Source of the DNA: Candidatus Iainarchaeum sp.
GTDB lineage: Archaea > Iainarchaeota > Iainarchaeia > Iainarchaeales > JAFCCW01
Length of the DNA: 64,000 bases
Direction of reading: 5' to 3'
Assembly (NCBI GenBank): GCA_017609985.1
Contig: JAFCCW010000001.1
Location: 32,001-96,000 of the forward strand
In this document: positions 1 to 64,000 of the stretch, one piece after another
How the letters are laid out: each line of letters opens with the position of its first letter
Position numbering within the stretch: the stretch's first letter is position 1
The notes under the pieces: generated by a model
Databases searched by the model: none
What the model saw: the letters and a program-made list of their open reading frames with translations, nothing else
What the model was told of the DNA's origin: nothing
Program-made: the position numbers and the translations under genes

Positions 1-600
1 TTGCTGTTAAACAATGCATTTGACAAAAACCACAAAACCTGTCTTGAAAAAAGAGAATTAAAGAATTTTTCAGTTTTTCTGGCAGCAATTGCTCTGGCAA
101 TAGCTCTGACAATCAGCACAGAAGTTGGTTTGTTGACCTTAGTGGCATTGATTAGCTCAACAGTTTATTCTTTGCCAAAGGGAATAAAACAAAAAACAGG
201 TTTTGCAAATAATTTCTTTCTTGCGGGAATTGCACTGCTCGAAGTTGGCACAGGATATTATTCACAGTTTCCAAAAACAGGTTTTCCAATAGAATATTGT
301 TTGCTTTTGATTATGGGGTTGGGACTTGCATTCAATGCAAAAGACCTAAAGGACTCAGAAGAAGACAAAAAAGAAGGAATCAGAACACTGCCTGTTTTAC
401 TGGGCTGGAAAAAATCAAAGATTTTTATTTCGGGACTGCTTGCCCTGGCTTATCTGCTGGTGCCAGTGTTCACAGGATTATTTTTTATGCAAGCAATTGT
501 GTTTGGAATTGCAAGCAGCATCATCTTTTACAAAACCGGAAACGAAAAAATATCCATTGTCTTATTTTTTGGTTTTTTGCTTTCCATTGCAATTGTGTGA
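1..600 (+). CDS. UbiA-family prenyltransferase (DGGGP synthase-like), 5'-truncated by window edge
   Basis: Multi-TM protein with Asp-rich motif KDLKDSEEDKKEGIRTLPVLLG. Confidence 0.7.
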   Translation: MLLNNAFDKNHKTCLEKRELKNFSVFLAAIALAIALTISTEVGLLTLVALISSTVYSLPKGIKQKTGFANNFFLAGIALLEVGTGYYSQFPKTGFPIEYCLLLIMGLGLAFNAKDLKDSEEDKKEGIRTLPVLLGWKKSKIFISGLLALAYLLVPVFTGLFFMQAIVFGIASSIIFYKTGNEKISIVLFFGFLLSIAIV

Positions 601-686
601 AGCTTGAATCAGTAAAAATCACAAAAAATGAAACAAAAAACTAGAAATAATAACACATATATACAAGAAAGAAAATAGTATAAGTT

Positions 687-1082
687 ATGCAAGAAAAAAG
701 AGGCCAAACATCGCTAGAATATCTAAGCACAGTGGGAATTATACTAATTGTGATAGCAGGACTTGTGAGCTATGCCTTTGTAATATACCCGGAATATGTT
801 CAGATAAGCACTATGAACAAAAGCCTTAGAACTTTGAAGAGTGCGGTAAACTCTGTTTACTCGCTCGGGCCAGGAAACTCGGAAACAATTGAAATTGAAA
901 TAACTTCCGGAATTCAGGGTTCAAGAGTATTCAATAATCTTCTGGAATTTACATACGATGACGGAGCAGTTACACAAATTCTCGTGACTCCAAATTTGCA
1001 CGGCACACTCCCAATTACCCGGGGCAGACATAATATTCTTGTAAAAGCAGTTGATGAAAATGTTTTGATTCAGGAGATTTAA
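687..1082 (+). CDS. Pilin-like protein with class III signal peptide
   Basis: KRG|QTSLEY followed by hydrophobic helix. Confidence 0.85.
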   Translation: MQEKRGQTSLEYLSTVGIILIVIAGLVSYAFVIYPEYVQISTMNKSLRTLKSAVNSVYSLGPGNSETIEIEITSGIQGSRVFNNLLEFTYDDGAVTQILVTPNLHGTLPITRGRHNILVKAVDENVLIQEI

Positions 1083-1448
1083 ATGAAACAAAAAAAAGGC
1101 CAGGTTGCCCTTGAAACAATAGCAGGAATTGGAATAATCCTTTTCATGTTCCTAATAGTTTCTGTTGACAGCCTGAACAAGTCAATAACTCAAGAAACTG
1201 TTGAAAATTTAGTGAAAGACGGAGCAAGATGCAGAACTATTGCTGAAAACATTACATCAGCCTATGTTCAAGGAAAATATTCAAAAATAGAAATTTCAAC
1301 AGAATTTGATGTGAATATTTTGGGGAACGAAGTCAGTGTCGGAAACACAACCTGTCCAGTTCTTGGAAGAGTACAGGACGCAGTACTTGAAAAAGGAATA
1401 ATTGTCTTGAAAAACAGTGACGGAATAGTGGTGCTGGAGAATGAATAA
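1083..1448 (+). CDS. Pilin-like protein with class III signal peptide
   Basis: KKG|QVALE followed by hydrophobic helix. Confidence 0.85.
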   Translation: MKQKKGQVALETIAGIGIILFMFLIVSVDSLNKSITQETVENLVKDGARCRTIAENITSAYVQGKYSKIEISTEFDVNILGNEVSVGNTTCPVLGRVQDAVLEKGIIVLKNSDGIVVLENE

Positions 1449-1923
1449 AAAAGGCCAAATCGCAACATATGACCTCTTGTTTGCAATAATCATATTTATG
1501 GGAATTTTTGTTTTAATGAACAGCATATGGGTGGAAAATTATTCCAATGCCATAAAAAAAGAAGAAACAAAAAGAATGCAATTCAGTGCAAAACAGGCAA
1601 TGAAAATATTTGTTGACTCTTCAGGATATCCCGCAGACTGGACTTCAGGAAACGTAGAAATACCAGGGCTGTTAAGAGAGTATGGAGCAAAAAAAATAAG
1701 CAATGAAAAAATAACAGAGCTTGCGGGAATGGACTATGATGCAATAAGGAGCTTGCTCAAAATAGAAGAATATGATTTTTTTCTGTCAATAGATGCTCTT
1801 GGCGAAAGCCATGACCAAAACATTGGAACTGTTGTTCCAGCAAACTCAAAAGCAGTACAGCTTGAGCGGGTTAGATACTATCAAGGAGGGGCTGCTTCAA
1901 TTGCACTCACACTTTTTAAATAG
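1441..1923 (+). CDS. Minor pilin-like protein
   Basis: KKG|QIATYD followed by hydrophobic helix; overlaps upstream gene. Confidence 0.8.
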   Translation: MNKKGQIATYDLLFAIIIFMGIFVLMNSIWVENYSNAIKKEETKRMQFSAKQAMKIFVDSSGYPADWTSGNVEIPGLLREYGAKKISNEKITELAGMDYDAIRSLLKIEEYDFFLSIDALGESHDQNIGTVVPANSKAVQLERVRYYQGGAASIALTLFK

Positions 1924-4249
1924 CAAAAAAGGATTTGTTTTTACAATGGAGGCAGTGATAGCTCTCTTGTTTGTCGCAGGATTTATTATAGTAGCAGCAT
2001 CAACCTCCACCCCAGTAAACGAAAGCACAAAAGAAACAGGTCTTGAATCAAAAGAGCTTCTTCAAGGAATTGCACTAGGCATTGATGTGAACGGGGTTGC
2101 ACTGGAAGTGCTTGACAGAAATGGAATAACTGCAACTGAGAAAATGAACATAATAAAAGGAATAATTGACTCAAGACTGCCAGCAAGTTTTGAATCAAGA
2201 ATAGAAATAAGACAATACGATTCAAATGTAGTAGAATGCAAAACAGGATTAAGCTTTGAAGACTGTTTCACAGAGCTTGGAACATTTCCAGCAACAGGAC
2301 AAGCAGTTCCGGAAGACAGAGCAGTCCATCACGAAAAGTTTATGATTGTAAAAAAACAGCCGCCGGCAATGTGTGAAATAAGAGCCGAGGCAATGAGCCT
2401 TGAAAAAGAATTAAGCATTGGAAACAAAAGTATTGAAGAAATTTTTCCAGAAATCTTTTTTGGAGAAACAAAAGTGAAAAATGAGGCAAAGGGAGAAACC
2501 CTGTTTTTTGCAGAAAACGATTTAAACATTATTTTCGGAGCCAGTATGACTCCAAGCGGAGACGTGGAATGTGATGAAACAATAAGAGTTGATTTGAATG
2601 CAACTGTCCCAGACTACGGAAGATTGCCAGCAGACATTGTGCTAGTGCTGGACATAAGTGGAAGCATGATAGATTTTATGAATTTTGGAAAATTTGGAGA
2701 CGGGTCCTTTAACAGCGGAACATACAACAAAGACTGGATGGGCTGCTATAATTATGGAAATTACCAGACATTGATGAGTTATGAAGCAACAGTTGAAAAC
2801 GAGTTAGCAGAAATAACTCCAAGCCCAGAACACAGATTTGGAGGAATAAGAATAAGGCTTGGAAACTATTCATACAGCGGAGACTGCTCCCGCCCAATTG
2901 TAAGACTTAGGTTTCCAGACAATTCAGTCGAAGATGATGGATCAAATGCTGTAACCTGGACAGAAATGCTGCCAGAGGGAACATATACAGTGGAGGGCTG
3001 GAGTGATGACCTGATAAATTATGATTTGAACATCGACATTCCAAAACTAAGGATTGCGAGAATTGCAGCAAAAACCTTTGTTGACCTCGCAGACTGGAAA
3101 AGTCAGGACCATATAGGACTGGTGTCCTATAGCGACACCACAGCAACAGAAGAAATTCTCACAAATGACAGAAACGCAATAAAAGATGCACTTGACGATC
3201 TTAGAACTGGGGGCGGCACAGCAACAGGAGAAGGAATTTATGAAGCAACAGACGAACTTCAAGAGCCTTCAACAGGACACGGCAGAGCAGGAGCAATGTC
3301 CTTCCAGATACTTCTTTCAGACGGGCAGACAAACTCAGGAAGAAGCTCTTCAGGAGCAGCAACAGATGCTGCAAGCAAAGACATCATAATCTACACAATA
3401 GGGTTTGGAGAAGATGCAGACGAAACAGAGCTTGGAAACATTGCAAGCATTACAGGCGGAGAATATTATTATGCTCAAGACATCAACATATTGAATGACG
3501 TGTATGAGCTAATAGCTCTTCAAATAGGGGCTGATTTAAGCCAGACAGAACCAGAAGTAGCCTATGATTCAAACATAAGTATTCCAATTCCAGAATGGGC
3601 AGAAGTAACAGATTTGGGTGGAGGAACAATTGTAGAAAAAGCAGACGGAAACTATCTTGAATTTGATATAGGGCTTTTAAATGCAGACAACCCGTGGACA
3701 GGATATTTTGAAATAAATTTTCCATGCAACAATGAAAATGCCTGCGCAACAAGCCAGCTAACTTTTCCCCCAGACGGAACAAAATTTGGTTATGATGATG
3801 GAGACGGAATTCCACAAGACCTGATAAACTTTGACGAGAATATTACTGTAAACTTCAAGTACAGGGATTTGGCAATAAAAGTGAATACTGCAGAATTGAT
3901 TGGAGACAATATGATAAAACTGGATGTGAATGTGTGGAACAATGGCTGGCTTTCATCAAACGCAAGCTATCTAGACTTTTACCTGCACGACCCAATAACT
4001 GGAAACTTTATTAAACAAGAAACAGTCAATGCATTTTGCGCAGGAAAAGACCCAGCCTGCTCAAACTATATCCAGCTGTTCATAGATCAGGATATTGGAA
4101 CAGAAGGATTTATTTATGCAATCGTCAACAGGGACGGAGCAATTTCAGAATGTCCAAACAACAATGTTGTAGAAATATACTGTTACGGCGGTTCAAAAAC
4201 CCAGTACTATCTGATGGAGCTATGGATCTGGAGAAAGGGGGCAGAATAA
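1901..4249 (+). CDS. Large pilin-like adhesin with vWA domain
   Basis: KKG|FVFTME signal, MIDAS DISGS, GGGTATG, LLSDG, IYTIGFG. Start moved to TTG 1901 (GGAGG at 1885); ORF is open from 1793. Confidence 0.8.
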   Translation: MHSHFLNSKKGFVFTMEAVIALLFVAGFIIVAASTSTPVNESTKETGLESKELLQGIALGIDVNGVALEVLDRNGITATEKMNIIKGIIDSRLPASFESRIEIRQYDSNVVECKTGLSFEDCFTELGTFPATGQAVPEDRAVHHEKFMIVKKQPPAMCEIRAEAMSLEKELSIGNKSIEEIFPEIFFGETKVKNEAKGETLFFAENDLNIIFGASMTPSGDVECDETIRVDLNATVPDYGRLPADIVLVLDISGSMIDFMNFGKFGDGSFNSGTYNKDWMGCYNYGNYQTLMSYEATVENELAEITPSPEHRFGGIRIRLGNYSYSGDCSRPIVRLRFPDNSVEDDGSNAVTWTEMLPEGTYTVEGWSDDLINYDLNIDIPKLRIARIAAKTFVDLADWKSQDHIGLVSYSDTTATEEILTNDRNAIKDALDDLRTGGGTATGEGIYEATDELQEPSTGHGRAGAMSFQILLSDGQTNSGRSSSGAATDAASKDIIIYTIGFGEDADETELGNIASITGGEYYYAQDINILNDVYELIALQIGADLSQTEPEVAYDSNISIPIPEWAEVTDLGGGTIVEKADGNYLEFDIGLLNADNPWTGYFEINFPCNNENACATSQLTFPPDGTKFGYDDGDGIPQDLINFDENITVNFKYRDLAIKVNTAELIGDNMIKLDVNVWNNGWLSSNASYLDFYLHDPITGNFIKQETVNAFCAGKDPACSNYIQLFIDQDIGTEGFIYAIVNRDGAISECPNNNVVEIYCYGGSKTQYYLMELWIWRKGAE

Positions 4250-5230
4250 ATGAATCAGAAAGGAATGATGTTTACCCTAATGGCTCTATTTTTGGTTCTT
4301 GGAATAATTGCATTCAACGAAGACTCTATGAGCAAATGGATGCTTGAAAGCGAATCAACAAAATCAATAGATATTTCATCAGTAGAAAACAAGTACGCAA
4401 ACATAATGGAAACCGTGATTCTCCTGCACACAAACAGCTACAGAAAAGAAATTGATGAAAGAAACATTCCGTTTACGTATCTTTGGGCAGAAGACAGCAA
4501 TTCAATAGAAATAAAGCAAAACATTCCCCTGAACACTGTTGATCTTGAAAACTATTTCAATTTTATAAACATATACAATTTTTATCTCTCAGACAACAAC
4601 TACAACAATGTATTTGACGGGCTCGAAATTGATATGAATTCAATAAAGAATGCTCCCTGGGGAGGAACAACTGAAGAACTTCGTTTTTTGGTAAAGCCCT
4701 TTTGTTATCAATACAGAGTAAATGGCGAAGAAGAAATGATACTAGAGGAAGCAAAAACAAAAAAATGTTCAGGAGTGTTTGTTCAATCAAACATTGCCAG
4801 ATTTGACATAACCGTAGCAGTAAGAAATTTTGAAGAAGATTTCAATGTGATTAGCTGCAGTGGAGGCGCATGCCCGGAAGACGCGTTCAATCCCGCAAGC
4901 ACAGACCCATACTATAGGATAGAAATAAACGATGAAAACTGCGGAAACTGCAACTTGAGCCAGAAAGTGATAAGCAAACACTTTGCATGGGGCTCAGATA
5001 ACAACATAACTATTTACAACGACGGGGGCTCACCAGAGTCAACAGAAGTAAAAATAAGAATTAAAGACGATGTAAACATAAGCCGGTATGGAGAAAAAAG
5101 CATTGAAATAAGACTTAAAACAGAATTTGAAGAAGACATAAAGTCTTTTGAATTTCTTGACTTCAACTACACTGTGTACAGCAGGGACGGAAAAGTGAGA
5201 AAATCAAACAATCCGCTAGCAATTGAATAA
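4250..5230 (+). CDS. Pilin-like/secreted protein of the pilus operon
   Basis: QKG|MMFTL followed by hydrophobic helix; abuts upstream stop. Confidence 0.7.
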   Translation: MNQKGMMFTLMALFLVLGIIAFNEDSMSKWMLESESTKSIDISSVENKYANIMETVILLHTNSYRKEIDERNIPFTYLWAEDSNSIEIKQNIPLNTVDLENYFNFINIYNFYLSDNNYNNVFDGLEIDMNSIKNAPWGGTTEELRFLVKPFCYQYRVNGEEEMILEEAKTKKCSGVFVQSNIARFDITVAVRNFEEDFNVISCSGGACPEDAFNPASTDPYYRIEINDENCGNCNLSQKVISKHFAWGSDNNITIYNDGGSPESTEVKIRIKDDVNISRYGEKSIEIRLKTEFEEDIKSFEFLDFNYTVYSRDGKVRKSNNPLAIE

Positions 5231-5331
5231 ACACAAGAAAAATAAAAACTTAAAAATAAAAACTTAAAAATTAAAAATAAGAAAAATTAAAATAGGGAGA
5301 AAAAACAAATTAAAGAAACACAAGTGATTGA

Positions 5332-6237
5332 ATGAAAATACTTGAAGCCCACGAAATAACAAAATGCTTTGAAGACAAAAAAGCAGTTGACACTGTTTCG
5401 CTCTCGGTCAACAAAGGCGACTTTTTTGGACTGCTTGGGCCAAACGGGGCAGGAAAAACAACTCTTGTTAGAATCCTCATGAGCTTGAGAAACTATGATT
5501 CTGGAAAAATATGGCTGTTTGGAAAAGAAAAATTTGGAGAAGAACTTCTTGAAAAAATAGGGTATCTTCCGGAAGAAAAAGGACTTTACGAAGAAAACAC
5601 AGGAATTGAAAACATTTGTTATATTGCTTCGCTTAAAGGAATCAAAAAAGAACAAGCAGAAACAGAGGGAAGAAAGCTTCTTGAAAAAATTAAAATGGAA
5701 GAATATGCAGATAAAAAAGTAAAAAAAATGAGCAAAGGAACAAGACAAAAAATACAGCTCGTGGCAACACTCGTGCACGACCCACAGCTTTTAGTGCTTG
5801 ACGAACCATTCTCGGGACTCGACCCATACAGTGTAAAGCTCATAAAAAGACTGTTGCTGGAGCTTCACAGCAAAGGTAAGACAATAGTGCTGAGCACCCA
5901 CCTAATAAATACAGTTGAAGAAATGTGCACGCGAATTTTAATGGTGAACAATGGAAGAAGAATGCTTTATGGAGACATTGATGATGTGAAAGAAAGATAT
6001 GCACAAAACTCAATTGTTGTTGAAACAAGCTCGGAAATAAAAGATTTAGAGGGTGCGGACCATATTGAAAGATACGGAAGCAATGTAGAAATAGCAATAA
6101 ATGTTACAAAAACACCAGAAGACATACTAGAAGAACTTTTGAAAAGAAAAATAAAGATTTCAAAATATGAAGTAAAAGAACTTTCACTGAATTCTATTTT
6201 TATAAAACTTGTGGAGGCAGAACAATGGATAAAGTAG
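5332..6237 (+). CDS. ABC transporter ATP-binding subunit (ABC-2 type)
   Basis: Walker A GPNGAGKT, signature MSKG, Walker B LLVLDEP. Confidence 0.92.
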   Translation: MKILEAHEITKCFEDKKAVDTVSLSVNKGDFFGLLGPNGAGKTTLVRILMSLRNYDSGKIWLFGKEKFGEELLEKIGYLPEEKGLYEENTGIENICYIASLKGIKKEQAETEGRKLLEKIKMEEYADKKVKKMSKGTRQKIQLVATLVHDPQLLVLDEPFSGLDPYSVKLIKRLLLELHSKGKTIVLSTHLINTVEEMCTRILMVNNGRRMLYGDIDDVKERYAQNSIVVETSSEIKDLEGADHIERYGSNVEIAINVTKTPEDILEELLKRKIKISKYEVKELSLNSIFIKLVEAEQWIK

Positions 6238-7088
6238 TCAGCATTCTAAAACACGAGTTTATGACAAACTTCAAAAGAACAGAATACAAGTTTCTGACAT
6301 TCTTAATTCCAGGACTTTTTCTGCTGGCAGGAGCATCCACTCTGTTAATAGATCAAACACAAACAGCAGCAATTCTAAGCACGTTTTCTTCACAAAATAT
6401 TTTCTTCACAATTCCAATGAGTTTTGCAATGATTTTCGGACTGACTATTCTGACATCATCTGGATTTTTGCTGAATGGAATGGCAAAAGAAAAAGAAAAC
6501 AGGTTAATGGAAGTAATGCTTACTTCAATAAGTTTCAAAAAAATACTGCTTGGAAAAATTATAGGGCTAGGTTTGCTTGGATTGGTTCAAGTAACAGCAT
6601 GGCTTGCATCAATAGCAATTGTTTTCCTACTCTTTATCCCGCCAACGATAGGAACAGGAATAAATCTTCCAGGACTCGGAACACTGGCTTTTTTTGCAGC
6701 AATATATTTTTTCACAGGATATCTCTTTTTTGCATCACTTCTCGCAGGAATCGGAGCACTGGCAAATGACTTGAGGCAAGCACAACAAATCGGTTCACTC
6801 ATAACTGTTTTTGCACTGTTGCCTGCGTGGTCATCAATAATGCTTGTCTCAGCATCAAACTCGCTTGCAGCAAAAGCAATGAGTTATTTTCCAGTGACTG
6901 CGCCAGTGACAATGATAATTAGAATTTTTCTCGGAGGAGTTGAAACAGGAGAAATAGCCATAAGCATTGTCTCCCTGCTTGTTTCAACAATAGCAGTCAT
7001 ACTTGTTTCAGGTTATCTGTTCAAATCAGATTCACTCATAAAAGATATTGAAAAACAGATGCAAAAAGCAGGAAACAAAGCTGAATAA
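6225..7088 (+). CDS. ABC-2 family permease
   Basis: EKENRLMEVMLTS...LLGKI motif, multiple TM helices. Confidence 0.85.
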   Translation: MDKVVSILKHEFMTNFKRTEYKFLTFLIPGLFLLAGASTLLIDQTQTAAILSTFSSQNIFFTIPMSFAMIFGLTILTSSGFLLNGMAKEKENRLMEVMLTSISFKKILLGKIIGLGLLGLVQVTAWLASIAIVFLLFIPPTIGTGINLPGLGTLAFFAAIYFFTGYLFFASLLAGIGALANDLRQAQQIGSLITVFALLPAWSSIMLVSASNSLAAKAMSYFPVTAPVTMIIRIFLGGVETGEIAISIVSLLVSTIAVILVSGYLFKSDSLIKDIEKQMQKAGNKAE

Positions 7089-7177
7089 GAACCAGGAATA
7101 AAAATTCAAAGGAAGGTTTATTAAAAAGAAATAATATAAAAAGAAGGGGAACAGCTCAAAAAGACAGGCGTGGCTAA

Positions 7178-9199
7178 ATGACAAAAAACAAAAGAAAAAA
7201 ACAAGGATTCTTTCAAAGACTCTTCTTAAACAGGATATTCAAAAGGATGAGAAAACTTTTGGGAAAAAGTGAAAACAAGCAAGACAAGGAGATGAAAAAA
7301 TATGTTGAAAGCGAACTTGACAAGATTTCAAAAGTACACAATTTAAGCAAAAAGGCAGAAGAGGAAAGAATACAGGCATTGAGTGAAAAAGTTGAAAAGC
7401 ATGTTCAAAAAGAGAAAGCAGGAAAAGCAAGAGTTCCCCTGAAACCAATACTTGAATCAAGAATAAAAAATGAGAAAACAAAAGAAACTGAAAAATCAAT
7501 GAAAGAAACAGGTCTGAAAACGAAAACAACTAAACTGAAAACAGCAACAAAGACAAAAAAAGCCAAGTCACGAAAAAAGAAAATAAGTGCGAAACCAAAG
7601 AGAAAAGAAAAAAAAATAACCAGTAAAAAAAAGACTGTTAAAAAAGCAAGTGTTTCAAAAAAGAAAAAAAAGAAACCAGCGAAAAAAGATACTGAAATTA
7701 CTGCAAAGCAAAAAGATGTAAAAGAAATCAAAGAAGAGCTTAGAAAACTTAGAAAAAGCCAGCCAAAGGATTCTGGTTCAAAACAAAAAATAAAAAAGCT
7801 TGAAGAAAAACTTAAAAATCTTAAATTAAACTCTGTTGAAAAAGAAAGATACCAAAAAATGCAGAAAAAACTGCTTCAAGGATTTGAAAAAGTTGTAAAA
7901 CAACAAAAGATTCCTTCAATTCAGATAATTTTAAACCAATTGCAAAACGCGGAAACACCAGACGAAAAAATAAAACATTACAAAGAACTTTTGAAAAGAG
8001 CAAAATATGAATATTACAAAATGAATCTTTCGCCAGACCAATACAAGAGAATGGTTCTTGAATATGATCACGGAATAAGAGAACAGTTGATTGAAAAAAA
8101 AGTCAAGAAAAAAGAATCAAAAAAGAAAGGAAAAAATAAGACTCAAAAAATCACTGTAAAGGTTACTAAATCAAAACAAAAAACCAGCAGAAGCCCGCCT
8201 TTTCAGATAGATGTTGGAAAGGCAGTGGAAGCCCAACAGCAGCCAGTTCCCGAACCAAAACAAGCAAGAGAAATTCCAGAACCGCCTGCAAAAGAACAAG
8301 AGCCTGTTCCAAGAAAGCGCGAAGAACGAGAAAAGAGCGAATTTTCCAAGGAAGATCCAAAACCAGAGAAACCAGTTAAAATTCAAAAACCATTTAAACA
8401 AGTCAAACAAGAAATTCAAAAACAAAAAATAATGCCCGCGGCAGCAGAAAAGCCTGCTGAAACTAAAAAAACTCGCGAGAATGGAAAAATTAATGAAATA
8501 AAGGAACTGTTTAAAGATGATGAAGAAGAAAAAAGATCAGAACCAGGAGCAGCAACAATTAGTGCTGAAAGAAGAGACCAAAAAATTCAGGCAATGGTCA
8601 GAGAACACTCTCCCGAAATGACACAAGACCAATCAAGAGAAATTGAAAACAAAATACAAGAAGCAATGAAAAAATATGAAGTAAGCCATAAAGAAATAAG
8701 CCAACACCTGTCCCATGTTGAATCAAACAATCTTGTTCAAGACTTTGACAAGCTTATTGGAATGATTGAAAAAGACAGAGGAATTAACCGAGGAAGCGTT
8801 GTAAGGCACGAAGTTATTCCTGACATGCCGAAAGGATTTGAAGCAAAAAAAGAAGAAAAAGCAGTGAGCAAAGAAATCAAAGAATTTCAAGTTGAAACAG
8901 ACTATGACAGAATTATGAATATTGTGCAAGAAAAAGGCTCAGCAAGCGGAAAAGAAATAGCAAAACTGCTCAACATCACTCCTGCAGAAGTAAAAGAAAG
9001 AAGCCAAGTGCTGGAAGACAGTGGATTAATCAAGCTAGAGTATCCCGCAATAGGGGGAATAAGAATAGTTGATCCTGAAAAAGAAAAAAAAGACAAAGAA
9101 CTGAAAGAAAAGGAAAAAAAAGACAAGGAAGAAACAGCGCTGAAAGCAAAACAAAAAAAAGAAAAAAAGGGGGAAAAGGAAAATGATGCAAAAGCATGA
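7178..9199 (+). CDS. Large Lys/Glu-rich protein with C-terminal winged-helix-like domain
   Basis: Long ORF; KEIAKLLNITPAEVKERSQVLEDSGLIKLEY wHTH pattern; overlaps ATPase start. Confidence 0.6.
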   Translation: MTKNKRKKQGFFQRLFLNRIFKRMRKLLGKSENKQDKEMKKYVESELDKISKVHNLSKKAEEERIQALSEKVEKHVQKEKAGKARVPLKPILESRIKNEKTKETEKSMKETGLKTKTTKLKTATKTKKAKSRKKKISAKPKRKEKKITSKKKTVKKASVSKKKKKKPAKKDTEITAKQKDVKEIKEELRKLRKSQPKDSGSKQKIKKLEEKLKNLKLNSVEKERYQKMQKKLLQGFEKVVKQQKIPSIQIILNQLQNAETPDEKIKHYKELLKRAKYEYYKMNLSPDQYKRMVLEYDHGIREQLIEKKVKKKESKKKGKNKTQKITVKVTKSKQKTSRSPPFQIDVGKAVEAQQQPVPEPKQAREIPEPPAKEQEPVPRKREEREKSEFSKEDPKPEKPVKIQKPFKQVKQEIQKQKIMPAAAEKPAETKKTRENGKINEIKELFKDDEEEKRSEPGAATISAERRDQKIQAMVREHSPEMTQDQSREIENKIQEAMKKYEVSHKEISQHLSHVESNNLVQDFDKLIGMIEKDRGINRGSVVRHEVIPDMPKGFEAKKEEKAVSKEIKEFQVETDYDRIMNIVQEKGSASGKEIAKLLNITPAEVKERSQVLEDSGLIKLEYPAIGGIRIVDPEKEKKDKELKEKEKKDKEETALKAKQKKEKKGEKENDAKA

Positions 9200-10694
9200 T
9201 GTTCTCGAATCCTATTCAGTAAACTTGGAAGAAATTGAGATTGAAATACACATCATTGAAGAAAAAAAAGAATTTGTAAGACAATACTACTTAAATCTCC
9301 CTCATTTTGGAGCAGGAACAGAGGCTTTGCTGAAAAGACTTAAAACAGGAATTTTGTCAGAAACAAATATTCAAATAGAAAGAAGCCTTGATGCAGAATT
9401 TATCAAAAAAGTAAAAAATAGTTTCAGAGAAAGAGCATTTACAATTCTTAAAAAAGAAATTCCTGACGCAGACGAAAAAACAATGAAAACAATTGTTGCA
9501 GTGCTGTTGCAGGAAATGCTTGGACTAGGCCCAATAGAATTTATGCTTGCAGACCCAAATCTTGAAGAAATAGTAGTAAATCAAAGCAAAGAACCAGTAT
9601 GGGTATACCATAAAAAATACGGCTGGCTGAGAACAAATATTTCAATCAAGCCAGAAGAAGAAATAGAAAACTATGCAAATATTATTGCGAGAAGAGTTGG
9701 AAAACAAGTTACAACACTTAACCCGCTGCTTGACGCGCACTTGGTAACAGGAGACAGAGCAAACGCAACGCTTTTTCCAATTTCAACAAAAGGAAACACA
9801 ATAACCATAAGAAGATTTAGAAGAGACCCCTGGACTGTAACAGATTTCATAAAAAACAAAACAACTTCCAGCGAACTAATGGCACTCATCTGGACAGCAA
9901 TGCAGTATGAAATGAATATTGTGCTAAGCGGAGGAACAGCTTCAGGAAAAACATCATTCATGAATATTTGCATGCCTTTTATTCAGCCAAACCACAGAGT
10001 AATAAGCATTGAAGACACCAGAGAAATGCAACTTCCAGAATACCTGCATTGGGTTCCACTGACTACAAGAGAGCCAAATGCAGAAGGCAAGGGCGGAGTA
10101 AAAATGCTTGACCTGCTTGTAAACAGTCTAAGAATGAGACCTGACAGAATAATTGTCGGAGAAATTAGAAGACAAAGAGAAGCAGAAGTCTTGTTTGAAG
10201 CAATGCACACAGGACACAGCGCATACACTACATTTCACGCAACAACAGCAGAAGAAACAGTCAGAAGGCTAACAAATCCCCCTATTCTTGTGCCACCATC
10301 AATGCTTGACGCAATTCACCTGAATGTAGTAATGTTCAGGAACAGAAGACTAGGAGTTAGAAGAGTATTGCAGGTTGGAGAAATTTTAACAGAAAGAAGA
10401 GGAGAAACAGAGTCAGTTAAGGCAAATGTTCTTTATAGATGGAAACCAACAGACGACACAATAAGCAAACACTCAGATTCAATAAGACTCTATGATGAAC
10501 TAGGTCTGCACACTGGACTCAGCTACAAAGAAATCGAACAAGAACTTGAAAAAAAGAAAAAAATACTTGACTATATGGTAAAGAATGATATTCACGCAAT
10601 AGGAGAAGTAGGAGCAATCATGGCAAAATTCTACATGGATGAAAAAGAAGTAGTATCAATGGTTGAAAAAAACAAAAAAATGGAGATTGAATGA
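9183..10694 (+). CDS. Type IV pilus assembly ATPase (PilB/FlaI/TadA family)
   Basis: GGTASGKT, SIEDTRE, LRMRPDRIIVGEIR, AMHTGH. Confidence 0.93.
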   Translation: MMQKHDVLESYSVNLEEIEIEIHIIEEKKEFVRQYYLNLPHFGAGTEALLKRLKTGILSETNIQIERSLDAEFIKKVKNSFRERAFTILKKEIPDADEKTMKTIVAVLLQEMLGLGPIEFMLADPNLEEIVVNQSKEPVWVYHKKYGWLRTNISIKPEEEIENYANIIARRVGKQVTTLNPLLDAHLVTGDRANATLFPISTKGNTITIRRFRRDPWTVTDFIKNKTTSSELMALIWTAMQYEMNIVLSGGTASGKTSFMNICMPFIQPNHRVISIEDTREMQLPEYLHWVPLTTREPNAEGKGGVKMLDLLVNSLRMRPDRIIVGEIRRQREAEVLFEAMHTGHSAYTTFHATTAEETVRRLTNPPILVPPSMLDAIHLNVVMFRNRRLGVRRVLQVGEILTERRGETESVKANVLYRWKPTDDTISKHSDSIRLYDELGLHTGLSYKEIEQELEKKKKILDYMVKNDIHAIGEVGAIMAKFYMDEKEVVSMVEKNKKMEIE

Positions 10695-11581
10695 ATCTAA
10701 AAATTCCCTTTGCGCCATTGCCTGTTCCGGTTCTGAAGAGAATAAGCAACATATTCATTTCTCCAGGATCTAAATTTGCAAAGTCAATGCCTTACATAGA
10801 AGAAAACCTAAAACAGGGAAACTTTGAAATTCAGTCAGAAGAGTACTGCTCGATAATGCTTTTCACAAGCCTGCTGTACTTTGTTTTCTTCACACTGCTT
10901 CTTGGCCTGCTATTGTCAAAAATAGGGTTAAGAGGTGGCTGGCTTTTAGCTGCAACTGTTGGAGCAATAGTGGCATTTCTGATTGCACTGCAAATATTGA
11001 TTTATCCAAAAATGATGGTAAACAAAAAAGTGAAAAATATTGAAATCAACCTGATATATGCACTGAGAACAATTCTTATCCAGATAAGAAGCGGAGTAAC
11101 ACTTTTTGATGCAATGAACACAGTGGCAAAGGGAGACTTTGGAGAACTGGGAAATGAATTCAAGATAACAGTTGAAGCAATAGAAACAGGAATGCTGCAA
11201 GACGAAGCACTTGACAAAATGGCGGAAAGAAACCCGTCACACTATCTCAGAAAAGCTCTTTGGCAAATTTCAAACGGATTAAAAGCAGGAGGAGATGTGC
11301 AGTCAGTAATTGGAGAAAGTGTTTCAACAATGCTAAGGGAAGAAAAAATAGGAATAACAAAATTTGGAGCATCCCTTAGACTGCTTTCCCTGATGTACAT
11401 GATGATTGGAGTCATAATGCCGGCAATGGGTTTAACATTCCTTATTGTTCTAGGCTCTTTTCCAAATGTTCCGCTGGACGAAAGTCTTTTTTGGATATTA
11501 TTAATTTCAAGCGCAATAATGCAGTTTATGTATATTGGAATAATTAAATCAAAGAGACCAAATCTTATGAGCACCGGGTGA
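10691..11581 (+). CDS. Pilus membrane platform protein (TadC/PilC/FlaJ, T2SS-F domain)
   Basis: IRSGVTLFDAM...DFGELGNEF pattern, TM helices, follows ATPase. Confidence 0.88.
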   Translation: MNLKIPFAPLPVPVLKRISNIFISPGSKFAKSMPYIEENLKQGNFEIQSEEYCSIMLFTSLLYFVFFTLLLGLLLSKIGLRGGWLLAATVGAIVAFLIALQILIYPKMMVNKKVKNIEINLIYALRTILIQIRSGVTLFDAMNTVAKGDFGELGNEFKITVEAIETGMLQDEALDKMAERNPSHYLRKALWQISNGLKAGGDVQSVIGESVSTMLREEKIGITKFGASLRLLSLMYMMIGVIMPAMGLTFLIVLGSFPNVPLDESLFWILLISSAIMQFMYIGIIKSKRPNLMSTG

Positions 11582-12582
11582 AAAAAATGTATCAAAGAAT
11601 AGCAGCAATATTACCAAAAAGTTTTGTAAACTGGATTCAATCAGAACTAGACTTTGTGGGAATCAAAGTAGATGAAAGACAGTTTGCAGGATTTGTAGTA
11701 TCGTTTGGAATAGGATTAAGCATTGCAGTAGCAATAAATCTTCAAGTATTTCTTGAACTTGCTTTTCCAATAGGATTCTTTGGAACATTAATAGTCTTTG
11801 TTGGAGGAATGCTTTTCTGGATAAATTCAGTTGCAGAAAACAAGGGAAAATTTGTTGAAAGAATTCTTCCGGATGCACTCCAGTTGATTGCGTCAAATAT
11901 CAAAGCAGGAATGACAGCTGAAAGAGCATTGATGGCGAGTGCAAGACCAGAATTTGGACCACTATCAGAAGAATTCAAAAACGCAAGCAAAAAAGTGTTT
12001 GCAGGCACTCCATTTGACACTGCACTACTGGAAATTGCAACAAAAATCAAGTCACCACTGCTCAAAAGAACAATATGGCTGTTAACACAGGGAATAAAAA
12101 GCGGAGGAGAAATCGCAGACCTATTACTGCAAATTGGGTCAGACCTAAGAGAAGAAAACGCGATAAAAGATGAAATACAGGGAAACGTAAGCATTTACGT
12201 GCTGATGATATTTGTTGCAGCAGCATTTGGCTCACCACTGCTGTTTGGAATGAGCTCGATTGTTGTTGGAACACTCTCAGAACAGATGGATAATGTAGAC
12301 CTTTCCCCTGAAAAACTTGCCGAAATGCAAACCCAAAGCAGAGTAGGAAACATTATAGGAGTGCCAACAGCATCAATAACAGAAGAATTTGTAGTATTCT
12401 TTTCAACGATTTCACTACTAGTAATATCTGTTTTTGCATCACTGACACTGGGAGCAATAAGCTCTGGCAAGGAAAAAGACGGAATAAAATACATTCCAGT
12501 GCTGATTCTGATGACAATAACTATCTTCTTTGTGATAAGAATATTCATCGGCGGAGCAATAGGCTCACTTGGAATGATGTAA
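11578..12582 (+). CDS. Second pilus membrane platform protein (T2SS-F domain)
   Basis: LPDALQLIASNIKAGMT...EFGPLSEEF. Confidence 0.9.
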   Translation: MKKMYQRIAAILPKSFVNWIQSELDFVGIKVDERQFAGFVVSFGIGLSIAVAINLQVFLELAFPIGFFGTLIVFVGGMLFWINSVAENKGKFVERILPDALQLIASNIKAGMTAERALMASARPEFGPLSEEFKNASKKVFAGTPFDTALLEIATKIKSPLLKRTIWLLTQGIKSGGEIADLLLQIGSDLREENAIKDEIQGNVSIYVLMIFVAAAFGSPLLFGMSSIVVGTLSEQMDNVDLSPEKLAEMQTQSRVGNIIGVPTASITEEFVVFFSTISLLVISVFASLTLGAISSGKEKDGIKYIPVLILMTITIFFVIRIFIGGAIGSLGMM

Positions 12583-12679
12583 TCAACAAGGCAGAAACAA
12601 AACTAATTGAAGATAACTAACTCTGCAAAAGAAATAAAAAAAAGAAAAAAAAAGAAAAAGAAAGAACGGAAAACAATCA

Positions 12680-13135
12680 TTAGATTGTTCCGTTACAAAC
12701 TATTTTTGCTGTGGCTGGTAAAGTGCCTTCTGTTGTGTACAACACTGTAGCAGTAGCGCCAGTGACGTTTCCGGCAGTAGCAGGACCATCAAGCGTTGTG
12801 ACTGTAAATGTTGAACCTGCCGCAACAGTTCCAGCAGTACATTCAGCTGTGCCTGCACAGTCAGTAATCCCTGTACCATCACACGAAGTTACACAATTAT
12901 CCACAAGTGTTATTGTTCCACCCGTAGCATTCTGCAGTGTAAATCCAACCGCATCAGTACCAAGACTAAACGTGCTCTCTTTCAGAATAATTGAATTATT
13001 CTGGCTGACACAGGTAACTCCTCCGCCTGTTGTACTGGTCACATAAATAAGGATTCCGATTACAATCGCAATCACGATAAGTGCCCAGCCATAGGTCATC
13101 AAATACTCAAGAGCTGCTTGTCCTTTTTTTTCCAT
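12680..13135 (-). CDS. Probable major type IV pilin
   Basis: KKG|QAALEYLMTYGWALIVIAIVIG; Thr/Gly-rich body; strong SD GGAGGG and TTTAAATA promoter. Confidence 0.85.
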   Translation of the reverse strand: MEKKGQAALEYLMTYGWALIVIAIVIGILIYVTSTTGGGVTCVSQNNSIILKESTFSLGTDAVGFTLQNATGGTITLVDNCVTSCDGTGITDCAGTAECTAGTVAAGSTFTVTTLDGPATAGNVTGATATVLYTTEGTLPATAKIVCNGTI

Positions 13136-13237
13136 GTTTTCCCTCCTTTGAAAGTTTTAAACATCCCGTGCTGGGAGTTTTGTTTATAATATATTTTTGT
13201 TATTTAAAAATATTCGCTTTGAAAATAGCAAAACAGG

Positions 13238-13711
13238 TTATTTAAGGGCTTTTTTAAGAGAAAGCTCAACCTTTTTTGGAACAAAACAGGACACGTTCCC
13301 GCCCATTTCAGCAATTTCCTTGACCATTGAAGAGCTTAAATAGAAATATTTTGGGTCTGTCACAATGAGAACAGTTTCAAGATTTCCCAGCTTTCTGTTA
13401 ACAATAGCAGTCTGGAATTCAAATTCAAAATCGGAAAGTTCGCGCAAGCCACGCACTACAGCAGAAGCTTTTTTCTTTTTAGCATACTCAACAAGCAAAC
13501 CAGTGAAAGATTCAACCTCAACACCCTTAACATCAGACAACGCATCTTTAGCCAGCGCAATACGCTTTGCCACAGAAAAAGTCGGCTTCTTTCTCGGATT
13601 GTTGGAAATAGCAACAGTTACTTTTCCAAAAAGCTTGGCTGCACGCTTTACAACATCCACGTGACCAAAAGTAATAGGATCAAACGTGCCAGGATAAATA
13701 ACTCTATTCAT
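13238..13711 (-). CDS. coaD: Phosphopantetheine adenylyltransferase, bacterial type
   Basis: YPGTFDPITFGH, VRGLR..DFEFE, LSSSMVKE. Confidence 0.95.
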   Translation of the reverse strand: MNRVIYPGTFDPITFGHVDVVKRAAKLFGKVTVAISNNPRKKPTFSVAKRIALAKDALSDVKGVEVESFTGLLVEYAKKKKASAVVRGLRELSDFEFEFQTAIVNRKLGNLETVLIVTDPKYFYLSSSMVKEIAEMGGNVSCFVPKKVELSLKKALK

Positions 13712-14270
13712 TCAAATCCCTCAAAATTTTCAAAACCTGCTCAGCAGTAAAATCAATGCTTCTTGAATTATCTAAAGAGTAATCAGCCTTTTTAAGCTTT
13801 TCATCAAAAGGCATCTGGCAGTCAATCATCTTAACTGCAAAATCCTTTGAAAAACCACGGGATTCAAGTCTTGAAATTTGCTGAGAACGAGAACAGGTTA
13901 CAACTGCAACAGCATCAAACAGGCTTTCCCAGCCAACCTCAAACAAGAGAGGAACATCAACAACAACAAGCTTGCAGGACAAAGAAACAAGTTTAAGGAA
14001 ACTGTCTTCAAGCTCGCTTTTGACAAGAGGGTGAAGAATTGATTCAAGCTGTTCTCTCTTCACAGGGTTCTGAAAAACAATCTGAGAAATAACTTCCTTG
14101 GAAGAAGAGCCAAAAACAGAGGCAATTCTGTCAACAACCTGCGGCAGAGAATAAAGAGAGTCAACAATCTCGTCGCAGTCAATTGTTTCAGCAGAATTTT
14201 CGCTAAAAAGCTTCAGAACAGTTGACTTTCCAGAAGCAATTCCTCCAGTTAAACCAAGCTTAAACATCAA
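13704..14270 (-). CDS. coaE: Dephospho-CoA kinase, bacterial type
   Basis: GLTGGIASGKST, LESILHP, DVPLLFE. Confidence 0.93.
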   Translation of the reverse strand: MMFKLGLTGGIASGKSTVLKLFSENSAETIDCDEIVDSLYSLPQVVDRIASVFGSSSKEVISQIVFQNPVKREQLESILHPLVKSELEDSFLKLVSLSCKLVVVDVPLLFEVGWESLFDAVAVVTCSRSQQISRLESRGFSKDFAVKMIDCQMPFDEKLKKADYSLDNSRSIDFTAEQVLKILRDLNE

Positions 14271-14550
14271 ATCACTGAAAGAAGTAATGCAAAAAGATTA
14301 ATAAAAAGGAGATGGAACAAGAGAAACAGAAGAAAATAAAGAAAAGAAATGGAAACAAAAGGGAAAAAGAAGAGAAAAGAAAGAGAAAAAAGAAAAGAAA
14401 GAAAAGAAGCAGGAAAAAAGCACGGGAAAAAAGAGAAAACAAGAGAAAAAACAGGAAAAAAACAGCTTGAAAAAAACCAAATTTTTAGTCAAAAAAGAGT
14501 TTGAAATCCTAAAAATTTAAAATTAATAGTAAGTTATGCGAAAATAATAA

Positions 14551-14632
14551 TGTGACCTAACAGCGGAGGAATCTTGTCTCCTTCGGGGGATGGACTTTGA
14601 CGCTGTTAGGGTAGCACTTCCCTAATTCTTTA
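14551..14632 (+). ncRNA. Candidate structured small RNA (K-turn plus cUUCGg hairpin)
   Basis: Perfect 10-bp stem 14556-14565/14601-14610, GAG bulge with tandem GA/GA, apical CC-TTCG-GG; GC-rich island with TATA-like TTTAAAAT ~30 nt upstream. Confidence 0.55.
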
Positions 14633-14695
14633 AAACAAACAAAATTTACTGAGGCAATATTTAAAAGCAATCACAGCATATTATTAGTGGTTTAA

Positions 14696-15394
14696 ATGAG
14701 AGAAGACATAAGAATCAAAACCGGAGTGCCGGGACTGGACGAAATACTCTACGGAGGAATTCCTAAAAGCAATCTTGTAGTGCTCTCCGGAGACCCTGGA
14801 AGCGGAAAAACCATAATGTGCCTGCAATATCTTTACAATGGCGCGACAAAATTTAATGAAGCCGGAATTTATATTTCACTTGAAGAAAGTGAAGAAGAAC
14901 TCATAAAGATTGCAGCAGACTTCGGATGGGATTTTAACAAGCTTCAAAAAGAAGGAAAGGTTGCAATAATTACAGTAGAATTATACGACTTTGACAAACT
15001 GAAAAATACTATTGAAGATGCAATAAGCAAAATGGGCGCAAAAAGGCTGGTGATAGACCCTGGAGTAATATTCAGACTATACTTTGAAAGAGAACTGGAT
15101 GCAAGAAAAAGAATAATGGGTTTAGGAAAAATGCTCAAAAAAATAAACTGCACTTCAATAATTACAAACGAAATAGCACTTGACAAAATTGACTCCTTGT
15201 TTGGGCTTGAAGAATATGTTGCAGACGGAGTGATTCTCTTATACCACACATGTTCACAAAACAAGTTTATTAGATCCATTGGAGTACTAAAAATGAGAGG
15301 CACAAAAATTTCCGAAAAACTCCATCCTCTTCAGATAACAAAAAACGGATTAAAGGCACTGCACAAGCAAGAGCTTTTTGAAGACATCAAATGA
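14696..15394 (+). CDS. KaiC/RAD55-like RecA-superfamily ATPase
   Basis: GDPGSGKT, ISLEE, EEYVADGVILL, KMRGT. Confidence 0.9.
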   Translation: MREDIRIKTGVPGLDEILYGGIPKSNLVVLSGDPGSGKTIMCLQYLYNGATKFNEAGIYISLEESEEELIKIAADFGWDFNKLQKEGKVAIITVELYDFDKLKNTIEDAISKMGAKRLVIDPGVIFRLYFERELDARKRIMGLGKMLKKINCTSIITNEIALDKIDSLFGLEEYVADGVILLYHTCSQNKFIRSIGVLKMRGTKISEKLHPLQITKNGLKALHKQELFEDIK

Positions 15395-15403
15395 CGTGAT
15401 TAA

Positions 15404-16186
15404 ATGAAGAAAAATAACACAAAAAAAGGAAAGCACAAGCTTGTTGAAAGAATTAAATCCAAAATCTTAAAAAAACCTGAAAATAAAATAAAAAAAAGAG
15501 AATCAAAACCTGTGAAAAAAGTAGAGAAAAAAATTGAATCTCCAAAAAAGAAGGAAAAAGTAAAACCTGCTGAAAAAAGAAAAATAAGCGATGGGGCAGA
15601 AGACGAAGAACTATTTCAGATGCTAAGCCCGTTCTACAAAATAGAATTGAAGGTAAAAAAAACAATGGATGAAGGCGGAAAAGACTACAACTGTATCCTA
15701 CTTGTGGAAAACCTGAAAGAATATTCCAACATTAATTTAGCGCTTTTGAAATATTTTCAGAGCCAAAAAATTCCAGGAATATTTGTAACAGTAAACAAGC
15801 CAGTGCAGGACATAATTAAGACAGCGAAAAAAAACAATATTGGAATAGAAAATGTAAAGTTTATTGATGCAATAACCCTGCAGTCAGGAAATATTACAAT
15901 AAATCAACAAGTAGACTATGTTGAATCCCCAAAAGATCTTGTGGAACTGATAACCCTAATTGAAGAAGAAATAGACGGAATGACTGAAAAATTCTTTCTA
16001 GTGTTTGATTCTGTTTCAACAATGCTCGTGTACAACAAAAAACAGTCTGTTGAAAAATTTATTCATTCCCTGTCAGGAAAAATAAAGTCAAGCGAATGTC
16101 AGGGAATAATTATTGCAGTAGAATCAACTGAAGAAGAAACACTTCATGCACTTGCCCAATTCTGCGATGCCACAATAAAAGTTTGA
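15404..16186 (+). CDS. Inactive KaiC-like ATPase domain protein with basic N-terminal extension
   Basis: FIDA, LVFDSVSTML, LAQFCD; no Walker A. Confidence 0.6.
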   Translation: MKKNNTKKGKHKLVERIKSKILKKPENKIKKRESKPVKKVEKKIESPKKKEKVKPAEKRKISDGAEDEELFQMLSPFYKIELKVKKTMDEGGKDYNCILLVENLKEYSNINLALLKYFQSQKIPGIFVTVNKPVQDIIKTAKKNNIGIENVKFIDAITLQSGNITINQQVDYVESPKDLVELITLIEEEIDGMTEKFFLVFDSVSTMLVYNKKQSVEKFIHSLSGKIKSSECQGIIIAVESTEEETLHALAQFCDATIKV

Positions 16187-16190
16187 TTTG

Positions 16191-17486
16191 TCACTGCTTT
16201 AAAGAAACTTTTCCCTCATAAAGCTTTGAAAGCACGGATTCCAACTCAGAAAAAAGAGAATCTGTTTCAGTCACAGAAGAACTTGCATTCTTTTTCTTTC
16301 CCAAAAGAATAGATTTTTTCTCTAAAATTTCTCGTTCAACAGAATCAATCTCACGCTCGATTTTCTCTGATTTTTCAAAAACATTGTTTTTGCGCAACAA
16401 AGTCTCTGTTTCAGAAAGCTTTGCTTCAACCTTGTTAAGTTTCCAGAAAACATTTTCAAAAAAGTCAAAAGAAACAAGTTCTTCAATTGCAGAAATCTTT
16501 TTATCGCGCTCTTTGTCCTTCAGAGAAATTTCTCCAGAAATAATCTGTTCCTTTAAAGCTGAAAGAATTTTTTTAAGAACTAAAGCGCCATGATCTTTCT
16601 TGAATGCAATAAGTGGATTTGAAAGATATTCTTTCAGCAAAGACTCTTCCTTTGAGGATAAAGAAACCTTGTTAACAGAAACAAGTTTTTCAAACTTTTT
16701 CAGGGGTTTTTCAACAGGAAACAAAAGCTGGGAAAGCCTGGACTTAAGTTCCTGCTTTTCATGAAGAAGCTTGCTCTTGTTTTCTTTAAGAGATTCAAAT
16801 TTTTTAAAATCCAAGGAAGAGGAAAGCTCTTCAAGGCTGGCTACAAGAGACTTTTTATTGTCTTCAAGCTCTGAAATTTTTTCAGAAAAAGAGTCAAGTT
16901 CATCAACTGCATTTAAGTTTTTGGAAGAAACATCACGAATAGAAGAAACAAGAATTTTTGCCCGCTCAGAAAGAAAAACCTTACTCTCCGGACTGAATTT
17001 TTCAGAAATTTCTGCAAGAACAGCTCTTGTTTCCTCTAAAATTTCTCCGAACTCCTTTATTTCTTCTTTAAGATAAACAGAAGAATAAGCAATATTCTTC
17101 CAAGAAGACTCAACCTCTTTTCTGATTAGTTCAAGCGAAGAAATAGAATAGCTCCTAGCTTCTTTTGGAGAAAAAAAAGGAGGGGGCGAGATGCGTTCAG
17201 CAAGCGAAGAAAGTTTTCTGACAGCATTTGTCCTACTGGTTGAAACAATCTTCTCAACACGCTTGTTTTGTTTGTCGATTCCTGCCTGCTCCAAAGAAAC
17301 AGCTTTTGCAGAAAGTTGGCGGAGAAGATGCTTTATTTCAGAAGATTTTTTAGCATAAAACTCCTCTAATTCTCCTGCTTCAAATGCAGATTGGGATTTA
17401 ATGAAGTCATCTGCATTGGAGAACAAGAGTTCCACTGGCTTTTTTTCTTTCTTGGTCTTTCCAAAAATTTTTTCAAGAAAACTCAT
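16191..17486 (-). CDS. Hypothetical coiled-coil protein
   Basis: 431-aa ORF, heptad-like E/K/L composition, N-terminal MSFLEKIFG. Confidence 0.65.
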   Translation of the reverse strand: MSFLEKIFGKTKKEKKPVELLFSNADDFIKSQSAFEAGELEEFYAKKSSEIKHLLRQLSAKAVSLEQAGIDKQNKRVEKIVSTSRTNAVRKLSSLAERISPPPFFSPKEARSYSISSLELIRKEVESSWKNIAYSSVYLKEEIKEFGEILEETRAVLAEISEKFSPESKVFLSERAKILVSSIRDVSSKNLNAVDELDSFSEKISELEDNKKSLVASLEELSSSLDFKKFESLKENKSKLLHEKQELKSRLSQLLFPVEKPLKKFEKLVSVNKVSLSSKEESLLKEYLSNPLIAFKKDHGALVLKKILSALKEQIISGEISLKDKERDKKISAIEELVSFDFFENVFWKLNKVEAKLSETETLLRKNNVFEKSEKIEREIDSVEREILEKKSILLGKKKNASSSVTETDSLFSELESVLSKLYEGKVSLKQ

Positions 17487-17586
17487 TCAAACCAATAATA
17501 GTTTCAGGGGAACAAATTAAAATACGCAGTCAGAGGAAATGCAGAGACAAAAAAGGGTTAAAAAAGGCTCCCAGTAAAAGTTAGTT

Positions 17587-18993
17587 ATGGAGAAAAAAGA
17601 AGCAGGAAAAATAAAAGAATCCTTGAAGACAGCAGCAGACTGGATTAAGAAAAAGGACAAGTTTGCGCTCATAAGCCATTATGATGCGGATGGCCTGACA
17701 GCAGCAGGGATAATGGGAAAAACACTTCAAAGAGAAAACAAAGAATTCAAAACAAAGAATGTAAAACAGCTGTACAGTGAAACAGTAAAAGAAATTCAAA
17801 CAATGGGAGAAAATTTTATTTTTACAGATTTTGGCTCAGCACTAATTCCAAAAATTGAAAAAAACTTCAAAGGAAAATGGATAGTGCTAGACCATCACCA
17901 GCCAAAAACAAAAGAACAGGATTCTGAAAGCCATGTAAACCCAGCATTCTTTGGACTGGACGGGGGCAAGGAAATTTCAGGGTCAGGTCTTGCGTATTTG
18001 CTTGCAAAAGAAATGAGTGAGAAAAATAAGGATTTGTCTGCTTTGGCTATTGTTGGAGCAGTAGGAGATATGCAGGATTTCAGCGGAAAACTTATCGGCA
18101 AAAACAGAGAAATTATGGAAGACGGAATAAAAGAAGGAGTGCTGGGAGTAAAAAATGATTTGAGACTTTACGGCAGAATTTCAAGACCGCTCACCCAGTT
18201 TTTGTGCTATAGCTCTTCTCCAATCTTGCCGGAACTAACAGCAAATGAACAAAAGTGCAGTGAATTTCTCAAAACTCATAAAATTGAATTAAGAGAAGGA
18301 GAGCAATGGAGAAGCTACGAAGATCTTGATGCAGGAGAAAAACAAAAACTAGCGAGTGCTATAGCAATGCATCTTGCAGAGCATAATACTCCGGAATGGA
18401 AAATAAGAAGCATGATTGGAGAAGTGTACACGCTCAAAAACGAGGAATTGAAAAGCCCGTTAAGAGATGCAAAAGAGTATGCCACCCTGCTGAATGCATG
18501 CGGAAGACATGCTCAGCCAGAAATAGGATTAAGTGTTACAATGGGGGACAGGGAAGAAGAATTTGAAAAAGCAATACTGCTTCTAGCCCAGCACAGAAAA
18601 GAATTAAGAGCAGGAATAGAATTAATGCAAAGCAGAGGAGTGGAAGAATATGAAAACTTTTACTTCTTTGACGCAGGCAACGAAATAAAAGATTCCATTG
18701 TGGGAATTGTTGCAGGAATGTTGTATGGGAGCGGAGCAATACCTGGAAACAAACCAGTTATTGCATTTGCAATGCACGAAGACAAAACAATCAAGGTCAG
18801 CGGAAGAGGAACACAAGATCTGTTGCGAAAAGGACTGAATCTGGGCCAGGCATTGAAGGATGTTTGTGCAGAACTAGGGGAGAGTGCAGAAGGCGGAGGA
18901 CACAAAATAGCAGCAGGCTGCAGGATAGAAGAAAAAGAAAAAGAAGAATTTTTGAAAATACTAGACACAAAAATAAAAGAGAATTATACATAA
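17587..18993 (+). CDS. RecJ/Cdc45-like DHH phosphoesterase
   Basis: HYDADG, FTDFGS, LDHH, GAVGD, GGGHKIAAG (DHHA1). Confidence 0.9.
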   Translation: MEKKEAGKIKESLKTAADWIKKKDKFALISHYDADGLTAAGIMGKTLQRENKEFKTKNVKQLYSETVKEIQTMGENFIFTDFGSALIPKIEKNFKGKWIVLDHHQPKTKEQDSESHVNPAFFGLDGGKEISGSGLAYLLAKEMSEKNKDLSALAIVGAVGDMQDFSGKLIGKNREIMEDGIKEGVLGVKNDLRLYGRISRPLTQFLCYSSSPILPELTANEQKCSEFLKTHKIELREGEQWRSYEDLDAGEKQKLASAIAMHLAEHNTPEWKIRSMIGEVYTLKNEELKSPLRDAKEYATLLNACGRHAQPEIGLSVTMGDREEEFEKAILLLAQHRKELRAGIELMQSRGVEEYENFYFFDAGNEIKDSIVGIVAGMLYGSGAIPGNKPVIAFAMHEDKTIKVSGRGTQDLLRKGLNLGQALKDVCAELGESAEGGGHKIAAGCRIEEKEKEEFLKILDTKIKENYT

Positions 18994-19041
18994 CAAGTTG
19001 TTTATTTAATTGTTTTGCAAAAAGATAGTTACTGACATAAT

Positions 19042-20106
19042 ATGGATTTCAAAAAAATTCTTGAAGCATATCAAAAAAAAGTTGACAAAGAAATTTCTGC
19101 GTTCATGTCAAAAAAAGAAAAAGAAGGAAAACAAATTTCAGAAGAATGCGGAGAAATGGCAAGGCTTTTGAAAGAATTTGCTGAAAGACCCGGCAAAAGA
19201 ATAAGGCCAGTGCTGGTTGTTTTTGGATACAAAGCCTGTGGTGGAGAAAACGAAAAAGAAATCCTGAAAGCCTCAATTGCAATAGAATTAATTCACGCAT
19301 ACCTGCTTATTCACGACGATGTAATGGACAAATCTGAAACAAGAAGGGGACAGCCAGCATTTCACAAAGAATACGAAGAAATCTATTCAAAAAAATATGG
19401 CAAAGGAAAAGAATGGAATGCTATAAGTGCTTCAGTAATTGCTGGAGACATAATCGAAGCTTTTGCAGCACAAGCAATAGCTGAAACAGAATTCGACTCT
19501 GAAAAAAAATCAGGATTTATGACAAAACTTAACGAAATAAACGCAAACACAGGATATGGACAGCTTCTGGACATGGAACTTGAAATAAAGAAAGATGCAA
19601 GTGAAGAAAACGTGGAATTAGTGCATCTTCTCAAAACAGCAAAGTATACAATTGAAGGACCATTACTGCTTGGAGCAATTCTGGCAGGAGCAAACAAAAA
19701 ACAAGTAAAAGAATTAAGCAATTATGCAATACCTGTTGGAAAAGCATTTCAAATGCAGGACGATATCCTGGGCGTGTTTGGAAGTGAAGAAAAAACAGGA
19801 AAACCAGTTGACTCTGATTTAAAAGAAGGAAAAAAAACTCACTTAGTAATTAAGGCAATGGAAAATGGAAACAAGGAAGAACAAGAAATTCTTTTAGCAG
19901 CAATTGGAAATCCAGAACTGACAAAAGAAGAATTTGAAAAAACAAAAGAAATAATAAAGAAAACCAAAGCGCTTGACTATACAAAAGAAAAAGCAAAAAC
20001 CTATGCCCAAGAAGGAATGAAATCTCTTAAAAAAAGCTCATTGAATATAAAGGGGCGAGAATTTTTGGAGGGAATGGCGCGCTATATTCTTGAAAGAGAA
20101 CTTTGA
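19042..20106 (+). CDS. idsA: Short-chain polyprenyl diphosphate (GGPP) synthase
   Basis: FARM DDVMD..RRG with Tyr at -5, GQLLD, KT, FQMQDDILG. Confidence 0.85.
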   Translation: MDFKKILEAYQKKVDKEISAFMSKKEKEGKQISEECGEMARLLKEFAERPGKRIRPVLVVFGYKACGGENEKEILKASIAIELIHAYLLIHDDVMDKSETRRGQPAFHKEYEEIYSKKYGKGKEWNAISASVIAGDIIEAFAAQAIAETEFDSEKKSGFMTKLNEINANTGYGQLLDMELEIKKDASEENVELVHLLKTAKYTIEGPLLLGAILAGANKKQVKELSNYAIPVGKAFQMQDDILGVFGSEEKTGKPVDSDLKEGKKTHLVIKAMENGNKEEQEILLAAIGNPELTKEEFEKTKEIIKKTKALDYTKEKAKTYAQEGMKSLKKSSLNIKGREFLEGMARYILEREL

Positions 20107-20223
20107 TTTAATCGCTTATGTTAATCAATTAATTTAATCAATTAATTTAATCAATTAATTTAATCAATTAATTTAATCAATTAATTTAATCAATTAATTT
20201 AATCAATTAATTTAATCGCTTAT
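20107..20223. repeat. 13-bp tandem repeat array
   Basis: Seven exact TTAATCAATTAAT units (20121-20211) flanked by TTTAATCGCTTAT copies. Confidence 0.95.
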
Positions 20224-21228
20224 TTTAAGAACATCAAGTTCCGAACAAACACAATCTGCATTAATAAGCAAAGAAATGCTTGGATTACTCCTTCCCTTAT
20301 CCCCTGAAATAAATTCCTTGATATAAAGACCAGCCTCAGCATCCAGTTCAATCTGAAACACGGAAGAAGACAAAATATTTACAGACGTGATTGTACAGTT
20401 TCTCTCCCTAACAAGATCACTTCTTCTCTTTGAAACACGATTGGGAGTGCGCTGTTTTATCTCAATTTTTTTTCCAAGAAGAGAATTAATCACTTCATGA
20501 TTGGGAGGCGAAGAACAAGTTACTGTTGCAAGATAAAGCTTGCGAGCCTTGCTTTCTTTTAATTCAGCAATTCTTTGCTTTGAAGAAATAACAATAGAAG
20601 AAACAGTGACTTTCCCATCAGCAAAAGAATTGATTGCTTTTTCAAGTTCTGAAACATCGACAACTCTTTTCTTGGGTTCAATAAGTTCAAGAACAAAACT
20701 TCTGCCAGAACCAAGCATTTTCACGTCCACATCTTCTCTTCCCTGACCATGGAACTTGTTTCCGCTTGCCTGAAAAAAAATCATTGCCTGTTCAGCCACA
20801 AGCTCTTGAACAGACTCAATACTTGAAACTCCTTTGAAAGAACATTCTTTGCAACCCCTGCCCCTGCATTTTTGACAGGAAAAGATTGTCTGAGCTATTT
20901 CACGGGAAAATTTATTGTATTTTGCTTCAATATAAACAGAACGAATGAAAATCGAAACAATGGAAGAATTAAAGTCAACAATTATTTCCGCATCAGGCAG
21001 TTCTCCATCAAAAGGAACAGAAAGATTCTTTTCAACAGCACTCGCAAGCTTGAACTGAAACTCGTGCTTTAGCATTGAAACCTCATCATCTGAAAGATTA
21101 ATTGGGAAAGAACATCCAAGAACAAAAGAAGAAATTGAAAAACCAGAAAGCATTGAATAAATTGTTTCCGAAATTGGTTTGATTGCCTCTTGTGAAAAAT
21201 CAGAAAACTCAAAAGATTGTTTTAACAT
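20212..21228 (-). CDS. pus10: tRNA pseudouridine(54/55) synthase Pus10
   Basis: YNKFSREIAQT, GREDVDVKMLGSGR, QRTPNRV, GLYIKEFISGD. Confidence 0.93.
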   Translation of the reverse strand: MLKQSFEFSDFSQEAIKPISETIYSMLSGFSISSFVLGCSFPINLSDDEVSMLKHEFQFKLASAVEKNLSVPFDGELPDAEIIVDFNSSIVSIFIRSVYIEAKYNKFSREIAQTIFSCQKCRGRGCKECSFKGVSSIESVQELVAEQAMIFFQASGNKFHGQGREDVDVKMLGSGRSFVLELIEPKKRVVDVSELEKAINSFADGKVTVSSIVISSKQRIAELKESKARKLYLATVTCSSPPNHEVINSLLGKKIEIKQRTPNRVSKRRSDLVRERNCTITSVNILSSSVFQIELDAEAGLYIKEFISGDKGRSNPSISLLINADCVCSELDVLKISD

Positions 21229-21270
21229 AAAAAAAATAACCAGAAAAAAAGATTAAAAAAAGAGGAGAAT

Positions 21271-23925
21271 TTATTTCTCCTTCTTTTCCCTTATTGCGGC
21301 CTGAGCTGCAGCAAGCCTTGCAATTGGAACCCTAAAAGGTGAGCAAGAAACATAGTTCAATCCAATTCTGTGGCAAAACTCCACAGAAGCTGGCTCTCCA
21401 CCGTGCTCTCCGCAAATTCCAATTTTGAGCTTTTCTTTAGTGCTTCTTCCCTTTTCCACAGCCATTTCAACAAGCTTTCCCACACCAGACTGATCAAGAA
21501 CCTGGAAAGGGTCCTGTTCGAGAATTGAATTCTCGACATAGAATGGAATGAAAGTTCCAGCATCGTCTCGGCTGTAACCGAATGTGGTTTGAGTTAAATC
21601 ATTTGTTCCAAATGAAAAGAACTCTGCGTGCTTTGCAATCTCGTCAGCTGTCAAGCAAGCTCTTGGCAATTCCATCATTACTCCAACAGAATAAGAAATT
21701 TCTTTTCCTTTTTCTTTCAGAATCTTTTTTGCAGTGGAATCAACAAGAGACCTCATGCGCTGCATTTCATTAACATGGCCAAGAACAGGAATCATTATTT
21801 CCGGTTTTGCGTCAATTCCGTCTTCCTTTGCCTCGATAGCTGCTTCAATGATTGCCTGAACCTGCATTTCATTTATTTCAGGATAGACAATTCCTAGTCT
21901 GCAACCTCTGAATCCAAGCATTGGATTAAACTCGTGAAGAGACTCAATTTTTTCCTTGAGTTCTTCAACAGAAACATTCATTTCTGTCGCAAGCTCGTTT
22001 ATTTCCTTGTCCTCTCTTGGAAGGAATTCATGCAAAGGAGGGTCAAGCAATCTGATTGTGACTGGCAAGCCATCCATTGACTTGAACAAGCCCTTGAAAT
22101 CATCTCTCTGGAAAGGCAAAAGTTTTGCAAGAGCCTTCTCCCGCCCTGCCTTGTCCTTGGAAAGAATCATTTCCCTGACTGCCTTAATTCTGTTCTCTTC
22201 AAAGAACATATGCTCTGTTCTGGTTAAACCAATTCCCTGAGCTCCAAAATCTCGAGCAATCTTTGCATCATTTGGAGTGTCAGCATTAGCCCAGACCTGA
22301 AGTTTGCGCACTTCATCAGCCCACTTCATCACAGTGTCAAAGTCACCTGAAAGTTTTGGTTCAACTAAAGGAACCTGTCCCTCCAAAACCTCTCCAAGAC
22401 TTCCGTCAAGACTAATCCACTCACCCTCTTTGAGCTCAAGGCCTTTTGATGGAATCTTTAGAACCTTGTTTTTCTCATCAACAGTAATTTCATTGCTTCC
22501 AGCAACACAGCACTTACCCATTCCGCGGGCAACAACTGCTGCATGGCTGGTCATTCCGCCTCTTGCAGTGAGAATTCCCTGAGCTGCATTCATTCCCTCA
22601 ATATCCTCAGGGCTTGTTTCAGTTCTGACAAGAATAACTGTTGCATCAGCATCTGCTTCAACAGCAGCAGCAACATCGTCAGCATGAAACATTACTTTTC
22701 CAACAGCTGCTCCGGGAGAAGCAGGCAAACCCATTGCAATAACCTTGTGTTCCTTTTTTGCATTCTCATCAAGCTGCTTGTGCAAGAGCTGATCAAGCTG
22801 AGCAGGCTTTAACTGAAGAAGAGCATCGTCTCTTGAAATAAGACCTTCGCCCTCCATGTCAACCGCAATTTTCAAAGCAGCCTGTGCAGTTCTCTTACCA
22901 TTTCTGCTCTGCAAAATCCAAAGCTTTTCGTTCTCAATAGTGAACTCAAAATCCTGCAAGTCCTTGTAATGCTTTTCAAGCTTTTCATAGACTTCAATAA
23001 GCTCATCATAGACCTTTGGCAAGATTTTTTTGAGGTCGTCAACTGGCAAAGGTGTTCTGATTCCAGCAACAACATCTTCACCCTGTGCATTGATGAGAAA
23101 TTCACCGTAATGCTCTTTTTCTCCTGTTGCAGGATTTCTAGTAAAAGAAACACCTGTTCCAGAATCGTCTCCGAGATTACCAAAAACCATTGCCTGAACA
23201 TTCACGCCAGTTCCAGCATCCTGCTTCAAGTGATTGATTTTTCTGTACTTGATTGCTCTTGGATTATAAAAAGAGTCAAAGACAGCGTTGATTGCCAACT
23301 TCAACTGCTCCCAAGGATCGCTTGGAAACAATTCTCCTCTTGTTTCCTTAACAATTTCCTTGTAATCGTTTACAAGCTCTTTCAAGTCCTCAATAGAGAG
23401 TTCAGTGTCATTCTCCACTCCCTTCTCGTTCTTTTTTGCCTGAATAGCGTGCTCGAATTTTTCGTGTGGAACTTCCATTACCACGTCTCCAAACATCTGA
23501 ATAAAACGCCTGTAAGAATCCCAAGCACCTCTCTCGTTGCTGGTCATCTTTCCAAAAGCCTCCACTGTTTCGTCATTCATTCCAAGATTAAGAACAGTGT
23601 CCATCATCCCAGGCATTGAAACATAGGAACCAGAGCGAACAGAAACAAGAAGAGGTTTTTCCTTGTCACCAAACTTTCTTCCGATTTCGCTTTCAAGCTT
23701 TTCAATATTCTTCTTAACCTCGGCTTCGAGTTCAGAAGGCCATTTTTTGCCGCCTTCATAAAATTCAACACAAGCTTCTGTGCTTAGAGTAAAGCCCGGG
23801 GGAACTGGCAAGCCAGCATTAGTCATCTCACACAACTGCGCTCCCTTGTTTCCCAGCTTAAGAATCCATTCCCAAGTGTTTGCGTTTTCTACTTCATCAA
23901 AAAAATACACATATTTCTTGCTCAC
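21271..23925 (-). CDS. ppdK: Pyruvate, phosphate dikinase
   Basis: LLVSVRSG, GGMTSHAAVVAR, FSFGTNDLTQ, GICGEHGG. Confidence 0.97.
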   Translation of the reverse strand: MSKKYVYFFDEVENANTWEWILKLGNKGAQLCEMTNAGLPVPPGFTLSTEACVEFYEGGKKWPSELEAEVKKNIEKLESEIGRKFGDKEKPLLVSVRSGSYVSMPGMMDTVLNLGMNDETVEAFGKMTSNERGAWDSYRRFIQMFGDVVMEVPHEKFEHAIQAKKNEKGVENDTELSIEDLKELVNDYKEIVKETRGELFPSDPWEQLKLAINAVFDSFYNPRAIKYRKINHLKQDAGTGVNVQAMVFGNLGDDSGTGVSFTRNPATGEKEHYGEFLINAQGEDVVAGIRTPLPVDDLKKILPKVYDELIEVYEKLEKHYKDLQDFEFTIENEKLWILQSRNGKRTAQAALKIAVDMEGEGLISRDDALLQLKPAQLDQLLHKQLDENAKKEHKVIAMGLPASPGAAVGKVMFHADDVAAAVEADADATVILVRTETSPEDIEGMNAAQGILTARGGMTSHAAVVARGMGKCCVAGSNEITVDEKNKVLKIPSKGLELKEGEWISLDGSLGEVLEGQVPLVEPKLSGDFDTVMKWADEVRKLQVWANADTPNDAKIARDFGAQGIGLTRTEHMFFEENRIKAVREMILSKDKAGREKALAKLLPFQRDDFKGLFKSMDGLPVTIRLLDPPLHEFLPREDKEINELATEMNVSVEELKEKIESLHEFNPMLGFRGCRLGIVYPEINEMQVQAIIEAAIEAKEDGIDAKPEIMIPVLGHVNEMQRMRSLVDSTAKKILKEKGKEISYSVGVMMELPRACLTADEIAKHAEFFSFGTNDLTQTTFGYSRDDAGTFIPFYVENSILEQDPFQVLDQSGVGKLVEMAVEKGRSTKEKLKIGICGEHGGEPASVEFCHRIGLNYVSCSPFRVPIARLAAAQAAIREKKEK

Positions 23926-24006
23926 TAAACCACCTCAAAAGTTATTGTATTTACCATAATTTGTAAAATAAGTAATATAATTGGAAAGAAAAGGATTTTT
24001 AAAGCT

Positions 24007-24705
24007 TCAGTTTTTTTTGAAAAATTCGGTTTTTGACGGTTTTCTGCCACAAGACTTCTTCTCAGTGCAATAACCAAGGCGCTCGCACTTAGGACCAACT
24101 GAATTAAACAGGAGGGGAGCAACCTTTTTGCATTCTTCAAGCATGGCTTCTGCTAGCTGACGGATTTCCCACTGAGCGCGAGTGCACAAGCGATGCTCGA
24201 AGAAGTTGTAGAGGGAACGAGTGTTCATGGTTACGACTATTCTAGTCTCGGCAGCATTAGGAAGAAGAAAACGCGCGTCCTCTTTTGGAGAAATTTCAAG
24301 CATTTCCACGTACGCCTTTCTAGAAGATTCAATGGAATCAGTGAATTTTTTAAGAGCAGAAGGATTTGACTTGATTTTTGGAGGAACAATGTAATTGAAG
24401 GATTCCTCATCAACGTATCTCTGGGATTGCTGGCTGTAAGAAGCAATTCTGTGCCTGACAAGCTGGTGAGAACAAGCCCTGCTAATGCCTTCAATGCCAA
24501 AAGTGAAAGAAACATGCTCAAGAACAGAAAAATGGCCTGCTTCCACAAGATGAGAAATAAGCTTTTTTGCATAGTCAGGAGTAACCTTTTTCTTAAGCTC
24601 GTCAATTGTTGCATTAGCATAGCAAATATGACCGGCAGTAGCAGCAGTAAGGTCTGGCTCAGGAGTATGGGACAAGAGTTCAACTTTCAGGCTTGTTTCA
24701 GGCAT
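24007..24705 (-). CDS. thyX: FAD-dependent thymidylate synthase
   Basis: RHRIASYSQQSQRY motif, AQWEIR. Confidence 0.96.
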   Translation of the reverse strand: MPETSLKVELLSHTPEPDLTAATAGHICYANATIDELKKKVTPDYAKKLISHLVEAGHFSVLEHVSFTFGIEGISRACSHQLVRHRIASYSQQSQRYVDEESFNYIVPPKIKSNPSALKKFTDSIESSRKAYVEMLEISPKEDARFLLPNAAETRIVVTMNTRSLYNFFEHRLCTRAQWEIRQLAEAMLEECKKVAPLLFNSVGPKCERLGYCTEKKSCGRKPSKTEFFKKN

Positions 24706-24763
24706 AAATCATCAGATTATAATATGATGGAAAAAGAATAATAATGAATATTGCGTAATAATA

Positions 24764-25258
24764 TTGAGTAAAATGGAAAGACGTAAAAAAACCAAAAGAG
24801 GAAAAAGAGAAGAAAAGGAAAAAAAGAGGAGACAAAGAGAAAGAGATGTAAGAGAATACAAGACACTGGTTGAAACAACAAATAAGTTGCTCGCTGATAA
24901 AGACATAAGCTCTCAAACTTTAAGTGATTCTATAGATATAATAAATGCAGGAATTAAAGCAGAGGAAAGAATGGGAAACCGGCAAGCCGCAAATGCTTTG
25001 AAAAGAATTGCTGAAAAACTTGAAGCACGGCGTAAAGAAATTGATAAATTGGAAGAAATAATAGAAAGATGGGTACAAACTGCAAGAAATATGACATACC
25101 AGACTGATGTGAATATTATCAGAGGATTGAGAAATAAAATAAAAAATATTGCAAGAAGAGAACATAAAGCAGGTCATGTGAAACTGGCAAAACGTCTTAC
25201 TGGATCTGCAAGCCAGCTAACAAGAAGAATAAATGAGCTAACCCAAGGAAAGCAATAA
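24764..25258 (+). CDS. Hypothetical basic helical protein
   Basis: 164-aa ORF filling gap; no recognisable motif. Confidence 0.55.
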   Translation: MSKMERRKKTKRGKREEKEKKRRQRERDVREYKTLVETTNKLLADKDISSQTLSDSIDIINAGIKAEERMGNRQAANALKRIAEKLEARRKEIDKLEEIIERWVQTARNMTYQTDVNIIRGLRNKIKNIARREHKAGHVKLAKRLTGSASQLTRRINELTQGKQ

Positions 25259-25306
25259 AAACAATAAAGTCCTATTTTTATTATCGAATTTTTTTGGTGA
25301 GAAAAA

Positions 25307-25627
25307 ATGGAAGCATTATTTGAAGTAAAAAGCATGAAACAACAATGGAAACCTCCGTTCAAGAAAGACATTGAAACAAAAGAGGTTTCTGTGCCAGTCA
25401 ACGGAAGCTTTGAGACATTCGGCGGAGCAAACGAAAACATATTCAAACTAGTCAAGGCAGAAAACAATGAAGCAAGCATCTGGTACAGTGAACAGTTTAC
25501 GCTCAAAGGCCATTCACACCCAGGCGACAGGATTGTAAACCTGAAACAGGGAGAAAGCGCTTCATTCACCTATCTCTGGGGCGAAGACGGAGTAACAAAG
25601 ACTGTTACACTCAAAAAAACAAACTGA
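25307..25627 (+). CDS. Hypothetical protein
   Basis: GGTGA SD upstream; globular composition. Confidence 0.65.
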   Translation: MEALFEVKSMKQQWKPPFKKDIETKEVSVPVNGSFETFGGANENIFKLVKAENNEASIWYSEQFTLKGHSHPGDRIVNLKQGESASFTYLWGEDGVTKTVTLKKTN

Positions 25628-25662
25628 TTGAAAGAGCAAAGAGTGTTAGGAAAAACGATTGC

Positions 25663-25712
25663 TTTAAAAGATTTATGTGAAAATATTTACATATGAAAGA
25701 ACATTCATATGT
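25663..25712 (+). promoter_or_regulatory. TATA box and ArsR/SmtB-type operator palindromes
   Basis: TTTAAAAG at 25663; perfect IR ACATATGAA-N6-TTCATATGT (25689-25712); imperfect IR TATGTGAA-N4-TTTACATA (25674-25693). Confidence 0.7.
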
Positions 25713-26013
25713 TAGCTGTTTTTCAGTGCTGTCAAACGAGTTAAGGATGAGCATTCTCTCCGAGCTAGAAAAAGGAGAGAGCAATGTCGGCGATATAGTG
25801 CAGGAAATAAAAGCAGACCAAAGCAGAGTAAGCCATGCATTAAGACAGCTAAAAAAATGCGGTTTTGTAAAGTCAAGAGTTGAAGGAAAAGAAAGATTTT
25901 ACTCGCTGAGACAAGAAACATTTGATTCCCTTAAAGCAAAGAAAGGAGAGAGCATGCTTGACATAGCAAAAAGACATTATGAAAACTGCCCATTCAAGGA
26001 GGAAAGAAAATGA
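25693..26013 (+). CDS. ArsR/SmtB-family transcriptional regulator
   Basis: LSNELRMSIL, QSRVSHALRQL, GKERFYSL. Confidence 0.9.
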   Translation: MKEHSYVSCFSVLSNELRMSILSELEKGESNVGDIVQEIKADQSRVSHALRQLKKCGFVKSRVEGKERFYSLRQETFDSLKAKKGESMLDIAKRHYENCPFKEERK

Positions 26014-27185
26014 GCACGAAACAAGTTTATCTCGACAATGCAGCAAGCACACCGGTCGACAAGAGAGTATTAAAAGAAATACTGCCATTCTTCGGCGAAA
26101 AGTATGGAAACGCAAGCAGTGTTCACTCCAGCGGAAGAGAGGGAATGGAAGCAATCCAAAAAGCAAGGGAGAAAATAGCAAAAGCAATCAATGCTGAGCC
26201 AGAAGAAATAATTTTCACCTCATCAGGAACTGAATCAAACAATTTGCTGATTAAGGGATTCGCAAGAGCAGGATTGGAAAAAGAAAAACATATCCTGACA
26301 CAGAAAACAGAGCACGATGCAGTACTTCACCCAATTGAAGAGCTTGCAAAGCAAGGATTTGAAACAAGAGTGCTTGAAGTAGACAGAGAAGGCTTCTTTC
26401 AGATGGAAGAATTTGAAAAAGAAGCAGGACGAGCAGGGCTTGCGAGCATAATGCACGCAAACAACGAGATTGGAACAATTTACCCTATTAAAAAAATAGG
26501 AAAGATTTGCAGAGAGAAAGGAACTGTGTTTCACACTGACGCAGTGCAAACTGTTGGCAAGGAAAAAATTAATGTCAAGAAGATGAAAATAGATGCATTG
26601 TCTGCTTCAGCGCACAAGTTTTACGGGCCAAAGGGAGCTGGCTTTCTGTATTTGAAAGAAGGAATTAAAATAGAGGGATTAATGAGCGGAGGCGGACAAG
26701 AGAGAAAGCTGAGACCGGGAACATACAACACGCAAGGAATTGTTGGAATGGGAAAAGCACTCGAAATCGCAAACAAGGAAATGAACAATGCCAAGGAAAA
26801 GGAAAAGAAAATGCAGAAAGAGCTTGCAAAGAGATTAATGGAAATAGATGACAGCTGGATTAACGGGCCAAAGATTGGAAGTAAGAGACTGGCAAACAAC
26901 TTGAGTGCTGGCTTTGAATACGTGGAAGGAGAAGCAATGCTGATAAAACTGGATGATTATGGAATTGCAGCAAGCACTGGAAGTGCCTGCTCTTCAGACT
27001 CGCTGAAAGCAAGCCATGTTCTGCTAGGAATAGGATTAAGACCAAGGAGAGCTCACGGCACGCTGAGGTTCTCTCTTGGCAAGCAGAACAACATACAGGA
27101 TGTTAAATATGTTGGAGAAAAAATGAAAAAAGTAGTGGGTGAGTTGAGAAACATTAGCCCGTTGAAAAAAGGAGTGATTAAATGA
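26010..27185 (+). CDS. iscS: Cysteine desulfurase (IscS/NifS)
   Basis: YLDNAAST, HTDAVQ, SAHKFYGPKG, STGSACSS. Confidence 0.95.
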   Translation: MSTKQVYLDNAASTPVDKRVLKEILPFFGEKYGNASSVHSSGREGMEAIQKAREKIAKAINAEPEEIIFTSSGTESNNLLIKGFARAGLEKEKHILTQKTEHDAVLHPIEELAKQGFETRVLEVDREGFFQMEEFEKEAGRAGLASIMHANNEIGTIYPIKKIGKICREKGTVFHTDAVQTVGKEKINVKKMKIDALSASAHKFYGPKGAGFLYLKEGIKIEGLMSGGGQERKLRPGTYNTQGIVGMGKALEIANKEMNNAKEKEKKMQKELAKRLMEIDDSWINGPKIGSKRLANNLSAGFEYVEGEAMLIKLDDYGIAASTGSACSSDSLKASHVLLGIGLRPRRAHGTLRFSLGKQNNIQDVKYVGEKMKKVVGELRNISPLKKGVIK

Positions 27186-27583
27186 GTGAAGCTTATTCAG
27201 AAAAGGTAATGAACTATTTCAGAAAGCCAAAAAATATTGGAGAAATTGAAGATGCAGACGCAATAGGGAAGGTTGGAAATCCAACATGCGGAGACCTGAT
27301 GTGGGTTTATATAAAAGTTGGAAAGAAAGAAGACAAGGAAATTCTTAAGGATGTGAAGGTCAAAACTTTTGGGTGTGTTGCAGCAATTGCAACAAGCTCT
27401 GCGCTGACCGAGATGGCAAAAGGAATGGAGTTGGAAGAGGCAGGGAAAATAACAAAGCAAGACATTGCAGACGAGCTAGGCGGATTGCCACCAGCAAAAA
27501 TGCACTGCTCCATGCTCGCACTTGACGGGCTAAAAAAAGCAATTGAAGAATATTATGGAAAGCAATATGAGAAAAGTAAATAA
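27182..27583 (+). CDS. iscU: Fe-S cluster scaffold IscU/NifU
   Basis: GNPTCGD, FGCVAAIA, LPPAKMHC. Confidence 0.95.
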   Translation: MSEAYSEKVMNYFRKPKNIGEIEDADAIGKVGNPTCGDLMWVYIKVGKKEDKEILKDVKVKTFGCVAAIATSSALTEMAKGMELEEAGKITKQDIADELGGLPPAKMHCSMLALDGLKKAIEEYYGKQYEKSK

Positions 27584-27603
27584 AGAAAGAGAAAATAATA
27601 GTA

Positions 27604-28389
27604 TTGATGAAAAAGCCTATGAGAAGTCAGCAAGAAAGATGGGGATTTAAACACAGCCCTGTTAGAATCAAGGGAAAAACACCCCAACAGACTGGCGGAG
27701 TTGCAAGAAGCTTTTATAGACAGCTTGATGAAAACAGATTTACTGTTGGAAAACATTATCTAAAAGCGCATGCGCACAGAGTAAGAACACTGCCTGATAC
27801 ACACACAGCAGGAAGTCCTGATTTTGATGCCCATCTTATTGTGGCAGCAAAAAAATTTCTTGGAAAACTTAAAGGAAAAACATGCTGTGAGTTTGGAGCA
27901 GGATATGGAACGCTATTGAATGCGTTGGGAAAAGAAGGAATGAAACTAAGAGGAATTGAAAAAGAAAAAAAGCAAACTACAATAACAAAACAGTTTGTTA
28001 ATGGACAAATAGTTCACGGAATTGACGCAGGAAACAGGAAACAAGTTCGTTCAGCTACGGGAAACAGAAAGTTCAATCTGACTATAAGCAGTTTATTGTT
28101 TCAATCAAATATAATGACAGAGAAAGCTGTATCTAAAATTGCAAGAAATATTGCGGAAGCAACAGAGGAAGGAGGTTACTCAATTCATTTTGCAGGAACA
28201 TCAGGAGAAAGTAAGGATATTGTTCCAATTAAAGAATTTGAAAAACAAGGGCTGGAGTTAGTGGAAGTGAGACATGTTTATGGGCGAGGGCACGACCCAA
28301 TGCTACAAAAAATGAGAAAAGAAGAACCAGCATTAACACGTATCATACCGGGAACAGTATACATTTTTCAAAAGAAGGGTAGGCAATAG
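27604..28389 (+). CDS. Class I SAM-dependent methyltransferase-like protein
   Basis: CEFGAGYG motif I, GIE motif II. Confidence 0.65.
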   Translation: MMKKPMRSQQERWGFKHSPVRIKGKTPQQTGGVARSFYRQLDENRFTVGKHYLKAHAHRVRTLPDTHTAGSPDFDAHLIVAAKKFLGKLKGKTCCEFGAGYGTLLNALGKEGMKLRGIEKEKKQTTITKQFVNGQIVHGIDAGNRKQVRSATGNRKFNLTISSLLFQSNIMTEKAVSKIARNIAEATEEGGYSIHFAGTSGESKDIVPIKEFEKQGLELVEVRHVYGRGHDPMLQKMRKEEPALTRIIPGTVYIFQKKGRQ

Positions 28390-28409
28390 TAGAGTAATAG
28401 GGTGATGAA

Positions 28410-28760
28410 ATGGAACTAAAGCAGGCAATTATTGTCAGAAGCGATTTGGGAATGGAAAAGGGCAAGATAGCTGCTCAGAGCAGTCATGCGAGTGTTGAGG
28501 CAATGGAGAAGGCAAGACTGAAGGAAGAAGAATGGGTTGAGAAATGGAAAGAACAGGGACAAAAAAAGATTGTTTTGAAGATTTCAGGAAAAGACGAGCT
28601 TGTTAAACTATTTGAGCAGATGAAGGGGGAGCTACCATGCGCATTGATTAAGGATGCTGGAAAGACTCAGACAAACCCAGGAGAAATAACCTGCTTTGCG
28701 TGCGGACCAGCACCGGAAGCAAAAATCAACAAGCATACAAAAGAGTTAAAGCTGTTGTGA
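28410..28760 (+). CDS. pth2: Peptidyl-tRNA hydrolase type 2
   Basis: GKIAAQSSHA, GQKKIVLK, DAGKTQ, LKLL end. Confidence 0.95.
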   Translation: MELKQAIIVRSDLGMEKGKIAAQSSHASVEAMEKARLKEEEWVEKWKEQGQKKIVLKISGKDELVKLFEQMKGELPCALIKDAGKTQTNPGEITCFACGPAPEAKINKHTKELKLL

Positions 28761-28779
28761 AAAAGGAGAGTGAATCCAG

Positions 28780-29520
28780 GTGGGGTTCAAAAACATTGTT
28801 TCAAGAATTGTTGAAAAAGCAGACATAGTAATAGAAGTGCTTGACGCAAGATTTCCAGAGTTAACAAGAAATGAAGAACTGGAAAAAAAAGTAAACGGCA
28901 GAGGAAAAAAACTTATTTTTGCATTAAACAAAAGTGACTTGGTTTCAAGAAACTATGCTAAACGAAAGAAAAAAGCACTTGAAAAAGATGGAAGAGCTGT
29001 CTTTGTTTCAGCATCAGAAAAAAAAGGAATCATAAAATTGAGGGAAGAAATTGGAAAAGCAAGCAATGGACAAGAAGTAAAGATTGCAATAGTTGGAGTG
29101 CCCAATATCGGAAAAAGTTCGCTGCTCAACGCACTTAAAGGAAAGCAGTCAGCAAAAGTTGCGCCAATTGCAGGATACACAAAGGGAGAGCAATGGGTTA
29201 GGATATCCGACAAGATAATGCTGTTGGATTCCCCCGGAGTTCTGCCGATTGAAAAAGCAGATGAATTCAGTTCCGCCCTAACCTGCTCAAAGAATCCAGA
29301 ACAGTTAAGTGATGCAGAGGGAATCGCACTACAGCTGATTGACTTTGTAAAAAAAGAAATTCCTGAAAAAGCTGAAAAAGCAGGCTGGGCTGAAAAAAGC
29401 GCAGAACAAGTGCTTGAAGAAACTGCCAAAAAAAAAGGAAAGCTACTGAAAGGCGGAAAAGCCAATACTTCGGAAGCAGGAAAGCTGATTATAAGAGAAT
29501 GGCAGCGAGGAAAACTTTAA
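28780..29520 (+). CDS. Circularly permuted GTPase (YlqF/RbgA family)
   Basis: VLDAR, NKSD before GVPNIGKS, DSPG. Confidence 0.9.
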   Translation: MGFKNIVSRIVEKADIVIEVLDARFPELTRNEELEKKVNGRGKKLIFALNKSDLVSRNYAKRKKKALEKDGRAVFVSASEKKGIIKLREEIGKASNGQEVKIAIVGVPNIGKSSLLNALKGKQSAKVAPIAGYTKGEQWVRISDKIMLLDSPGVLPIEKADEFSSALTCSKNPEQLSDAEGIALQLIDFVKKEIPEKAEKAGWAEKSAEQVLEETAKKKGKLLKGGKANTSEAGKLIIREWQRGKL

Positions 29521-29546
29521 ATAATTTGAAAAACAATTCAATTCAG

Positions 29547-30230
29547 ATGGCAAAAAACCCGAAAAAAAGAGCAGCAAAAGTTTTTGTTGCAGTACTACTT
29601 TGCTTTGCAGTGATTATTACTTATCTGCTCTTCTTTAATCAGGGACTTGAATTAGAACACGACTACAACATAGACACAAAAATAATTGTTATCACAGTCA
29701 AAAACAATTCAATTCACACAATCAGAGAAATTAATATAAGTTATACAACAATGGATGGACAGACAAAAGAAGTTGCAAAAATTGAAAAACTTGAATCGCG
29801 AGAAACAAAAAATATTGAAATTCAAAAAGAAAATTGGATGAAAGGATTTATTGATGTAACAGCAGATGCGTTATTCCACCAGCCAGCCACCAAAAGAGTA
29901 ATTGTTAACGAAGCAGAAACACAGGCAAGCCTTAGCTACAGCATTACTGCGCCAGAATATGCATTTATAGGATTTGAATATCCCCTAAAAATAAAAATCT
30001 GCAATTCAGAATCAAAAAACCCAATAAATCTTGAGTTAAGTGAAGAACACTCAGAAGAATTTTTTGAACAAGAAAACACAACCCAAAAAACAAGCATAGA
30101 ACCAGGAAAATGCAGTGAATTAACATATGAATTTATTCCAAACAAAATAGGAGAAACAGAAATATATTTTAATATAGAAGCTGGTTCTTATAGTAAGAGC
30201 TTTTCTCAGAGACTGAGTGTGGAAGAATGA
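29547..30230 (+). CDS. Membrane-anchored protein with Ig-like beta domains
   Basis: N-terminal TM helix; beta-rich body; start placed at ATG 29547. Confidence 0.6.
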   Translation: MAKNPKKRAAKVFVAVLLCFAVIITYLLFFNQGLELEHDYNIDTKIIVITVKNNSIHTIREINISYTTMDGQTKEVAKIEKLESRETKNIEIQKENWMKGFIDVTADALFHQPATKRVIVNEAETQASLSYSITAPEYAFIGFEYPLKIKICNSESKNPINLELSEEHSEEFFEQENTTQKTSIEPGKCSELTYEFIPNKIGETEIYFNIEAGSYSKSFSQRLSVEE

Positions 30231-30889
30231 AAAAAAACAAAAACCAAGAATCAAGCATAATAAAAATAATTCAGGAAATGGTTAGCAAGGGAGAGAGTGA
30301 AACAAAAATAGTCAGCACTCTGAAAGATATTGGAGTAGAAGAAGAACAGGCAAAAAGGCTTCTTCTTCTAGGACAAGCAAACACATTTTCAATACTAAAA
30401 GGAGAAATAAGCAATATTGTAAAAGAAGACCTTGAAAAAGAAAAAACAGAAATAAAAAAATTTGTACAGAATGAAGTGAAAAGAGAAGAAACCAAAAGCA
30501 AAATAAAAATTGAGCGAGAAATAATAGAAGACATAAAGAAATATGAAAAAGAAATCACTGGACAAAGCAATACATTTCAGGAACAAATTCACGAAACAGT
30601 AGGAAAAATGGCTGAGCTAAGCGAGAGAGTAAAAAATCAGTTAAACGAATTAGGAGAACAAGTTCACCAAATACAGCTTGACATGGATGAAATGCACTTA
30701 AAGGGAGCCGGAGCAAAAAACAGAATGATGAGCAGAACAATGATTATTTTTGGAATAGGATTTTTGATTGCTGATTTTTATCTGTTTCTAACAACATTTG
30801 GAGGTGCAATAAACATTGACTCAGTTATTCTGACAGTAGTAATGGGAATGATTGGAATAACTCTTTTGTTTGTTGCAACGCTTATATAA
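30227..30889 (+). CDS. Coiled-coil protein with two C-terminal TM helices
   Basis: ATGA overlap with upstream gene; composition. Confidence 0.65.
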   Translation: MKKNKNQESSIIKIIQEMVSKGESETKIVSTLKDIGVEEEQAKRLLLLGQANTFSILKGEISNIVKEDLEKEKTEIKKFVQNEVKREETKSKIKIEREIIEDIKKYEKEITGQSNTFQEQIHETVGKMAELSERVKNQLNELGEQVHQIQLDMDEMHLKGAGAKNRMMSRTMIIFGIGFLIADFYLFLTTFGGAINIDSVILTVVMGMIGITLLFVATLI

Positions 30890-30897
30890 ACAGACGA

Positions 30898-31038
30898 TTA
30901 AAGAGGTTTTTCAGAAAAACGCTTGTATTTTTCAAGTTCTGAAAGTGCATTCTTCAAGTAAGTACAATTGCGAATGCTCTTGTCAGATTCAAGGCGCATT
31001 TTTAGTTCCCGCGTGATTTCTTCAAGTTGCAGTCTCAT
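30898..31038 (-). CDS. Small hypothetical protein (46 aa), not in ORF track
   Basis: MRLQLEEITRELKMRLESDKSIRNCTYLKNALSELEKYKRFSEKPL; fills gap downstream of hjc. Confidence 0.4.
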   Translation of the reverse strand: MRLQLEEITRELKMRLESDKSIRNCTYLKNALSELEKYKRFSEKPL

Positions 31039-31075
31039 GCTATCAATAATATTTGGCTAGGAATAGTTTAAAAAC

Positions 31076-31492
31076 TCAATCAATAGAAGGTGGAAGAGTT
31101 TTTTGTTTACCAATAGCAACCAAAAGAGGGATGCCAAATTTCATTGCATTCTTTTTAGAGACAGTGAAATTTTTCTTGTTTTTATTGAAGTGTGTTGGAA
31201 GCAAAAAAAACCAGCCCTTGTTAGGAATCTTCCAGGCAACAAACATCTCTGTGCCAGCTCTTCCAGCCCATCCAGCCAGCTGTTCCATTTCATCAACAGG
31301 AATATGCAAATAATCAGAATTCCAAAACTTGCACTCTATTGCAAGACGCTTTTCAGGGGTAAGAGCAATAATGTCAGGGCTTGGAAGAGAAGTTGAACCC
31401 GAACCAGCAATTCTTGCAACAGAAAAACCAAGAGAAAACAGTTTGTGAATGAGTTCTCTCTCTGCTCCAGCCCCTTTTCTATATTTTCCCAT
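31076..31492 (-). CDS. hjc: Archaeal Holliday junction resolvase
   Basis: KGAGAERE, GSG..PDIIA, IECK. Confidence 0.92.
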   Translation of the reverse strand: MGKYRKGAGAERELIHKLFSLGFSVARIAGSGSTSLPSPDIIALTPEKRLAIECKFWNSDYLHIPVDEMEQLAGWAGRAGTEMFVAWKIPNKGWFFLLPTHFNKNKKNFTVSKKNAMKFGIPLLVAIGKQKTLPPSID

Positions 31493-31636
31493 AAAAACCA
31501 GGAATACTTAAGTAAAAAGAGATTAAATTAGTTGCGGGCAAAAGTTAGGGTTTAAATAGTTTTCAGTTCCCAATTATAGCATTATACTTGAAAAAGAGAG
31601 AATTAGAGCAACTTTGATTGTTTTAACCCAGAAATT

Positions 31637-31915
31637 ATGATTAAAAGTAATGAAAAAGGCATATTGCTTGAATTAAGGGTTTCACCTGGAAAAAACCAAT
31701 TCAGTTTTCAGGGTTTTGACAAATGGGCAAACGCCCTAAAGGTGAACACCGCAAGTCAGCCGGAAAATGGGAAAGCAAACAAAGAGCTCATAAAAGAGCT
31801 TGAAAAATTTTTTAATGCAAAAGCTGAAATTCTGAAAGGAAAAACATCAAGGAAAAAAACAGTCCTTGTAAAAACATCTTCAGAAAACGCAAAAAAACAG
31901 CTTGAAAAGCTCTGA
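31637..31915 (+). CDS. DUF167/UPF0235 (YggU-like) protein
   Basis: VSPG, PENGKANKELI, GKTSRKKTV. Confidence 0.88.
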   Translation: MIKSNEKGILLELRVSPGKNQFSFQGFDKWANALKVNTASQPENGKANKELIKELEKFFNAKAEILKGKTSRKKTVLVKTSSENAKKQLEKL

Positions 31916-31940
31916 TTCTCTCCAAGCAGGAGATGGTTTA

Positions 31941-33197
31941 ATGGCAAAAACATACATTAATACAGTAAAATATGAAATAAAGGCAGAATTTGAAGTTGAT
32001 GGAATAGTTGACAAACATGACATAATTGGAGCAATATTTGGACAAAGTGAAGGTCTTCTAGGAGAAGACATGGACCTAAGAGAACTCCAAAAAGGAGGAA
32101 AATTGGGAAGAATTGAAATAACAGAAAAATCCCACTCTGGAAAAACCTCTGGAACTGTTTACGTGCCATCCTCAATGGACAGAGTACAAACAGCTCTGCT
32201 CGCAGCAGCTATTGAAAGCGTTGACAAAGTAGGACCGTGCGATGCAAAATTTGACATAAAGAGTATCAGCGATGCAAGAGCAGACAGAAGGAAAAAAATA
32301 GAAGACAGAGCAAAAGAACTACTTAAATCACTGAACGCAGGAGTTCCGGAAACACAGGAAATGACTGACTCAGTGAGAACAGAAATGAAAAAAGCAGAAA
32401 TAACAGAATATGGAAGAGACAAACTGCCAGCAGGGCCAGATCTCTTAAAAGGCAATGAAGTAATTGTAGTAGAAGGAAGAGCAGATGTTCTAACACTCCT
32501 AAAAAACAGCATTACAAATGTTGTTGGAATGGGCGGAAGCAATGTTCCAAAAGACCTTATCTTCCTCTCAAAAAAGAAATCAATAACACTGTTTATTGAT
32601 GGAGACAGAGGCGGAGAACTCAATTTCAGAAAAATGAGTGCTCTGGCCAAAGTTGACTATATTGCAAGAGCTCCAGACGGAAAAGAAGTTGAAGAGCTCA
32701 CAAGAAAAGAAATAGAAGCAGCTCTCAGAAAAAAAATGCCTGCAAAGGATTTCTTAATAAGAAGACCAAGGGCAAGAATCTCAAGCCGAGAGCCGACAAA
32801 AAAGTTTGAAATAAAGAAAACAGAGGGAAGAACAACAAAAACTATCCCAAGAAAAAAAACACTGGTGTCTCCAACACGAAGACCCCCAGTAATAAAAACA
32901 AAACCGAAAGCAAACACGAAAGAAATTGAAAAATTCTCTCCGGTAATGAAAGAACTTGAAAATAGTCTAAAAGCAAGATTGCTTGACAAGAACGACAAAA
33001 AACTAAAAGAAATAAGTGTAAGAAACATGCTAGAAGAAATGGGAAAAACAAAGAATGCAGAAACAATAGTTTTTGACGGAATAGTAACAAAGAGACTTCT
33101 TGAAGAAGCAGAAAAAAATGGAATAAAAAATCTTGTCGGAGTAAAGAAAGGAAAAATTGAAGAATCAGACAAGGTAAGAGTAATAATTTTGGGCTAA
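31941..33197 (+). CDS. dnaG: Archaeal DnaG (TOPRIM; exosome-associated primase-like)
   Basis: DIIGAIFGQSEGLLG, VVEGRADV, DGDRGG; start at ATG 31941. Confidence 0.93.
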   Translation: MAKTYINTVKYEIKAEFEVDGIVDKHDIIGAIFGQSEGLLGEDMDLRELQKGGKLGRIEITEKSHSGKTSGTVYVPSSMDRVQTALLAAAIESVDKVGPCDAKFDIKSISDARADRRKKIEDRAKELLKSLNAGVPETQEMTDSVRTEMKKAEITEYGRDKLPAGPDLLKGNEVIVVEGRADVLTLLKNSITNVVGMGGSNVPKDLIFLSKKKSITLFIDGDRGGELNFRKMSALAKVDYIARAPDGKEVEELTRKEIEAALRKKMPAKDFLIRRPRARISSREPTKKFEIKKTEGRTTKTIPRKKTLVSPTRRPPVIKTKPKANTKEIEKFSPVMKELENSLKARLLDKNDKKLKEISVRNMLEEMGKTKNAETIVFDGIVTKRLLEEAEKNGIKNLVGVKKGKIEESDKVRVIILG

Positions 33198-33219
33198 AAA
33201 GCCCTGCTTTTTTTATTTT

Positions 33220-33657
33220 TTATTTCTTTTTTAATTTCTTTTTTTTATTCAATTCAACAATAGCCTGTTCAATTGGAACAACTAATTCCCCGGCGCGATA
33301 GAAAGCAATTCCAGCAATTAAAATAGCCGCCCAAAAGAAAAGAGAAGCAATCGGGGAAATGAGAGCACTCCAAAACTGCCGAGTTGTAATTCTGTCCTGT
33401 CCGCCCCTCAACTGAAGACCAGTGAGTTCATTCAAAGAATCCTTGCAATCAAGATACTGCATTTGAGCAAGAACAACATTGTCTGAAGAAACAGAAGAAA
33501 TGCAAGTAGGATAATCCTTCAAAGCAGTCCAAGAATCAAACATGTTAGCAGAAGCACTGAAAAACATCAGCAAAGCAGCAATCATTATAAAAGAACCAAT
33601 CAAGCGAGTAAGATAAAAATCAGTAGAACCAAGCTTGAAATACATAATCCGTCTCAT
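33220..33657 (-). CDS. Hypothetical membrane protein
   Basis: Two TM helices around a Cys-pair loop. Confidence 0.6.
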   Translation of the reverse strand: MRRIMYFKLGSTDFYLTRLIGSFIMIAALLMFFSASANMFDSWTALKDYPTCISSVSSDNVVLAQMQYLDCKDSLNELTGLQLRGGQDRITTRQFWSALISPIASLFFWAAILIAGIAFYRAGELVVPIEQAIVELNKKKKLKKK

Positions 33658-33717
33658 ACAAACCGTAAGTATAACAGGTATTTTCTATTTAAATATTTGC
33701 ATGGACAAGTGTTTTGT

Positions 33718-33790
33718 GGGCCTGTGGTCTAGTGGCTATGACATCTCGTTTACAACGAGAGGATCGGCGGTTCGATTCCGCCCAGGCCCA
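33718..33790 (+). tRNA. tRNA-Val(TAC)
   Basis: Cloverleaf: GGGCCTG/CAGGCCC, anticodon arm TCTCG-TTTACAA-CGAGA, T-loop TTCGATT; CCA not encoded. Confidence 0.95.
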
Positions 33791-33807
33791 ATAAGAGGTA
33801 TTTTTAA

Positions 33808-34203
33808 ATGAAAATTCCGGAAAAAATTCAAAAAATTATTCAAGAACAAGATATTCATATCTTAGCTACTGCTTCAAAAAAAGGCAAGCCAAACATTATT
33901 TATTTGAAATTTCTCAAAGTATGCTCTGATGAACAAATTTTAATTGCAGACAATAAATTTTTTAAAACCCGAAAAAATCTTGAAGAAAACCCAAAAATTG
34001 CGTTTGTAGTCCTTGATAAAAAAGAAGGCAAATCATACCAGTTAAAAGGAAATATTAAAACCATTGAAAAAGGACCTGTTTTTGAAAGTGCAATTAACTG
34101 GGTTAAGAAAAAAAGAAGCAGCTCAACCACCCGCCCAAAAGCAGCAATCTTGCTAACTGTGAAAGAAATTTATTCCGGAGCAAAAAAAATAACTGATAAA
34201 TAA
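33808..34203 (+). CDS. Pyridoxamine 5'-phosphate oxidase-like FMN-binding protein
   Basis: LATASKKGKPN, KTRKNLEENPK, SYQLKG. Confidence 0.85.
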   Translation: MKIPEKIQKIIQEQDIHILATASKKGKPNIIYLKFLKVCSDEQILIADNKFFKTRKNLEENPKIAFVVLDKKEGKSYQLKGNIKTIEKGPVFESAINWVKKKRSSSTTRPKAAILLTVKEIYSGAKKITDK

Positions 34204-34235
34204 AACATTTATTAAGCAAAAACTCTATTTCTATC

Positions 34236-34415
34236 ATGAAAAGAGGAAAAAAATACGAGATTGAAGTTCTCATGGAAGGCAGGGGAGGAGAGCTTGTTTT
34301 TCAGCCAGTGAAAGCAAGCAAGCACGATCTCAAAGCATTGATTGAAGCAACAAAGAATCCTGTTATTAAAGAAAACATCAGAAAAAGTGCAGAGGAAAAA
34401 AAGGTGAAACTGTGA
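34236..34415 (+). CDS. Small hypothetical protein (59 aa), not in ORF track
   Basis: MKRGKKYEIEVLMEGRGGELVFQPV...; stop overlaps next start (GTGA); TATA-like TTTATTAA upstream. Confidence 0.5.
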   Translation: MKRGKKYEIEVLMEGRGGELVFQPVKASKHDLKALIEATKNPVIKENIRKSAEEKKVKL

Positions 34416-36082
34416 AAAAAATTGTTTTTCTTTTAATTGCAGTAACACTGTTTTGTGAAATAGGCTTTGCAGAAATAGACTTTAATGCTCCGACTTCAGT
34501 TAAGGGAATAAAGGCAAGAGTGCTTATTGAAGGTCAGGGAAATATCAGCGGAGAGCTTGAAGGAGGAACAGTAAAGATAAGTGTTTTAACTTTTAGAGAC
34601 GAAAGCAGAACAACAATTCATTCCCTTTCAGAAAAACTAAAAATAAATGAAAAAGAAATAGAAGCAGTTCACGAAACAGACGAGGTTGGAAACAAGTATG
34701 CTGTTTTTGAAGTAAGGGAAACAGGAGAATTTGAATTCTTTATAGACGCAATAGTTGAAACAAATATTGAAATTACTGGATTACGAGACTACAATCTCAT
34801 AAATGGAATAACGCTTAACGAAGAGTATTTGAAACCAAGCGAGAGTGTTCAATCAAATCATGCGGAAATAAGGACAATTGCCTTAAACAAATTCCAAAGC
34901 AGTTCGCTTCTTGAAACAGTGGGGCAAGTAACTGAATGGACAAACAACTTTCTTGAATATGACTGGGCTTATTATCCTGGAACATACTCTGCACTAGAAA
35001 CACTGGAGAACAGAGCAGGAGTGTGCGATGAGTTTGCAACGCTTTCAGCAGCAATGCTAAGAGCGAGTGGAATTCCAACAAGATTCGTGCACGGAATAGT
35101 GTATTCTGGACAAAAATGGGGACAGCACGCCTGGCTAGAATTTTATTCACCAGAAAATGGGTGGCTAGAAATAGATTCCACTTACGGAGAAGCAGGCTTT
35201 GTAGACGGAACACACATTGGAATGGGAATCGCAACAGATCCAAAGAACGCAATAGAATTGAGAGCAGAGTATCCTGAGACTGCTGCGCTATCAATAGAAA
35301 AAAATGAACCAAAAATTTCAATAGATTATTTTAACAGTTTTTCAAATGAAATAGAAATCAAAGCAGGAGAAAAAGAAGCAGTAGCCATGAACTGGGAAAG
35401 TCTGGAAATAGAATTGAAAAATAATACAAACTCATATATGTTTGTTCCACTGCAGGCAACAATGCACCCTGATTTTAAAATACTGGAAGAGCAAAGAACC
35501 CTGCTTTTTAAGCCAGGGGAAACAAGAATAGAAAAATTTTCTTTTTCATGCCAAAAACAGTTTGAAAAAGGACAAATTGCAACATACCAATACAAGATTG
35601 TTTCACTTCTTCCAACAATAACAAGCAAGATAATCGTGTATCCGGAAAAGGAAATAGGAAAAGATGGCAAACTATCAGTCGAAAGCATCACGCCACTGGT
35701 TAAGGGAAAAGACCTGATTATAGAAATTGTGATTGAAAATATGGGATTGAAAAAAAAAGAAGTAACACTTTCAATTAAAAATGGAATAAAAGAAGAAGAA
35801 ACCTACTCGATTGAAGGACTTCAAAGAAAAACAATTCAATACAGGGTTTCAAATTATTCCTCTAAAGAGTATACAATAACAATTGAAGGAGAAGAAATAT
35901 TTGAAGAAAAAATAATACAGCCTAAAGAAACAAAGAAAGACGAAGAAAAACAAGAGAAAAAAGAATTAGAAGAAAACAAAGTGTTGATTGAAGAAGAAGA
36001 TGAAACAACGCTTTTATTGGCTGGGAGCGCAGGACTTGCACTCGCATTAGTTTTATTAATCTTGCTCAGAAAAAAGTTGTAA
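34412..36082 (+). CDS. Secreted, membrane-anchored transglutaminase-like protein
   Basis: Signal peptide; GVCDEFA, HAWLE, IDST triad; C-terminal TM helix and RKKL. Confidence 0.85.
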   Translation: MKKIVFLLIAVTLFCEIGFAEIDFNAPTSVKGIKARVLIEGQGNISGELEGGTVKISVLTFRDESRTTIHSLSEKLKINEKEIEAVHETDEVGNKYAVFEVRETGEFEFFIDAIVETNIEITGLRDYNLINGITLNEEYLKPSESVQSNHAEIRTIALNKFQSSSLLETVGQVTEWTNNFLEYDWAYYPGTYSALETLENRAGVCDEFATLSAAMLRASGIPTRFVHGIVYSGQKWGQHAWLEFYSPENGWLEIDSTYGEAGFVDGTHIGMGIATDPKNAIELRAEYPETAALSIEKNEPKISIDYFNSFSNEIEIKAGEKEAVAMNWESLEIELKNNTNSYMFVPLQATMHPDFKILEEQRTLLFKPGETRIEKFSFSCQKQFEKGQIATYQYKIVSLLPTITSKIIVYPEKEIGKDGKLSVESITPLVKGKDLIIEIVIENMGLKKKEVTLSIKNGIKEEETYSIEGLQRKTIQYRVSNYSSKEYTITIEGEEIFEEKIIQPKETKKDEEKQEKKELEENKVLIEEEDETTLLLAGSAGLALALVLLILLRKKL

Positions 36083-36084
36083 GA

Positions 36085-36156
36085 GCGGCCATAGTCTAGT
36101 GGTTAGGACTCCACGTTGCCAACGTGGTAACCCGGGTTCGAATCCCGGTGGCCGCA
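36085..36156 (+). tRNA. tRNA-Gly(GCC)
   Basis: GCGGCCA/TGGCCGC, CCACG-TTGCCAA-CGTGG, TTCGAAT. Confidence 0.95.
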
Positions 36157-36205
36157 TAACACTATCGAACGAAGAATCAGAACAGGGTTGGAAAAAAAGA
36201 TTAAA

Positions 36206-37108
36206 CTATTTCTTTGATGGAGACGCAATAACTTCTGCATAAATTGCTATTGAAAGAAAAGCAAAGGAAAAAATCTGAAGCGGAGAAATAAGCATTGAAA
36301 AAAGCAGGTTAAGACCAATCTGCAAATAAACAATCCCGGAAACAAAAACAAGAATTGTAGTGAAGATGCTGAAAATCAAAGAAGCAACATAGAATAAAAC
36401 ATAAATCGCAATTCCGCCTACAACTGAAGCCAGAATAATTTCAAGTACCTTACCGCGAGTGATTACCCAGCTCTCCTTAAGAGCAGTAGATATCTTGACA
36501 TTTCGTGAAAGAAAAACAATTGGAGCAAGACCAAGCCGTATAGAGTTATAAACAACAATAATCAAAAAAGCAAAAAATGCAAGAAAAGCAAAAATCCCAA
36601 ACAAGGCAGCAACAATAGGACTTATTAAAACTGAAAAAAGTGCAATAGCTGACAAAATGATTGCTGCAAAAAGAACAAGCAAAAACTTAAGATTGAAAAC
36701 ACATAAAAGTGCAGCAAACTCTGCGACAACTCCTAAGAGGATATATTTCAAAACCTTAATTGTGTTAACAGGAGCTGCAGGAAGATTTCTGGAACGCAAT
36801 GCAAACAAGTAAACAAGAACTGAAACAAAAGTAACTGCTAGCCCATACACCAAACTCCAAAAAACTGCGACAAGAAGAAAACCAGAGAATGCAGGGATAA
36901 TAGAAGGAGATTGCACAGCAGAGAGCAAAGCAGCAGTGTTTCCTGCAAGAGCCAGAGTTATTAAATTTTGAAAGAAAACAAGGCCAATGCCAGCAAGACC
37001 CACAAAGAACAAAATACTGAGTAAGTAAAAAAGCAAAACATATTTTGCAGATTCTCTTTTGTGATTAATCCAAGCAAAAGAAAGTTTTACAATTCCTCCA
37101 TAATCCAT
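36206..37108 (-). CDS. Polytopic membrane protein
   Basis: Multiple TM helices; ALKESWVITRGK motif common in uncharacterised membrane families. Confidence 0.7.
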   Translation of the reverse strand: MDYGGIVKLSFAWINHKRESAKYVLLFYLLSILFFVGLAGIGLVFFQNLITLALAGNTAALLSAVQSPSIIPAFSGFLLVAVFWSLVYGLAVTFVSVLVYLFALRSRNLPAAPVNTIKVLKYILLGVVAEFAALLCVFNLKFLLVLFAAIILSAIALFSVLISPIVAALFGIFAFLAFFAFLIIVVYNSIRLGLAPIVFLSRNVKISTALKESWVITRGKVLEIILASVVGGIAIYVLFYVASLIFSIFTTILVFVSGIVYLQIGLNLLFSMLISPLQIFSFAFLSIAIYAEVIASPSKK

Positions 37109-37129
37109 GAATAAACAGACTGCACAATA

Positions 37130-37768
37130 CTATAAAAATCTTTTTATGGAGTCAAAAATCTTGGAATGGATTTTTTCTCTTGAGAAAATGCATTCATTTT
37201 CAGTGCAGTTTATCTTGAACCAGTTTTCTTTTTCTGCAAGCATGAGATAAGCAGAGCGAACTCTTTCAAGATATTGAATATTGGATTCGTGAATGTCAGT
37301 GGAAGAACGATTCTTCATGAGCTTTTGAGAAATTGAAACAGGAACATCAAGAAAAATAGTTGCAATTGGTTTAGGAAGACGAGACTCAGTAAAAGAAATC
37401 CATTCAATGAATTTTTTTCTGTCATTTAAATCAGAAAACTTTGCACCCTGATGCGCAGCATTTGAAGCAGTAAACCTGTCGCAGACAACAATTTTTCCAG
37501 AGTCAAGCGCCTGTTCAAGTTCCTTAAGCGCAGCATATTTGTCAAGAGAATAAAGAAGTGAAGCAAACTCTGGAGTAACCTGTTCAAGGGAACCAAAGTC
37601 TCCATCAAGATACTGCTTCACAATTCTTCCGGTTCTGGTGTCATAACGAGGAAAAGAAAAAATAACTGAATCAAGGCCTTTTTTTATAAGCCTGTTCTTG
37701 AGAAGCTCTACCTGAGTTGCTTTGCCACTTGCGTCAGTACCCTCAATCACAAAAAGCATGCCCTTCAT
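37130..37768 (-). CDS. tmk: Thymidylate kinase
   Basis: IEGTDASGKATQ, SFPRY, CDRF, DIHE; start moved to ATG 37768. Confidence 0.92.
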   Translation of the reverse strand: MKGMLFVIEGTDASGKATQVELLKNRLIKKGLDSVIFSFPRYDTRTGRIVKQYLDGDFGSLEQVTPEFASLLYSLDKYAALKELEQALDSGKIVVCDRFTASNAAHQGAKFSDLNDRKKFIEWISFTESRLPKPIATIFLDVPVSISQKLMKNRSSTDIHESNIQYLERVRSAYLMLAEKENWFKINCTENECIFSREKIHSKIFDSIKRFL

Positions 37769-37821
37769 GAAATTATATTGTCTAAAAGATATTAAAAGAA
37801 TGTCTGAATAGGAAGAATGTA

Positions 37822-38172
37822 ATGAAAGGAAGAGGAAAGAAAAGGGAAACAGGAAAAAAACAGGGAAAAAAAAGAAAAAACAGACGAGAAAATAAAGGGT
37901 TTGAACCGGTGAAAGCCAAAGCCCAGCTTTTAGCGCTTGGCAAAACAGCAAAAGCTCTTGAAACAGGACTTAAAAAAGCAGAAGAAAGAAAGAAAAAGAC
38001 GATTGAAAATGAGCTCGTGATAACCTTGACAATGATGTGGTCAAGCGCAAGACTTCTAGAAAATTACCATGAAAAAGCAGGAAACAAAGACAAGAAAGAA
38101 AAATATGGAAGAATAGCAGAAACAATAAACCAAAGGCTTGGCCAGTTAGGAAACAGAATAGAAACAGAATAG
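37822..38172 (+). CDS. Hypothetical basic protein
   Basis: 116-aa ORF divergent from tmk. Confidence 0.5.
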   Translation: MKGRGKKRETGKKQGKKRKNRRENKGFEPVKAKAQLLALGKTAKALETGLKKAEERKKKTIENELVITLTMMWSSARLLENYHEKAGNKDKKEKYGRIAETINQRLGQLGNRIETE

Positions 38173-38200
38173 AAACAGAATAGAAACAGAATAGAAACAG
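38150..38200. repeat. 11-bp tandem repeat
   Basis: GAAACAGAATA x4 plus partial copy, spanning a stop codon. Confidence 0.9.
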
Positions 38201-38246
38201 GAAAAAAATAAAAGTATTTAATTGTTTCCAGAGGAAATTATTTGAC

Positions 38247-38317
38247 GCGTCCATGGTGTAGTGGTAGCATTAGAGCCTTCCAAGCTCTCCGCCCGGGTTC
38301 GAATCCCGGTGGGCGCA
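38247..38317 (+). tRNA. tRNA-Gly(TCC)
   Basis: GCGTCCA/TGGGCGC, AGAGC-CTTCCAA-GCTCT, TTCGAAT. Confidence 0.95.
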
Positions 38318-38343
38318 TCACCAAATACACTGGCGGAACATAA

Positions 38344-38844
38344 ATGAAAGAACTGATTGAAGAGATTGATGAAAAAGGTAATCCAGTGAAAACTATAAGC
38401 AGACAAGAAGCACATGAAAAAGGGTTAATGCACAGGACAGTTGTTCTGATGCTGTTCGACTTGGATGGTAGATTGTTTCTCCAAAAGAGAGCAGGCTGGA
38501 AAAAGTATTTTGGAGGAAAATGGGAATTTTCAGCAGGAGGGCATCTTGAAGCAGGCGAGGGAGAAGAAAAAGGAATGAAAAAAGAAGCAGAGGAAGAAAT
38601 AGGCGTAAAGGAATTGAATTTGAAGAAGATTGGAGAAGAAAGAGTTGATGTGAAGCAAGAGGGAATGCACAACAAAGAGATTGTGAGCGTGTTCAAAACA
38701 GTTTCCAAAACAGGGATTGTAATTGATGGAGAAGAAGTTGAAGACGGCAGGTTTTGGGAGCTAGAAGAATTAAAGAAAGAAATTGAGGAAAATGAAGCAG
38801 AATTTACTCCATTGCTTGTGAGATGTTTGAAAAAATACTTTTAG
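38344..38844 (+). CDS. NUDIX hydrolase (IDI-like/YfcD subfamily)
   Basis: GGHLEAGE...KEAEEEIG Nudix box; HEKGLMHR. Confidence 0.85.
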   Translation: MKELIEEIDEKGNPVKTISRQEAHEKGLMHRTVVLMLFDLDGRLFLQKRAGWKKYFGGKWEFSAGGHLEAGEGEEKGMKKEAEEEIGVKELNLKKIGEERVDVKQEGMHNKEIVSVFKTVSKTGIVIDGEEVEDGRFWELEELKKEIEENEAEFTPLLVRCLKKYF

Positions 38845-38880
38845 AAAGAAATAAAAGCTAAAAAAACACTAATTCTTTGA

Positions 38881-39192
38881 ATGACAAAAAAGAGAATTGG
38901 AAAAAAACAGGTTCAAGCAATAGCTCTTGAACGTATTTACAGATTGTTCGAGCTGGCAGAACAGGAATTTGAAAAACACCCAGAGAGAAGCAAGAGATAT
39001 GTAGAGCTTGCACGAAAGATTGGGACAAGAAGCAATGTAACTATTCCCTCAAAATTAAAGAAAAGATTCTGCAAAAAATGCGGAGCATTCCTTGTATATG
39101 GAACAAATGGAGAACTTGAAGAAAAGGAAAAAATTGGAAATCTCAAATGCAGAGAATGCGGAGCAGAAAGAAAGGTGAAACTTTGTGAATAG
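38881..39192 (+). CDS. rnp4: RNase P protein subunit Rpp21
   Basis: IALERI..LF, RYVELARKI, CKKC...CREC. Confidence 0.92.
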   Translation: MTKKRIGKKQVQAIALERIYRLFELAEQEFEKHPERSKRYVELARKIGTRSNVTIPSKLKKRFCKKCGAFLVYGTNGELEEKEKIGNLKCRECGAERKVKLCE

Positions 39193-39874
39193 TAAAAAAG
39201 GACAAGGTGCAATAGAGTATCTCTTGCTGATTGCCGCAGCAGTGCTTATCGCAGCAGTAGTGATTTTTCTTCTCGCAACAATGAGTGGAACGGGAAAAGA
39301 AGCAGGGGAAGAGGGGATGAGAGAAGTGTCTGGCGGATTAGACAATTTATTTAATTTAATTGATGAAGACGAAGGAAGATTTTTTATAGATGGAACAAAT
39401 ATTGTTCCAATAGAGGGAAGTGAAAGCTATTCAGATTATTATCAATATGATTTAACTGAAGCATCAAGCTTGAATCTTGCGCAAGAAAGCAATCACGCAC
39501 TATTTTATTTATACCAACAGCAAGGCTCAAGTAGGATTGGGATTGCAATAGTCTTGGATAAACAGGATGATGGAAGTAGCGGAGATATGCAATTGAGAAT
39601 AACAGGAGATGCTGGGAAAGGCAATATTGTGGTAATGGATGACAGTGGAGAAATGTCAGAAAACAGCTCTGAACTCAATGGAAGTTGGAGCTGGGCTGGC
39701 TGCTGTACTGACGGCGGATTGTTTACGATGCCGAACAATGAAAGCTGGAGCCTTGATTTTGAGATTGATGCAGCAAGCCTGAGTGGAATTTATGAAAGAT
39801 ATGTTGTGTTTGAAGGCAGTGGAAGACAAGCAGTTGGAAACAGTTTTACTTTGAGTTATGAATATACTCCTTAA
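39185..39874 (+). CDS. Class III signal peptide (pilin-like) protein
   Basis: KKG|QGAIEYLLL followed by hydrophobic helix; acidic beta-rich domain. Confidence 0.85.
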   Translation: MNSKKGQGAIEYLLLIAAAVLIAAVVIFLLATMSGTGKEAGEEGMREVSGGLDNLFNLIDEDEGRFFIDGTNIVPIEGSESYSDYYQYDLTEASSLNLAQESNHALFYLYQQQGSSRIGIAIVLDKQDDGSSGDMQLRITGDAGKGNIVVMDDSGEMSENSSELNGSWSWAGCCTDGGLFTMPNNESWSLDFEIDAASLSGIYERYVVFEGSGRQAVGNSFTLSYEYTP

Positions 39875-40011
39875 TCCACCACCGCCACCACCCCCTAAAA
39901 AGCTTTTTAAATGTTTTTGGGGGAGAATTTGTTTGAAAAGCTCTAATTTTAGAGCTACAGTCAAAGACTGTATAGCAAATGTCCCGAAAGGGACACAATG
40001 GAGGAATAAAT

Positions 40012-40575
40012 GTGGGAATTTACGACATTCCAGCTTCAGAACTGATTGAAGCAATGGCAAAAGATTTTGAAAAAGAAATTGAAAAACCTGAATTCACAGA
40101 ATATGTGAAAACCGGAGCAAGCAGAGAACGCGCACCAGTGAGAAGTGACTGGTGGCATATCAGACTTGCTTCAATTCTTTACAGAATTTCCAAGGACGGA
40201 GCAACAGGAACAGAAAGCCTAAGAACCTACTATGGCGGAAAAAAGAACAGAGGAAGCAAACCACACAGGTTCAGAAAAGCAAGCGGAAAAATTATTAGAC
40301 AAGCACTCCAGGAACTTGAAAAAGCAGGTTATCTCAAGAAAATCAAAAAAGGAAGAGATGTAACTGGAAAAGCCCAGAGCTTTATGTTAAAAAAAGCAAA
40401 AGAAGTTGAAAAAGAAGCAAAAGAAAACAAGGCAAAAAAGCCGGTGGAAAAAATAAAAAAATCTACAGAAAAAAGCATGGAAGAAAAAAAGGTTGAAGAA
40501 GCCCTTAAAGGAGACAAACCAAAACAGCAAAAAGAGGGCAAAAAAGAAAAACCTGAAAAAAATGAACAAAAATAG
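40012..40575 (+). CDS. rps19e: 30S ribosomal protein eS19 with charged C-terminal tail
   Basis: VKTG, DWWHIRLASIL, YGG, SGKIIRQALQELE; start GTG 40012 after GGAGG. Confidence 0.95.
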   Translation: MGIYDIPASELIEAMAKDFEKEIEKPEFTEYVKTGASRERAPVRSDWWHIRLASILYRISKDGATGTESLRTYYGGKKNRGSKPHRFRKASGKIIRQALQELEKAGYLKKIKKGRDVTGKAQSFMLKKAKEVEKEAKENKAKKPVEKIKKSTEKSMEEKKVEEALKGDKPKQQKEGKKEKPEKNEQK

Positions 40576-40898
40576 TGTTTTCTATGGACTATGCTGAAAT
40601 TCAAGAAAAAAGAAAACAACAATTAGTTGAAAATGGAGAAAGCAGGGAGGAAATAGAAAAAGCTGAAAAAAACGCAGAAAATCAAATTGCAGAAATTGCA
40701 AGAAAGATTCTCTCCGACAAAGCAAGGGAAAGGCTGAACAATGTAAAACTTGTTGACCGAGAAAAATATATGAGAGCTGTGCAAGTGCTTATGTATTTTT
40801 ATCAAAATAATCCAGCCTCAAAAATTTCCGACCAACAGCTAAAATCAATTCTTGCAAAACTCTCAGCAAAAAGGGAAACAAAAATCGTGAGGAAATGA
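40575..40898 (+). CDS. PDCD5/TFAR19-like DNA-binding protein
   Basis: ILSDKARERLNNVKL, KISDQQLKSIL; conserved position after rps19e. Confidence 0.88.
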   Translation: MFSMDYAEIQEKRKQQLVENGESREEIEKAEKNAENQIAEIARKILSDKARERLNNVKLVDREKYMRAVQVLMYFYQNNPASKISDQQLKSILAKLSAKRETKIVRK

Positions 40899-40903
40899 TA
40901 ATT

Positions 40904-41107
40904 ATGAGCTCAAACAAAGAACAAGACAAAAAAGAATTTCTTGTATCTGCAAGAAAATCCGTTAGTGCGGGCGTAACCAGCGTACCCGTATGGATACTGC
41001 AAAAGGCAGGAAAAAGAATCTGGAACCCAAAACAGAAAAGACACTGGACAATGACAGACTTTGGAAAACAGTACAGAAAAAGAAAAAATCAAAAAAAGGA
41101 CTCTTAA
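40904..41107 (+). CDS. rpl39e: 50S ribosomal protein eL39 (divergent)
   Basis: VPVWIL.K, KRHW; syntenic position. Confidence 0.75.
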   Translation: MSSNKEQDKKEFLVSARKSVSAGVTSVPVWILQKAGKRIWNPKQKRHWTMTDFGKQYRKRKNQKKDS

Positions 41108-41118
41108 CAGGTGATTGA

Positions 41119-41604
41119 ATGGCAGAAAAGAAAGCTGAAAAAGCAAAAGTGAAAAAAGCAGTAAAAAAGGAAAAAGAAGCACCAAAAGAACTTCATTACA
41201 TTGTGCCGCTTCAAAAAATAAACAATGCTCCAAAACCAAAGAGAGCAAGACGCGCAATCAAAAAGATTAAAGAGTTCTTCAAAAAGCATCTTCGCCTTGA
41301 AGAGTCACAGATAAAGCTGTCAGGAAAAATAAATGAAGCAATCTGGAAAAGGTCTGGAGAAAAGGTGCCGAAGAAACTTGCACTAAAAGCTGTTGCAGAA
41401 AAAAACAGAGCCAGTATTTTTCTCGAAGAAGAAAAAATAGAAAAAGCAAAAAAGAAAGAAAAAGCAAAAGAAGATAAAAAAGAAAAAAAAGAACCAAAGG
41501 GAAAAGAGGAAAAAGAAGAAGCCAAACAAGAGGAAAAAAAGAAAGAAAAAAAGCAAAGAGAAAAAGCATCAGAAGCATCAGCAATAAAACGCGGAACAAT
41601 GTAG
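41119..41604 (+). CDS. rpl31e: 50S ribosomal protein eL31 with charged extensions
   Basis: YIVPL, KRARRAIKKIKEF, INEAIWKRS. Confidence 0.92.
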   Translation: MAEKKAEKAKVKKAVKKEKEAPKELHYIVPLQKINNAPKPKRARRAIKKIKEFFKKHLRLEESQIKLSGKINEAIWKRSGEKVPKKLALKAVAEKNRASIFLEEEKIEKAKKKEKAKEDKKEKKEPKGKEEKEEAKQEEKKKEKKQREKASEASAIKRGTM

Positions 41605-41613
41605 GGTAGAGAA

Positions 41614-42276
41614 ATGGAAATAGAAAAAGCAAAATTAGAGCAGAGCCCATACATAGGAGTTTTTGCAATTATAACTGAAGAAAGAGCGCTTTTGCCTCTT
41701 AGAACAGAAAAAAGTGAACAAAAACTCTTTGAAAAAGTTCTCAAAGTAAAGATAGAAAAAGCAACAATTGCTTCTTCCCCACTGCTTGGAGCATTTGCAG
41801 CAGGAAACAGCAAAGGAATTGTAACAAGCGGGCTTGCAAGCAAGCAGGAAATAAAAAATCTTGAAAAAAAAGATTTCAATGTGCTGAGACTAAAAAGTAT
41901 TTCCGCAATAGGAAATATTCTTGAAATAAATGATGAAAAAGGAGTTTGTTCTCAAATTATTTCAGAAAAAGAAAAAAAAGAAATTGAAAAATTTTTAGGA
42001 ATAACAATTGAAACCCAAAAAATAGCTGGCACAGATCTTATTGGAAGCTGTATGGTGGCAACAAACAAAGGATTCATTGTTAATCCAAATATTTCCCAAA
42101 AAGAATTTGAAGAACTTGAAAAAAATTTTGGATTAGAAGGAAATGTGTCAACAGCAAACTATGGAGATGAACTTGTAGGAAACAGTGTTGTTGCAAACAG
42201 TAAAGGAGCAATGGTGGGAGGACTCACATCAGGACACGAGCTGATAAGGATTGATGAAGGATTAAGAGGTGAATAA
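41614..42276 (+). CDS. eif6: Translation initiation factor 6
   Basis: PYIGVF, AIGNI, TANYG, VANSKG. Confidence 0.93.
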   Translation: MEIEKAKLEQSPYIGVFAIITEERALLPLRTEKSEQKLFEKVLKVKIEKATIASSPLLGAFAAGNSKGIVTSGLASKQEIKNLEKKDFNVLRLKSISAIGNILEINDEKGVCSQIISEKEKKEIEKFLGITIETQKIAGTDLIGSCMVATNKGFIVNPNISQKEFEELEKNFGLEGNVSTANYGDELVGNSVVANSKGAMVGGLTSGHELIRIDEGLRGE

Positions 42277-42502
42277 AATGGCTGAAACTGAAAAAAAGGA
42301 AAATAAAAAAGAATTCAAAACATTTACTGTGACTGGAAGCTTTATAGATATAAAAGAAACCAAAAAGTTTTCAAAAGAAATTAAAGCAATTAATGAAAGA
42401 AACGCAGAAGAAAAAATAATGTCTATTTTTGGATCAAAGCATGGGGCTAAAAGAAGAAAGATTATAATAACAGAATTAAAAGAAGGAGGCAAAGAAAAAT
42501 GA
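42269..42502 (+). CDS. rpl18a: 50S ribosomal protein eL20 (L18Ae/LX)
   Basis: FSKEIKA, GSKHGAKRRKI. Confidence 0.9.
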   Translation: MNKMAETEKKENKKEFKTFTVTGSFIDIKETKKFSKEIKAINERNAEEKIMSIFGSKHGAKRRKIIITELKEGGKEK

Positions 42503-42942
42503 CTAAAGAACAAAAAATAACACTAAGCCTTCAGCAACTGGTTGAAGAAAGACAAAAATTGAATTCACGAATGAAATCATTGCAGCAGAAAGCAGGAACA
42601 AGAAGCCAGATCTTAGCAGAACTTTTTGCAGCAAGAGACACTCTTAATCACATAAAAGATTCAAAAACTGAAGAAAAAATAATGGTTGATTTGGGAGCGG
42701 GAGTGTATATTGAAGCAAAAATAGATGTAAAGGGAAAAGTACAACGAAGTTTTGCAGGAAATATAATTATTGATAAGAAAGCAGAAAATGTCCTAAAAGA
42801 CATAACAACAGATATTGAAAAAGTTCAAAAAGACATTGAGGCAATACAGCAGGAAATGGGACAGCTTGTTCAAAGCCAGCAGGGAATAGACACAATAATT
42901 GGACAGATTCAACAAAAACAATTTCAAGACAGAAAAAAATAG
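42499..42942 (+). CDS. pfdA: Prefoldin alpha subunit
   Basis: Coiled coils around MVDLGAGVYIEAK; synteny. Confidence 0.88.
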   Translation: MTKEQKITLSLQQLVEERQKLNSRMKSLQQKAGTRSQILAELFAARDTLNHIKDSKTEEKIMVDLGAGVYIEAKIDVKGKVQRSFAGNIIIDKKAENVLKDITTDIEKVQKDIEAIQQEMGQLVQSQQGIDTIIGQIQQKQFQDRKK

Positions 42943-42957
42943 AGAGACAGGTTTGAA

Positions 42958-44295
42958 ATGTTTGAATTCCTCAAAAAAAAAATAAACAACTTTACTTCAA
43001 AGATTGGAAAAAAAGAGGAACAAAAAGAACAACCTGAAGAAAAAAAAGAAACAGCTATTTCTCTAAAAGAAGAAAAAACTGGTCTTCCTGAAAAAAAGGA
43101 AAAAAAAGAAACCGGTTTACTAAAAGAACCAGTAGTCAAAGGCACAAAAGAAGTTGAACTGGAAACAGTAAAAGAAGTTGAAACAGGAGAATTGAAAGAA
43201 AAAAGTAAATCAGAAAATGAAGACTGGGAAGAAAAAAAGATTAGAAAAACAGAGGAGGAGACTGAAGAATTAGGTGCGCAGGAAGTTGGTGAAGAAAAAA
43301 ACGAGCAAGAGATTGTTGAAAAATTAGAACCACAAAAAATTATTGACGAAGCAGAGGAAAAAAAAGCAATCGCAAAATCAGCAGAGGAATTAGACAAAAG
43401 AGAGCTTAAAGCAAAAATGAGTGTTTCAGGAAAGCTCCTTGGATTTGTCACAGGAAAAGTAAAACTTAAAGAAAAAGAACTTGAAGAACTTATCTGGGAA
43501 TTTGAACTTTCTCTCCTAGAAGCAGATGTTGAACAAGAAACAGCAGAAAAAATTTGCTCAAAATTAAAAGAAGAAATGGTTGGAAAAGAAATTCCAAAAA
43601 AAGAAATTGACAAATTTGTAAAAGAAAACATAAAAAAAGCTCTTGAAAAAGCACTTGAAAGCAGTAAATACAATCTCTTGGAAGAAATTGGTTCAAAAAA
43701 AGAAAAACCATTCAAAATACTGTTTCTTGGACCGAACGGAGCAGGAAAAACAACAACAATTGCAAAGATAACAAAGCTCCTGCAAGGAAACGGAAAACAA
43801 GTACTGCTTGCAGCAGCAGACACTTTCAGAGCAGCTTCAATAGAACAGCTTGAAACACACGCAGAAAAACTTGGAGTAAGAGTAATCAAGCACGATTATG
43901 GAGCAGATCCTGCGGCAGTTGCATTCGATGCAGTTGAATCAGCAAAAAGCAAGGGAATAGATGTAGTGCTTATTGATACTGCGGGAAGACAGCACACAAA
44001 CAAGAATCTACTGGAAGAATTAAAAAAAATTGAACGGGTAGTGAAACCAGATGCAAAGATATTCATCGGAGAAGCATTGTCGGGACAAAGCCTGATTGAA
44101 CAGGCAAAAAAGTTTGACGAAGAATTAGGATTGGATGGATTTATTTTGACAAAGATTGACACAGACGCAAAAGGGGGGACACTTATTTCGCTTGTTTCAA
44201 AGATTGGCAAACCAGTAATCTATGTTGGAACAGGACAAGAATATACTGATTTGGAAGAGTTCTCTCCAGAATTTATAATAGGCAGAGTTGTCTAG
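42958..44295 (+). CDS. ftsY: SRP receptor FtsY
   Basis: GPNGAGKTTT, DTFRAA, DTAGR, TKID..AKGG; long charged N-terminus. Confidence 0.95.
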   Translation: MFEFLKKKINNFTSKIGKKEEQKEQPEEKKETAISLKEEKTGLPEKKEKKETGLLKEPVVKGTKEVELETVKEVETGELKEKSKSENEDWEEKKIRKTEEETEELGAQEVGEEKNEQEIVEKLEPQKIIDEAEEKKAIAKSAEELDKRELKAKMSVSGKLLGFVTGKVKLKEKELEELIWEFELSLLEADVEQETAEKICSKLKEEMVGKEIPKKEIDKFVKENIKKALEKALESSKYNLLEEIGSKKEKPFKILFLGPNGAGKTTTIAKITKLLQGNGKQVLLAAADTFRAASIEQLETHAEKLGVRVIKHDYGADPAAVAFDAVESAKSKGIDVVLIDTAGRQHTNKNLLEELKKIERVVKPDAKIFIGEALSGQSLIEQAKKFDEELGLDGFILTKIDTDAKGGTLISLVSKIGKPVIYVGTGQEYTDLEEFSPEFIIGRVV

Positions 44296-45395
44296 ACAAG
44301 TTCTTCAACAGGAGTAAAATCAAGGGAATGAGCAGAAGCAACTCCCTGATTTGTAATTTTTCCATCAACAATGTTTACTCCCTTTGCAAACTCTTTGTCA
44401 GACTTAAAAACAGAAAAACCAGCTTTTGCAAGTTTTTGAATATAAGAAAGAGTAGAGTTTGTAAGAGCAATTGTTGAAGTGCGTGGAAACGCACCAGGCA
44501 TGTTTGCAACACAGTAATGAATTACTCCATACTTTTCAAAAACAGGGTTTGAATGAGTTGTAGGGTGAGAAGTTTCAAAGATGCCTCCCTGGTCAATTGC
44601 AACATCCACAATAACAGAACCAGGTTTCATTGAAGAAACCATTTCTTCGGAAACAATTTTTGGAGCACGAGAGCCAGGAATATAAACTGCTCCAACAACA
44701 ACATCGGATTTTTTGACAGTTTCAGTAATTGAATCAAGAGTTGACTCGAGAATTTTTGCATTTGGAAAAATGTTCTTAAGTTCCATAATACGGTCTGAAC
44801 TTTTTTCAAGAATTGTTAAGTCTGCACCAAGACCAGATGCAACCTGAGCAGCTGACTGACCAACTACGCCTCCGCCAATAACGGTTATTACTGCGGGAGA
44901 AACTCCGGTTACACCTGAAAATAGCAATCCTTTTCCGCCAGCTGGTTTTGAAAGATAAAAAGAACCCATTAATGGAGCCATTTTTCCCGCAACCTCAGAC
45001 ATTGGCGCAAGCAAGGGGGTTTTTCCATCAACCTCAACTGTTTCATAAGCAATGCAGGTAGCGCCAGAAGAAAGCATTGCATCAGTTAGCTTGCGATTTG
45101 AAGCAAAATGAAAATAAGTAAAAATAAGCTGTCCTTTTTTGAAAAAAGAATACTCACTTTCAAGAGGCTCTTTTATTTTAACAACCAGTTCAGAGCGTGA
45201 GGCAATCTGCTCAGGGCTTGAAACAAGCTCTGCACCGGAATCAGAGTATTCTTTATCAGGGAATCCAGATCCAAGACCAGCCCCGGCTTCAACTAAAACA
45301 GTATGCCTGTTAGACACCAGAGTTTTTGTGCCAGCGGGAGTTAGAGCAACGCGATTTTCATTGTCTTTAATTTCTTTCAAACACCCAATAATCAT
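44292..45395 (-). CDS. ald: Alanine dehydrogenase (AlaDH/PNT family)
   Basis: KEIKDNENRVALTP, LAPMSEVAG, DVAIDQGG, YCVANMPG. Confidence 0.95.
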   Translation of the reverse strand: MIIGCLKEIKDNENRVALTPAGTKTLVSNRHTVLVEAGAGLGSGFPDKEYSDSGAELVSSPEQIASRSELVVKIKEPLESEYSFFKKGQLIFTYFHFASNRKLTDAMLSSGATCIAYETVEVDGKTPLLAPMSEVAGKMAPLMGSFYLSKPAGGKGLLFSGVTGVSPAVITVIGGGVVGQSAAQVASGLGADLTILEKSSDRIMELKNIFPNAKILESTLDSITETVKKSDVVVGAVYIPGSRAPKIVSEEMVSSMKPGSVIVDVAIDQGGIFETSHPTTHSNPVFEKYGVIHYCVANMPGAFPRTSTIALTNSTLSYIQKLAKAGFSVFKSDKEFAKGVNIVDGKITNQGVASAHSLDFTPVEELV

Positions 45396-45562
45396 AAAAA
45401 AAAGACGAGATCTAAGAATTTAATTGTTTTGGTTGAAAAAATAGAAATTAGTTAATGAATGAATCAGAGAATGCAATCAAAGAAGAGAAGACTTGCTTTT
45501 GAAAAAAATGAAAACATTGTGTTTATTTAATGCTTTCGGGGGAAAAATCTTGAAGTGAGTAA

Positions 45563-46924
45563 ATGGCATTAGGCGAAAAATTAAGAGGAGCGCTTGACAA
45601 AATACAGCAGGCAAGCGCAATAGACAAAGAAACTGTAAAAGACGCTCTCAAAGAAATGCAACGAGCGTTAATCAGTGCAGATGTAGAAATAAAACTGGTT
45701 TTAGAACTTTCAAAAAAGATTGAAGGGAAAGCATTTAAAGAGCTTCCAAAGGGACTGACAAGGCGCGAGCACATAGTCAAGCTAATGCACGACTCTCTCT
45801 CAGAATTAATTGGAGGCAAAAATGAAACACAGGAAAAAGAGCCAAAAAAAATACTGCTGGTTGGACTGTATGGAATGGGAAAAACAACTACTGCAGTAAA
45901 GCTTGCAAAATATTACTCAAAACGGGGAAGAAAGGTTGGATTAATCGGAGCAGACACTTACAGACCTGCTGCACTTGAACAGTTAAAACAGTTAGCAGAA
46001 AAAGAAAAAATTGCAGTGTATGGAAACAAGAAAGAAAAAGAACCATACAAGGTAGTGGAACAGGGATTAAGGGAATTGAAAGACTATGATTTATTGATTG
46101 TGGACAGTGCAGGAAGAAATGCGCTTGAAGGAAATTTAGTAGAAGAAATTGAAAAAGTGGAAAAAACACTTAAAGCAGACCAAAGATGGCTTGTGATGGG
46201 TGCAGACATTGGGCAGATAGCAAAAAAGCAGGCAGAAGCATTTCACAATGCAGTGAAAGTAAACGGAGTGATTATTACAAGAATTGACGGATCAGCAAAG
46301 GGAGGCGGAGCACTGGCAGGATGCGCAGTCACTAAGGCACAGGTTCTGTTTATTGGAACAGGAGAAAAAGCAGGAGACTTGGAAGAATTTGATGCACAGA
46401 GATATCTTGGAAGAATAATGGGTTATGGAGACCTAGCAGGACTTCTGGAAAAAGCAAAAGAAGCAGCAGAGAATGAGGAAATATCACCAGAAGAAATGCT
46501 CAAAGGAGAATTCACACTCAAAGCATTTTATCAGCAGTTAAAAGCAGCCAGAAAAATGGGGCCTCTGGACAAAGTAGCGGAAATGATGGGATTGAAAATG
46601 CAGCTGCCAAAAGAAGCTCTAGAGCAAAGCGAAGAAAAACTTGACAAATTCAAAGTAATGATGGATTCAATGACAGAGCAAGAATTGCGAGAGCCGGAAA
46701 AACTGAACAAGAACAGGATTCAGAGAGTATCAAAAGGAAGCGGAACAACAGAGGAAGAAGTAAGAGAGCTTATTAAACAGTACAAGCAAATGAAAAAAAT
46801 GTTTAAGAATTTCAAAAAAATTGGAAGCAAAAAAAAGATTGAGAAAATGCAGAAAAAAGGCGGACTAGACCTGGCTGGGTTGATGGGCGGAAAAGTTAAA
46901 AAGAAAAAGTTCAAGATAAGATAG
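45563..46924 (+). CDS. srp54: Signal recognition particle protein SRP54
   Basis: GMGKTTT, DTYRPAA, DSAGR, Met-rich M domain. Confidence 0.95.
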   Translation: MALGEKLRGALDKIQQASAIDKETVKDALKEMQRALISADVEIKLVLELSKKIEGKAFKELPKGLTRREHIVKLMHDSLSELIGGKNETQEKEPKKILLVGLYGMGKTTTAVKLAKYYSKRGRKVGLIGADTYRPAALEQLKQLAEKEKIAVYGNKKEKEPYKVVEQGLRELKDYDLLIVDSAGRNALEGNLVEEIEKVEKTLKADQRWLVMGADIGQIAKKQAEAFHNAVKVNGVIITRIDGSAKGGGALAGCAVTKAQVLFIGTGEKAGDLEEFDAQRYLGRIMGYGDLAGLLEKAKEAAENEEISPEEMLKGEFTLKAFYQQLKAARKMGPLDKVAEMMGLKMQLPKEALEQSEEKLDKFKVMMDSMTEQELREPEKLNKNRIQRVSKGSGTTEEEVRELIKQYKQMKKMFKNFKKIGSKKKIEKMQKKGGLDLAGLMGGKVKKKKFKIR

Positions 46925-46930
46925 AGAAGC

Positions 46931-47746
46931 ATGGGCTTTCTGATTTTAAGACAAGCAATAATATTGCTCGGAACAGGAGCTGGAGCAATAACAGATGCAA
47001 GAACAGGGATGATACCCGACAAGATTACGTTGACAATGATTGCAATCGGGATTCTATTAAATATTGCTGAACTAAAGATAGAGCTTTTTGCAGTTGGCGC
47101 AATAGTGTTTGCAATAGGATATCTTGCCTACTGGGCTGGAAAAATTGGGGGTGGAGACGTAAAACTGTTCACAGGAATAGCGCTTCTTATTCCCTTTTCA
47201 GGAAAGGGAATTTTTATTCTAGATGTATTGATGGCAGCAGCACTGACCTCCATCGTATTCTACGGAGCGCTCTACTCAATCAAGTATGCAAGAAAAGGAA
47301 TTGAATGGAAAGAAATCAAAACAGGGGTTGGAAGAGCAGGATTGATTGGAGCATTTATTACATTGTATTTTTTCATGATTTATTCCTACAAGTTAATGAG
47401 CCTTGAAGGAATTAGCGTGCTCGGAATAGCAGTTTTCTTTGCACTAGTATTCCTTGCGCTGGAAAAAGGAATAAGAAAAGAATTCTTTTTGAAAAAAGTG
47501 AAGCTAGGGAACCTAGAAGAAGACGAGGTTGTAGCACAAGATTTTTTGGATGAAAAAGTGAAAAAAATACTGGGATTAAAATTCAAGGGAGTTATTGGAC
47601 AAAAAGAATTGATTGCATTGAAGAAAGAAGGAGTAAAGGAAATATCTGTTTATCAGAACCTGCCACCGTTTGCACCATTTATTTTTATTGGAATAGTTAT
47701 TGCAATAGCAGTCCCTGGGTTGATGGAAAAAATATTATTTGTTTGA
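46931..47746 (+). CDS. Prepilin/preflagellin peptidase (A24; PibD/FlaK-like)
   Basis: TDART..IPD, IGGGDVKL, PFAPFI. Confidence 0.88.
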   Translation: MGFLILRQAIILLGTGAGAITDARTGMIPDKITLTMIAIGILLNIAELKIELFAVGAIVFAIGYLAYWAGKIGGGDVKLFTGIALLIPFSGKGIFILDVLMAAALTSIVFYGALYSIKYARKGIEWKEIKTGVGRAGLIGAFITLYFFMIYSYKLMSLEGISVLGIAVFFALVFLALEKGIRKEFFLKKVKLGNLEEDEVVAQDFLDEKVKKILGLKFKGVIGQKELIALKKEGVKEISVYQNLPPFAPFIFIGIVIAIAVPGLMEKILFV

Positions 47747-47752
47747 ATTAGT

Positions 47753-48082
47753 TTATGTCTTCTTCAAGTATTTATTGTGGAGCCGTTCAATTTCTGAAAT
47801 TTGCGCAGAAGTAAATGAGTTTCCTTCTTCTCTCCGGCTTCTCCAAATATTTGCTAAGATAGATAGTTCTTCCTCACGCCCAGTAGGAGCTTCACCAAAC
47901 TGATTGAATTCTCTGTGAAGTTCTTCAAGCATTTTATCAGGAGAAATTTCAGGAAGCTCACGTCTAACAGAACCAGAAACAAGTCTTTTGAAAACACGGC
48001 CTATTCTTTGCAGAGCACGTGCTGACAAATTGCGATTAGGATTATCTCCAAGCGCTCTCCTCTTTCCAGGTTTTGCAGGCAT
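47753..48082 (-). CDS. Hypothetical protein
   Basis: 109-aa ORF in gap, TATA-like TTTAATA upstream. Confidence 0.55.
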   Translation of the reverse strand: MPAKPGKRRALGDNPNRNLSARALQRIGRVFKRLVSGSVRRELPEISPDKMLEELHREFNQFGEAPTGREEELSILANIWRSRREEGNSFTSAQISEIERLHNKYLKKT

Positions 48083-48114
48083 AATAGATATATTAAACGC
48101 TTTCTACAATAAAA

Positions 48115-49197
48115 ATGTTTATGGTGACTGAAAAATTTATGCAAACCGCTCTCAGGCTTGCGCGAAAGGGGCGTGGAAGAGTCTCTCCGAACCCAATGGT
48201 TGGAGCAGTGATTGTCAAGAACGGAAAAATTGTTGGTAAGGGATGGCACAAAAAATTTGGAGAAACACATGCTGAAGTGAATGCGCTTGCAGAAGCAGGA
48301 AGTAAAGCAAGACATGCAGAGCTATATGTTAATCTTGAGCCCTGTTCTCATTTTGGAAAACAACCGCCTTGCGTAAATGCAATAATTGACGCAGGCATCA
48401 GGAAAGTTGTTTGTGCAATGAAAGATCCAAATCCATTGGTTGCTGGCAAGGGAATTAATAGACTGAAAAGAGCAGGAATAATAGTTGAAACAGGTTTGTT
48501 GAAAGAAAAAGCAAAAGACCTGAACAAGGCTTTTGTTAAATGGGTGCTGACGGGAAAGCCTTTTGTGACGTTGAAGATTGCAATGACCGAGAATGGATTT
48601 ATTTCCTGGGGAAATGGAAAAAGGAAAAAAATTACTGAAAAAGAAAGCCTGCAAAAAGTTCAAGAACTGAGAGCAGAGCATGACGCAGTGCTTGTTGGAA
48701 TAAACACTGTGTTAAAAGACAACCCAAAATTATCAAACAGGTCGGGCATGGGAGAACAGCCGGCAAAAATTATATTGGATTCAAATTTGAAAATTCCGCT
48801 GGACTCAAAAATTATTAAAGGAAAGGGAAAAATAATAATTTTTCACTCAGGAAGAAATATTGATAAGGAAAGAAAGCTGAAGAAAAAAGAAGTGGACCTT
48901 GAAAAAGTGAAAGGAATTAAAGGAAAAATTCCAATACAGAAAGTATTGCAAGTGCTTGGCAAAAAAGGAATAACAAGCCTGTTGGTGGAAGGCGGTCAGG
49001 AAATAAACACTTCTTTTATTGAAGAAGGAAAAGCAGACAAGCTTGTGTTGTTTATGTCAAAAAAGAATGTGAAAAACGGAATGTATTTTGTGAAAATCTT
49101 AAAAAATAAAAATCTGCTTGACACAAAAGCCACAAAAATTAAAAATTGGAAAATTCAGAGAAAAGGAAAAGATTTGATGCTGGACGCCTATTTTTAG
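48115..49197 (+). CDS. ribD: Bifunctional riboflavin biosynthesis deaminase/reductase
   Basis: PNPMVGAV, HAE, PCSH...PPC, DNP, VEGG. Confidence 0.95.
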   Translation: MFMVTEKFMQTALRLARKGRGRVSPNPMVGAVIVKNGKIVGKGWHKKFGETHAEVNALAEAGSKARHAELYVNLEPCSHFGKQPPCVNAIIDAGIRKVVCAMKDPNPLVAGKGINRLKRAGIIVETGLLKEKAKDLNKAFVKWVLTGKPFVTLKIAMTENGFISWGNGKRKKITEKESLQKVQELRAEHDAVLVGINTVLKDNPKLSNRSGMGEQPAKIILDSNLKIPLDSKIIKGKGKIIIFHSGRNIDKERKLKKKEVDLEKVKGIKGKIPIQKVLQVLGKKGITSLLVEGGQEINTSFIEEGKADKLVLFMSKKNVKNGMYFVKILKNKNLLDTKATKIKNWKIQRKGKDLMLDAYF

Positions 49198-49268
49198 GAA
49201 TTAGTAAAAAACCTAATCAATCAATAGTTTATTTATATATCCAAAAACACAATATTTGAGGTGATTTA

Positions 49269-50810
49269 ATGAAGTCTGAATGGATTGTGATTGCACTAAT
49301 TGGAATATCAATAATTTTAGCAGGATGCTTAACCGAGAATGCATTAAGCCCAAGCATAGTGATTGAAGAAGCAGACAAATTATTGGGAAAAGAACTTGCA
49401 GTGATTGGAGCCGCGAGAGGATTGGAAGGTTCAAATCCTGAAATAATATTGCTTTACGATTCTGAAAGAGGACTGGAAATAAGAGGAATTGATTTTCCAG
49501 AAGGATATTATGACAAAAAGTTTATCGCAACCGGAGTTCTAAAAGAAGAGAATGGAAAATATTACTTAGAAGCCAAAAAAATAGAGGAAGTAAGTGAGGT
49601 AATTCCAGACAATGGAGACGACTGTGTTTGCACAGCAGAGTATGCTCCTGTTTGTGGAACAGACGGAGAAACTTATAGTAATTCGTGCATGGCAGAATGC
49701 GCAGGAATAGAAATTGAGTATAGTGGAGAATGTGAATCTCAAGGATGTTACTGCCCCGAACTCTGGGACCCGGTTTGTGGAATAGATGGAGAAACATACG
49801 CAAACAGTTGCACAGCAGGGTGTGCAGGAGTAAAAATAAGCTATGACGAAGAATGCAGTGAGACAGGTTGTTCAGAAGGCTATGTTTATTCCGAAATGAG
49901 CTGTAAATGCGTTCCAGACCCATCTGATTGTGGTCTGTTGTTTGGAGATGAATGTGAACAAAACAGTGAATGTAGCTTGTTCAACAGAAGCGGAAGTTGC
50001 GGATGTCCAATGTGTGAAAACTTTCTGACACAATGCCTGCCAAAAACAGAGCCCGAGGAAAGATGTTATGGAGAAGGAGAATCCCTCGGAGCAGTAGTGC
50101 CAGAACATCTTGACAGAGAATGCTGTGAAGGACTGTATTCATATGTAGCGTGTGCTGGAGACGGAGTGATTGCAGGTTGCCCAATGGGAACAAGAGGAAC
50201 CTGTGAAAAACTTGTTAAGTCTCACAAAATGAACGAATGTGGCGGAAACAGCATAGAACCATACAGCACTATTGGAAACATTGTGTCAATTGAAGAAAAT
50301 GGAAGCTTGATAACAGTGGAAGCAGATTTTTCAACATATTGTGGAGGCACAGAAATAACAGCAAGTGCTGTGAAAAAAGGAAACAAAATTTACCTAAGCT
50401 ATAATGAAAAAATTGTTGGGAATTTAACAAAATGCATGTGTGCAAAAAGTGTGAAAACTGTATTGAGAAATTCTTTTATGGCATCAGAAATAGCAGAGAT
50501 TGTTTACAAAGGAGAAGAACTTGAACTGCCTGCAGAGAAAAAACCAAACGAAGAAGATTTATATTCCTGCAAGGAAGATGAAGACTGTGTTTCTATTGCA
50601 ACAGGATGCTGTGGATGTTCAATGGGCGGTTCAATGACTGCCATAAACAAATCTTACAAGGAATACTGGCAAGAGAGTGTAATAGGTGACTGCTTAAATA
50701 TTATGTGCCCTGCATGGTACAGATGTGAAGAATATGGGGCAGTGAGCTGTCAAAGCAACAAGTGTGAAATAGAGCTTATTTCACAGGGTGACATTATAGC
50801 CCAAGGTTAA
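49269..50810 (+). CDS. Cys-rich lipoprotein with two Kazal-type domains
   Basis: Lipobox LAGC; CTAEYAPVCGTDGETYSNSC and CPELWDPVCGIDGETYANSC. Confidence 0.85.
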   Translation: MKSEWIVIALIGISIILAGCLTENALSPSIVIEEADKLLGKELAVIGAARGLEGSNPEIILLYDSERGLEIRGIDFPEGYYDKKFIATGVLKEENGKYYLEAKKIEEVSEVIPDNGDDCVCTAEYAPVCGTDGETYSNSCMAECAGIEIEYSGECESQGCYCPELWDPVCGIDGETYANSCTAGCAGVKISYDEECSETGCSEGYVYSEMSCKCVPDPSDCGLLFGDECEQNSECSLFNRSGSCGCPMCENFLTQCLPKTEPEERCYGEGESLGAVVPEHLDRECCEGLYSYVACAGDGVIAGCPMGTRGTCEKLVKSHKMNECGGNSIEPYSTIGNIVSIEENGSLITVEADFSTYCGGTEITASAVKKGNKIYLSYNEKIVGNLTKCMCAKSVKTVLRNSFMASEIAEIVYKGEELELPAEKKPNEEDLYSCKEDEDCVSIATGCCGCSMGGSMTAINKSYKEYWQESVIGDCLNIMCPAWYRCEEYGAVSCQSNKCEIELISQGDIIAQG

Positions 50811-50816
50811 GAATGG

Positions 50817-51872
50817 TTAGGGTGCAAAAGAAATTCCCTGCACAGAAATTTTTGCAGGCTGTCCCATGCCCCCCACTACTTCAAACTTGCAACCGAGAAT
50901 TTTTTCACAAACAGAAATATTTGTAAGAGTGTGCTGGGAAAGCGCAGTGCACTGAATTTCACTTTTTCCGTTAGCAATAGCCATGAAGGGAATAAGCTGA
51001 TCTGCAAGATGAGAATCAACTGGCTTTGCAGGGCCTAGTTCAGCAAGAAGATTTTTTGCAGCCTGCTCTCCAATTTGTTCAGCAGGAATTCCCTTTTGCC
51101 CAATCGAACTTGCTCCGATTATAGAACCATCTGAAAACTTCGCAAACAAAGAAACTGAAGAACCAATAGTGTTAGAGCGATTAGGTTCTGCTTTGATTTC
51201 CTGATTCCAATCAAAATCAGAAAGATTGGATTTTTTAAGAAAATTTTTTGCACCAAGAGCCTGATTTCTGGAAACCTCTTGAGGAAGAGAAGAAGAAAAA
51301 GAGAAACATTCAATTGATTGAAGAGAACCCTGTTCAAGAAGAGTAATTGGTTTGAGAGGAAGAGAAGACTTTTTTGAAGTGAATGAAACAGAACCGTTTC
51401 CCTTCGGAAAAAAACCTGTCGAAATAAGTTTAAGAGAGAGTTTTGCACCTGCACGATTGAGAACTGGAAAAAGAAGCTTGTTCAAATAAGTTATTGTCGG
51501 CGCCCACTTGACTGACGTGCCCCCCTCAATTCTCACAGTGCAATCAACTGGAAGAGAAGCTGGAAGAATTTGCTGAAGAAGAAGAGAAATTGAACCAGCA
51601 GTGCCAATTTTTACTGCAAAACGAGAATCACTTATTTTTTCAGGTTTGAATGAAAGAGAATGGCTATTCCGAAACACTCCTGAAACCTCAGCAGAACAAA
51701 TATTTGCCAGGGCATTTACTCCAGCAATATGCTGAGGCTTAAGGCCTGGCGACGGGCGAGAAGAACGAATATTATTTATTTTTATTTCTTTGCCAGTTAA
51801 GGCAGCAAGGGACAGGGAAGTACGCAAAATTTGGCCCCCGCCCTCTCCCTCAGAACCATCTATTTCAAGCAT
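50817..51872 (-). CDS. rtcA: RNA 3'-terminal phosphate cyclase
   Basis: GEGGGQILR, PGLKPQH, DSHLADQL. Confidence 0.95.
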   Translation of the reverse strand: MLEIDGSEGEGGGQILRTSLSLAALTGKEIKINNIRSSRPSPGLKPQHIAGVNALANICSAEVSGVFRNSHSLSFKPEKISDSRFAVKIGTAGSISLLLQQILPASLPVDCTVRIEGGTSVKWAPTITYLNKLLFPVLNRAGAKLSLKLISTGFFPKGNGSVSFTSKKSSLPLKPITLLEQGSLQSIECFSFSSSLPQEVSRNQALGAKNFLKKSNLSDFDWNQEIKAEPNRSNTIGSSVSLFAKFSDGSIIGASSIGQKGIPAEQIGEQAAKNLLAELGPAKPVDSHLADQLIPFMAIANGKSEIQCTALSQHTLTNISVCEKILGCKFEVVGGMGQPAKISVQGISFAP

Positions 51873-51916
51873 ATAAAAATTAGTTGTGAATATTAATAAT
51901 AAGGTTTTGGAAGCTA

Positions 51917-52846
51917 TTGCGTGTGGTTGAGATGAAGGTTGTGGTAACAGGAAGCACTGGTTTTCTTGGAAAAGAAATTTGCAAACAACTGAGAGAAAAA
52001 GGATTCAGAGTAAAAGAATTTTCGCGCTCTCGGGGATTTGACCTGCTAAAAAAAGAAGACTGCGAAAAAGCCTGTGAAAAAGCAGACTATGTTGTTCATT
52101 CTGCAGCAATAATAAGTGAGAGAGAGAAAAACATAATGGAAGCAGTGAATGTGCAAGGCACAAAAAATATTCTGGAAGCAGCAGCGAAAGCAAGAGTAAA
52201 ACATTTTCTGCACGTAAGCAGCACCTCAGTTTATGGGATGCCAAAAGGGGAACTAACCGAAGAAAGCGAGAAACACCCAAAATATCTTTACGAAAAATCA
52301 AAGCTTGAAGCAGAAAAAGTTGTGCTAAGTTTTCAGGAAATGCTGCCAGTGACAATTATAAGGCCTCCAATAATTTTCGGAGCAAACAAGACCTGGGAAA
52401 AAATAATTGAATATGCAAAAAGCAAGAGCCCTGTTCCAGGAGATGGAAAAAACCCATTCCAGTTTGGGTACATAAAAAATATAGCTTCAGCAATAGTGTT
52501 CCTGCTTGGAAAAGAAGAAGCTTTTTCAGAAGCATATCTTGTGGCAGATGACGAAAAGAAAAGCTTTGAAGAAGTAGTAAAACTTTTTAGAAGAGAATTA
52601 GGATTAAGTGAAAAAACTGTGAAAATCCCATTATGGATTGCGCTGACAGGAGCTTATGGAATAGAATTTTTTGCAAAGGCAAGAGGAAAATATACTTCTT
52701 ATTCCCCAGAGAATGTGAAAAGACTTGCAAAGAGAATGGAGTATGATATTTCAAAAATTAAAAATTTGGGGTGGAAGCCAAAGTATGGAGTGGAGGAAGC
52801 AGTAAAGGAAGTAGTTGGGGAGTTAAAGAATGAAGGAAAGCTTTGA
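51917..52846 (+). CDS. NAD-dependent epimerase/dehydratase (extended SDR)
   Basis: TGSTGFLG, SSTSVYG, YEKSK. Confidence 0.9.
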   Translation: MRVVEMKVVVTGSTGFLGKEICKQLREKGFRVKEFSRSRGFDLLKKEDCEKACEKADYVVHSAAIISEREKNIMEAVNVQGTKNILEAAAKARVKHFLHVSSTSVYGMPKGELTEESEKHPKYLYEKSKLEAEKVVLSFQEMLPVTIIRPPIIFGANKTWEKIIEYAKSKSPVPGDGKNPFQFGYIKNIASAIVFLLGKEEAFSEAYLVADDEKKSFEEVVKLFRRELGLSEKTVKIPLWIALTGAYGIEFFAKARGKYTSYSPENVKRLAKRMEYDISKIKNLGWKPKYGVEEAVKEVVGELKNEGKL

Positions 52847-53216
52847 AGAACTTTTAAAAGTAATGGAACGACTCAGGAAAGAATGTGACTGGGACAAAGA
52901 ACAGAGTTTCGAAACACTTGTCCCATATACACTGGAAGAAGCACAGGAAATAGCAGAAGCAGTTGAAAAAAAAGACTGGGACAACCTAAAAGAAGAACTT
53001 GGGGATGTGCTGTACCACATACTGTTTTATTCAGAAATTGCAAAAGAACAAGGCTTGTTTGACATTAAAGACGTGCTGAAAGAAGCAAGAAAAAAACTTG
53101 TTAGAAGGCACCCGCATGTGTTTGGAGATGTGAAGGTTAGTGGAGTAAAAGAAATAAAAGAAAACTGGAAGAGAATTAAAGAAGAAGAAAAGAAAGAGAA
53201 AGAAAAAAAAGCCTGA
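52830..53216 (+). CDS. mazG: MazG-family nucleotide pyrophosphohydrolase (single domain)
   Basis: CDWDKEQ, EEAQE, EELGD, RRHPHVF. Confidence 0.9.
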   Translation: MKESFEELLKVMERLRKECDWDKEQSFETLVPYTLEEAQEIAEAVEKKDWDNLKEELGDVLYHILFYSEIAKEQGLFDIKDVLKEARKKLVRRHPHVFGDVKVSGVKEIKENWKRIKEEEKKEKEKKA

Positions 53217-53323
53217 AAAAATAAGAAAAAGCATAAAGAAAAAAACAAACATGCGGAAAGTAAAAAATAAAGAAAAAAAGTAAAAAAAAGAAAATTCAAA
53301 AAAATAAAAAAAATGAAAATAGA

Positions 53324-54094
53324 TTATTTTTTCTTTTTTCCAGCAAGTCTGATTGCTTTTGAAAAAGAAGAAATTTTTTTCTTCAAAGCTTTTGCGTTTT
53401 CAAAAGCAGTGCCTATAACAATTATGTCAGCACCCGCCAAAACACGCTCTGACGCCTGCTTTGGAGTCTTGATTCCCCCTCCAACAATCAAAGGAATTGA
53501 ACCAAGAGCTTGCTTTGCATATTTCACAATTGGAAGAGTTACTGGAAACTCTGCTCCACTTCCAGCTTCAAGATAAACTAATCGCATTCCCATCAGCTTT
53601 GCTGCAAGAGCATAAGCAGAAGTAAGTTTTGGTTTACGAACAGGAAGCGGACGCACATCTCCAACCCAGCCAGCAGCAGTGTTCTGACCTGGTTCCACAA
53701 CCAAATAAGCCATCGGAACAGTTTCAATTCCACTTCTTGCAACAAGGGGAGCAGCAAGAGCCTGAACTCCAGAAATATAGTAAGGATTTCTGGAATTGAG
53801 AAGAGACATGAAAAGAAGAACATCAGCGTAACTGCTTACACCTGAGATGTCGCCGGGAAACAAAAGAACAGGAAGTTCTGGAGCAGATTTCTTGATTGAC
53901 TTAATAGTATTGTCAAGAAGCTCGCCCTGCACACCCACGGTTCCCCCAACAAGAATAGCATCAGCTCCGCCAGCCATAGCCTGCTTTGCAGTCCCGCCAG
54001 CATTTTCATAACCAACATCCTCCGGGTCAATTAACACAAACAAAAGAGCTTTTTCTTTTTTAATTTTTTTTAAAATTTCATCAAAGACAGACAC
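53324..54094 (-). CDS. Geranylgeranylglyceryl phosphate synthase (group II), canonical copy
   Basis: LIDPE, VGG, LFPG, SLLNS, YLEAGSG, VGGGI, IGT. Confidence 0.9.
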   Translation of the reverse strand: MSVFDEILKKIKKEKALLFVLIDPEDVGYENAGGTAKQAMAGGADAILVGGTVGVQGELLDNTIKSIKKSAPELPVLLFPGDISGVSSYADVLLFMSLLNSRNPYYISGVQALAAPLVARSGIETVPMAYLVVEPGQNTAAGWVGDVRPLPVRKPKLTSAYALAAKLMGMRLVYLEAGSGAEFPVTLPIVKYAKQALGSIPLIVGGGIKTPKQASERVLAGADIIVIGTAFENAKALKKKISSFSKAIRLAGKKKK

Positions 54095-54109
54095 AACAAA
54101 AACCTCGCA

Positions 54110-54904
54110 TTATTTTCGTTTCCTAACTCCTTTTTCAACAGCAGAAACAAGACCTGAAACAACTTTTTCAGCTTTCTTCAAATCTCCTCCTGTTTTTTCA
54201 AGAGCAGTTCCAAAATGAATTATTGAAGCACCCGCAAGAGCTGTTTCAAAAGCATAATTTTCATTTCTAACACCGCCTGCAACAACAAGGGGAATATTAG
54301 TCATTGAAGAAACATGAGCAACCATTTCGGGAGGAGCAGGAGAATGAGCTCCCCCGCCAGACTCAAGAATTGTAAGATGGGCTCCAAGATACTGGCCAGC
54401 TAAAGCAGTTGCAGAAGCAAGATATGGTTTGTCACGCGGAATAAGATGAGCGCGACCAACCCAGCCAACTGCTCTGCCAGGCTCGGTGATAATGTAAGAA
54501 GTGGGAATGACTTCCAGCCCCATTTTTTTTACGGGAATAGAAGAAGCAGTTTGTGCTCCAGAAATAAAATAAGGGTCAAGAGAATTAAGCATTGACATAA
54601 AATAAATAGCATCAGCGTTGGGGGAGAGAGTTGCAATGTTTCCAGGAAACAAAATAACTGGAAGAGAACAAGAAGCTTTTATTTCATCAATTGTTTCATG
54701 CAAAAGCTTTCCCTGCGCGCCAACACTTCCACCAACAGCAACAGCAAATATTCCATTTTTTTCAGCAACAGAAGCTATTTTTCCAGCAGTTTCAACGCTC
54801 TGATTAGGAGGGTCAATCACAAGAAAAGGAAGACATTTCATTTCAGAAATCCCATTAAGGATGGTTTCATAAACTTTTCCAAAGTGTGAATGCATCAAAA
54901 TCAC
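54110..54904 (-). CDS. GGGP synthase paralog (divergent)
   Basis: VIDPP, VGGS, LFPG, SMLNS, ILESGGG, AGGVR. Confidence 0.85.
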   Translation of the reverse strand: MILMHSHFGKVYETILNGISEMKCLPFLVIDPPNQSVETAGKIASVAEKNGIFAVAVGGSVGAQGKLLHETIDEIKASCSLPVILFPGNIATLSPNADAIYFMSMLNSLDPYFISGAQTASSIPVKKMGLEVIPTSYIITEPGRAVGWVGRAHLIPRDKPYLASATALAGQYLGAHLTILESGGGAHSPAPPEMVAHVSSMTNIPLVVAGGVRNENYAFETALAGASIIHFGTALEKTGGDLKKAEKVVSGLVSAVEKGVRKRK

Positions 54905-54906
54905 TT

Positions 54907-55566
54907 CTATAAATAAGCGGAGCCAAAAGTTTTTAAAGCAGTTTTAATGTTTTTTTCCTGCTCGCCTCTGAGCACGAGACCGTGGCCTGGGAGAAGCAAA
55001 TCAAAGTCAATTTTTAGAAGAGAAGAAATTGATTTTTCAAGTTCCAAGGGACTTCCCGACGGCAAATCATCCCTGCCTCTGCTACCATAAAATAGAGTGT
55101 CTCCACTGAAAAGAAGGCCAAGATTTTTCTCTAAAAAACAAACACTTCCAGAAGTGTGACCAGGGGAAGGAATTACTTCAAGAAAAAAAGGAGAAATTGC
55201 AAGCTTTCTCTTTCTGGAAAGAGAAACAGAAATCTTGGGAAAAAAACTTGTTCCAAAAAGAGAGGACACAGTAAAATCAGCGTCCTTGTCAGATACTTTT
55301 CCAGAATCAGGAGAATGCATAAAAGATTCAGCATTGGAGAAGGGTTGAGAAGCAGAAAAATGGTCAGAATGACCGTGAGAAAAAATCAAAAAATCAATTT
55401 CTTTTGGAGAAACACCGAGGCTTGCAAGAGACTCAACCAGATACTGGGTGTTTTGCTCAATTCCAGGATCAATCAATGCTTTTTTTTCTCCAAGAAGCAG
55501 GAAGGAATTGCTTCCAGAATTAGGAGAATATAGAACAAAGGCGTTTTCAGCTATCTTTTCGAACAT
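54907..55566 (-). CDS. MBL-fold metallo-hydrolase
   Basis: HGHSDH, PGHT.GS, SGDTLF, PGHG. Confidence 0.9.
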   Translation of the reverse strand: MFEKIAENAFVLYSPNSGSNSFLLLGEKKALIDPGIEQNTQYLVESLASLGVSPKEIDFLIFSHGHSDHFSASQPFSNAESFMHSPDSGKVSDKDADFTVSSLFGTSFFPKISVSLSRKRKLAISPFFLEVIPSPGHTSGSVCFLEKNLGLLFSGDTLFYGSRGRDDLPSGSPLELEKSISSLLKIDFDLLLPGHGLVLRGEQEKNIKTALKTFGSAYL

Positions 55567-55603
55567 TTAAAGGAATAGAGGCAAAATCGTTAAAAGCAGT
55601 TTC

Positions 55604-56938
55604 ATGAAAGAAATGAGTATGGACATAAATAATACTGAAGAAATCATTGCACACATCAGAGAAAAGACTGGAAAAGAAGACGAAGAAGTCAAACAATTGA
55701 TTGAAAACAAGAAAGAACGATTTTCAGGACTGTTAACTGATGCTGGAGCCGCATTCATGGTAGCCAAAGAACTCAAGCTAGATGTGAATGCAGCAGAAAG
55801 TGTTTCTGAAAACCTGAAAATAAACCAGTTAGAAGAAGGAATGAACAATGTTGATGTTGCAGGAATAGTTAAGCAAATTTTTTCACCAAGAACATTTGAA
55901 AAAGAGGGAAAAAAAGGATTATTAAACAACCTGATTATTGCAGACAACTCTGGAGAAATACGAGCAACAGTCTGGAACCAGGATGTAAAAAAGCTGGAAG
56001 AACTAAAAGTAGAAAAAGGCAGCAAATTGAGATTAAAAAACTGTTATGTAAGCGCATACAATGAAAAACCACAGATAAACCTTGGATTCAACGGAGAAAT
56101 GATTGTTAACCCAAGTGACTTAACAGAAGGATTTCCAAAAATAGAAACCAATGAAAAAAAAATAGCTGAGTTGAGAGAAGGATTATCAAGTGTTGATGTA
56201 AAAGCCAGAGTGATAAGAGTCTATGAAGAAAGCGGTTTTGAAAAAGACGGAAGAAAAGGAAAGGTTAGAAACTTTGAAATAGGGGATGATACAGGAAAAA
56301 TCAGAGCAACAGCATGGAATGATTTAAGTGAACAAGTAGGAAAATTAGACCAAGGAGATCCAATCAAAATAGAAAATGGATACACAAAAAAAGGACTCAA
56401 AGAAGAGCCAGAACTGCATCTTGGCTGGAGTGCAAGAATAGTAACTGCAGAAGACGAAGGACTTCCAAAAATTGAAGAATTGACCGACGAAAAAATAGAG
56501 AAGAAAAAAATTGCAGATTTAGGGGAAGGAGACAAGTTTGTGGAAATAGAGGGAAGAATTATTGCTGTGCAACCAGGCAAATTGTTCTACGAAGTCTGCG
56601 GAAAATGTGGAAGAAAAGCAAAACAGCTGGAAACAGGAAAAGTTTGCGAAAATTGTGGAGAAATAGAAAAGGAAGACATTAACCTTGTTATTGGAGTGCG
56701 AGTTGATGATGGAAGTGCACAGATAGATGTTGCAGGATTTGGAAACTCAGCAGAAAAAATAATCGGGCTGGGAAAAGAAGAATTCAAGAAAAAAGAAAAA
56801 GAAGAAGGAATAGAAAAAATATTCAACGAGCTGGAAAAAGAGCTTGTTGAAAAGAAAATAAAAACAAGCGGTTATGTGAGAAAAAACACTTTCTCAGACC
56901 AGCTAGAGTTTGTAGTGAAGACAGTGAAGTTTGAATAA
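55604..56938 (+). CDS. rpa: Replication protein A (multi-OB fold, Zn finger)
   Basis: Repeated OB folds (D.SG.IRAT.WN); CGKC...CENC. Confidence 0.9.
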   Translation: MKEMSMDINNTEEIIAHIREKTGKEDEEVKQLIENKKERFSGLLTDAGAAFMVAKELKLDVNAAESVSENLKINQLEEGMNNVDVAGIVKQIFSPRTFEKEGKKGLLNNLIIADNSGEIRATVWNQDVKKLEELKVEKGSKLRLKNCYVSAYNEKPQINLGFNGEMIVNPSDLTEGFPKIETNEKKIAELREGLSSVDVKARVIRVYEESGFEKDGRKGKVRNFEIGDDTGKIRATAWNDLSEQVGKLDQGDPIKIENGYTKKGLKEEPELHLGWSARIVTAEDEGLPKIEELTDEKIEKKKIADLGEGDKFVEIEGRIIAVQPGKLFYEVCGKCGRKAKQLETGKVCENCGEIEKEDINLVIGVRVDDGSAQIDVAGFGNSAEKIIGLGKEEFKKKEKEEGIEKIFNELEKELVEKKIKTSGYVRKNTFSDQLEFVVKTVKFE

Positions 56939-56947
56939 AAACTGATT

Positions 56948-57529
56948 TTATGGTGCAGGGAGCAGAAATAATAAAAAAATATAAAGGCAAAATATTGCCA
57001 GCAACTCAACCCACCCCCAAGCAAGAACAAGAATGAAATTCCAAACAATCAAAACCTTTATCATCAACCATGCCTGCTCAGTTGAAATCCTTTTAACCGC
57101 TAAACGAATCAGATAAATTATTATAGCAAAAATCAAAACCGTAAAAAGCAGAATAGTGAAAAGCTTTAATGCGACAACTTCTGTTGAATGAGACCACCCA
57201 TCAAGGGAAAGCAATGAAAGCAGTCCCGAAGATGCAAACACACCAGTAATAAGGGCAACAGGAAACACAGAAATAACAATTGATGGAAGAAGGGAAACAG
57301 TAAGAGAAAGCCAGATTTTGCCTTTCTTGAAAAGCCATATTGACAAAAAAGAAACAGCCAAAAACAACAGCACGTGAAACAGCAACAACCCAATGCTGAT
57401 TACACCAGCTTCAAATTCATCAAAATAATTAAGGTCTGAAAACCCAACGAAATATAAAAACAGCTCAAAAATCAGGAAAAGCAATGCAACGGCCACCACA
57501 ACAATTTGCACATTAAGACTTGTTTTCAT
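56948..57529 (-). CDS. Hypothetical membrane protein
   Basis: Several hydrophobic helices. Confidence 0.6.
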   Translation of the reverse strand: MKTSLNVQIVVVAVALLFLIFELFLYFVGFSDLNYFDEFEAGVISIGLLLFHVLLFLAVSFLSIWLFKKGKIWLSLTVSLLPSIVISVFPVALITGVFASSGLLSLLSLDGWSHSTEVVALKLFTILLFTVLIFAIIIYLIRLAVKRISTEQAWLMIKVLIVWNFILVLAWGWVELLAIFCLYIFLLFLLPAP

Positions 57530-57676
57530 CGAGCTACAAGGAATTTGAGATATATAAATTTTTGTAGAATAAAATTCACCGGAAACCCAGAGCCCAAAAG
57601 CAATTTTAAATAACAGAATTATAATTTTTATTGAGCAGGCTAAGAAAGTGGTTGAAAGAAAGAATTAAAAAGTAGT

Positions 57677-57695
57677 TATAACATTAAATGTTATA
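57677..57695. promoter_or_regulatory. Palindromic operator upstream of putative TA operon
   Basis: Perfect IR TATAACATT-A-AATGTTATA 12 nt before start. Confidence 0.6.
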
Positions 57696-57707
57696 TGAGT
57701 TGGTTGA

Positions 57708-58043
57708 ATGAGTTTAAAGGAGTATGTCTCAAGGCTAAGCAGAGAGGATTTTATTTATGTCATGATTGAAACAGCAGAAGGAAAGACGGTTAATTTGACA
57801 GTGGTTTATTTCAGTGAATTTGATGGGTTTGCAGAGGAAATTTTTAGGGTTGACTGTGCGCACGGCTTTCTGCACAAGCATTTGCTCTTTAAGCCAAAGG
57901 AAAGAATTGAAATAATTGAAAGAGAACTAAGCGGAGAACTTGACAAAGAGCTTGTTGATGAAATAAAAGCGAACTGGAAAGAAATGAAGAAAAAATATTT
58001 CCTATTAAAGAAAAGAGGTGAATTAAGTGGACAAAAAAGTTAA
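57708..58043 (+). CDS. Putative toxin (TumE/DUF6516-like)
   Basis: RVDCAHG..HKH resembles the R.DN.H...H.H pattern; overlaps downstream HTH gene. Confidence 0.55.
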   Translation: MSLKEYVSRLSREDFIYVMIETAEGKTVNLTVVYFSEFDGFAEEIFRVDCAHGFLHKHLLFKPKERIEIIERELSGELDKELVDEIKANWKEMKKKYFLLKKRGELSGQKS

Positions 58044-58389
58044 GGATTTTGAAATCCGCATTGGAAGAGACTTTGGAAAAAAAATAGGCTACTTAATTGA
58101 CCACCCCAAAGAACTGGACAAAGAGCCGAGAAGAGTGCTTTACGTGGACGACCTAGAGATGCTTGCAGCCATAATCTCTAACAAAAAACTGCAGCTGATA
58201 AAATTCATTGGAAACAACAAAATCAGTTCAGTGAGCGAGCTGGCAAAGAAACTGAACCGGAAACAAGAGGCAGTCAGCAGAGACATCAGCAAGCTGGAGT
58301 CAGTAGGACTGCTCAAAAAAGAGAGAAAAGGAAAGAATATTGTGCCAAAGATTGCAGCAAAAAGCATTACTATTTCGCTGACTGGATAG
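58027..58389 (+). CDS. HTH DNA-binding protein, putative antitoxin
   Basis: SVSELAKKLNRKQEAVSRDISKLESVGL. Confidence 0.75.
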   Translation: MDKKVKDFEIRIGRDFGKKIGYLIDHPKELDKEPRRVLYVDDLEMLAAIISNKKLQLIKFIGNNKISSVSELAKKLNRKQEAVSRDISKLESVGLLKKERKGKNIVPKIAAKSITISLTG

Positions 58390-58548
58390 ATGAAATTTAA
58401 ATCTTTCCAAAGTTCACCGGCAAGCCAGTGTCTGAAAAGGATTTAAAAAGAAACAATCTTATTTTTAGTGACCAAAAAAAGCAATGCAAAGGGGAATTGC
58501 CTCCCAAAGCAAGTTCCTCAAAAAGCATCTGCTTAAGGAGGAGATAAA

Positions 58549-59496
58549 ATGGGAAAAGAAATAAAAGAAGTCAAAGACCTGCCAGGTGTTGGAACAACAG
58601 CAGCAGAAAAACTATTTAGTGCAGGATACAAAACACTTGAATCAATAGCAATAGCTTCCCCAATGGAGCTTATAGAAGTAGCTGGATTAGGAGATGGAAC
58701 ATCAGACAAAGCAATCAAGGCAGCAAGAGATGCTCTTGAAATGGGTTTTGAATCAGCAGACAAGCTTGCAGAGCGAAGAAAACAGGTTGGAAAGATCACA
58801 ACCGGAAGTGAAGCTCTTGATGAACTAATAGGCGGAGGAATAGAAACACAAAGTATTACCGAGGTATATGGAAAAATGGCAAGCGGTAAAACACAGTGGT
58901 GTTTTCAGGCAGCAGTGACTGCTCAGCTTCCAAAAGACAAGGGAGGGTTAGCAGGAAATGTACTGTACATTGACTCAGAAAATAGTTTCAGACCAGAAAG
59001 AGTATCCGCGATTGCAAAAGCACAGGGTCTTGACCCAGACAAGATTCTTAAAAATATTCTAGTTGCAAGAGCATACAATGCAGACCACCAAATTCTTCTG
59101 GCAGAAAAAGCAGTGGACATGATTAAGGAAAAAAACATAAAATTAGTAATAGTTGATTCTTTGACAAGCCAGTTCAGAGCAGAATATATTGGAAGAGGAA
59201 AGCTTGCTGACAGACAGCAAAAGCTAAACCAGCACATGAGAACACTAATGAAACTTGCTGAAATGCAAAACTGTGCATTGCTTGTGACCAACCAAGTAAT
59301 GGCCAGGCCAGACATCCTGTTTGGAGACCCGACAGCACCAGTAGGAGGGAATGTTGTAGGACATGCGTCCAAAACCAGGCTTTATTTGAGAAAAAGCAAG
59401 GACGAAAAAAGAATTGCAAAACTTGTTGATTCACCAAGCCTGCCGGACGGAGAAGCAGTTTACAGAGTTACAGAAAATGGAATAGAGGATATGTAA
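58549..59496 (+). CDS. radA: DNA repair and recombination protein RadA
   Basis: N-terminal HhH, GKMASGKTQ, IVDSL, RQQKL, TNQV; no intein. Confidence 0.97.
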   Translation: MGKEIKEVKDLPGVGTTAAEKLFSAGYKTLESIAIASPMELIEVAGLGDGTSDKAIKAARDALEMGFESADKLAERRKQVGKITTGSEALDELIGGGIETQSITEVYGKMASGKTQWCFQAAVTAQLPKDKGGLAGNVLYIDSENSFRPERVSAIAKAQGLDPDKILKNILVARAYNADHQILLAEKAVDMIKEKNIKLVIVDSLTSQFRAEYIGRGKLADRQQKLNQHMRTLMKLAEMQNCALLVTNQVMARPDILFGDPTAPVGGNVVGHASKTRLYLRKSKDEKRIAKLVDSPSLPDGEAVYRVTENGIEDM

Positions 59497-59507
59497 CTAT
59501 ATCCTCT

Positions 59508-60236
59508 TTATATTCCTCTAACTCCAACTTCCCCAAAAAAAGCTTCTAGCGTTTCAGCAAAAGCAGTTAGCTGAGCAGGAGTAAAAGAATTTTTATTCTC
59601 AAGAGATCTGTCAATCATTCTTGAATCACTCTTGAATTGCTGAAGAAAAAAACGCTTTGGTTTTCCAGATAAAGAAAGAGAAGAAATCCATTTGCCAATA
59701 GAAACAAGTTTTTCCTCAGAAATAAATTCAGGGATAACAGTTGTGCGAAATTCATAGTCAGGAGCAGAATTTATTATAAGAGAAATAGACTGTTCAATCA
59801 GTTCAGAATCAACTTCAACTCCTGCAACAGCAGAGTAATCATTTTTTGGAGCTTTAACATCCATTGCCACATAGTCAGCAAGAGATTTTGAAAAAACTTT
59901 CTTCAAAACAGATGGATTGCCACCATTAGAATCAAGCTTGACTTCAAACCCAAGGTCTTTGACTCTTGAACAAAAATCCAAAAGCCCTGGCTGAAGAGTT
60001 GGTTCTCCGCCAGTGATTGCAACCCCCTGCAACCATTTCTTTTTAGACTCCAAAAAAGAAAAAAATTCTTCAACCGGAATCCTTGGTTCAGAAGGCTTGC
60101 CTAAAGCAAGTTCAGGATTGTAACAAAAAGGACAGCGAAAATTACAAGAATTAGTAAAAACAACACAGGAAAGTTTTCCTGGAAAATCAAGCATTGAGGT
60201 TCGGAGAACCCCGCGAATATCAAAATCAAGACTCAT
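59508..60236 (-). CDS. nrdG: Anaerobic RNR activating enzyme (radical SAM)
   Basis: CNFRCPFCYNP, TGGEPT, MDVK, EFRTT. Confidence 0.92.
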   Translation of the reverse strand: MSLDFDIRGVLRTSMLDFPGKLSCVVFTNSCNFRCPFCYNPELALGKPSEPRIPVEEFFSFLESKKKWLQGVAITGGEPTLQPGLLDFCSRVKDLGFEVKLDSNGGNPSVLKKVFSKSLADYVAMDVKAPKNDYSAVAGVEVDSELIEQSISLIINSAPDYEFRTTVIPEFISEEKLVSIGKWISSLSLSGKPKRFFLQQFKSDSRMIDRSLENKNSFTPAQLTAFAETLEAFFGEVGVRGI

Positions 60237-60244
60237 AAAAAAAC

Positions 60245-60508
60245 CTAGTGAAGAGCCTTTTCCACCTCTTCTTTTGGAGGAACTTCAGATTTCCAGGAAA
60301 CAAGCTCAGTACCAGAATCATCCACTACAACAAGAGAAGGAGTGCCCATAATTCCATACATTGCTGCTTCTGCAAGACCCTCTGGATCGCCAATATTTAG
60401 ATAGCTAACTGAAACACCACTCTGTTCAAACTCTTTGCCAAGTTCCTTTGCAGATGGACATTTTCCACAGCCTTCTTTCCAAAAAACAAGCAACTTTATA
60501 CACAACAC
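60245..60508 (-). CDS. Small thioredoxin/glutaredoxin-like protein
   Basis: CGKC active site, cis-Pro motif GTPS. Confidence 0.85.
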   Translation of the reverse strand: MLCIKLLVFWKEGCGKCPSAKELGKEFEQSGVSVSYLNIGDPEGLAEAAMYGIMGTPSLVVVDDSGTELVSWKSEVPPKEEVEKALH

Positions 60509-60513
60509 CTTCT

Positions 60514-60663
60514 TTAGATTTTGTAGTTTCCAGCTTGACGGTCAACAAACTCTGCTTTTTTTCCAGAATTCCAGTTTTGTATTTTGCTATAATATCCAAC
60601 AACTCTTGTTATTCCTTCGACATTTTCACTTCCACAGTGAACACATTTTGCTTTTAATTCCAT
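60514..60663 (-). CDS. Stand-alone NrdD glycyl-radical domain (49 aa), not in ORF track
   Basis: MELKAKCVHCGSENVEGITRVVGYYSKIQNWNSGKKAEFVDRQAGNYKI; RVVGY motif; SD GGAGGTG; TGATG overlap with nrdD. Confidence 0.92.
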   Translation of the reverse strand: MELKAKCVHCGSENVEGITRVVGYYSKIQNWNSGKKAEFVDRQAGNYKI

Positions 60664-63122
60664 CAACACACCTCCGCGACGGACTTTTTTGATTTATTAG
60701 ATTTATCTAATTTTCCAGAATTTTCTTTTTTAATTGAAACCTCTTTTTCAGTTGAACTCTCCTCTTCAGCACCCTGCACAGCAGAGCGAACAAAACCACG
60801 AGAAATCTTGTCACAATCCTTACAAATAGTAAATTCAGGAGAAATAACTATCTGCGCACTAGGAGTATTGTCCCATGTTCTCTTAACAAGCTCAAAAATT
60901 GCTGCTGGATCCGGCTTTTGTTCTCCAAGAAAAACATGAGTTATTGCGCCAGATTCAATGAGTGTATTGAACTTCGCTTGTTTATCAATTCTTTCGATTA
61001 TATCAACCTCTGAATTAGGAGAAAAATGAACCGAGTTTGTATAATACACATTCTCAGAAGCAACATCGCCCTGAACATAGTCTTTAACAAAATCAAAACG
61101 TCTTAAATCAACTTTAGCCATTCGAGAAGACGCACTCTCAGCAGGAGTTTCCTCGAGAGTAAACTTTAGCTTGTGTTCTTTTTCAAGAGCCTTTACCTTG
61201 AGATACATTGCAGAGATTATCTTGAGACCCTCTTTGTAAGCATCTTCAGACTCATGAAGTTCTTTGTCAGTCAAATACTTAACACACTCATTCAATCCAA
61301 TTATCCCAATAATATAAGTTGCCTTGTCAGTATCAACATATTTTCTGCCATCTTCAGCAACTTTTCCAATCTGCCAGAGAGGCATGTGAGGAGCAGACAT
61401 AAGCTGGTCAATAAATTTCTTCTTTTGGAGATGTGCCTTTACAGCTAAATCCATCATGGCTTCAACAGTTTTAATTGTTTTACCAGTGTTCTTGGATGAC
61501 TTGAAAGCAGCCTGAGGCAAATTAATGCTTACATTCTGAAAACCACAAAAGCGCATGCTCTCAGGATGCAACACCATATAATTGTCAGTAATTTCAGTGC
61601 GAAGTCTGCAACACATTGAAAGATTTACCTCATCGCGATCAAAAATAAAATAAGGAGAACCATTCTCAGAAGCAATTACACAAGCTTCGCTCAAAAGCTC
61701 GCGCTGTTTTGGATCATCAAAAGAATCCTGATTAACATGAAGATCAAATTTTGGAAATGGAAAAGGAAGATTGTTTCTGTCACCCTCTCTCCAAACCTCC
61801 ATCAAAGCCCTGCAAAATTGCTGAGCCTCTGCTTCAAAATCAAGATAAGTTAAAATCTTTCCATCAGCAGACTGCTCAAGCTCGCCGTTCTTGTTTCTGG
61901 GAACCTCATCAAGTTTCTCAATCGATCCGTCCTTCTTTTCAAGCATATATTTTCCGCCAGGACCGATGGCAGGAACATTCTTGAGATAAGAAGGGATTCC
62001 GGTGTGAATATTAAAATCAATAAAGAGTGTCTGGCCACCTCTAGAAAATGCATTCTGAGAACAAGAAAAAATCAAATACTGTGCTTCCTGCTTCATTCGC
62101 TCAAAAGACATTCCGCGCATTAGCGGCGCATAAAAAAGATTAACATAACTTATTCCAAGAGCCCCGGCATAGTAAGCCTGCATGGAAGCAAGAAAAGTGT
62201 TAAGATGGCCAGTGAGAGTCTGAGCATGCTTTGCGGGCGCAGAAACAGTTGAAAGATTCTCAAGCTTGAGACCATATTTTTTGATATACTCCAAAGAATG
62301 CGCAGAACAATAAGTTCTTATTGGATAACCCAAGTCATGAAGGTGAATTGCACCCTCAAGATGAGCCTTAGAAATATCTTTAGAAAAAAGATTATTCAAC
62401 GCAAACTGTTTCAGGATATTTTCCGCAATCGAAAGATTAACTGCTTCAGGATTGTTAGCAGCAACATTTGAATTCTCATTACTCATAGAACTTATGAGTT
62501 GTTTCAAATCATACACCGGCATTCCAATAAGAGTCTGCTTCTCAAGTTTTGACTGATAACCACGATCAAATAATTCAGTGTCAACCAAAGCACGAATAAG
62601 AGAAGTTGAAATCTTCTTCAAACCAGATTTAAAAATTCGCTCCTCAACAGCATCAGCTATTTCCTCTGCCTCAGCAAGAGGAATGCTTGCCTCTTTATGG
62701 AGCGCAGAAGCAATCTTGGATTTACTCCACTCAAATAATTCATCCTTGGAAGAGGGCTCCACCAACAAAAGCAAGTCAGTAGAAGAAGCCTTGCCCCTTA
62801 CCTTTTTCCTTACTTGAATCTTAGAACGCATTCTCTTGCGCTCGTCCCTGTAAAGAATAAATGCTTTTGCAGTCTTTGCCCTGCCATCTTCAATAAGAAT
62901 TTTTTCAACAGAATCCTGAACCTCCTCTATGGTTGGGCTCTTGCCGCCAAAACTCCGCCTTAAATCATTAGTAACTTTTCTGGCAATATTTCTTGCAGAA
63001 CCATAATCCTTGCCACCGACAGACTTAGCAGCCTTAAAAATTGCATTTGCAATTTTCTCCTCATTAAAAGGAACAAACCGCCCGTCTCTTTTTTGAACAT
63101 TAGTGAAAAATTCTTCAACCAT
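60663..63122 (-). CDS. nrdD: Class III ribonucleotide reductase large subunit with two ATP cones, lacking the glycyl-radical domain
   Basis: VQKRDG ATP cone, IHLHDL, SMCCRL finger loop, TPAES, YYTNS; ends after a single CxxC. Confidence 0.95.
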   Translation of the reverse strand: MVEEFFTNVQKRDGRFVPFNEEKIANAIFKAAKSVGGKDYGSARNIARKVTNDLRRSFGGKSPTIEEVQDSVEKILIEDGRAKTAKAFILYRDERKRMRSKIQVRKKVRGKASSTDLLLLVEPSSKDELFEWSKSKIASALHKEASIPLAEAEEIADAVEERIFKSGLKKISTSLIRALVDTELFDRGYQSKLEKQTLIGMPVYDLKQLISSMSNENSNVAANNPEAVNLSIAENILKQFALNNLFSKDISKAHLEGAIHLHDLGYPIRTYCSAHSLEYIKKYGLKLENLSTVSAPAKHAQTLTGHLNTFLASMQAYYAGALGISYVNLFYAPLMRGMSFERMKQEAQYLIFSCSQNAFSRGGQTLFIDFNIHTGIPSYLKNVPAIGPGGKYMLEKKDGSIEKLDEVPRNKNGELEQSADGKILTYLDFEAEAQQFCRALMEVWREGDRNNLPFPFPKFDLHVNQDSFDDPKQRELLSEACVIASENGSPYFIFDRDEVNLSMCCRLRTEITDNYMVLHPESMRFCGFQNVSINLPQAAFKSSKNTGKTIKTVEAMMDLAVKAHLQKKKFIDQLMSAPHMPLWQIGKVAEDGRKYVDTDKATYIIGIIGLNECVKYLTDKELHESEDAYKEGLKIISAMYLKVKALEKEHKLKFTLEETPAESASSRMAKVDLRRFDFVKDYVQGDVASENVYYTNSVHFSPNSEVDIIERIDKQAKFNTLIESGAITHVFLGEQKPDPAAIFELVKRTWDNTPSAQIVISPEFTICKDCDKISRGFVRSAVQGAEEESSTEKEVSIKKENSGKLDKSNKSKKSVAEVC

Positions 63123-63501
63123 AAAACACACCTGTTTTTTTCAAGCATAATAGAGATAGCTTTTTTGTTTATAAAAGATTACTAAGAAAAGACAACAGTT
63201 AGGAAAAAGCAGTAAACCAAGGTTAAAAGTTCGGAAAGCTAAGGGATATTGCTTGTTTGCGCATTGAGAGTTTGTTTTTTTTCCTAAAAAAACCAGTTTC
63301 CCAAGAAAATACTAAAAAACAGCAGTAAAAAACAACAAAAAGCAAATAAAAAACAAATGAAAAACAAAACAAAAATAGAATAAATGCAAATTAAGCAGGG
63401 TTAGATGAAAAGAGAAACTAGAATTGAAAACCAAAAGCCAGAGGACAGAGGCTAAAAACTAAACTCTGAAAACTGAAAACAGAAATTAATAAAACAAAAA
63501 A

Positions 63502-63900
63502 TTAGTGCTGTGGAGAAAAAATGGAAGACTGGGGAGCTAAAGAACCAGATTTAACAGGGGATGAAATTTCTTTGGCAATCTGCCTCAAATCTGTGCTTCC
63601 GATTGAATGATTCTTTTCCAAAGAAGGCTTCTTGAAAACTTTTACAAACGGGCCAGTGCTTATTGGAACTGGTTTTCGCTTAAGCTTCTTGGAATCAGCT
63701 CTTTTCTGAAGAAGAAGATCATGAAGGCTTTGGTTTCCCTCAATAATTTCAGCAGAAACAAAATTACAATCCCTGCACTCATAAATTTCCCCCCAAGTCT
63801 CAGGAGTACAAACCAGATTGTCTTTGACATAAGTTTCAGCGCCAAGTTTCACAAAAACAGACTTTGAAAGACATTTTGGACAGATGCATAAAATCTTCAA
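63502..63900 (-). CDS. Hypothetical Zn-ribbon protein
   Basis: CPKC...CRDC. Confidence 0.55.
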   Translation of the reverse strand: MKILCICPKCLSKSVFVKLGAETYVKDNLVCTPETWGEIYECRDCNFVSAEIIEGNQSLHDLLLQKRADSKKLKRKPVPISTGPFVKVFKKPSLEKNHSIGSTDLRQIAKEISSPVKSGSLAPQSSIFSPQH

Positions 63901-64000
63901 TTATATCACTTGTTGGGAGTTTAGCCTTCCGCTTGAAAGCTTGAAAAACTGAATATTATTAATATATTCTTATATAAAAGCTTTGCCGAAAAAAAAGCAG

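What the first reader, a model, noticed from the sequence alone, without database searches (positions are those of the whole stretch)
60514..63122. Split class III ribonucleotide reductase: the glycyl radical domain is a separate 49-aa protein
Seen: NrdD ends ...EFTICKDCDK plus a ~40-residue low-complexity tail, with only one CxxC and no RxxGY motif. An ORF below the track's length cutoff (60663-60514) encodes CVHC...TRVVGYYSKIQNWNSGKKAEFVDR, the missing C-terminal domain. It has its own GGAGGTG SD and a TGATG stop/start overlap, which argues for a true gene split rather than a sequencing frameshift. Established: class III RNRs carry the radical Gly and a four-Cys Zn site at the NrdD C-terminus, and pyruvate formate-lyase has an autonomous spare part (GrcA/YfiD). 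Inference: a two-chain RNR clasped by an inter-subunit Zn (2+2 Cys), in which the O2-cleavable radical chain can be replaced without rebuilding the ~820-aa core. Short NrdD-C-terminal ORFs do occur in genome annotations, so novelty must be checked.
Basis: partly seen in the sequence, partly recalled or inferred. Interest (0 to 1): 0.88.

Follow-up and report, generated by a model that had tools for sequence, protein, structure and literature searches.

The report
Two-gene anaerobic ribonucleotide reductase, separate radical peptide
In this small archaeal genome the oxygen-sensitive enzyme that makes DNA building blocks is encoded in two pieces, a large catalytic core and a separate 49-residue peptide that carries the radical-bearing glycine, and the same split is the rule in its relatives, so it is a real and apparently undescribed enzyme architecture rather than a sequencing error.

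Summary
On the minus strand, nrdD (60663-63122/63131) ends after its first CxxC plus a 49-residue K/S/E-rich tail. A 49-aa ORF (60514-60663) supplies the second CxxC and the RVVGY glycyl-radical loop. It has a GGAGGTG ribosome-binding site and a TGATG overlap. A thioredoxin-like gene and nrdG follow.

The split is not an artefact. In 196 genomes of the same order, 116 glycyl-radical-domain (GRD) matches sort as 90 split-adjacent, 14 fused and 12 without a core nearby. Frames, overlaps and stop codons all vary. 89 of 90 small ORFs start with ATG, and 76 of 90 have a 5-nt or longer SD match, against 3.6% at control ATGs.

Bacterial orthologues (49-59% identity) are fused. Named archaeal ones (Aenigmatarchaeota, Asgard) are split at the same loop.

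A complex model supports binding (ipSAE 0.91, best control 0.00) and places the two Cys pairs together. That pass may partly reflect likeness to solved fused NrdDs.

No other RNR was found in the 86.6%-complete genome.

In six related genomes, extra orphan GRD genes sit in Fur-rubrerythrin operons. This indirectly supports a spare-part role.

Seven literature searches found no split class III RNR. I rate it a new variant of a known kind.

The parts
60663..63122 (-). nrdD core gene (819 aa from ATG 63122; an upstream GTG at 63131 gives 822 aa; stop TGA 60663-60665). It lacks the glycyl radical domain.
   Evidence: PF13597 382.9 bits on profile 1-517/562; TIGR02487 354.3 bits (cut-off 326.35) on profile 1-534/581. 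A public record calls it from the ATG (P0155, 819 aa).
62832..63101 (-). First N-terminal ATP-cone (residues 11-100). Pfam reports a second stretch downstream of it.
   Evidence: PF03477 101.9 bits, 2 stretches, best stretch residues 11-100.
60804..62477 (-). NRDD catalytic barrel domain (residues 219-776).
61605..61616 (-). Finger-loop motif MCCR (M506 C507 C508 R509), the double-cysteine type, expected site of the thiyl radical.
   Evidence: translation. C507, C508 and R509 are invariant in 65 aligned cores. Motif classes come from PMC9669993 section 2.5. Residues 508-509 lie in the predicted interface with the small chain.
60813..60824 (-). First zinc knuckle CKDC (C770, C773), the only CxxC of the core chain.
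   Evidence: C770 and C773 are invariant in 65 cores.
60666..60812 (-). 49-residue tail after the knuckle. ISRGFxR is conserved. The rest is K/S/E-rich, variable in length, and ends in codons that spell the SD.
   Evidence: the closest relative has a 19-residue tail against 49 here, while its core is 84% identical; tails of 16-56 residues (counted from the F of EFTxCxxC) in split-type homologues.
60669..60675 (-). Shine-Dalgarno-like GGAGGTG, 5 nt before the small ORF's ATG, inside the last codons of the core gene.
   Evidence: In relatives, 76 of 90 small ORFs have a 5-nt or longer match, against 3.6% of 3122 control ATGs.
60514..60663 (-). Small ORF, 49 aa plus stop: the glycyl radical domain as a separate chain. 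Its ATG overlaps the core gene's TGA (TGATG) in the -1 frame.
   Evidence: PF13597 profile 521-560/562, E 2.9e-12; TIGR02487 profile 540-579/581. Near-identical 49-aa ORFs occur in other assemblies.
60634..60645 (-). Second zinc knuckle CVHC (C7, C10) on the small chain.
   Evidence: C7 and C10 are invariant in 77 aligned small proteins. C770 of the core touches C7 in the model.
60592..60606 (-). RVVGY loop. G23 (60595-60597) is the expected radical glycine.
   Evidence: R20 is invariant and G23 is present in at least 90% of 77 small proteins.
60684..60690 (-). In-phase A_AAA_AAG heptamer, 25 nt before the core stop, just after the -1 frame opens. It could allow a minor -1 slip into the small ORF's frame.
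   Evidence: The feature is not conserved: 5 of 32 relatives with the small ORF in the -1 frame have such a heptamer.
60245..60508 (-). Thioredoxin-like protein (87 aa, CGKC), candidate reductant.
   Evidence: PF13192 28.4 bits (cut-off 24.8); below NCBIfam cut-offs. The same gene order occurs in G020.
59508..60236 (-). nrdG, radical-SAM activase (242 aa).
   Evidence: TIGR02495 NrdG2 206.4 bits (cut-off 131.15). PF04055.

Best explanation
This is a functional class III ribonucleotide reductase encoded as two chains in one operon: nrdD-core, the 49-aa GRD gene, a thioredoxin-like gene and nrdG.

Shown:
- The gene is split in the loop between the two halves of the C-terminal zinc ribbon.
- The small ORF has its own SD and ATG.
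- The split is conserved across the order and in other archaeal phyla, while bacterial orthologues are fused.

Inferred:
- The small gene is translated by coupling to the end of the core gene.
- The peptide docks into the barrel by pairing its strand (residues 14-20) with core strand 764-773.
- C7 and C10 complete a four-Cys metal site with C770 and C773.
- NrdG with SAM puts the radical on G23.
- The radical passes to the MCCR finger loop (C507/C508) to start NTP reduction.
- The neighbouring thioredoxin-like protein, or formate, supplies electrons.

Because the radical-bearing, oxygen-cleavable part is a detachable 49-residue chain, it can in principle be exchanged. I rate that exchange as plausible but unproven for this organism.
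For: - The two ORFs tile one NrdD profile.
- In 196 genomes of the order, 117 matched places were fetched and 116 hold a GRD. Of these, 90 are split-adjacent, 14 fused and 12 without a core nearby, of which 4 are cut by contig ends. Split pairs occur in 34 genera of 14 families.
- Junctions differ. The small ORF is in frame +1 in 40, +2 in 32 and 0 in 18. The start lies from 43 nt inside the core gene to 339 nt after its stop. Core stops are TAA 41, TGA 40 and TAG 9. The start is ATG in 89 of 90. An SD match of 5 nt or more occurs in 76 of 90, against 3.6% of 3122 control ATGs.
- Of the 120 best homologues of core residues 500-822, 83 end 75 residues or fewer after the first knuckle without a GRD, 8 more lack a GRD but carry another extension, and 29 are fused.
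- Of the 150 best representatives for the small protein, 91 are 100 aa or shorter.
- Among 24 named genome loci, 17 are fused, all bacterial by title (Atribacterota and kin, Clostridia, Ratteibacteria, Omnitrophota and one record titled only 'bacterium'). Two are split, both archaeal (Aenigmatarchaeota, Promethearchaeati). Five are cut short.
- The closest relative has a core 84% identical, a small chain identical at 44 of 49 residues, and a tail of 19 against 49 residues.
- The complex model gives ipSAE 0.91, 0.91 and 0.89, best of 3 controls 0.00, at least 73% of contacts shared between runs, and partner pLDDT of at least 84. The tool states that its mark was reached by 58 of 80 solved complexes and 2 of 110 mismatched pairs. 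C770 touches C7, and residues 508-509 lie in the interface.
- A related contig covers 60536-60757 with 12 substitutions and no gap.
- No class I/II RNR domain (PF02867) was found, and there is no other NRDD in the 86.6%-complete genome.
- nrdG is adjacent.
Against: - No RNA, protein or activity data exist. No RNA run holds the stretch.
- The complex pass may come from memory of solved fused NrdDs, and my own alignments and a riding Zn ion were outside the tool's calibration.
- The genome is incomplete, so another RNR could be unassembled. Small-genome archaea may also scavenge deoxynucleotides, so 'only RNR' is not proof of function.
- An in-phase A_AAA_AAG heptamer (60684-60690) would allow some fused product by a -1 slip.
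- Fused forms nested among split ones show that the fused state works equally well, so the split may confer no benefit.
Confidence: 0.85

Rival explanations
1. The selected function is exchange. The GRD mini-protein is a replaceable radical cartridge, a class III RNR counterpart of GrcA/YfiD. After oxygen cleaves it at the glycine, a fresh copy replaces it and the roughly 820-aa core is kept.
For: - Six related genomes carry an extra GRD gene with no core nearby, directly behind a Fur-family regulator and rubrerythrin, together with peroxiredoxin, desulfoferrodoxin, MsrB or a CDGSH protein.
- One of them (G079) has a fused NrdD, as PFL coexists with GrcA. Three have a split pair as well.
- Orphan GRDs also lie in phage-like replication modules and in ANMV-1 virus.
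- Oxygen cleaves glycyl radical enzymes at the glycine (passages in PMC12288474, and PMC13450708).
Against: - The window's genome has one GRD copy only, inside the nrdD operon and translationally coupled. That gives 1:1 synthesis, not surplus spare parts.
- Half of the metal site is on the core, so a free peptide may not fold or be activated alone.
- The split and fused states changed at least 9 times on the tree, which fits near-neutral drift.
- No expression data exist.
Confidence: 0.35
2. It is a neutral gene fission. The two chains form an obligate, non-exchanging heterodimer identical in function to fused NrdD, fixed by drift in small-genome archaea.
For: - There are repeated switches between split and fused on the core tree: at least 9 changes, 7-8 of them forced by well-supported branches.
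- Fused forms nested in split clades keep 21-33-residue spacers, three of which (P0258, P0203, P0197) read like a former SD plus ATG ('GGE.M' or 'GGGIM').
- Tail length and sequence are unconstrained.
- Translational coupling is seen.
Against: - The split state dominates two NrdD clades that are only 25-29% identical, and it falls at the same structural loop in both.
- Unlinked orphan copies in stress operons are hard to explain by drift alone.
Confidence: 0.45
3. In this genome a programmed -1 ribosomal frameshift at A_AAA_AAG (60684-60690) makes a fused NrdD, and the small ORF is not translated on its own.
For: - The heptamer is in phase, 25 nt before the stop, exactly where the -1 frame opens.
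- The one variant contig changes it to A_AAA_AAA, which is still slippery (place 60684).
Against: - Only 5 of 32 relatives with the small ORF in the -1 frame have such a heptamer.
- 58 of 90 relatives have the small ORF in another frame.
- In 10 of those 32 the small ORF's open frame begins only after the core stop, so there is no overlap in which a slip could act.
- The background density of such heptamers is 1.2% per codon, and higher in a Lys-rich tail.
- The small ORF has a 7-nt SD and an ATG.
Confidence: 0.06
4. It is an assembly or sequencing error, or a decaying pseudogene.
For: A single-base indel would fuse the frames, and MAG assemblies do contain such errors.
Against: - 90 independent loci have different junction geometries.
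- Near-identical 49-aa ORFs occur in other assemblies.
- The variant contig shows no indel.
- Catalytic residues are invariant in both chains.
- It is the only RNR found in the genome.
Confidence: 0.02

Closest known systems
Canonical single-chain class III RNR NrdD (phage T4 1h78; Thermotoga maritima 4coi/4u3e; Prevotella copri 8p23)
   Same: It has the same barrel domain, an ATP-cone, a finger loop of the MCCR type, a four-ligand C-terminal metal site, an RVxGY glycine loop and an adjacent NrdG activase.
   Different: The chain is cut between the two zinc knuckles. The last 45 or so residues, including the radical glycine, are a separate gene product with its own SD and ATG. A variable tail is appended to the core.
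GrcA/YfiD of E. coli and its phage T4 counterpart, spare-part proteins for pyruvate formate-lyase
   Same: It is a small stand-alone protein homologous to the GRD of a glycyl radical enzyme. The orphan copies in relatives sit in oxidative-stress operons and in viruses.
   Different: GrcA belongs to the PFL family and coexists with a PFL that keeps its own GRD. Here the core has no GRD at all, so the peptide is an obligatory subunit. The 2026 review PMC13450708 says that formate lyases are the only GRE class with known spare parts (passage). The T4 homologue is recalled, not seen in a call.
Split class II RNR NrdJa/NrdJb (Pseudomonas aeruginosa and other gamma-proteobacteria)
   Same: The RNR catalytic chain is encoded by two adjacent genes, with the C-terminal zinc-finger-bearing part on the second chain (passages in PMC9669993 and PMC3267527).
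   Different: That enzyme is class II, B12-dependent, with no glycyl radical. Its second chain is a large multi-domain protein, not a roughly 50-residue peptide. PMC9669993 treats splitting as distinct to class II.
Class I RNR alpha/beta
   Same: The radical is stored on a separate subunit from the catalytic barrel.
   Different: The class I radical subunit is a ferritin-like protein with a metal-oxygen cofactor and long-range radical transfer. Here the carrier is a fragment of the same fold, inserted into the barrel. This is an analogy only.

Membership tests
Class III RNR, NrdD (PF13597 / TIGR02487) | NRDD barrel domain scoring above the curated cut-off | tested here: met
   PF13597 382.9 bits (cut-off 26.2). 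TIGR02487 354.3 bits (cut-off 326.35).
Class III RNR, NrdD (PF13597 / TIGR02487) | Finger-loop cysteine motif (MGCR or MCCR) | tested here: met
   MCCR at residues 506-509. C507 and C508 are invariant in 65 cores. Motif definition from PMC9669993.
Class III RNR, NrdD (PF13597 / TIGR02487) | C-terminal glycyl radical domain (RVxGY) on the same polypeptide as the barrel | tested here: not met
   The core chain has no RxxGY and stops at profile position 517 of 562. The motif is on the separate 49-aa ORF (profile 521-560).
Class III RNR, NrdD (PF13597 / TIGR02487) | Four-ligand metal site next to the glycine loop | tested here: inconclusive
   Two Cys are on the core (C770, C773) and two on the peptide (C7, C10), all invariant. 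The model puts C770 against C7. Metal binding was not measured.
Class III RNR, NrdD (PF13597 / TIGR02487) | Cognate radical-SAM activase NrdG | tested here: met
   TIGR02495 206.4 bits (cut-off 131.15), two genes downstream.
Class III RNR, NrdD (PF13597 / TIGR02487) | Glycyl radical formation and NTP reduction | not testable with these tools
   This needs anaerobic reconstitution, EPR and a dNTP assay.
GrcA/YfiD-type spare-part protein | Small autonomous protein homologous to the GRD of a glycyl radical enzyme | tested here: met
   49 aa, PF13597 positions 521-560.
GrcA/YfiD-type spare-part protein | Member of the PFL-type glycine radical family | tested here: not met
   The only Pfam match at E up to 0.1 is NRDD.
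GrcA/YfiD-type spare-part protein | Coexists with a full-length enzyme that has its own GRD | tested here: not met
   The window's genome has one core without a GRD and one GRD. The feature is met in relative G079, which has a fused NrdD plus an orphan GRD.
GrcA/YfiD-type spare-part protein | Restores activity of the oxygen-cleaved enzyme; stress-induced | not testable with these tools
   Only gene context is available. The window's copy is in the nrdD operon, while relatives' orphans are in Fur-rubrerythrin operons.
Split RNRs (NrdJa/NrdJb type) | Catalytic chain encoded by two adjacent, separately translated genes | tested here: met
Split RNRs (NrdJa/NrdJb type) | Class II, adenosylcobalamin-dependent barrel | tested here: not met
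   The barrel matches NRDD. PF02867 is not found in the genome.

The most novel reading that the evidence does not exclude
NrdD-type GRD mini-proteins are a family of exchangeable radical cartridges for class III RNR, and they come in three forms. The first is a resident copy coupled to a GRD-less core, as in this window. The second is a stress-operon copy behind Fur and rubrerythrin that re-arms oxygen-damaged enzyme. The third is a virus-borne copy that keeps host dNTP synthesis running. Under this reading the split would be an adaptation of oxygen-exposed anaerobic archaea, and the first case of a glycyl radical enzyme whose radical site is always supplied in trans.
Probability: 0.3. Interest if true: 0.88.

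Novelty: new variant of a known kind. Interest (0 to 1): 0.77.

Why it matters
Glycyl radical enzymes are taught as single chains whose C-terminal domain must swing out of the barrel to meet the activase and swing back to work. A natural enzyme in which that domain is a free 49-residue peptide offers several things:

- a ready-made system to study docking, activation and radical transfer separately;
- a test of whether anaerobes limit the cost of oxygen damage by replacing only the cleaved part;
- an extension of the spare-part idea from pyruvate formate-lyase to ribonucleotide reduction, the step on which DNA synthesis depends.

It also has practical consequences. Surveys that drop proteins under 400 residues (PMC9531940) miss the radical subunit. 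Annotation pipelines name the core a complete NrdD. Metabolic reconstructions of DPANN and Asgard archaea should count both genes.

Tried and rejected
- Sequencing-error reading: rejected on conservation and on a gap-free variant contig.
- Split intein or protein splicing that joins the chains: rejected by eye. The tail (49 aa, low complexity) and the 6 residues before CVHC leave no room for intein halves. An ordinary intein does occur elsewhere in the G020 orthologue.
- Stop-codon recoding: rejected. All three stop codons occur at the junction, and only 18 of 90 small ORFs are in frame.
- General -1 frameshifting: rejected.
- RNA evidence: no RNA holder is listed for the stretch, so nothing can be said on expression.
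- Reads: only one DNA run held 21% of the sampled words, as contigs. It may be the source sample or a near strain, so it is weak support. The X3 pieces were short matches under 90% likeness and were ignored.
- A paper reading 'find' call failed on a too-short term and was not repeated.
- Fur and rubrerythrin BLAST queries found no such neighbours beside the six metagenomic orphans that had 2.8 kb or more upstream. Three of those sit in phage-like modules instead. Two (L180, L193) remain unplaced, and L211 had no clear neighbours.
- The phage-collection search found mostly fused phage NrdDs.
- The tree is FastTree only, with one long-branch warning (P0214), so the number of state changes is approximate.
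- Supplements of papers were not opened. RNR family tables there might list short NrdD fragments.
Full report
**What is in the window**

The minus strand carries four tightly packed genes.
- The first is a large ORF, 60663..63131 (GTG) or ..63122 (ATG, as a public record calls it).
- The second is a 49-aa ORF, 60514..60663.
- The third is an 87-aa thioredoxin-like ORF, 60245..60508.
- The fourth is a 242-aa ORF, 59508..60236.

Pfam and NCBIfam identify the large one as NrdD. PF13597 scores 382.9 bits. TIGR02487 scores 354.3 bits against a cut-off of 326.35. Two ATP-cone stretches are reported. The last ORF is the activase NrdG (TIGR02495, 206.4 bits, cut-off 131.15).

The NrdD match stops at profile position 517 of 562. 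The 49-aa ORF matches positions 521-560 (E 2.9e-12).

The core has one CxxC (CKDC, residues 770-773) and no RxxGY. After the knuckle comes a 49-residue tail rich in K, S and E. The small ORF reads MELKAK-CVHC-GSENVEGIT-RVVGY-.... GGAGGTG lies 5 nt before its ATG, and the ATG overlaps the core's TGA.

A neighbouring gene is archaeal RadA, and the genome is 1.16 Mb in 37 contigs. So this is a small-genome archaeon.

**Is it an artefact?**

No. I searched the 49-aa protein against all 196 genomes held for the same order. 108 genomes gave a match. I fetched all 117 matched places and classified them with one script.
- 116 hold a glycine-loop motif. One weak hit, in G006, does not.
- 90 are small ORFs directly behind a GRD-less NrdD core.
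- 14 are fused.
- 12 have no core nearby. Of these, 4 are cut by a contig end and are followed by nrdG.

By genome, of 107:
- 82 have a split pair only.
- 11 have a fused gene only.
- 4 are unknown because of contig ends.
- 3 have a split pair plus an orphan in a Fur-rubrerythrin operon.
- 2 have a fused gene plus a split pair.
- 2 have only a Fur-rubrerythrin orphan.
- 1 has a fused gene plus such an orphan.
- 1 has a split pair plus two other orphans.
- 1 has two split pairs.

Split pairs occur in 34 genera of 14 families.

The junctions are not copies of one another.
- The small ORF is in frame +1 in 40, +2 in 32 and 0 in 18.
- Its start lies between 43 nt inside the core gene and 339 nt after its stop.
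- The core stop is TAA in 41, TGA in 40 and TAG in 9.
- 89 of 90 small ORFs start with ATG.
- 76 of 90 have a match of 5 nt or more to the SD string within 18 nt upstream, against 3.6% of 3122 ATGs inside the core genes. The SD string itself is recalled, not taken from a call.
- Small ORFs are 37-77 aa long, median 49.

The codons that end many core tails (...EV.) are simply the SD read in frame.

Outside the order:
- A word-indexed search found two further proteins of 48-49 aa at 81-82% identity.
- The window's own 90% cluster holds three more 49-mers from other assemblies, identical at 44-46 of 49 residues.
- For the closest relative the core is 84% identical over 770 aligned residues. Its tail is 19 residues against 49 here. 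The small chain most likely belonging to it (P0277, on a contig of the same length, 10069 bases) is identical at 44 of 49 residues. So the peptide is constrained and the tail is not.
- The only sequencing run that held part of the stretch gave a 224-nt contig across 60536-60757, with 12 substitutions and no gap. This is weak evidence, because it may be the source or a near strain.

**How wide is the split?**

A full scan of 1.84 billion representatives gave 516 hits at E of 1e-3 or better. Of the 150 best, 91 are 100 aa or shorter, 13 are 101-130, 24 are 131-400 and 22 are over 400. Of the 93 short proteins (those 91 plus P0003 and P0004), 84 begin with M. A few short ones (P0044, P0048) look like fragments of fused genes.

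Of the 120 best homologues of core residues 500-822 (58-82% identity; 7359 passed E 1e-3 among 7999 scored candidates):
- 83 end 75 residues or fewer after the first knuckle with no GRD.
- 8 lack a GRD but carry an 85-residue or so four-Cys extension.
- 29 are fused.

Source names on GRD-less ones include Woesearchaeota, Aenigmarchaeota, Iainarchaeum, Micrarchaeota, Heimdallarchaeota and Asgard group.

In one genome per species, 24 loci encode relatives at 49-59% identity.
- 17 are fused, and all are bacterial by title (Atribacterota and kin, Clostridia, Ratteibacteria, Omnitrophota and one record titled only 'bacterium').
- 2 are split, and both are archaeal (an Aenigmatarchaeota and a Promethearchaeati MAG).
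- 5 are cut short.

The fused bacterial form has exactly 10 residues between the knuckles (...CNTC-SEVSRGLQEN-CNGC...). The split falls in that loop.

The order holds a second NrdD clade, only 25-29% identical to the window's. Its fused form reads ...ICPVHGY..HYTCP...KCGKRTEVYSRVVGYY. It is split at the equivalent place, leaving one Cys on the peptide. 87 of the 90 small ORFs are of this kind, and 3, including the window's, have CxxC.

**Fission and fusion**

I built a FastTree of 129 cores with the C-terminal columns removed. Two split-type rows with cores under 550 aa were dropped. The tree needs at least 9 changes between GRD-bearing and GRD-less states. 7-8 of them are forced by well-supported branches. 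Label shuffles average 33-40 changes.

It is a quick tree with one long-branch warning and no root, so direction cannot be read from it.

The five fused proteins nested among split ones (P0258, P0232, P0169, P0203, P0197) have spacers of 21-33 residues. Three of these spacers (P0258, P0203, P0197) contain '...DGGE.M...' or '...DGGGIM...'. That is what an SD (GGAGG) followed by ATG reads like in frame, and the same 'GGE' occurs in split tails. I read these as re-fusions of formerly split genes. That is an inference. Misassembled fusions cannot be excluded.

**Does the peptide bind?**

I folded core residues 205-822 with the 49-mer and one Zn. The core used an alignment of the window's core with 64 of the 91 GRD-less homologues. 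The 49-mer used an alignment of the window's peptide with 76 of the 93 short proteins.
- The score was 0.91, 0.91 and 0.89, against 0.00 for the best of three controls.
- At least 73% of contacts were shared between runs.
- Partner pLDDT was at least 84.
- The tool states that its mark was reached by 58 of 80 solved complexes and 2 of 110 mismatched pairs. It also states that these counts hold only roughly here.

The lowest-error contacts pair core 764-773 (SPEFTICKDC) with peptide 14-20, and C770 with C7. Residues 508-509 of the MCCR finger loop are in the interface.

This is what a fused NrdD looks like, and solved fused structures exist (8p23, 9d3x, 4coi, 4u3e, 1h78). So the pass shows likeness, not proof that this pair binds.

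**Function**

The finger loop is MCCR. According to PMC9669993 (section 2.5, read whole) this is the double-cysteine class, which keeps the components for both formate and thioredoxin reduction. The thioredoxin-like gene between the peptide gene and nrdG, also present in G020, fits thiol reduction.

No class I/II RNR domain and no second NRDD were found in the 86.6%-complete genome. As far as is assembled, the split enzyme is the only de novo route to dNTPs.

**Rival: frameshifting**

An in-phase A_AAA_AAG lies at 60684-60690, just after the -1 frame opens, so a -1 slip would yield a fused chain. It is not a family feature.
- 5 of 32 relatives with the small ORF in the -1 frame have such a heptamer.
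- 58 of 90 have another frame.
- Background density is 1.2% per codon.

I give it 6% as the main route in this genome.

**The spare-part idea**

The window has one GRD copy, coupled to the core, so nothing here shows replacement. Relatives add a lead.

Six genomes in three genera of two families carry an extra GRD mini-gene with no core within the fetched flanks. The six loci are L043, L051, L087, L093, L095 and L096. In each, the gene sits directly downstream of a Fur-family regulator and a rubrerythrin. Peroxiredoxin, desulfoferrodoxin, MsrB or a CDGSH protein lie beside them. Pfam confirmed 10 of 10 neighbours tested. Four of the six read RVCGY.

One of these genomes has a fused NrdD, the GrcA-like situation, and three have a split pair.

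A profile of these orphans pulled 80 metagenome loci. They sorted as 46 fused, 14 split-adjacent, 17 without an adjacent core and 4 with the match in an open frame over 200 aa and no core match. Many of the 17 are cut by contig ends. Six of the 17 had 2.8 kb or more upstream. None of these showed Fur or rubrerythrin with my queries. Three of them lie in phage-like replication modules:
- L248, with exonuclease, ParB-like protein, Sak4 and SSB;
- L197, with a primase-polymerase;
- L186, with a helicase.

ANMV-1 virus has a 144-aa CDS ending in a GRD with no core beside it.

**Literature**

Seven full-text searches and passages in ten papers found no split class III RNR.
- PMC9669993 calls splitting distinct to class II (passage).
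- PMC13450708 (June 2026 review) says that formate lyases are the only GRE class with known spare parts (passage).
- PMC9531940 removed sequences under 400 residues (passage).

The library lacks most subscription journals, and I did not open supplements. The claim is therefore 'not found', not 'never described'. Databases already hold the small ORFs under generic names.

**Verdict**

This is a real, conserved, two-gene class III RNR with the radical glycine on a 49-residue chain. It is a new variant of a known kind. The exchange or cartridge reading is open and testable.

Noticed in passing
L087 3471-3617(-), L093 3498-3644(+), L095 3228-3371(-), L096 3642-3788(-), L043 572-721(-), L051 619-813(-): Orphan GRD mini-genes with no NrdD core nearby lie directly behind a Fur-family regulator and rubrerythrin, with peroxiredoxin, desulfoferrodoxin, MsrB or a CDGSH protein alongside. 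They occur in six genomes of the window's order. Four of the six read RVCGY, with a Cys next to the radical Gly.
   Followed up: partly
L248 2891-3016, L197 3001-3111, L186 3001-3135; L255 2686-3120 (ANMV-1 virus KP703175.1): Stand-alone NrdD-type GRD genes lie inside phage-like replication modules in metagenome contigs. An archaeal virus has a 144-aa CDS named anaerobic RNR that ends in a GRD with no core beside it.
   Followed up: partly
P0258, P0232, P0169, P0203, P0197: Fused NrdDs nested among split ones have 21-33-residue spacers between the zinc knuckles. Three of them (P0258, P0203, P0197) contain '..DGGE.M..' or '..DGGGIM..', which reads like a former SD plus ATG. This looks like a fossil of re-fusion.
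   Followed up: partly
window 60684-60690 (-): An in-phase A_AAA_AAG heptamer lies 25 nt before the core stop, exactly where the -1 frame opens. The one variant contig has A_AAA_AAA there.
   Followed up: yes
L002 1-2799 (G020): The closest orthologue in the order carries an intein-like insertion after ...SRGGQS in the barrel. Several database homologues carry Pfam PF14528 and PF14890. That gene is also split at the C-terminus.
   Followed up: no
P0231, P0238, P0242, P0243, P0250, P0264, P0265, P0266: One clade of GRD-less cores ends in an extra four-Cys extension of about 85 residues (..WYxCPxCGFE....C..GC..) after the first knuckle. Whether a small GRD gene follows is unknown, because no DNA was held.
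   Followed up: no
A2 consensus; PF22811: Many homologous cores start with an NrdR-like zinc ribbon before the ATP-cone. The window's protein lacks it.
   Followed up: no
L089 849-1004, L091 2230-2352 (G108): Two further orphan GRD ORFs in one genome lie beside an ArsR-like gene and a 290-aa membrane protein, not in a Fur-rubrerythrin context. One has no start codon in its open frame.
   Followed up: no
window 58549-59496(+), 58027-58389(+): Archaeal RadA (TIGR02236, 468 bits) and an ArsR/SmtB-type HTH protein lie just beside the operon on the other strand.
   Followed up: yes
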